From Chloroflexota bacterium (GTDB taxonomy: Bacteria; Chloroflexota; Dehalococcoidia; GIF9; AB-539-J10): a stretch of DNA of 29,902 nt. Numbering within the stretch: the stretch's first letter is position 1; every line of letters starts with the position of its first letter. The position numbers and the translations under genes are program-made. The notes beneath the pieces were generated by a model. That model was not told where the DNA came from, did no database searches, and saw only the letters and a program-made list of their open reading frames with translations. Location of the stretch: assembly GCA_015222295.1 (NCBI GenBank), contig JADFUZ010000133.1, positions 1-29,902 of the forward strand, written 5' to 3'. Shown here one piece after another: positions 1-29,902 of this stretch.

Positions 1-2
1 AG

Positions 3-221
3 CTACTTGAGCCTGTAAGTAACCCGCCCCCGGCTCAAATCATACGGCGAAAGCTCCACTAGCACCCTGTCCCCAGGCAGAATCTTGATGTAATGCTTCC
101 TCATCTTCCCCGAAATGTGAGCCAGCACCGTATGGCCGTTAGGCAGCGCCACACGAAACATCGTGTTGGGCAAGCACACAGTCACTTTGCCCTCAACCTC
201 TATCTTTTCCTTCTTGGCCAT
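3..221 (-). CDS. infA: Translation initiation factor IF-1
   Basis: 72 aa; [37 protein letters not shown] is the IF-1 signature; follows adk-map. Confidence 0.98.
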
Positions 222-229
222 CCTTCTCC

Positions 230-967
230 CTAGGCGAGTATCTCAGCTTCCCCGTCCGTAATAGCAATAGTGTGCTCAAAGTGCGCCGCCAGACTTCCAT
301 CAGATGTTAACACCGTCCAAAGGTTAGCAGCCAATCTGGTACGCCAGGCGCCCGCGCTCACCATTGGCTCAATAGCTAGAGTCATGCCGTTGCGAAGCAA
401 AGGCCCCCCATTTGAGGCAAAATTGGGTACCGCTGGCTCCTCGTGTAGCTCCCTGCCTACTCCATGCCCCGTGTATTCCCTGATCACGGAGAACCCTCTG
501 GACTCAACATACTCCTGAATAGCGCCTGAGATATCTCCCACATGCGCGTTACATTTTGCCTCGGCAATGCCAGCACTCAAGCTGCCTTCCGTTGCCGCCA
601 CGAGTTGTTCCGCCCGCTGACTTATCTTGCCCACTCCAACAGTGATAGCCGCATCAGTATGGAACCCCTCAAAGAGGACCCCGGCATCCAGAGAGACAAT
701 GTCACCCTCCTCCAGTGTCCGTTCACCAGGAATGCCATGGACTATTTCGTCATTGACGGAAACACATAGATGGGCAGGAAAACCGCGATAATTCTTGAAG
801 GAGGGTTTACCCCCCCTTTTTTTCGTCTCCTCAACCACGAGCGTATCCAGCCTGCAGGTCTTGATCCCCACCTTAACCTCTGCCCTCAACCTGTCCAGTA
901 CCGCCATCAGAATCCGACCGCACTGGCGCATAATGGCTATTTCTTCAGCAGACTTGACAACAATCAC
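230..967 (-). CDS. map: Type I methionine aminopeptidase
   Basis: HGIP motif and metal ligands in DAG, HTDAAIT, GHGVG, AIEPM, HFEHT; 4-nt overlap with adk stop. Confidence 0.97.
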
Positions 968-1620
968 TGCGCTTCTCTTCCTCTAAGAGCACACAGGATT
1001 TCCTTGGATACCTCTGCTATTCCCAGGTTGCCACTAACATCGAGAAGCTTTCCCTGCTTCCTATAGTAATCTAGGATAGGGACAGTCTGAGAAAAGAAAA
1101 CCTTCAGTCGTTTCCTCACTGTCTCTTCATTGTCGTCAGAGCGCTGGTATAGTTGACCACCGCACTTATCACACTTCCCCACCATTGCAGGTGGTGACGT
1201 CGCCACATGGTAAGGCGTCTGACATTGCCGGCAGATCCACCGGCCACTCAGGCGTTTCACGAGCTCTGCCTCGCTCACCTTTATGTACACCGCGGCATCA
1301 ACGGCTTCCCCGCGTTCAGCCAGAATTCCGTCCAGAGCCTCAGCCTGCACCAGGGTTCGAGGAAAACCGTCGAAAAGACATCCCGAGGCACAATCAGGCG
1401 AGTCAATCCTTTCGAGAATCATCTTGGTCACTATTTCGTCAGGGCCTAGCTCTCCTTTGTCCATGTATGACTTGGCCAGGAGACCCAGCTCAGTTTGCTG
1501 TTCCAGTGCCTGCCGAAACAGATCTCCGGAAGCTACGTGAGGCAGATTCATCTCCTGGGAGACGATAGCTGATTGGGTTCCCTTCCCCGCACCCGGGCCA
1601 CCCAACATAACAACATACAT
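964..1620 (-). CDS. adk: Adenylate kinase (zinc-LID type)
   Basis: P-loop GGPGAGKGTQ, DGFPRT, LID CRQC...CDKC, QRSDD; located after secY. Confidence 0.98.
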   Translation of the reverse strand: MYVVMLGGPGAGKGTQSAIVSQEMNLPHVASGDLFRQALEQQTELGLLAKSYMDKGELGPDEIVTKMILERIDSPDCASGCLFDGFPRTLVQAEALDGILAERGEAVDAAVYIKVSEAELVKRLSGRWICRQCQTPYHVATSPPAMVGKCDKCGGQLYQRSDDNEETVRKRLKVFFSQTVPILDYYRKQGKLLDVSGNLGIAEVSKEILCALRGREAQ

Positions 1621-1631
1621 GCCGCGCTTTC

Positions 1632-2951
1632 CTATTTCAGGAAGCCCTCATAGCGCCGCATCGTTAGCTGGGATTCCAATTGCTTCATCGTATCCAGGGC
1701 AACACCAACAGCTATGAGTATCGCAGTGCTGGAAATCGTCAATACCGTGACACCCGTAATTACCCGGGCGATGAACGGCGTAATCGCTACCAAAGCCAGA
1801 AAAAGGGCGCCTCCAAAAGTGAGGCGTTTCATCACCGCGTTCAGGTAATCAGCGGTGGTCTTCCCAGGACGAACCCCCGGGATAAAGCCTCCATGCTGTT
1901 GCAGAGTCTTGGGCAGATTCATCTGCTCAAACACGACCATGGTATAGAAGAAAGCAAAACCAACTACCAGCAGGAAGTATGTACCCCAATACACCAAGCC
2001 CAAGGGAGGGCCCACCCCAGAATCGAAGACATGATACACCGTGTTCCAGAAGTTCGGATTCTCCCCACCCGGATTCATGAAATAGCTAGCCATCAACCTG
2101 GGCATTTGCATTAGTGCTATAGCAAAGATTATCGGGATCATGCCAGCAGTGTTCACCCGCAACGGAATGTACGTCGAGCCCGACTGGCGGTACATGCGCC
2201 CGCCACGGAAACTGCTCCGAGCGTACTGAACCGGGATGCGACGATGAGCTTCAATGAATACGACTATGACCACAAGGGTGGCCGCCCCGAGTACGATGAA
2301 CGTCATAAACCCCAGAGGACTTTCCTTCCACGCTAGTTCGCCACGGCCAACCATCTCGGCCAGACTAGCCACGATGCCACCGAAGATTATTATTGATATG
2401 CCGTTTCCAATACCCCGCTCAGTAATCAACTCCCCCATCCAGACAAGGAGCATAGTGCCTGCCGTCATCGATATCACTATGGTGACGATAGTCAAGGACT
2501 CAAGCTGCCCAACAATACCCTGGCTACTCAGCAAGGTCAGCTGCCCATAACCCTGGAGACAGGCCAACGGCACAACCAAGAGATGCGTGATGCGATTGAT
2601 CTTGCGCTGCCCAGCTTCTCCCTGCTGAGACAAGGCTTGAAGACTGGGAATCACGGGAACCAGCAGTTGCATAATAATCGAGGACGTAATGTAGGGATAA
2701 ACGCCCATAGCAGCCACGCTGAAGTTCCTCATCGCGCCACCACTGAAAAGGTCAAGCATCCCTAGAAGCTGGTGCTGTGCAAAGAAATCGTGCAACGCAT
2801 CCAGATCCACCCCCGGCAGAGGAACATGAACCAGAAAACGGAAGATGACCAGAATGCCGAAGGTGAAAAGTATCTTTCGCCTCAGGTCCGGCAATGCAAA
2901 CGCGTCCTTCATCGCGCGGATGAGACGTGGTTGACTTTCCCTGCTCCGCAT
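1632..2951 (-). CDS. secY: Preprotein translocase subunit SecY
   Basis: Hydrophobic 439 aa; MGVYPYITSSIIMQLL, GIGNGISIIIF, FIPGVRPG motifs. Confidence 0.98.
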   Translation of the reverse strand: MRSRESQPRLIRAMKDAFALPDLRRKILFTFGILVIFRFLVHVPLPGVDLDALHDFFAQHQLLGMLDLFSGGAMRNFSVAAMGVYPYITSSIIMQLLVPVIPSLQALSQQGEAGQRKINRITHLLVVPLACLQGYGQLTLLSSQGIVGQLESLTIVTIVISMTAGTMLLVWMGELITERGIGNGISIIIFGGIVASLAEMVGRGELAWKESPLGFMTFIVLGAATLVVIVVFIEAHRRIPVQYARSSFRGGRMYRQSGSTYIPLRVNTAGMIPIIFAIALMQMPRLMASYFMNPGGENPNFWNTVYHVFDSGVGPPLGLVYWGTYFLLVVGFAFFYTMVVFEQMNLPKTLQQHGGFIPGVRPGKTTADYLNAVMKRLTFGGALFLALVAITPFIARVITGVTVLTISSTAILIAVGVALDTMKQLESQLTMRRYEGFLK

Positions 2952-2952
2952 A

Positions 2953-3396
2953 CTAAGCCTGCTCTACCCTTCCGCCGACACCGATAATCTTCCTCTTGGC
3001 GCTGGCCGAGACCTTATCAACCTTGACCGACAACGAGCGATCAACTTCCCCACCACCAAGTATCTTGGTGGGACGAGACAAAGACTTGATCAGCCCTGCC
3101 CCAAGTAATTCGCTGGCATTCACTTCGCTTCCCTCCGGGAAGATGTTGAGCTTGCCGACATTGACAACATTGTATTCAATTCTGAAGATGTTGGTGAAAC
3201 CCCTCTTTCTTGGCAGCCGTTTGATAAGGGGCAATTGCCCTCCTTCAAACCCGAGGCGTACGCCACCCCCCGAACGCGATTTCTGTCCCTTGCAACCCCG
3301 TCCCGAATAGGTGCCGCGCCCACTACCATCCCCCCGGCCCACCCGCCTCGCCTTGTGTCTAGCACCCACAGGAGGTCTCAAGTCATTCAGTTTCAC
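2953..3396 (-). CDS. rplO: 50S ribosomal protein L15
   Basis: [24 protein letters not shown] and FEGGQLPL; GTG start; overlaps rpsE by 14 nt. Confidence 0.98.
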
Positions 3397-3934
3397 TCTT
3401 TTCCTCCTCTTCCTGGGGCCCCAACCCAGCCTCCTCCTCGGTCACGATCCCCCCCGGCTTCCGCAGGCTGGCCAGAGCAAGAATAGTCGCCCTGGCCACA
3501 TTGACTCGGTTGGCGCTACCCAGGGACTTGCTGCTAATGTCCTTTATGCCTGCCAGTTCAAGCACCGCACGAACAGTATGGCTGGCAATCATGCCACTCC
3601 CAGCTCTCGCTGGCTTAAGCAATACACGGGATGCCCCGAACTTGGCCAGGATCTCGTGAGGAATGGTGTTGTTCACAACGGGTACTTCGATCAGCGCCTT
3701 TCGTGCCACGGCACCAGCCTTACGGATCGCCTCGGGAACCCCGGTCGCCTTGGCCAGGCCAACTCCCACAAATCCTTGGCCGTCGCCGACCACCATCAAA
3801 GCCCGGAATCGAAGCCTCCTGCCACCCTTGACCACCTTAATCACACGGTCAACTCCCATCAGCCGCTCTTGAAGATCCAGCTCCGAAGCGTCGATTTTCA
3901 GTTTCCTGTTGATCGCCTTGGTGACTGCTTTCAT
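3383..3934 (-). CDS. rpsE: 30S ribosomal protein S5
   Basis: [28 protein letters not shown]; acidic C-terminal tail. Confidence 0.97.
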
Positions 3935-3968
3935 AAGAGAACCCTTTCGCCTTCCTCACGACGAACTG

Positions 3969-4334
3969 TCAGAACTGTAGCCCCGCTTGTCTGGCAGCCT
4001 CAGCTAAAGCTCTGACCCTGCCGTGATATTGATAACCAGCACGGTCGAAAACCACGCAGTTGATCCCCCTGTCCAATGCCCTCTGAGCCAGCAACGAACC
4101 TAGAAGTTCGGCGCTCTTCACGTTTGCCGTTCCCTCAGTTTTCCCCCTAACATCAGCATCAAGGGTACTCGCAGAGACCAGAGTTCGCCCTCGCACATCA
4201 TCTATGACTTGAGCATAAGTGTGCTTCAAGCTTCGAAAGACACATAGTCTAGGTCGGGCCATTGTGCCCACCACTTTCTCTCTCACTCGCCTATGCCGTA
4301 TCTTCCGGATTAGACTTGGGGCTGCTCTCTTCAT
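3969..4334 (-). CDS. rplR: 50S ribosomal protein L18
   Basis: [30 protein letters not shown]; start moved to ATG at 4334 (MKRAAPSL), since the ORF-track upstream extension overlaps rplF. Confidence 0.96.
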
Positions 4335-4341
4335 CGCACGA

Positions 4342-4890
4342 CTATCCTTTCGATACCTTACCCGCCTTACCGGGTTTGAGATGCAATTTCTCCTCAGCGT
4401 ACTTGATCCCTTTCCCCTTATAATGATCAGTCTTGCGTATGGCACGCACTCTGGCTGCCACCTGTCCAACAGCTTCCTTGTCAATGCCGCTGATACGGAC
4501 ACGATCCGTCCCCTCGACGGTGGCGTCCACCCCGGGAGGAAGAGGAAAATCCACGCGGTGACTGTACCCAACCTGAAACGATAGTCTGTCACCAACCTGT
4601 TGTACCCTGTAGCCTACTCCCCTCACCTCCAGCACTCGCTCGAAACCCTTGCTCACCCCCTGAATCATGTTGGCCAGGAGACTGCGCGTGAGCCCGTGAA
4701 GAGAGCGGTGCACTCTATCATTACTGGGGCGCGCCACAAATAGCTGTCCATCCCTCAGAGAAACGGAGATTTCTGGGTGAAAGCGCCGACAGAGTTCTCC
4801 TCTGTCGCCCTTGACCCTTATCTCATCGCCCCTAATCTCCACCTCAACGCCTTGAGGGACGGTGATTGGAAGTAGACCAATTCGTGACAT
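4342..4890 (-). CDS. rplF: 50S ribosomal protein L6
   Basis: [18 protein letters not shown] motifs. Confidence 0.98.
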
Positions 4891-4909
4891 TCGTAGCTCC
4901 TACTTCAAC

Positions 4910-5308
4910 TCACCACACATAGCACAGAACTTCACCGCCAAGGTGTCGACGCCACGCCTCGTCTCCAGTCATAATACCCTCGTGCGTGGACAGTATCGCA
5001 ATACCCAACCCCCCATATACACGTGGGACTTCGCCTTGCTTCACGTAAACCCTCAGACCCGGTTTGCTCACCCTTTCCAGACCCAGCAAAGCTGGCTGCT
5101 TGTCCACGTACTTGAGAAGCAGCTTTATCGTCGGCTGTGGCTTGTTGCCCTTCAGGTTCTCGTAGTCAACGACAAACCCCTTCTCCTTGAGGATCTTGGC
5201 GATAGCTAACTTGACCGTCGACGAAGGCATCAGCACACTATCATGACCTGCAGCGACGGCGTTGCGAATGCGCGTCAGCATATCAGCAATCGGATCAGTA
5301 ACCGTCAT
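4910..5308 (-). CDS. rpsH: 30S ribosomal protein S8
   Basis: [30 protein letters not shown]. Confidence 0.98.
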
Positions 5309-5317
5309 GTAGACTCC

Positions 5318-5503
5318 TTACCAGCTCGATTTCATTACTCCTGGAATGTCACCGGTCACAGCAAACTTGCGAAAGCAGATACGACACAAGCCAAATCTGC
5401 GCATGTAGGCACGCGGCCGGCCGCATAACTGACAACGGTTACGCTGCTGCACCTTGTACTTGGGTGGTCGCCTTGACTTCGCGATCTTGGATGTCTTTGC
5501 CAT
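5318..5503 (-). CDS. rpsN: 30S ribosomal protein S14, zinc-binding (type Z, C+) form
   Basis: 61 aa; [23 protein letters not shown] with two CxxC pairs. Confidence 0.97.
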
Positions 5504-5504
5504 T

Positions 5505-6050
5505 TCAATTCTTCCTTAGAGGCATGCCCATTAGCTCCAGCAAGCTCCTCGCTTCACTATCGCGCTTGGCAGTGGTGATTATTGTCACTTGAAGGCCTCG
5601 AACTCTGTCTATCTTGTCGTAGTCGATTTCAGGGAAGACTATTTGTTCCCTTATACCCAGATTATAGTTGCCCCGACCATCAAAGGAATCCGGCGATAGG
5701 CCGCGAAAATCACGAAAACGAGGCAAGACAACATTGACCAGCCTATCAAAGAAATCATACATTCGTTTGCCTCGCAGCGTCACCATGACTCCAATCGGCA
5801 TACCAGACCTCAGCTTAAAGGCGGCAACAGACTTCTTCGCCCGTGTGATCACCGGGTGCTGTCCAGAGACCGTGGCCAGGTCTCTCTCCGCCGACTCCAG
5901 CGCCTTCGCATTTTGTATCGCTTCGCCCAACCCGATGCTTAGCACTATCTTCTGCAGCTTGGGCAACTGCATGGCGTTCTTGACGCCCAATCTAGACTGA
6001 AGCTCAGGAACCACTTGCTTCAGATATTCGTCCTTCAGTCGAGCCGTCAT
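5505..6050 (-). CDS. rplE: 50S ribosomal protein L5
   Basis: [41 protein letters not shown]. Confidence 0.98.
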
Positions 6051-6062
6051 GCGCCAATCCTC

Positions 6063-6374
6063 TTAATCAATCACCTCTCGGCAGGAGCGGCAAATCCGCA
6101 CCTTGCTACCATCATCAAGAAGGCGGAATCCGACTCGCGCGGGCTTCCCGCACTTGTTGCACAGTAACATCACGTTCGATACGTGAAGCGGAGCTTCAAG
6201 CTCGATTATGCCCGCCTGCCGAGCTGCTCTGCTGGTTCGAGAATGCCGCCTGATCATGTTGGCACCTTCCACCAGCACCTTGTCCTTATCGGGGAAAGCG
6301 CGGCGCACTTTTCCCTTTTTCCCTTTGTCTTTTCCAGCTATGACAACAACCGTGTCGTTCTTCCTGAGCTTCAC
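6063..6374 (-). CDS. rplX: 50S ribosomal protein L24
   Basis: KOW motif [24 protein letters not shown]; C-terminal CNKC...CRSC; GTG start. Confidence 0.98.
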
Positions 6375-6375
6375 T

Positions 6376-6744
6376 TCAGAGAACCTCCGGGGCTAAGGAT
6401 ATGATCTTCGTGAACTTCTTCTCTCTGAGTTCCCGAGCCACAGGGCCAAAAATGCGGCTGCCTCTAGGGTTATTTCTCTCACCGAGAATAACCGCGGCAT
6501 TCTCGTCAAATCTGATATAAGATCCGTCAGAGCGGCGATAGGGCTTGGTCACGCGCACGACCACAGCTTTCACCACCTCTCCTTGCTTTATCACCCCATG
6601 TGGCATGGCCTGCTTCACCGTGGCAACGATGACATCGCCAACATGTGCGTACCTTCTCCTCGTTCCGCCAAGAACATTGATGCACATGATTCGCTTGGCT
6701 CCCGTATTATCAGCGATCTTCAGTCTGGTGTAACTCTGAATCAT
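6376..6744 (-). CDS. rplN: 50S ribosomal protein L14
   Basis: [34 protein letters not shown]. Confidence 0.99.
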
Positions 6745-7021
6745 TTTCCTTATCAGGCAGGTTCTGCTCGCCTAATTCCTTCCTCGAGACTATCTCCGTT
6801 ACGCGCCATCGCTTCTCCTTCGACAGAGGACGTGTCTCTATGACCCTCACCTCATCCCCAATTCTGCAAGCATTGTCCTCATCATGGGCCTTATGCTTCC
6901 TGATGCGCCTAACGGGTTTTCTGTAGAGCCGATGACGCGATACGGTCTCTACAGCCACGACAACTGTCTTGTCCATCCTATCGCTCACCACCCTACCGAC
7001 TCTAACCTTTCTCTTTCCCAT
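6710..7021 (-). CDS. rpsQ: 30S ribosomal protein S17 with C-terminal extension
   Basis: [26 protein letters not shown]; overlaps rplN by 35 nt. Confidence 0.97.
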
Positions 7022-7028
7022 ACGTCAT

Positions 7029-7226
7029 TCACTCCACGCCGAGTTCCTTTTCCCGCAGAATGGTCTTGATCCTGGCGATATTCCTCTTCACCCTATAGAG
7101 CTCGCGGTGATTGGCCAACTGGCGTGTTGCCAGTTGAAAACGAAGCCTGAAAAGCCTCTCGTGAGCCTCTTCCAGCGCCTTGACTATCTCTCCTTCAGTG
7201 AGAACTCGGATTTCACTGGCTTTCAA
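7029..7226 (-). CDS. rpmC: 50S ribosomal protein L29
   Basis: [13 protein letters not shown]...IARIKTIL; TTG start at 7226 behind AAGGAG; 65 aa. Confidence 0.95.
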
Positions 7227-7641
7227 GTCCCGCTCCTTCTCTGGCGACAAAGCTAGCAGCAATAGGTAGTTTGTAGCATGCCAGGTGGACCGCCCTTCGA
7301 GCCATGTCCTCGCCAATGCCAGATAGCTCAAACAAGATTCTACCTCGCTTCACTACGGCTACCCAGTGGTCCGGAGGACCCTTTCCTCCACCCATCCTGG
7401 TCTCGGCCGGTTTCTTGGTAACAACCTTGTCCGGGAAGATGCGTACCCACATCCGACCCCCATGCCGCAAATACCGCACAAGAACACGCCGCGTCGCCTC
7501 AATCTGCCTCGCCGTTATCCAGGCAGATTCCTCAGCCTTCAAAGCAAAGTCACCAAAGGCGACTGTCTCCCCCCTGTGGGCTCGTCCTTTCCGCCGCCCC
7601 CTATGGACCTTACGATACTTTACTCGCTTCGGTTGTAGCAC
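7213..7641 (-). CDS. rplP: 50S ribosomal protein L16
   Basis: [28 protein letters not shown]; GTG start. Confidence 0.98.
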
Positions 7642-8281
7642 TTCCTCTGCTCACCTCAGGGAATACATCACCCAGATAGACCCATACCTTGATACCAATA
7701 CGGCCCATCACCGTACGAGCCTCAACGAAACCATAGTCTATGTTAGCGCGTAGTGTGTGCAATGGCATCTGACCTTCGTGCAGCATCTCAGAACGGGCAA
7801 TTTCACGCCCGCCAAGCCTTCCGGCGCACTTGATCTTTATGCCCTTGGCACCCGCCTGTCGAGTCCGAAAGGCTGCCTGCTTCATCACTCGACGGAAAGG
7901 TACTCTGCCTTCAATACGGTCAGCCATGTTTTGAGCTACCAGGCAAGCCACGAGCTCAGGGCGCTCGACTTCCCTTACTGTCAACCTGACCTTCTCCTTA
8001 CTGACCTTCTCCAATTCAGCCCGCAAGGCTTCCACTTTTTGCCCCCCTCGGCCAATCAGGATCCCAGGGCGGGCGGAATACACTGTCACACTCACCTCCG
8101 CCCCCGTCCGCTCAATTTCCACACGAGAAATAGAACATTCCCGGGATTTTCGCTCGATCACACGACGCAACGCAAGATCCTGGCACAAGAGCCGAGCATA
8201 ATCCTTCTCTGCATACCATTTCGCCTGCCACCACTTGGTAATTCCCAGCCTGAAACCGAAAGGATGTACTTTCTGACCCAA
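7610..8281 (-). CDS. rpsC: 30S ribosomal protein S3
   Basis: [44 protein letters not shown]. Confidence 0.98.
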
Positions 8282-8282
8282 A

Positions 8283-8615
8283 TTACTTCTCCTCGACTGA
8301 AACCGTGATACGCGTAGATCGCTTCAAAATAGGACTCACCCTTCCCCTTGATTTTGGACGAAATCTCTTCAGGGTACGCCCCTCCTCAGCGAGAATATCA
8401 GCAATCTTGAGATTGCCAGTTGATAGTTGAAAGTTGTTCTCGGCATTGGCAGCCGCCGATTTGATTACCTTTGCTACTGCCCTGGCCGCCGGAGTAGGCA
8501 AGAACTTCAGAATAGTCAGAGCCTCGCTGACTTCTCTGCCTCTGACCGTGTTCACTGCCAAGATCACTTTCCTGGGTGAAATGCCTACGTCCTTGGCAAC
8601 AGCTCTCACTCTCAC
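8283..8615 (-). CDS. rplV: 50S ribosomal protein L22
   Basis: ISPRKV, SAAANAENN, LKRFRPKSRGR...ILKRSTRITV; GTG start. Confidence 0.98.
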   Translation of the reverse strand: MRVRAVAKDVGISPRKVILAVNTVRGREVSEALTILKFLPTPAARAVAKVIKSAAANAENNFQLSTGNLKIADILAEEGRTLKRFRPKSRGRVSPILKRSTRITVSVEEK

Positions 8616-8621
8616 CTCAGA

Positions 8622-8909
8622 CTATCTCCTCACCTGCGCAGTCACCTTGGCTCTCGTCACGTGCCCCCTGAATGTCCGGGTGGGCACGAATTCCCCCAGC
8701 TTGTGCCCAACCATATTTTCAGTGATAAAAATCGGCACGTGCTTTCTTCCGTTGTGCACAGCGATAGTATGTCCGATCATAATTGGCAGCACCGTGGAAG
8801 CTCGAGACCAGGTTTTCACCACTGCTTTCTTTCCCGAATTGCTAACCGCTTCGATTTTCTTGACCAATTTTGCATCACAGTAAGGGCCTTTCTTCAGCGA
8901 TCTTGACAT
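8622..8909 (-). CDS. rpsS: 30S ribosomal protein S19
   Basis: [25 protein letters not shown]. Confidence 0.99.
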
Positions 8910-8910
8910 T

Positions 8911-9732
8911 CTATTCCCTCCGCCTCAGGATCATCCTGTCTGTCACCTTACGACGCCGTGTCTTGCGCCCCAGGGCAGGCTTTCCCCAGGGTGTCTTTGG
9001 AGGCATCCCACGCGGAGACCTACCTTCACCACCGCCGTGAGGATGGTCCCGTGGGGTCATAGCTGAACCTCGGACCGAGGGACGCCGACCCATCCGTCTT
9101 GTGGTGCCAGCCTTCCCCAGCATCACGTTTCTGTGATCAACATTGCCTATTTGACCAACGGTGGCCCAGCACCTGTGATGAAACCTGCGCAACTCACCCG
9201 AGGGCAGCCGCAACACAACGTACTTTCCTTCCCTGCTCAGGACTTGGGCCGCGGACCCGGCACTGCGAACCACCTGGCCGCCTTTGCCAGGTTCAAGTTC
9301 AACACTATGCACCAGAGTGCCTACGGGAATTGAGCCCAGCGGCAGCGCATTCCCTGGCTTTCTCTCAACGTCTTCTCCTGCCGTTATGATATCCCCCGTT
9401 CCCAGACCCAAGGGCGCCAGCACATAACGCTTTTCCCCGTCAGCGTAGTGAATCAAGGCAATCCGGGATGAACGGTTGGGGTCATACTCAATGGAGGCCA
9501 CTCTTCCCCGAATACCGACCTTGTCTCGCTTGAAATCGATGATTCGGAGTTTGCGTTTGCTCCCTCCTCCTCGATGACGCACCGTTATCACACCTCGGTT
9601 GTTGCGTCCAGCCTTCTTCGCCAGGGGAACGAGCAACGATTTCTCAGGAGCTACTTTGCTCAGCTCCTCAAAAACCGCCCCAACCTTACCCCTTCTCCCC
9701 GGAGAAGTTGGATTATAGATCTTCAGTGCCAT
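8911..9732 (-). CDS. rplB: 50S ribosomal protein L2
   Basis: [29 protein letters not shown]. Confidence 0.99.
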
Positions 9733-9763
9733 AGTTTATCTTCCATCGCCCACAGTCATATTG

Positions 9764-9859
9764 CTATTTATGCTTCCTTTGCCAGCGCGTCTTCTTCAGA
9801 AGCTTCCTGTGTTGGTGCTTCGACATCTTCTTCTTTCTCCACTTAACAACCGATCCCAA
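9764..9859 (-). CDS. 30S ribosomal protein bS22 (AURKAIP1/COX24, mS38-like) small basic protein, 31 aa
   Basis: Read by hand: TTG GGA TCG GTT GTT AAG TGG AGA AAG AAG AAG ATG TCG AAG CAC CAA CAC AGG AAG CTT CTG AAG AAG ACG CGC TGG CAA AGG AAG CAT AAA TAG = MGSVVKWRKKKMSKHQHRKLLKKTRWQRKHK. SD GAGGTG lies 4 nt before the TTG. It aligns without gaps to the mycobacterial bS22 pattern [30 protein letters not shown]. Below the ORF-track length cutoff. Confidence 0.9.
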   Translation of the reverse strand: MGSVVKWRKKKMSKHQHRKLLKKTRWQRKHK

Positions 9860-9924
9860 AATTCACCTCTCATTCCTCGCCAGCTAGAGACCAGGAACGT
9901 ATGGACTGCCGTCTAGCCAGAGCC

Positions 9925-10209
9925 CTAGACACCTTCAAAGAAACCTACTTTGTATCCAGGCTCCAGGCTCACTATCGCTTTCTTCCAAGAGGAACCCGTG
10001 ACTTCTCGCCTTCCCAGTCTCTTTGTCTTTCCTGAGACAGTCATCACGTTGACTTTGGCCACCTTGACTTTGAAGGCCTTCTCAACCGCCTCCTTGATCT
10101 CACGTTTGCTAGCTCCTCTGGCCACCTCGAACGCATACTTATTCGCTTGCTGAAGCAAGGTAGATTTTTCCGTAATCAACGGACGGCGCAACACTTCAAA
10201 CAGGTGCAT
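9925..10209 (-). CDS. rplW: 50S ribosomal protein L23
   Basis: LRRPLITEKST, KVAKVNVM, WKKAIVSL; ATG at 10209 has better SD spacing (GGAGG, 9 nt) than TTG at 10215. Confidence 0.97.
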   Translation of the reverse strand: MHLFEVLRRPLITEKSTLLQQANKYAFEVARGASKREIKEAVEKAFKVKVAKVNVMTVSGKTKRLGRREVTGSSWKKAIVSLEPGYKVGFFEGV

Positions 10210-10843
10210 TCTCAATTGCCTCCTGTCCCCAAATACGCTCCATGTTGCGCAACGCAGGAACCGTTACTATCAACATCTCATACGAGAGTAAGTCCAACAC
10301 GTTGAGCAGCGCCGACGGTAGAACCTTCGTTTTCGGTAGATTGCCGGCCGACTTCACCAGACTAGGCTGTGACTGGGCTGTGACAATCAGAACAGACGAA
10401 TCAGCCTTGAGCGCTGACAGGATACCAAGCATTTCTTTCGTCCTCGGCCGTTCAAATTTCGGTTCTTCTACCACCTTCATATTTCCCTCCCTGACCTTGG
10501 AGGAGAGAAGGCACTTCAAAGCCAAACGCCTCATTTTCCTTGGCATGGATTGCCGATATGACCGCGGTTTGGGCCCAAAAACTACACCCCCTCCTCGAAG
10601 GAGAGGTGACTTCTTGTTTCCTCGCCTCGCCCTGCCAGTACCTTTCTGGCGGTAGAGTTTCGCCGTACTGCCACTAACCTCACTCCTTGTCTTGGCGGAC
10701 GCGGTTCCCTGACGCTTGTTAGCGAGCTGTCTCACAACAGCCTGATGGACTACCGCCTCATTAAAGGGCACAGCAAAAATGTCATCCCTGACCTCCACGT
10801 GGTCAGTAACCTCGCCAGGCAAATCGTGAACGGGAATCTGCAC
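10196..10843 (-). CDS. rplD: 50S ribosomal protein L4
   Basis: RQGTASAKTRSEVSG, RQKGTGRARRG, GGGVVFGPKPR; GTG start at 10843 just after the rplC stop. Confidence 0.97.
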   Translation of the reverse strand: MQIPVHDLPGEVTDHVEVRDDIFAVPFNEAVVHQAVVRQLANKRQGTASAKTRSEVSGSTAKLYRQKGTGRARRGNKKSPLLRGGGVVFGPKPRSYRQSMPRKMRRLALKCLLSSKVREGNMKVVEEPKFERPRTKEMLGILSALKADSSVLIVTAQSQPSLVKSAGNLPKTKVLPSALLNVLDLLSYEMLIVTVPALRNMERIWGQEAIENAPV

Positions 10844-10844
10844 T

Positions 10845-11462
10845 CTATCTCTCCACTTTCTCAATGACCAACGATCCTTTTTTCCCCCCAGGAACCGTCC
10901 CCTGGACCAAGAGCAAGTTGCGGTCCGCATCGACTCTGACCACTTGCAGGTTCCGCGCAGTGACCTTCCTGTATCCCATGTGCCCCGCCATCTTCTTCCC
11001 CTTGAGCACACGGCCAGGATCTGTGGTAGCACCAATTGAACCAGGAGCACGATGGCGGTCAGATTGCCCATGAGTTTTTGGTCCGCCGCTGAAATGGTAA
11101 CGTTTCACCACGCCAGCAAATCCCTTGCCTTTTGACAAGCCACTTACGTTTATCAAGTCACCCGGCTTCAGGAAGCCAACGTCCACTCTGTCACCACGTT
11201 TGGCTGAGCCAATATCCTCAGCTCTGAACTCGTGGAGATAAGCAAGCCTGGCTATGTCTCGGAGATGCCCTCCCTCTGGAGCGTTCAGGCGCTTGACTTC
11301 CCCAAAGCCCAGTTGAACAGCACTATAGCCATCCCCCTCTTGTCTCTTTACCTGCGTAATAAAGCAGGGACCTGCCTCAATGGCAGTTACCGCTACGACC
11401 TCCCCGTTCTCCAAGAACAGCTGGGTCATACCTCCTTTTCTACCGATAATGCCCTGTAACAT
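10845..11462 (-). CDS. rplC: 50S ribosomal protein L3
   Basis: GRKGGMTQ, SKGKGFAGVVKRYHF, THGQSDRHRAPGSIG, KKMAGHMG. Confidence 0.98.
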   Translation of the reverse strand: MLQGIIGRKGGMTQLFLENGEVVAVTAIEAGPCFITQVKRQEGDGYSAVQLGFGEVKRLNAPEGGHLRDIARLAYLHEFRAEDIGSAKRGDRVDVGFLKPGDLINVSGLSKGKGFAGVVKRYHFSGGPKTHGQSDRHRAPGSIGATTDPGRVLKGKKMAGHMGYRKVTARNLQVVRVDADRNLLLVQGTVPGGKKGSLVIEKVER

Positions 11463-11469
11463 AGTCTCG

Positions 11470-11778
11470 CTACAACTTGATATCTATCTGTACGCCCGAA
11501 GCCAGGTTGACTTGAGTTAGCGCATCTACGGTCTTGGGAGTAGGCTGTAGAATATCGATGAGCCGCTTATGAGTGCGGATTTCAAACTGCTCCCTGGAAT
11601 CCTTATCAATGTTGGGTGAGCGGATAACGCAGAATTTCTCTATGCGCGTGGGCAGAGGAACAGGCCCAACAACCACGGCTCCACTGCTCTCTACAGCAGC
11701 CACTATTTGCCTCACCGACTCATCAACCAGTCTGCGGTCGAAACCCTTGATCCTAACCCGGACTTTCTGACTGCTCAT
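11470..11778 (-). CDS. rpsJ: 30S ribosomal protein S10
   Basis: [25 protein letters not shown]; ATGA overlap with the fusA stop. Confidence 0.98.
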
Positions 11779-13856
11779 CCGGCCACCTTCGTTCCAGCCC
11801 TAGCCTGCTCCCCCAAACCAGGAGGCAATTCCTCATAGCGGTAGAACTCCATAGTGTGGGTTGCCCTGCCCTGACTCAGGGATCTCAACTCAGTGGCAAA
11901 GCCAAAACTCTCCCCCAGCGGGGCAAAACACCGAATAATACAGAAATCCTCCTGGGTTTCGATGCCATCGACTCGAGCCCTTCGTGCACTTAGATCGCCA
12001 ATGATATCTCCCAGGAACTGGACTGGAGTTACTATCTCCACCTTCATGATCGGTTCCAGTAGGACCGCCTTAGCCTTCGCTACGCCACTCTTCACAGCCA
12101 TGGACCCTGCTACTTTGAAGGCTAACTCTGAGGAATCCACTTCGTGGAAGCTCCCATCACACAAAGCGACTTCGATATCCACGATAGGGTACCCGGCCGG
12201 CCCACCAGTTTCTATGGCCTCTCTGACCCCCGCCTCCACTGAAGGAATGAACTCTCTGGGTATAGCGCCGCTTCGAATTCGGTTCCTGAACTCCAATCCG
12301 CTACCCCGTGCACCTGGTTCGAGCCTGAGCCAGACATGCCCATACTGTCCCCTACCACCGGATTGGCGAATGAATCTCCCCTCAGCATCCACAGGTACTG
12401 TGATAGTCTCTTTGTATGCCACTCGCGGCCTGCCCACATTTACCTTAACCCCGAATTCACGCCACATCCGGTCCACCAATACCTCAAGGTGCAATTCACC
12501 CATGCCCGAAATCAAACCCTGACCGGTCTCCTGATCGTGCCGCACCTTGAAGCTGGGATCCTCATCGCCCAGCTTGGCCAGGACTTCATCCAGCTTGTCC
12601 TCATCAGCCTTGGTCTTAGCCTCAATCGCCATTGAAAGCACCGGCGAGGAGAAATGTATTGGCTCAAAGAGGAGAGGCCGAGCAACATCACAAAGGGTGT
12701 CACCTGTAGTCGTGCCCTTGAGCCCAACGGTAGATATGATGCTCCCCGCATCAGCTTCACCTACCTCTTCGCGACGATTAGCATGCATGAAGTATAGTCT
12801 CCCCAGCCGCTGCTTTTTCCCCTTGCTCGCGTTGAGAACCTGCGCCCCCGATTTCACATTCCCCGAATATATACGCAGGTAGGTCAGCCTCCCCATGAAG
12901 GGATCGGAGACAACTTTGAACGCCAGAGCTGAAAGGGGCTCATCATCGCTCGCGCGGCAGTGAATCTGTCGCCCAGTTCTGGGATCAATAGCGGGAATAG
13001 GAGGAATATCTGAGGGCGAAGGAAGATAGGCCACAACAGCGTCAAGCAATGGTCGAATCCCTCTGCCCCTCAGAGCGCTGCCGCATAGAATGGGCACTAT
13101 TTCACCGGATACCGTCAGCCTTCTGATAGCTGCTTTCATCTGTGAAACAGAAATCTCTTGGCCTTCCAGATACATGAACATGATCTCGTCGTCACTTTGA
13201 GCCAGCTTCTCGACAAGAACCTGGTAGCGGTGAGCCACATCAGTCCTATCACTCTCCGGTATAGGCTCCTCCACGGGCATCAGTTCAGCATCAGCGGGAA
13301 AGACAACTGCCTTATTCTCCACAATGTCAATGATTCCCCGGAAGGAACTCTCCGTACCTAGCGGGACCTGTATGGGTAGAACCCTGGCTCGTAGCCTCCT
13401 CTCAATCATACTCACTGTGCGATGGAAATCGGCGCCAACCCTGTCCATCTTGTTTATGAAACAGATCCTGGCTACGTTATACCTGTCCGCTTGCCGCCAC
13501 ACCGCTTCCGATTGAGCTTCCACTCCCGCCACGGCATCAAGGACCACAACCCCACCGTCCAAGACACGCAGACTGCGCTCAACCTCAGCGGTGAAATCCA
13601 CATGTCCCGGGGTATCGATAATGTTGATGCGGTGGCCGTCCCAGTCACACGTGGTAGCCGCCGATGTAATGGTGATGCCACGTTCCCTCTCTTGTTGCAT
13701 CCAATCCATCACAGCCGTGCCCTCATCAACCCCACCAATCTTGTAGGTACGCCCCGTGTAATAGAGAATCCTCTCTGTCACGGTTGTTTTGCCCGCGTCT
13801 ATGTGAGCAATGATTCCTATGTTTCGTATCTTTTCCAAGGGGAAAACCCGTGACAT
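11775..13856 (-). CDS. fusA: Elongation factor G
   Basis: [44 protein letters not shown]; start moved to ATG at 13856 ([14 protein letters not shown]), 693 aa. Confidence 0.98.
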
Positions 13857-13899
13857 CGTTCCGTCCTTCGCATCAAGTACTGCTCTCACTGTACTAATC

Positions 13900-14373
13900 T
13901 CACCAGCGGTAGTGGGCAAAGGCCCTGTTGGCCTCGGCCATCCTATGTATATCGTCACGCTTCTTGACCGTAGCACCACGGCCCTGAATCGCATCCAGCA
14001 GTTCAGTTGCCAGCCTGTCCTTCATTGTCTTCCCGGTACGCCCCCGAGCCGAGGCAATAAGCCAGCGCATGGCTATCGAACGCCCACGGCCCCTCTCTAC
14101 CTCCATAGGGACTTGATAGGTGGCTCCTCCAACACGGCGAGGCTTAACCTTTAGCAGCGGGGTAGCATTCACAACCGCTTGCTCCAGGAGCTCCGCGGGG
14201 TCACCACTGAGCTGTCGGCTAACCAGATCCATCGCGTCGTAGACAATACGCTCAGCAGTAGCCTTCTGGCCCCTCATCATAACTGCGTTGATGAGCTTGG
14301 CCACAGTAGCACTGTTATACTTGGCGTCCGGAACCGTGGTTCCCCTCTTTGCTTTTCTCGCCCTTCTTGGCAT
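13900..14373 (-). CDS. rpsG: 30S ribosomal protein S7
   Basis: [26 protein letters not shown]. Confidence 0.99.
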
Positions 14374-14387
14374 CTATCAAATCACCT

Positions 14388-14807
14388 TCATTGCTCTTTC
14401 GGGCGCTTGGCCCCATAGAGGCTACGACTTCGCCTCCGGTTAGCCACCCCTTCAGTGTCCAGAACGCCACGAACAATGTGATAACGGATTCCAGGAACAT
14501 CCTTGACCCGGCCTCCGCGAAGCAGAACCACAGAATGCTCCTGCAGATTGTGCCCCTCGCCGGGAATATACGCATTCACCTCTATACCATTAGTCAGCCG
14601 CACACGCGCGACCTTCCGCAGCGCCGAGTTTGGCTTCTTGGGCGTAACAGTCTTGACTAGAATGCAGACACCTCTTTTCTGTGGCGACCCTTTGGTCCAC
14701 CTGGTTCGGCCCTTCAGGGCATTATAGATGTAGTGCAATGACGGGCTTTTCGTCCGCTTCTCAATTTTCCTTCGGCCCTTGCGAACAAGCTGATTAACCG
14801 TCGGCAT
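14388..14807 (-). CDS. rpsL: 30S ribosomal protein S12
   Basis: [33 protein letters not shown]; has the insertion before SPQKRGVC seen in Firmicutes/Chloroflexota S12; ATG at 14807 behind GGAGG. Confidence 0.99.
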
Positions 14808-14918
14808 CTGTTGAGACCTCCAAATTCTGGGCAATCAGAAGGCCGCCTAGCTTACCGGTCTACTTCCCTCAGGATCCACCCGGCCTTGACTAGCCGGCCT
14901 TTTGACTACTATAGCCGT

Positions 14919-14947
14919 TTGCTTCCCAGTAGACTCCGGCCTATAAT
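14919..14947 (+). promoter_or_regulatory. Putative upstream sigma70 promoter toward nusA (P1), overlapping the rpsL promoter
   Basis: TTGCTT (14919-14924), 17 nt, perfect TATAAT (14942-14947). Confidence 0.45.
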
Positions 14948-14973
14948 CTAACACGAAGACACCAGATTGTCAA
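14945..14973 (-). promoter_or_regulatory. Putative sigma70 promoter of the str/S10/spc transcript
   Basis: Minus strand TTGACA (14973-14968), 17 nt, TAGATT (14950-14945), with TG-n extended -10. Confidence 0.7.
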
Positions 14974-14999
14974 AGAGGCGCAGCGATAGATGGTTTCAG

Positions 15000-15028
15000 T
15001 TGCATTCTTCACCGATTCCTGGTATACT
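15000..15028 (+). promoter_or_regulatory. Putative sigma70 promoter of the nusA operon (P2)
   Basis: TTGCAT (15000-15005), 17 nt, TATACT (15023-15028), with TG-n extended -10. Confidence 0.7.
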
Positions 15029-15054
15029 AGCGTTACGGTCAAATGGGATCTAGG

Positions 15055-15080
15055 AAGTGGGCATAGCCCACTTTTTTGTT
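15055..15080 (+). terminator. Intrinsic terminator/attenuator in the nusA leader
   Basis: AAGTGGGC-ATA-GCCCACTT hairpin running into TTTTTTGTT, between the promoter and the nusA start. Confidence 0.75.
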
Positions 15081-15108
15081 AGATTCAATTATGTGGCGCT
15101 GAAGGAAA

Positions 15109-16467
15109 ATGAAGACGGAGTTCATGGCTGCTGTAACTCAACTCTCCTTTGAAAGGAACTTGTCCAAGCAGGTCGTTCTGGCAGCACTGGAATCAGCCCT
15201 CGCCTCAGCCTACAAGAAGGAAGCTTTCTCTCCTGACGAAGACGTGATCGTCAAGATTGACCCTGAAGCTGCCGAGATCAGAGTCTATACCAGAAAAACT
15301 GTAGCTGAGCCAGTCACAAATTCACTCACAGAGATCTCCGTCGACGAGGCCCGCCAGTTGCGCGACGGTGTCCAGCTCGGCGAAGTAGTAGAGATAGAAT
15401 CCACTCCCAGGGGTGCGGGGCGCATTGCTGCTCAAGTAGCAAGGCAGGTTGTCCTTCAACGACTGCGCGAAGCGGAGCACCAGGCGGCCTACGAGCAATT
15501 CATCGGCAGAGAAGGCGAACTCGTGGCGGGGACGATACAATTCATCCAGGCCAACCAGATTTACGCCAACCTGGGCAAGAGAGAGGCAATACTTCCAGCC
15601 AATGAGCAACTGCCCAACGAGCGTTACTACGTAGGACAGCAACTGAGATTCTACCTTTTGGAGACCAGCCAGGGCTCCAGGGGGCCCCGAATAGTGGTCT
15701 CTCGCTCTCACCCCAACTTGGTGCGTCGCCTTTTCGAACTGGAAATCCCCGAGTTCCGCAGTGGTGTCTTGGAGTTACGAGCAATAGCTCGTGAAGCCGG
15801 GTATCGAAGCAAGGTCGGCGTGTCGAGCCGTCAAGATGGCGTCGATCCTGTAGGCTGTTGCTTGGGACCACGAGGAATTAGACTGCAAAGCATTATCAGT
15901 CAGCTGAATAATGAGAAAATAGACGTGATCCCGTGGCATGCTGACCCCAGCCTGTTTATTTCCAGCGCGCTCAGCCCATCTCAGGTATCCAGCATTGAAC
16001 TCAACGAACCGGAGAAGACAGCTACTGTGGTTGTCCCTGACAGACAGTTGTCTCTAGCCATAGGAAAAGGAGGGCAGAACGCCAGATTGGCGGCAAGACT
16101 CACGGGTTGGCGAATTGACATCAAGAGCGCTTCCGCCGCCCAAGCAGAAAGGCCTACTTTGCCAGAGGTCGCTCCCGAGCCTGCTCTAGAAGCCGAATTG
16201 CTTTCCGGCGTAGCAAGCGAGACTCAAGAGGTAGAACCAGCTCCTGAGCAGGCAGGCGAGAAGCTAGAGGCGCTTCTGGCCAGTGATGTGTTCAGACAGG
16301 TTGTAGAGGCTCCTTCCGAAGAACAGGAGAAGGTGAGTCGAATTCGCTTCGCCGAGGATGTTCTTCCCGCCAAGAAGAAAGAGTCAATACCGAAGAAGGA
16401 AAAAGTCCAACCCAAGGGACGCAAGAAACGAAAGGTCTATTTCGAGGATGATGCACCAGAAGAGTAA
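15109..16467 (+). CDS. nusA: Transcription termination/antitermination factor NusA
   Basis: [12 protein letters not shown]1 and KH domains ([43 protein letters not shown]); long low-complexity C-terminal tail. Confidence 0.98.
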
Positions 16468-16741
16468 GTATATCCCTCAACGCACCTGCATCGCCTGCCA
16501 GCAAAAGACAGACAAGAAAGACCTAATCCGTTTGGTGCGTACCGACAAGGGGAGTATCGAAGTAGATATGTCGGCCCGGAAACCAGGGAGAGGCGCCTAC
16601 CTGTGCCCCAAGAGACGATGCTGGGAAATGGCGCTAGGACGGAAGCGATTGGAACGCGCCTTGCGAACGAACATCGATGACGCTAATCGTGAGACCTTAC
16701 TGGCGTACGACAAGATCTTTCCTGAAGGAGACCTAACTTGA
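16448..16741 (+). CDS. ylxR: YlxR/RnpM (DUF448) family nucleic-acid-binding protein
   Basis: PQRTCIAC, LIRLVR, GRGAYLC...CW; usual position between nusA and infB; start is ATG at 16448 or 16451. Confidence 0.92.
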   Translation: MMHQKSKYIPQRTCIACQQKTDKKDLIRLVRTDKGSIEVDMSARKPGRGAYLCPKRRCWEMALGRKRLERALRTNIDDANRETLLAYDKIFPEGDLT

Positions 16742-18528
16742 CAGGCGAAAAGAGAGAACCTGCGACTGACATTAAGACAAGGCGGACCCGCGAGACAAGT
16801 CACCCGGCTTTACCCAAACTCGAGCTGCCAGCTTCCATGACTGTGAAACACCTCGCCGACAGCCTTGGTGTGGAGCCCGCCAGAGCTATCAAGCAACTCA
16901 TGCGGCGAGGCGTCATGGTCAATATCAATCAAACCATCGACTTCGATACCGCTGCTGCGATAGCTAAAGATCTGGGCTACGGCACCAAGCGAAAGCCAGA
17001 GCAGCACGTCAGGCCTGCTCGCAGGAGAGGGAAGGGGGACAAGCCACAGGTGCGGCCCCCGGTGGTTACAGTGATGGGACATGTCGACCACGGCAAGACG
17101 ACGCTCCTCGATGTCATAAGAAGAACCAATGTCACTGCTCACGAGGCCGGAGCTATTACTCAACACACCGGCGCTTATCAAACAGTGGTGGACGGACGCA
17201 AGATAACTTTCCTGGACACTCCTGGACACAAGGCCTTCACCGCTATGAGGGCTCGTGGAGCTCAGGCGACTGACATCGTCGTCCTGGTCGTGGCCGCCGA
17301 CGACGGTGTCATGCCCCAGACCATTGAGGCTATAGACCACGCCAAAGCTGCTGGCGTGACTATCGTCGTTGCCATCAACAAGACTGACAAACCTGATGCC
17401 AACACCGACCGGGTAAAGCAGCAACTCGCTGATCAAGGCCTGGTCATTGAGGAATGGGGAGGCGAGATTGTCTGCGTTCCAATTTCAGCCAAGAAGGAAC
17501 AAGGGATATCGGACCTGCTGGAAAACTTGTTCCTTGTTGCTGACATCCTGGAACTGAAGGCCGACCCACATGTCGTTGCCGAAGGTGTTGTCATTGAGGC
17601 CAAGCTGGACAAGACTAAAGGTGCCCTGGCTACCCTCCTGGTTCAGAAGGGCACTATTGCCCCAGGCGAAAATGTCGTAGCCGGACATAACTGGGGCAGA
17701 ATCAAGGCCATGTTCGACGACAAGGGCAGGCGGGTCGACAAAGCTGAGCCATCGACACCCGTCGAGGTTCTTGGCTTGAATGGTGTCCCACGCGCAGGGG
17801 AATTGTTCACCGTAGCTACGAACGAGCACGAAGCGCGAAGCGTCGTCAAGGGACGAGAGGCTACGAGACGTCCACCGCCCGCAAGCCTAAGCTCTCTTTC
17901 CAGCCAGATAAGTAGCGGGCAATTGAAGGAACTCAACATAGTGCTGAAGACGGATGTCCAGGGCAGCATCGAGCCAATAAGAAACTCCATAGAGCAACTG
18001 AGCACTGAAAAGGTGAGAGCCAGCATTATCCACGCCAGCAGCGGCAGCATAACGGAGACCGACGTACTTCTGGCTTCGGCCTCGAAAGGAATTATTATCG
18101 GTTTCAACACAAGTCCGGCACCGGGGGCACAGCAGCTAGCTGAGTCAGAAGGAGTAAGCATTCAACGTTACGACATAATCTACAGGCTAGAGGAAGACAT
18201 GGACAGCCTTCTGAAGGGCATGCTTGAGCCAACCTGGGCTGAGGTGCTTGGCGGACGCGCTGAGACACGAGCTATATTCTCTAGCAGCAAGTGGAACAAG
18301 GTGGCAGGAGTCTACGTCAAGGAAGGCACACTGTGGCGAAACGCCAAAGTCAAGATACTGCGGCAGAACGACGTGGTGTGCGAGTCTAAGGTCGTGGGCC
18401 TGAAGCGCTTCAAGGATGATGTCACCGAGGTAGCGGCTGGGCTTGAGTGCGGCGTGGCGGTGGAGGGATTCAGCGATTTCCAGATCGGCGACATTATCGA
18501 ACTGTACCGAAAGGAAAAGGTAAGCTAG
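16738..18528 (+). CDS. infB: Translation initiation factor IF-2 (short N-terminus)
   Basis: [49 protein letters not shown]...GLECG; TTG start behind AAGGAG. Confidence 0.98.
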
Positions 18529-18570
18529 GACACTGCTCCCGTCTCCCTACCCGGGTTTCGAGAGGCCTGA

Positions 18571-18930
18571 ATGTCAAGGCGCACTGAGCGACTGAACAAA
18601 GCTATCAAGCAAGAAATCAGTAGACTGCTTGAACGCGAGGTCAACGACCCAAGACTTGGCAATCTCATTTCCGTGACCGAAGTCTCAGTATCACCTGACC
18701 TCAAGTATGCCAAAGTATTTGTCAGCATCTTGGGAAATGAAGAGAACAAGACAGAGATGCTGGCCGGTTTCAATTCCGCTTCTGGATTCCTGCGCAGGGA
18801 ACTGGCCTCGCACTTGAGCTTGAGAACCGTTCCGCAGCTCAGCTTCCACTATGATGACTCTATTGAGCGGGGAGCAAGGGTGCTGGAACTCATCCGGCAA
18901 GTTGGCAACGCAGACAAGCCTCTCACCTGA
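18571..18930 (+). CDS. rbfA: 30S ribosome-binding factor RbfA
   Basis: RTERLNKAIKQEIS, SVTEVSVSPDLKYAKVF, PQLSFHYDDSIERG. Confidence 0.97.
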   Translation: MSRRTERLNKAIKQEISRLLEREVNDPRLGNLISVTEVSVSPDLKYAKVFVSILGNEENKTEMLAGFNSASGFLRRELASHLSLRTVPQLSFHYDDSIERGARVLELIRQVGNADKPLT

Positions 18931-18985
18931 ATTTGCATCGTGAGCCCACCGGGGGACAGGTGCCTCGTCGGACTGGTGCCACTAC

Positions 18986-20413
18986 CTATTCAATCCCGCA
19001 CAGTCTCTTGGCAGCTTTCTTCTTCCCATCCAGGTTGCTCTGTCTCCCAATCATGATTTTCTGGGCCTGAGGCGAGCCCGCCCCGTGCATCGACTCGGGC
19101 AAATAGCAAGCTGCCCCAAGACCCATCGTAAGGCTCTCAACCAGCCGCATCATGCGTATGCGGTCTTCCGCGGGGACTGCTCCGGCGCCCTTCAGGTATT
19201 TGGCTACGTAATTGCCTACTCTGGGGTGTCTAAGATCCTTCTCAGAAGGCATGGTTACTACCGCTCCGCCAGCAATCTCATGTGCTATCTTGGCCAACTC
19301 GTAAGGGATCCTGGTTACGTGTAGTTTGGTGATATTAGCCATCAAGGAATTGACGTAGTAGGTGCCCGAGGACTCCCTGTGACCTTCATGGGCACAGGCA
19401 AGACTGCAACAGAATATGGTTTCATTGAGATGAACCATCTCAGTGATCTTGTCCCTGACGTGAGGAGCTTTCGCGATACCGTTGTATTCAGCAATCGTCT
19501 GCGTAGCACCAATCAAGACATCTCCCATGCCCGCCTTGCAAGCGTAGCTCTGGCGGTGATATGAGGCAAATTTCTCCACGAGGTCAGCGGCAAACTCGTG
19601 CTCCTTGTACATGAAGACCCGCTGCCAGGGAACAAAGACGTCATCGAAAATCACCATGCATTCGTGTCCCCCGTAATAGAGATTGCCAACGTCAAAGGTC
19701 TGGCCCTCCATCTTTCGTGTATCGCAGGGCTGCCTCCCATAGATATACATGATGCCCTTGGTATCGCTTGGTATGGCGAAAACAACCGCGTAGTCCCTAT
19801 CTTCCTCTCGCATAGCTCTGGTGGGCATCGCGATGATTTCATGTGAATTCAAGGCCCCGGTCTGGTGCAACTTGCTGCCGCGCACTACTATGCCATCCCC
19901 GCTCTCGTCGACCACGCGAAGATACTGATCTGGGTCCAGCTGCTCAGCGGGGCGAAGGCTTCTATCGCCTTTCGCGTCTGTCATAGCTGCGTCACAGGCA
20001 AGGTCATTCTCCTGCACATATTCCAAGTACTGCAAGAAACGTCTGTTGTAGTCCGTCCTGTACTTCCGGTCGATATCGTGAGTGACTATGGAAAGGGCAT
20101 TCAGGGCATCCATGCCAGCGCAACGCTGAAAACAGGCACCCGTATAGCAACCCAGCACTCTCCCCATCTTTGACTTGTTGACCAGGTCAGCGTTACTCTG
20201 ATGGATATGAGTGAAGCGGTTAATCCTCTTTCCTGTCACGTGAGAGATAGCCGTCATAGTATCCCCCCGGGCAAGTTCATAAGTCGCCGCCATCGCATTT
20301 GCTGAAGGCCTGATAACGGGATGATCCACGGTATTCCCTACACGTTCCCCAAACATGTAGACCTCCAGTTTCAGTTCTCTCAAGCTGTCAAAATATTCTT
20401 CCTTTGTCTTCAT
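18986..20413 (-). CDS. abfD: 4-hydroxybutyryl-CoA dehydratase/vinylacetyl-CoA isomerase (AbfD)-like, HpaB-fold family
   Basis: The ORF track lists this as +, but the sequence shows it on the minus strand (cta at 18986-18988; cat at 20411-20413 behind GGAGG). CFQRC and HRQSYAC supply the expected [4Fe-4S] Cys/Cys/His/Cys ligands; also GGHECMVIFDDV and ESMHGAGSPQAQK. Confidence 0.85.
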   Translation of the reverse strand: MKTKEEYFDSLRELKLEVYMFGERVGNTVDHPVIRPSANAMAATYELARGDTMTAISHVTGKRINRFTHIHQSNADLVNKSKMGRVLGCYTGACFQRCAGMDALNALSIVTHDIDRKYRTDYNRRFLQYLEYVQENDLACDAAMTDAKGDRSLRPAEQLDPDQYLRVVDESGDGIVVRGSKLHQTGALNSHEIIAMPTRAMREEDRDYAVVFAIPSDTKGIMYIYGRQPCDTRKMEGQTFDVGNLYYGGHECMVIFDDVFVPWQRVFMYKEHEFAADLVEKFASYHRQSYACKAGMGDVLIGATQTIAEYNGIAKAPHVRDKITEMVHLNETIFCCSLACAHEGHRESSGTYYVNSLMANITKLHVTRIPYELAKIAHEIAGGAVVTMPSEKDLRHPRVGNYVAKYLKGAGAVPAEDRIRMMRLVESLTMGLGAACYLPESMHGAGSPQAQKIMIGRQSNLDGKKKAAKRLCGIE

Positions 20414-20605
20414 GACCAACCTCCGCAATTGCCACCTGGGGGAGACCCGTTAGAAATCCACTGATGTTTCACCCTTTTCCTCTGCCGTCCCTGACACTGA
20501 GAAAGACAATCCGGAGAGCTATGGACTGGCAGTTGCCTCCTCACTGCGCGGCGGCTGCGTTCTGGACACAACCCCCGAAGTCAGATATGCCCTATCTTGT
20601 GGCAA

Positions 20606-21742
20606 TCAGGCCAGAAGCGCTCTGGCGATCACCATCCGTTGAACCTCTGATGTCCCTTCGTATATTTGGGTGAGCTTGGCGTCACGGAAGTACCGCTGCA
20701 TCGGAGAATCCATCATATAGCCATAGCCACCGAATATCTGGATGCCCTTCACAGCCATATCCATGCACGCCTCGCTAGCGCAAAGCTTGGCCATAGCCGC
20801 CTCTTTGGAAATGCGCGCACTCTCATCATACAACGAGGCTGCCTGGTACGTGAGTAGCCTTGCTGACTGCACCTTCACAGCCATGTCCACCAACATCCAC
20901 TGAATCGCCTGGCTCTGGCTAATTGGAGCTCCGAACTGTTTCCTCTCCTTGGCGTAGTCTATTGCATGCTCCAGAATAGCTTGCCCGATGCCCACTGCCT
21001 GCGCCGCGATGCCCAATCTGCCTTCGTCCAGAGTCGCCAGACATATCCTCATCCCTTTTCCCTCAGCACCCAGCCGATTGGATTCTGGCACTCGAACATT
21101 GTCGAACACTAACTCAGTATTGGTAGCACCACGCATACCCAGTTTCTTATACTGTGGCGCTCTGCTGAATCCAGGCGTGTCGGTTTCCACAATGAAAGCT
21201 GTCATGCCACGCGGCGCCAGCGCCGGTATGCTGGCAAACACAACCACGATGTCACTAACGGGACCATTGGTGATGAATAGCTTCGACCCGTTTATGATAT
21301 ACGAATCGCCATCCCTTACCGCGGTGGTCTTAATGGCCGATATATCGCTCCCGGCCTCAGCCTCGGTGATGGCAAAAGACCCTATCTTCTCGCCTCTCGT
21401 CAGCGGCGGCAGGAACTTCCTTTTTTGTTCCTCGGTCCCGTACAAATATATGGGGCGAGCACAGAGGCTGATATGTGCGTCTATGATGTCACAGGTGGAA
21501 GCACAAGCCTTGGCGAGCTCCTCCATGACAACGACTAGGGCAATCATACTGCCTCCGGTGCCCCCATACTCGGGCGGGATTGCCATTCCCGTAAACCCCA
21601 ACTCAGCCATCTTCTTGAAGTTGTCCATGGCAAACTGTTCCGCTTCATCTACCTCAGCCGCTACGGGCTCCAGTTCCTTCTTGGCGAAACCCCGCGCCGT
21701 CGCCTGCAGCATTTTCTCCTCTTCAGTCAAATGGAAATCCAT
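20606..21742 (-). CDS. Acyl-CoA dehydrogenase (short-chain/butyryl-CoA type)
   Basis: FAITEAEAGSD, NGSKLFITNG, KKLGMRG, FGGYGY, IYEGTSEVQR with the catalytic Glu. Confidence 0.93.
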   Translation of the reverse strand: MDFHLTEEEKMLQATARGFAKKELEPVAAEVDEAEQFAMDNFKKMAELGFTGMAIPPEYGGTGGSMIALVVVMEELAKACASTCDIIDAHISLCARPIYLYGTEEQKRKFLPPLTRGEKIGSFAITEAEAGSDISAIKTTAVRDGDSYIINGSKLFITNGPVSDIVVVFASIPALAPRGMTAFIVETDTPGFSRAPQYKKLGMRGATNTELVFDNVRVPESNRLGAEGKGMRICLATLDEGRLGIAAQAVGIGQAILEHAIDYAKERKQFGAPISQSQAIQWMLVDMAVKVQSARLLTYQAASLYDESARISKEAAMAKLCASEACMDMAVKGIQIFGGYGYMMDSPMQRYFRDAKLTQIYEGTSEVQRMVIARALLA

Positions 21743-21826
21743 AGCCCTTGCCTCCTTCTATCCGTCTATCCGGCCCGTGCCTCACAGTTGCCCACCAGGA
21801 CTCCTTGCTCTCGGCTCTCTCTCGTC

Positions 21827-22630
21827 CTAGCTCTCCGTCGAAAACCTGGGCTGTCTCTTCTCTCTGAAAGCCCGCAATCCTTCCTCGAAATCATTGTTGC
21901 CAGCATAGAATGCTGCCACAAGTTCGGCCTCAACTCCACATAAGTCGTACATCTTTGCTGTGGTGGCCGCGTTGACCATTCTCTTGACCAGTCTGATCGC
22001 CGTCGGACCCTTCGCCGCGATACTCCTGGCCATATCCAGTGAAGCATCCATGAGTTCCTCATGGGGCACAACCTTATTCGCCAGTCCGATAGTCAACGCT
22101 TCTTGTGCACCTACTTTCTCGCAAGTCATGATCATCCTCTTGGCATTGGAGGGACCAACGAGGGCAAGAAGACTATACAGGCAGCTATTCGAGTAGGGGA
22201 TACCCAGGCTGGTCTCAGGAATACTGAAGTACGCTTCCTCGGACGCAATCCTGAAATCGCAATTCGTCACTATGCACAGTCCTAGCCCAATACATGGGCC
22301 ATTGACTGCGGCAATTGTCACCTGATGCAGGTTTTCCAGACTCCGCACGATATCCTGCCCATTCTGCTGGTAAAGTCTTTCGTTGGCTTGCTGAGGCCTC
22401 TTGTACCACCCGTCTCTTCCCTCCTCGCTTACGTCAATCCCGGCGCAGAATGCCCTCCCCGCCCCCGTGAATATCACTAGGCGCGTCTCCAGGTCCACTC
22501 TCAGATTATCAATCAGTTCTTTGAAGTCGAAGAGATACGACAAGGTAAAGGCATTGAGTTTCTCCGGGCGGTTTATGGTCACTGTGGCAATCGGCCCCGA
22601 CTTCTCCACTACGAAGCTTTCTTCCTCCAT
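21827..22630 (-). CDS. Enoyl-CoA hydratase/isomerase (crotonase superfamily)
   Basis: TINRPEKLNAF, FCAGID, AVNGPCIGLG, CDFRIA, IPETSLG, AFREKRQPRF; ATG at 22630 behind AAGGAG. Confidence 0.92.
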   Translation of the reverse strand: MEEESFVVEKSGPIATVTINRPEKLNAFTLSYLFDFKELIDNLRVDLETRLVIFTGAGRAFCAGIDVSEEGRDGWYKRPQQANERLYQQNGQDIVRSLENLHQVTIAAVNGPCIGLGLCIVTNCDFRIASEEAYFSIPETSLGIPYSNSCLYSLLALVGPSNAKRMIMTCEKVGAQEALTIGLANKVVPHEELMDASLDMARSIAAKGPTAIRLVKRMVNAATTAKMYDLCGVEAELVAAFYAGNNDFEEGLRAFREKRQPRFSTES

Positions 22631-22691
22631 CTTGTTCTCCTTTGGCAACTCCCAGCCCGGCAAGCGTTGCTCCGGGCTCCCCCTTCTCACG

Positions 22692-22705
22692 AGCGTAGCT
22701 ACGCT
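22692..22705. repeat. Perfect 14-bp palindrome AGCGTAGCTACGCT in a divergent intergenic region
   Basis: Directly visible; equals its own reverse complement; function unknown. Confidence 0.5.
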
Positions 22706-22830
22706 GCTCCCCTTTGAGCTTCGAATTGAATCACAAATCACACCCTATGTCCATTCAGCAGCAGGTACGCCATCGCTTGACACCTTTCTCAGCCATCTGT
22801 CTTGCCGCCAAGCACCGGGCCCCAGATGCT

Positions 22831-22859
22831 TTGACGGGACGCACCAAAAGTGCTAGCTT
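22831..22859 (+). promoter_or_regulatory. Putative sigma70 promoter for the 22957 gene
   Basis: TTGACG, 17 nt, TAGCTT, with TG-c extended -10. Confidence 0.5.
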
Positions 22860-22956
22860 ACTGGCAAGCGGGAGTTAATTGCAGTCGTTACAGGGATTGC
22901 CCTGGAGCTTGGTGCCCAGGACGCTACCAGAATCTCAGGACAGGAGGCATGAACTA

Positions 22957-23532
22957 ATGAGTCGAAGAGTGGAGAAAAACTATGAGCACGGCACGCATAT
23001 CGCAGAATTCGTGGATGAGCTCTCACCCCTGGGAGAAGACCGGAAGACAATCTTTCTGCCCGATACAGGGATTGACAGAATGGTTGAATTAGGTGGCCGT
23101 ACCCTGGGAATATTCCTGTCCGAAATCATGTCTCCCCTGGCTGCGAAGTTTGGTGATGAGGTCTGGGAAGTTGCTAGGAAAGCGATGTACGAAGTTGGCC
23201 GCCGGCGCGCGCCAAGTCTGGTGCGAACCATGAAAATCAACGACCTCAACGACGCTCGCTGCCTGGGAAGGATAATGGACATTGAGGACAGCAACTCCGG
23301 CGTGAGGGGCGAGTGGATTGAGACCGGCAAGAAGAGAGCGGTGAAGCATGAGTATGAATGCTCTCAGGCCAAGCCATATGAGAAATGCCCTCAGGTGTGC
23401 AGCATACTTCTTGAGGCTATGGAAGAGGGCACTTTCGACGCCCTGGGTGTCAAAGTCAGGAAACCCCTCATCACCAAGATACTGCCAGCGGGCGACCCAT
23501 ACTGTGAGGTAGTTGTTGAGTTGGAGGACTGA
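22957..23532 (+). CDS. Uncharacterised Cys-containing protein, L-2-amino-thiazoline-4-carboxylate hydrolase/V4R-like
   Basis: ATG 9 nt after GGAGG; C-terminal ECSQ...KCPQVC...KILPAGDPYCEVVV resembles the ATC-hydrolase/V4R-like pattern ending in GD-x-x-C. Confidence 0.6.
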   Translation: MSRRVEKNYEHGTHIAEFVDELSPLGEDRKTIFLPDTGIDRMVELGGRTLGIFLSEIMSPLAAKFGDEVWEVARKAMYEVGRRRAPSLVRTMKINDLNDARCLGRIMDIEDSNSGVRGEWIETGKKRAVKHEYECSQAKPYEKCPQVCSILLEAMEEGTFDALGVKVRKPLITKILPAGDPYCEVVVELED

Positions 23533-23603
23533 ACGCAAGAGGAAACACAGAAACCGGCAAGTACCAGGCTATCCTCTACGAACGATTGACCCGAGGGGGG
23601 GGG

Positions 23604-24104
23604 TCAGGTGGGGTTTTCCTTTTCCATTATTATCTCGCCGGCTATTCGAGCTGCCTTCCCAGGCGGGACACGGCATTTCTGGTAACCCCCAGACTCCTCA
23701 AACTCCCTGGACTCAGCAGGGTCCGCCAAGTCGAAGCTTCTGCCACACTGCAGTTTGACAATATCACGGCACATCATACTGCCAAACTCCTTCTCAAACC
23801 TGCGGCAGAATCTTCTTGCTGGCCTGATTGCTCTCAGGAATCCCTCCCAGTCATCTAGGCTTTCCCGCCCATACGCTAACCCAATGGCCATAAGCCCACC
23901 GATTACTGCTCCGCAGGTCTCCCCCCTTAGAGCAATGCCAGGCATAGCCGTAGCCGCCTTGAATGTCAATTCATCACCCAGATGGAATTGCTCTTGAAGC
24001 GCCAGGAGGCATCCTTGAGCGCAGCAACCTGACCTTTCTTCATAATCCCCTGCTCTTTCTTCGAGTTGATTGAGGGTTTCTTCTCTCAAGCCTTCATCTG
24101 ACAT
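23604..24104 (-). CDS. C_GCAxxG_C_C family putative redox-active protein
   Basis: GCCAQG, GETCGAVIGG, MCRDI, QKC motif order; ATG at 24104 behind AAGGAGG. Confidence 0.9.
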   Translation of the reverse strand: MSDEGLREETLNQLEERAGDYEERSGCCAQGCLLALQEQFHLGDELTFKAATAMPGIALRGETCGAVIGGLMAIGLAYGRESLDDWEGFLRAIRPARRFCRRFEKEFGSMMCRDIVKLQCGRSFDLADPAESREFEESGGYQKCRVPPGKAARIAGEIIMEKENPT

Positions 24105-24168
24105 TCTGCCATCCTCCTTCTGCCAAATCACAATGGTCTGGCGTGCTATTCCCCTCGGCCCGCCGCCA

Positions 24169-24197
24169 AGCATGGCTGAAACTCCGGTTTTTTTCAA
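24169..24197 (-). promoter_or_regulatory. Possible sigma70 promoter for the C_GCAxxG_C_C gene
   Basis: Minus strand TTGAAA, 17 nt, CATGCT; the -10 is weak. Confidence 0.3.
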
Positions 24198-24325
24198 GCT
24201 TCCGCTCCCGTCCAGCACACCTTGAACATGACGTTCTCTTCCAGCCTGTCCCTTCACAGCCACATCAGCGCCGGCCAACCCGCCTTGTCCGAAGCCTGAC
24301 CTGGGCTTACAGAGCACCCGAGATG

Positions 24326-24355
24326 TTGACACGGCCACGCGAAAAGATGTAGGGT
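24326..24355 (+). promoter_or_regulatory. Possible sigma70 promoter for the DUF5679-like gene and ino1
   Basis: TTGACA (24326-24331), 18 nt, TAGGGT. Confidence 0.4.
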
Positions 24356-24391
24356 AGTTTCGTTGCTTGGCAGAGAAAGGAGGCAGTTGTA

Positions 24392-24532
24392 ATGCAGGCC
24401 TATTGTTTTAAGTGCCGAAGAAAGACCGAGATAAGGAACGCGGAACAGGTTACTCTGAGAAATGGGAGGCCGGCGGTTCGTGGCGCTTGCTCGTCGTGCG
24501 GAACAAAGGTCTTCAGAATAGGCAAGGGTTGA
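24392..24532 (+). CDS. DUF5679-like small zinc-ribbon protein, 46 aa
   Basis: Read by hand: MQAYCFKCRRKTEIRNAEQVTLRNGRPAVRGACSSCGTKVFRIGKG; strong SD AAAGGAGG; YCxKC...NGR...GxCxxCGTKxFRI pattern; absent from the ORF track. Confidence 0.88.
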   Translation: MQAYCFKCRRKTEIRNAEQVTLRNGRPAVRGACSSCGTKVFRIGKG

Positions 24533-24658
24533 GACCTCTATCACGGTGCGGAGCGGAGTTGGTGGGGCATCTCTTCCTGGTGGGGTGAGGAACTCGGTAG
24601 CGGGTACGGACACAGGGCGGACAGTCTTTTCAGCAACAACAAGGAGGGAGAATTTACT

Positions 24659-25783
24659 ATGGAAAGAATCAACGTAGCTATCATAGGTGCAGGCAATTGT
24701 GCCTCTTCGCTGGTTCAAGGCGTTCACTACTATGCAAATGCCAAGGAAGATGAATTTGTTCCTGGCCTGATGCACGTCAATCTGGGAGGTTATCACATAT
24801 CCGACATCAAATTTGTGGCTGCATTTGATATTGACAAGAACAAGGTCGGCCAGGACTTATCCACTGCGATTTTCACCCCACCCAACAATACCTTCAAGTT
24901 CTGCGATGTACCCGAGACTGGTGTTACAATCCGCCGCGGCATGACCCACGACAGCCTGGGCAAGTACCTGTCTCAAATCATCACCAAGGCACCAGGCCCA
25001 ACCGCGGACATAGTACGGATCCTTAAGGAGACTGAAACTGACGTGGTGATTAACTACTTGCCAGTTGGCAGTGAGGAGGCGACCAAGTGGTACGTGGAAC
25101 AAGTGCTGCAAGCCGGCTGCGCCTTCATAAACTGCATGCCCGTGTTCATTGCTCGTGAGCCTTACTGGCAGAATCGATTCGCCGAGTATGGACTGCCGAC
25201 TATTGGCGACGACATCAAGTCTCAGGTAGGTGCTACTATCACCCATCGTGTGCTGACCAGGCTTTTCCGAGACCGGGGCGTTCGATTGGAGCGAACCTAC
25301 CAGTTGAACTTCGGTGGCAATATGGATTTCTATAACATGCTTGAGCGAGAACGTCTGGAGTCTAAGAGGATCTCCAAGACGAATGCCGTCACGTCTCAGT
25401 TGGACTACGACCTCGGAGCTGACAACATCCACGTTGGCCCCAGCGACTATGTTCCCTGGTTGGCTGACCGCAAGTTCTGCCACATCAAGATGGAAGGCCG
25501 CACCTTCGGCGATGTCCCGCTGAACCTGGAACTGAAGATGGAGGTATGGGACAGTCCCAATTCGGCCGGCGTGGTTATTGACGCCATAAGATGTTGCAAA
25601 CTGGCCCTGAACCGGGGCCTCAGTGGAACGATTGTGGCGCCTGCGGCCTACTTCATGAAATCTCCGCCAGTCCAGTATTCTGACGACGAAGCTCGTTCCA
25701 AAACCGAAGCTTTCATCACAGGAGAGGAGCAGGGAGAACCCATCTCATTGCCTCAGCCATGGCTAGCCGAGATCAGGATATGA
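24659..25783 (+). CDS. ino1: Myo-inositol-1-phosphate synthase (inositol-3-phosphate synthase)
   Basis: Rossmann [53 protein letters not shown]. Confidence 0.96.
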
Positions 25784-25910
25784 ACCGCTTTCTCGGCAAA
25801 GCAGCAACAGCCTCTAGCAGGGCACGCTAGGAACATAAGACTAACTTGTGTTCTCTTGCCCGGTGAAACCCGAATGAATAGCAGAACCGGGCGAGGCACG
25901 GTGAGTCACC

Positions 25911-27005
25911 ATGATTACCCTGATAGTGACAACGGATTCTGGAGCAGTGGATCTCTACTCCCAGAAACTTGCAGAGAACCTGGACGTCCCCAAGGTCTAT
26001 ACCGATATTTATACGCGCATCCGCGAGAGATTCAATATCTCTTGGTTCTCAAGAGAAGCACTCGCGCCTATCTCAGAGGACTGGAATTTCGTAAGGATGC
26101 TTAACAGGCTTGGCGGCATAGTTCACTTGCCCAATCAACACTTGGGGCGCTACGGCAATCTGTTGAAGCTGCCCTACATCATAACCGTGCACGATATCAT
26201 CAGGTACTTGGACCTCAAAGGATACAGCACCTACATCCACCGCCCCAATCTCAGGGACAGGTTCTACTTCAGCCTTGACTACCGGGGCATCAGCAAGGCA
26301 GCGAAGATTATCGCGGTGTCTGAAGCCACCAAGAGAGACCTCACGCATCACCTCGGAATACCTGACCGGCAGATAAGCGTCGTTTACCCTGGTGTTGACC
26401 ACGCAATTTTCAGGCCATCGCCCCAGGCAAGTAGACTCAAGCATCCCTATGTTCTCTTCGTTGGCTCGGAGCATCCAAGGAAGAACCTGTTCACCTTGCT
26501 CAGCGCCTTCAAGAAGCTTAAGGGTCAACCGGGATTTGAGAATCTGAAGTTGGTCAAACTGGGGAAGGCCGGTGGGCCAGAGAGGGACTTCAGAGGAGAG
26601 ACCATGGGGACCATAAGGCGCCTCAGATTGGACCAACAGGTGGTATTCGTCCAGGATGTTTCCGTGGAGGACCTGGCAGGGTACTACCGTGGCGCTGAGT
26701 GCTTCGCTTTCCCTTCCCTTTACGAAGGTTTCGGCTTCCCCCCCCTGGAAGCAATGGCTTGCGGCTGCCCGGTGATAAGCTCCGATAGTTCGTCCTTGCC
26801 CGAAGTTGTGGGTCAAGCTGCCATCAAGGTTTCCCCTCGTGATGCGGGGGCGCTGGCAGACGCCCTGAATAAGATCCTTACCGACCGTGCGCTCAGGGAA
26901 AGCCTTATTGCCAAGGGAGCAACTCAAGCTGCCAAGTTCTCGTGGCAGCAGACGGCAGAGAGGACCCTCGAGGTCTACGAAGAGGTAGAGGCAAGCTTCA
27001 GATGA
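25911..27005 (+). CDS. GT4 family glycosyltransferase (GT-B fold, MtfB-like)
   Basis: [44 protein letters not shown] (E-x7-E). Confidence 0.93.
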
Positions 27006-27096
27006 GCCTCCTCGAGCGTCTGCCTGGCCGTCTTCTCGGAACGACCACAGCCCAAAACCTCCCTCCCCATTCGGGAGCCTAGCACAAGGAGACAAG

Positions 27097-28002
27097 TTGG
27101 TACAGATCTCCCTTTCTACGATGTGGGCCAAGGACAGGTTTGCCAACCTTGCGGAATTCGTAGCCAAGGCCAGGCAACTGGGCTTCACCCACGTGGAAGC
27201 AAATGCCACGGTTTCCCCCCAGGGGCTGGAAGAGCTTCTCCAGACTGGCTTTCCTATTTCGAGCATCCATTCTCCCTGTCCCGCGGTATCGTCATCAAGA
27301 GGAATCCCGACAGCCAACCTTTCTCTGAGCTCCCTGGACAGAAGTGAGCAGGAAGAGGCAATCGATCATGCTGCGAAAACGATAGATCTTGCCTCCAAGG
27401 TGGGTGCAAACGCCGTGGTTCTCCACATGGGAGAACTGCCAATTGCCCTCCGTCTGGAGCATGAGCTGCGTCAGCTTTATCGGCAGAATCTTGCCAAGAC
27501 CACGACGTACAGCGAGCTTAGAGAACAGCTCAGCCATCAGCGAGCCTGTGAAGCCCCACCTTACCTTGAACAAGCGAAAAAAAGCCTCCAACGACTCAGT
27601 GAATATGCTGAGCATCGAGCTGTGTTGCTCGGACTTGAGACCAGGGTTCACTTCAGTGAGATACCCAGCATCAAGGAGATGTCAGAGCTGCTCGGCGAGA
27701 CCAGGAGGGAATCCGTTGGCTACTGGCACGATGTGGGACATGCTGAAATGCAGCAGCGACTTGGCTTCGTTCCGCACGAGGCTTGGTTTTCGCAGTTCGA
27801 ATGTGAGATGATTGGCGTGCACCTCCACGACGTTCTTGGGATTTCCGATCACCGCCCCCCGGGCAAAGGGGATGTAAATTGGGAGATGATTGTCAAGAAC
27901 CTGCCCCCACAGGCAATCAGAGTTTGCGAGATTGCTGAGTGGAATGAGGAAAGCGACATTCAGGGCGTGGTCAGCTTCCTGAAGAAGACGGGGATTCTAT
28001 AG
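27097..28002 (+). CDS. Sugar phosphate isomerase/epimerase (xylose-isomerase-like TIM barrel)
   Basis: Metal-site pattern LGLET, WHDVGH, VHLHD...DHRPPGKG, VCEI; TTG start behind AAGGAG. Confidence 0.85.
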   Translation: MVQISLSTMWAKDRFANLAEFVAKARQLGFTHVEANATVSPQGLEELLQTGFPISSIHSPCPAVSSSRGIPTANLSLSSLDRSEQEEAIDHAAKTIDLASKVGANAVVLHMGELPIALRLEHELRQLYRQNLAKTTTYSELREQLSHQRACEAPPYLEQAKKSLQRLSEYAEHRAVLLGLETRVHFSEIPSIKEMSELLGETRRESVGYWHDVGHAEMQQRLGFVPHEAWFSQFECEMIGVHLHDVLGISDHRPPGKGDVNWEMIVKNLPPQAIRVCEIAEWNEESDIQGVVSFLKKTGIL

Positions 28003-28011
28003 GGCAGAGTC

Positions 28012-28596
28012 ATGGTTGATCTGGTGAGCATTCGAAGAACCGCCGGCTCACGCATCGCCGGCCCAATCGTAGGAGTCCTGAGCCGAACCGGCATAAGCCC
28101 CAACGCTGTCACGTCGCTGAGCCTAGCCCTGAGTGTCGCCACAGCCGGCTTGGTTGCTACCGGGCACTTCCTTCTCGGCGGACTGCTGGTCCTGGTGTCT
28201 GGGCTCTGCGATCTTCTGGACGGAGCCCTGGCCCGCTCTACCAAGAGAACCACAAGGTTCGGAGCCATCCTGGATTCTACAGTCGACCGCGCCTCCGAAG
28301 CCATAGTGTTTTGCGGCCTCCTGATCTGGTATCTGCCACGCGGAGCCGCCCTGGTACCCGTGCTCATTCTTGTCGCCCTCATTGCCTCCTTTCTCGTCAG
28401 CTACATAAGGGCCAGAGCAGAAGGTCTGGGCTTGCAGTGCCAGGTAGGTTTGTTTACTAGAGCCGAGAGAGTTATAGTATTGGCCGTAGGCCTACTTGTG
28501 GATCAAGTCATTATCGCTTTGTGGGTTCTGGTGGTCTTCGCGTGTGTGACCGTAGCTCAAAGGCTCCTCTACTTGTGGAAGCAAGGGAATTCCTAG
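28012..28596 (+). CDS. CDP-alcohol phosphatidyltransferase, phosphatidylinositol phosphate synthase-like
   Basis: DLLDGALAR...FGAILDSTVDR CDP-AP motif, plus SYIRARAEGLG...TRAER seen in actinobacterial/archaeal PIP synthases; hydrophobic. Confidence 0.88.
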   Translation: MVDLVSIRRTAGSRIAGPIVGVLSRTGISPNAVTSLSLALSVATAGLVATGHFLLGGLLVLVSGLCDLLDGALARSTKRTTRFGAILDSTVDRASEAIVFCGLLIWYLPRGAALVPVLILVALIASFLVSYIRARAEGLGLQCQVGLFTRAERVIVLAVGLLVDQVIIALWVLVVFACVTVAQRLLYLWKQGNS

Positions 28597-28607
28597 GAGG
28601 GATATAG

Positions 28608-29894
28608 ATGCCTGTTTACGTTCTGGTAGGAGGTCAGTGGGGAGACGAAGGGAAGGGGAAGGTAATCGATTCCCTGGCGGAGAGAGCCAGGATGGTAATC
28701 CGTTTCTCGGGAGGCGACAACGCAGGGCATACAACAATCAATCCCTACGGCGAGTTCAGGTTGCATCTTGTACCTTCAGGCATTTTTCACCCGCATGTGA
28801 CTTGCATTATTGGCAATGGTGTCGTGGTCAACCCAGCAGTACTCCTCAGAGAAACACAGGAGCTTCAAGATCGTGGGGTGGATGTGAGTCACCTTCTCAT
28901 CAGCGAACGCGCGCACCTCATCATGCCGTACCACATCATTCTGGACGGATTGGAAGAGGAAAAGCGAGGCAAGGGAGCCCTGGGCACAACCCGTAGAGGA
29001 GTCGGCCCGGCCTTCTCCGACAAGGTGGCTCGCATGGGAATCCGCGTAGGAGACCTGCTGAACAGGGACACGTTTCTCAGTCAGCTCAGCTCGATCCTCG
29101 AATTCAAGAATGACCTCCTCACGAAGCTATTCGGGCATCCAGCCTTGTCACTGGAGAACATTTTCGATGAGTACTCCCATTATGGGGAACAGCTAGCCCC
29201 CTTTGTTCGAGAAACTGACTCACTCATTCATGAGAGCCTGGCCAGAGGAGAGCCCATCCTATTGGAGGGCGCCCAAGGCGCTTTGCTTGACCCGGACTTC
29301 GGCACCTACCCATATGTCACCTCTTCATCTCCACTGGCGGGGCAAGCTTGCCTGGGAGCAGGCATAGGCCCAACGCAGATTGCCGGCGTTATCGGTGTGT
29401 TCAAGGCCTATATCACTCGGGTGGGCAGCGGCCCCATGCCCACCGAACTGAAGGATGAGGTCGGCCAGCTCATTCGCGAAAAAGCTCGGGAATACGGTGC
29501 CACCACAGGCAGGCCAAGGAGATGCGGCTGGTTCGACGCTGTGGCCGGCCGTTTCAGCGTCCGAGTGAACGGCCTCAGTGACATAGCTTTGACCCACCTC
29601 GACATTTTCGATGGTTTTCCTTCAATCAAGATATGTACAGCCTATCGGTTCGGTGACAGGGTTCTGGACTGTTTCCCTGGCAACACGTCTGTGCTGGAAC
29701 GATGCCAACCAATATACGAGGAACTGCCCGGATGGCAGGAGTCGATCAGCGGTATCCAGGATTTCGACAGGTTGCCGGTCCCAGCCCGCGACTATGTGAA
29801 AAGGATCGAAGAACTGCTATCTTGCCGCGTTGGCTTTATCTCTGTCGGGTCAACGCGAGACCAGGTGATACAGGTGAAAACAATCACGCCCTGA
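28608..29894 (+). CDS. purA: Adenylosuccinate synthetase
   Basis: QWGDEGKGK, GGDNAGHT, EGAQG, GTYPYVTSS, EYGATTGRPRRCGW. Confidence 0.99.
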   Translation: MPVYVLVGGQWGDEGKGKVIDSLAERARMVIRFSGGDNAGHTTINPYGEFRLHLVPSGIFHPHVTCIIGNGVVVNPAVLLRETQELQDRGVDVSHLLISERAHLIMPYHIILDGLEEEKRGKGALGTTRRGVGPAFSDKVARMGIRVGDLLNRDTFLSQLSSILEFKNDLLTKLFGHPALSLENIFDEYSHYGEQLAPFVRETDSLIHESLARGEPILLEGAQGALLDPDFGTYPYVTSSSPLAGQACLGAGIGPTQIAGVIGVFKAYITRVGSGPMPTELKDEVGQLIREKAREYGATTGRPRRCGWFDAVAGRFSVRVNGLSDIALTHLDIFDGFPSIKICTAYRFGDRVLDCFPGNTSVLERCQPIYEELPGWQESISGIQDFDRLPVPARDYVKRIEELLSCRVGFISVGSTRDQVIQVKTITP

Positions 29895-29902
29895 AGGCTC
29901 TG

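Follow-up and report, generated by a model that had tools for sequence, protein, structure and literature searches.

The window, by which we mean the whole 29,902-nt stretch of DNA analyzed here from an uncultured cold-seep member of the Dehalococcoidia (Chloroflexota), carries between rplW and rplB of its S10 operon a 31-codon open reading frame (ORF) that is a real gene and a member of the bS22 family. Its position is conserved among relatives, it is under purifying selection, and its placement is limited to one lineage. We are highly confident that this ORF is a single-copy bS22 gene of the actinobacterial/Chloroflexota type, homologous to the C-terminal helix of mS38/AURKAIP1/Cox24, that was relocated into the rplW-rplB junction and whose product is ribosomal by homology. 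The protein is thus a known one, unusual only in its genomic position inside the S10 operon.

The S10 operon of the window lies on the minus strand and is canonical in its composition, with seven flanking products (S10, L3, L4, L23, L2, S19 and L22) confirmed by NCBIfam equivalog models. The earlier note had reported a 192-nt rplW-rplB gap holding a Lys/Arg-rich ORF of 31 aa with a TTG start and a GAGGTG Shine-Dalgarno sequence, and both the coordinates and the exact peptide were reproduced. The ORF takes up 96 nt of the gap, which leaves a spacer of 65 nt on the rplW side and one of 31 nt before rplB. The gap is long by comparison: its median was 9 nt across the 62 Dehalococcoidia loci that lack the insert and 25 nt in 74 loci from other phyla; it was 0-40 nt in most Chloroflexota that carry bS22 elsewhere. 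The gene belongs to the S10 operon by three features: it is on the same strand, it lies inside the rpsJ-rplC-rplD-rplW-rplB-rpsS-rplV-rpsC run, and neither a promoter nor a terminator separates it from its neighbors. Indeed, no promoter-like or terminator-like site was found in the rplW-rplB gap of the window, where the predicted RNA fold was no better than that of shuffled sequences (z-score -0.38) and Rfam returned zero matches. These three analyses gave no sign of regulatory RNA or attenuation in the spacers.

Features of the rplW-rplB region and of the surrounding S10 operon in the window
Feature	Coordinates	Strand	Remarks
bS22 gene, rpsV-like	9764..9859	-	31 codons, TTG start, TAG stop
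Shine-Dalgarno-like GAGGTG	9865..9870	-	ends 5 nt upstream of TTG
rplW-bS22 spacer, 65 nt	9860..9924	-	without recognizable promoter, terminator or structured RNA
bS22-rplB spacer, 31 nt	9733..9763	-	holds rplB ribosome-binding region
rplW (L23), upstream neighbor	9925..10215	-	NF004363, 113 bits
rplB (L2), downstream neighbor	8911..9732	-	TIGR01171, 395 bits
S10 operon context, rpsJ to rplP	7213..11778	-	
rpsJ	11470..11778	-	S10 operon
rplC	10845..11462	-	S10 operon
rplD	10196..10843	-	S10 operon
rpsS	8622..8909	-	S10 operon
rplV	8283..8615	-	S10 operon
rpsC	7610..8281	-	S10 operon
rplP	7213..7641	-	S10 operon
fusA	11775..13994		upstream of S10 operon

Profile searches and comparison with bS22 chains of the PDB bore out the earlier reading of the ORF as bS22 (mS38-like). 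The NCBIfam equivalog model NF047430 (ribo_bS22) matched the product with 64 bits against a cut-off of 34 (E 9.9e-18), over model positions 1-31 of 31. Furthermore, the AURKAIP1/COX24 (DUF1713) profile of Pfam (PF08213, COX24_C), which describes the C-terminal domain of mS38/AURKAIP1, gave a match above its cut-off (32.5 bits vs a gathering score of 23, E 8e-8, profile positions 1-29 of 33). In a control on 14 genomes, NF047430 matched Corynebacterium and did not match Bacteroides. When PDB sequences were searched with phmmer, the best match was the bS22 chain of Cutibacterium acnes (8crx_X, E 1.3e-6), followed by the Mycobacterium smegmatis bS22 chains of the 5o5j/5o61 group (E 2.4e-6) and by the bS22 chain 6dzi_j (E 1.4e-5), all over residues 1-29; mitochondrial mS38/AURKAIP1 matched more weakly than these chains (E 0.005-0.07). 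A six-frame search of the window's genome, a 1.05-Mb metagenome-assembled genome (MAG) that is 76% complete, gave the ORF 59 bits with NF047430, and this was the only match to the model.

The earlier note had described the gene as hidden. This part of the claim did not stand: the gene had merely fallen below the ORF cut-off used for that note, while NCBI nr contains the exact protein and gives its cluster-mates at 90% identity the name 'AURKAIP1/COX24 domain-containing protein [Dehalococcoidia bacterium]'. When 1.84 billion representatives were searched with the single sequence, 36 matches came back at E <= 1e-3, a type of search with too little power for mapping the family of a 31-mer; small bS22-like proteins reached E 1e-5 or weaker, and two of these small matches have contexts outside the S10 operon. 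In many matches from the representative library (P0025-P0059, from public gene calls), the bS22-like part forms the end of a longer protein of 43-119 aa, for which gene callers may have chosen a start codon that is too far upstream.

The window protein has 31 aa and a calculated pI of about 12; acidic residues are absent, whereas Lys occurs 10 times, Arg four times and His three times. Actinobacterial bS22 (M. smegmatis MSMEG_0945 and C. acnes; PDB 5o5j, 5o61 and 8crx) belongs to the same NCBIfam equivalog family, is likewise extremely basic with 31-33 aa, and shares MGSV(I/V)K..(K/R)KKM.K..HRKLL..TR.QR with the window protein over residues 1-29. The two differ at position 26, which is Trp in the window, as is typical of Chloroflexota, and Val or Ile in actinobacterial bS22, and at positions 15-16, which are His-Gln in the window and Lys-Lys in actinobacterial bS22. 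They also differ in location, as the actinobacterial gene presumably lies at a separate locus instead of between rplW and rplB. In other Chloroflexota, bS22 has a near-identical consensus and genomes usually give one match each, whereas the genomic position differs. Judging by their locus tags, the bS22 genes MSMEG_0945, Fjoh_1533 and bb0822 presumably all lie outside the S10 operons of their respective genomes, in line with what the earlier note stated for Actinobacteria. The latter two are those of F. johnsoniae (PMC7797042) and B. burgdorferi (PMC10618245), and the bS22 of Bacteroidota and Borrelia occupies the same rRNA pocket, has about 30 aa, is basic, is sometimes unannotated and can have non-AUG starts (PMC7797042, PMC10618245); in sequence it is more distant from the window bS22. 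The C-terminal basic helix of mS38/AURKAIP1/Cox24 aligns with the window protein, and the literature gives it an analogous position in the small subunit. In contrast to the window protein, the eukaryotic proteins have 70-200 aa or more, with extra N-terminal parts; cytosolic eL41 was undetected by sequence in the comparison with the window bS22.

We observed that the gene is almost universal in the order to which the window belongs, with bS22 above cut-off in 40 of its 41 genomes; the sole exception is a genome that is 67% complete. The nearest named relatives by L23 are MAGs of Dehalococcoidia/Dehalococcoidales. The order rplW-bS22-rplB was found in all 24 related loci, of which 20 come from genomes of the order and four are named Dehalococcoidia MAG loci. 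In related loci with bS22 the rplW-rplB gap measures 116-404 nt, with a median of 133. The upper value belongs to L017 (G024), a relative from the same family, in which about 300 nt separate bS22 from rplB.

For analyses of selection, orthologues were taken from 30 S10-located loci, including five syntenic loci from other families, which gave 27 distinct coding sequences. No stop or frameshift interrupts the frame in any of the 30 loci, which settles in favor of the earlier note the integrity of the frame in relatives. The bS22 frame is open in all 27 distinct sequences, while any one of the alternative five frames is interrupted by stops in 16-26 of them; therefore, the ORF is not a product of chance. 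Among the same 27 sequences, variable sites numbered 16, 11 and 28 of 29 at codon positions 1, 2 and 3, respectively, and the NG86 method gave a mean dN of 0.096 and a mean dS of 1.70 (ratio 0.06; 82 unsaturated pairs). The bS22 frame is under strong purifying selection. Start codons were TTG in 15 of the 30 orthologues, ATG in 11 and GTG in four, so that 19 of 30 are non-ATG, and a purine-rich GGAG, GAGG or GGGG stands at an equal distance from the start in most relatives.

DNA near-identical to the window was found in cold-seep and marine-sediment metagenome runs. In one cold-seep run (X1), a 142-nt contig represents a co-occurring strain variant that differs from the window at five sites. 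Three of these (9770, 9797 and 9815) fall inside the ORF, where all are third-position and synonymous changes, and the other two (9734 and 9756) fall in the bS22-rplB spacer. Another observation from run X1 is that one contig joins 9859 to 9959, skipping 99 nt that comprise the rplW-bS22 spacer and the 3' end of rplW; the shorter side has 29 letters with 90% likeness, and the junction probably comes from another organism or from an assembly artifact. The only RNA-labelled run that covers the gene (X20) contained a 252-nt contig that is 100% identical to 9668-9919 and spans the 5' end of rplB, bS22 and 60 nt upstream. As this run is flagged as probably DNA, the contig was not counted as evidence of expression.

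To delimit the placement at the level of the class, bS22 positions were compared with rplB coordinates and 40 loci were read. We detected bS22 in 61 of 201 sampled Dehalococcoidia genomes, where the sampled genomes of one family as a rule either all had it or all lacked it, and in 63 of 301 sampled Chloroflexota genomes. In the Dehalococcoidia survey, bS22 adjoins rplB only in the window's order (families f1-f5) and in families f14, f16, f22 and f44; the remaining 35 class-level loci that were read have it at other positions. Neither rplW nor rplB was near bS22 in any of 20 Chloroflexota loci read, almost all of other classes. Outside the S10 placement, Chloroflexota bS22 either sits on a different contig or is separated from rplW-rplB by tens to hundreds of kb. 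Since bS22 in other Dehalococcoidia and Chloroflexota was either not found or located elsewhere, with the median rplW-rplB gap of 9 nt given above, the S10 placement is lineage-specific. No match to bS22 was obtained in the nine complete small genomes of family f50, and none of the 74 loci of other phyla had a bS22-like ORF in the rplW-rplB gap.

Where bS22 lies elsewhere, two contexts recur. The first, proB-bS22-proA, was found in families f61, f29, f53 and f63. At eight loci (L103, L104, L110, L118, L129, L131, L133 and L135), bS22 stands between or beside genes for a glutamate 5-kinase-like protein (AA_kinase+PUA) and a proA-like protein of the aldehyde dehydrogenase family. We take the mycobacterial bS22 gene to be near a proline-biosynthesis gene (proC) as well. 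The second context, in families f51, f59 and f55, consists of an HGD-D-like gene, bS22 and gap. Here bS22 is immediately upstream of the glyceraldehyde-3-phosphate dehydrogenase gene (L116, L121, L126, L128 and L130, also L122 and L139), and a gene resembling the 2-hydroxyglutaryl-CoA dehydratase D-component just precedes bS22 in five of the seven loci.

Expanded rplW-rplB gaps also exist without bS22. Long gaps of other phyla (116-151 nt; L044, L061, L073, L074, L088 and L089) were considered and discarded, as they hold no comparable basic ORF. In L074, from an uncultured deltaproteobacterium, the 151-nt gap includes a short tandem DNA repeat that yields three 9-residue units in every frame and is unrelated to bS22. 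In family f57 (L212:915-1313 and L213), a gap of 424-448 nt holds a different conserved ORF of 132 aa without a Pfam match, indicating that a second type of insertion uses the rplW-rplB junction. In family f40, in which no intact bS22 was detected, a gap of 83-98 nt contains an ATG-started frame of 20 codons that runs into the rplB start (L199:1282-1344, G075; L202, G105). Its first 15 residues are bS22-like (MGS.VK.R.KK.SK; tblastn E 0.01); in G105 a stop codon interrupts the frame. Possibly this is what is left of a bS22 gene once located in the S10 operon; it was not retained as a bS22 match since its profile scores were not significant (E 1.5 and 0.39 among 751 gap peptides).

A maximum-likelihood tree of L23, L2 and S19 with 76 rows placed 28 of the 30 S10-placement rows in one group (SH-aLRT 84), and the f22 and f44 rows fell in a neighborhood that this tree leaves unresolved. 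In a quick tree of 96 rows, a branch with 96% support put f44 with families without the insert, away from the main group. The AU test did not reject a single clade of all 30 rows (p 0.81 and 0.83 for the 76- and 96-row sets, respectively), for a group that is defined by the trait itself and with three short proteins that resolve the class poorly. Furthermore, the tree constrained to unite all 30 beat the quick free tree in likelihood for both data sets. These results are compatible with one relocation of bS22 into the S10 operon.

We propose that a single lineage of Dehalococcoidia with small genomes acquired its rplW-bS22-rplB order when the bS22 gene was relocated to this junction. As the gene is embedded in the operon and the gap holds no promoter or terminator, bS22, with its own Shine-Dalgarno sequence and TTG start, is most likely cotranscribed with the core ribosomal protein genes and would be made in step with them. 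In solved ribosomes, bS22 is a bent basic helix in a 16S rRNA pocket (h2, h27, h44 and h45) beside the decoding center, touching 23S rRNA (PMC10618245, PMC7797042). By homology, the very basic helical peptide of about 4 kDa encoded here would be present on the ribosome and would bind at the interface of the 30S subunit, in the h2/h27/h44/h45 pocket of 16S rRNA near the decoding center, and touch 23S rRNA.

Three other explanations for the ORF were weighed against this reading. A genuine peptide of the bS22 family could have another job, such as that of an RNA-binding protein or assembly factor acting in free form, without being a stable component of the ribosome. The protein is indeed dispensable in M. 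smegmatis, where MSMEG_0945 is non-essential, and Lys16, a residue that in M. smegmatis touches the h44 backbone and also modulates the aminoglycoside pocket (PMC10081302), has given way to Gln in the window. Of the 30 S10-located sequences, nine including that of the window have Gln at position 16 and one more has Arg; Lys is present in 69 of 81 Chloroflexota sequences. Lys16 is a functional detail of the mycobacterial protein that does not define the family. The rest of the window sequence, however, is close to the Chloroflexota bS22 consensus, every member of the family in a solved structure is a ribosome chain, and a gene placed among those of the core ribosomal operon speaks for synthesis in step with ribosomal proteins. 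We consider a role off the ribosome very unlikely.

It is extremely unlikely that the ORF serves only regulation, as an upstream or leader peptide that tunes rplB through coupling or attenuation and has no function as a peptide. Such a role could be suggested by its location directly upstream of rplB, 31 nt apart, and by the weak TTG and GTG starts of 19 of the 30 orthologues, but the amino acid sequence itself is conserved (dN/dS 0.06), beyond what mere translation requires, and the spacer has no attenuator-like structure. Moreover, the same protein is encoded far from rplB in other Chloroflexota, and solved ribosome structures include bS22 chains that it matches. As for a chance Lys/Arg-rich open frame in an expanded intergenic spacer, very short basic ORFs do arise easily, and the E-values of 1e-5 or weaker in the search of 1.8 billion representatives were modest. 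This explanation is nevertheless refuted, its probability being practically nil, by an equivalog score nearly twice the cut-off, by 27 distinct open sequences with third-position variation and by the presence of the gene in 40 of 41 related genomes. The preferred reading remains a relocated bS22 gene with a ribosomal product.

To date, structures showing bS22 have come only from Actinomycetota, Bacteroidota and Borrelia, and the evidence from curated models extends its documented range to Chloroflexota. No Chloroflexota ribosome structure or proteome was found, and our literature search gave no paper linking bS22 with Chloroflexi or with the S10 operon. New here are the class-level limits of the placement, the alternative bS22 contexts, the selection figures, the Lys16-to-Gln replacement and the AU tests. 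The S10 operon, elsewhere very stable, has taken up one more ribosomal protein gene in a single lineage, in which the S10 placement provides a useful synteny marker for the clade and hints at production of bS22 in step with the core ribosomal proteins. The understanding of bS22 function is unchanged by this finding. From the point of view of annotation, the non-ATG starts of 19 of 30 orthologues are a reminder that TTG- or GTG-started micro-genes need profile-based calling.

A bolder scenario, which we regard as unlikely, is that bS22 passed in this lineage from a dispensable, separately encoded accessory to a stoichiometric core component linked to the S10 operon, that the Lys16-to-Gln and Lys7-to-Trp replacements reshape the h44 decoding/aminoglycoside pocket, and that the rplW-rplB junction is a recurrent insertion site in small Dehalococcoidia genomes, as the f57 ORF and the possible f40 remnant might indicate. 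The two substitutions, at codon 16 (9812-9814, Gln for an otherwise conserved Lys16) and codon 7 (9839-9841, Trp for Lys7) of the window gene, are family-specific, and the Trp7 variant also occurs in some other Chloroflexota.
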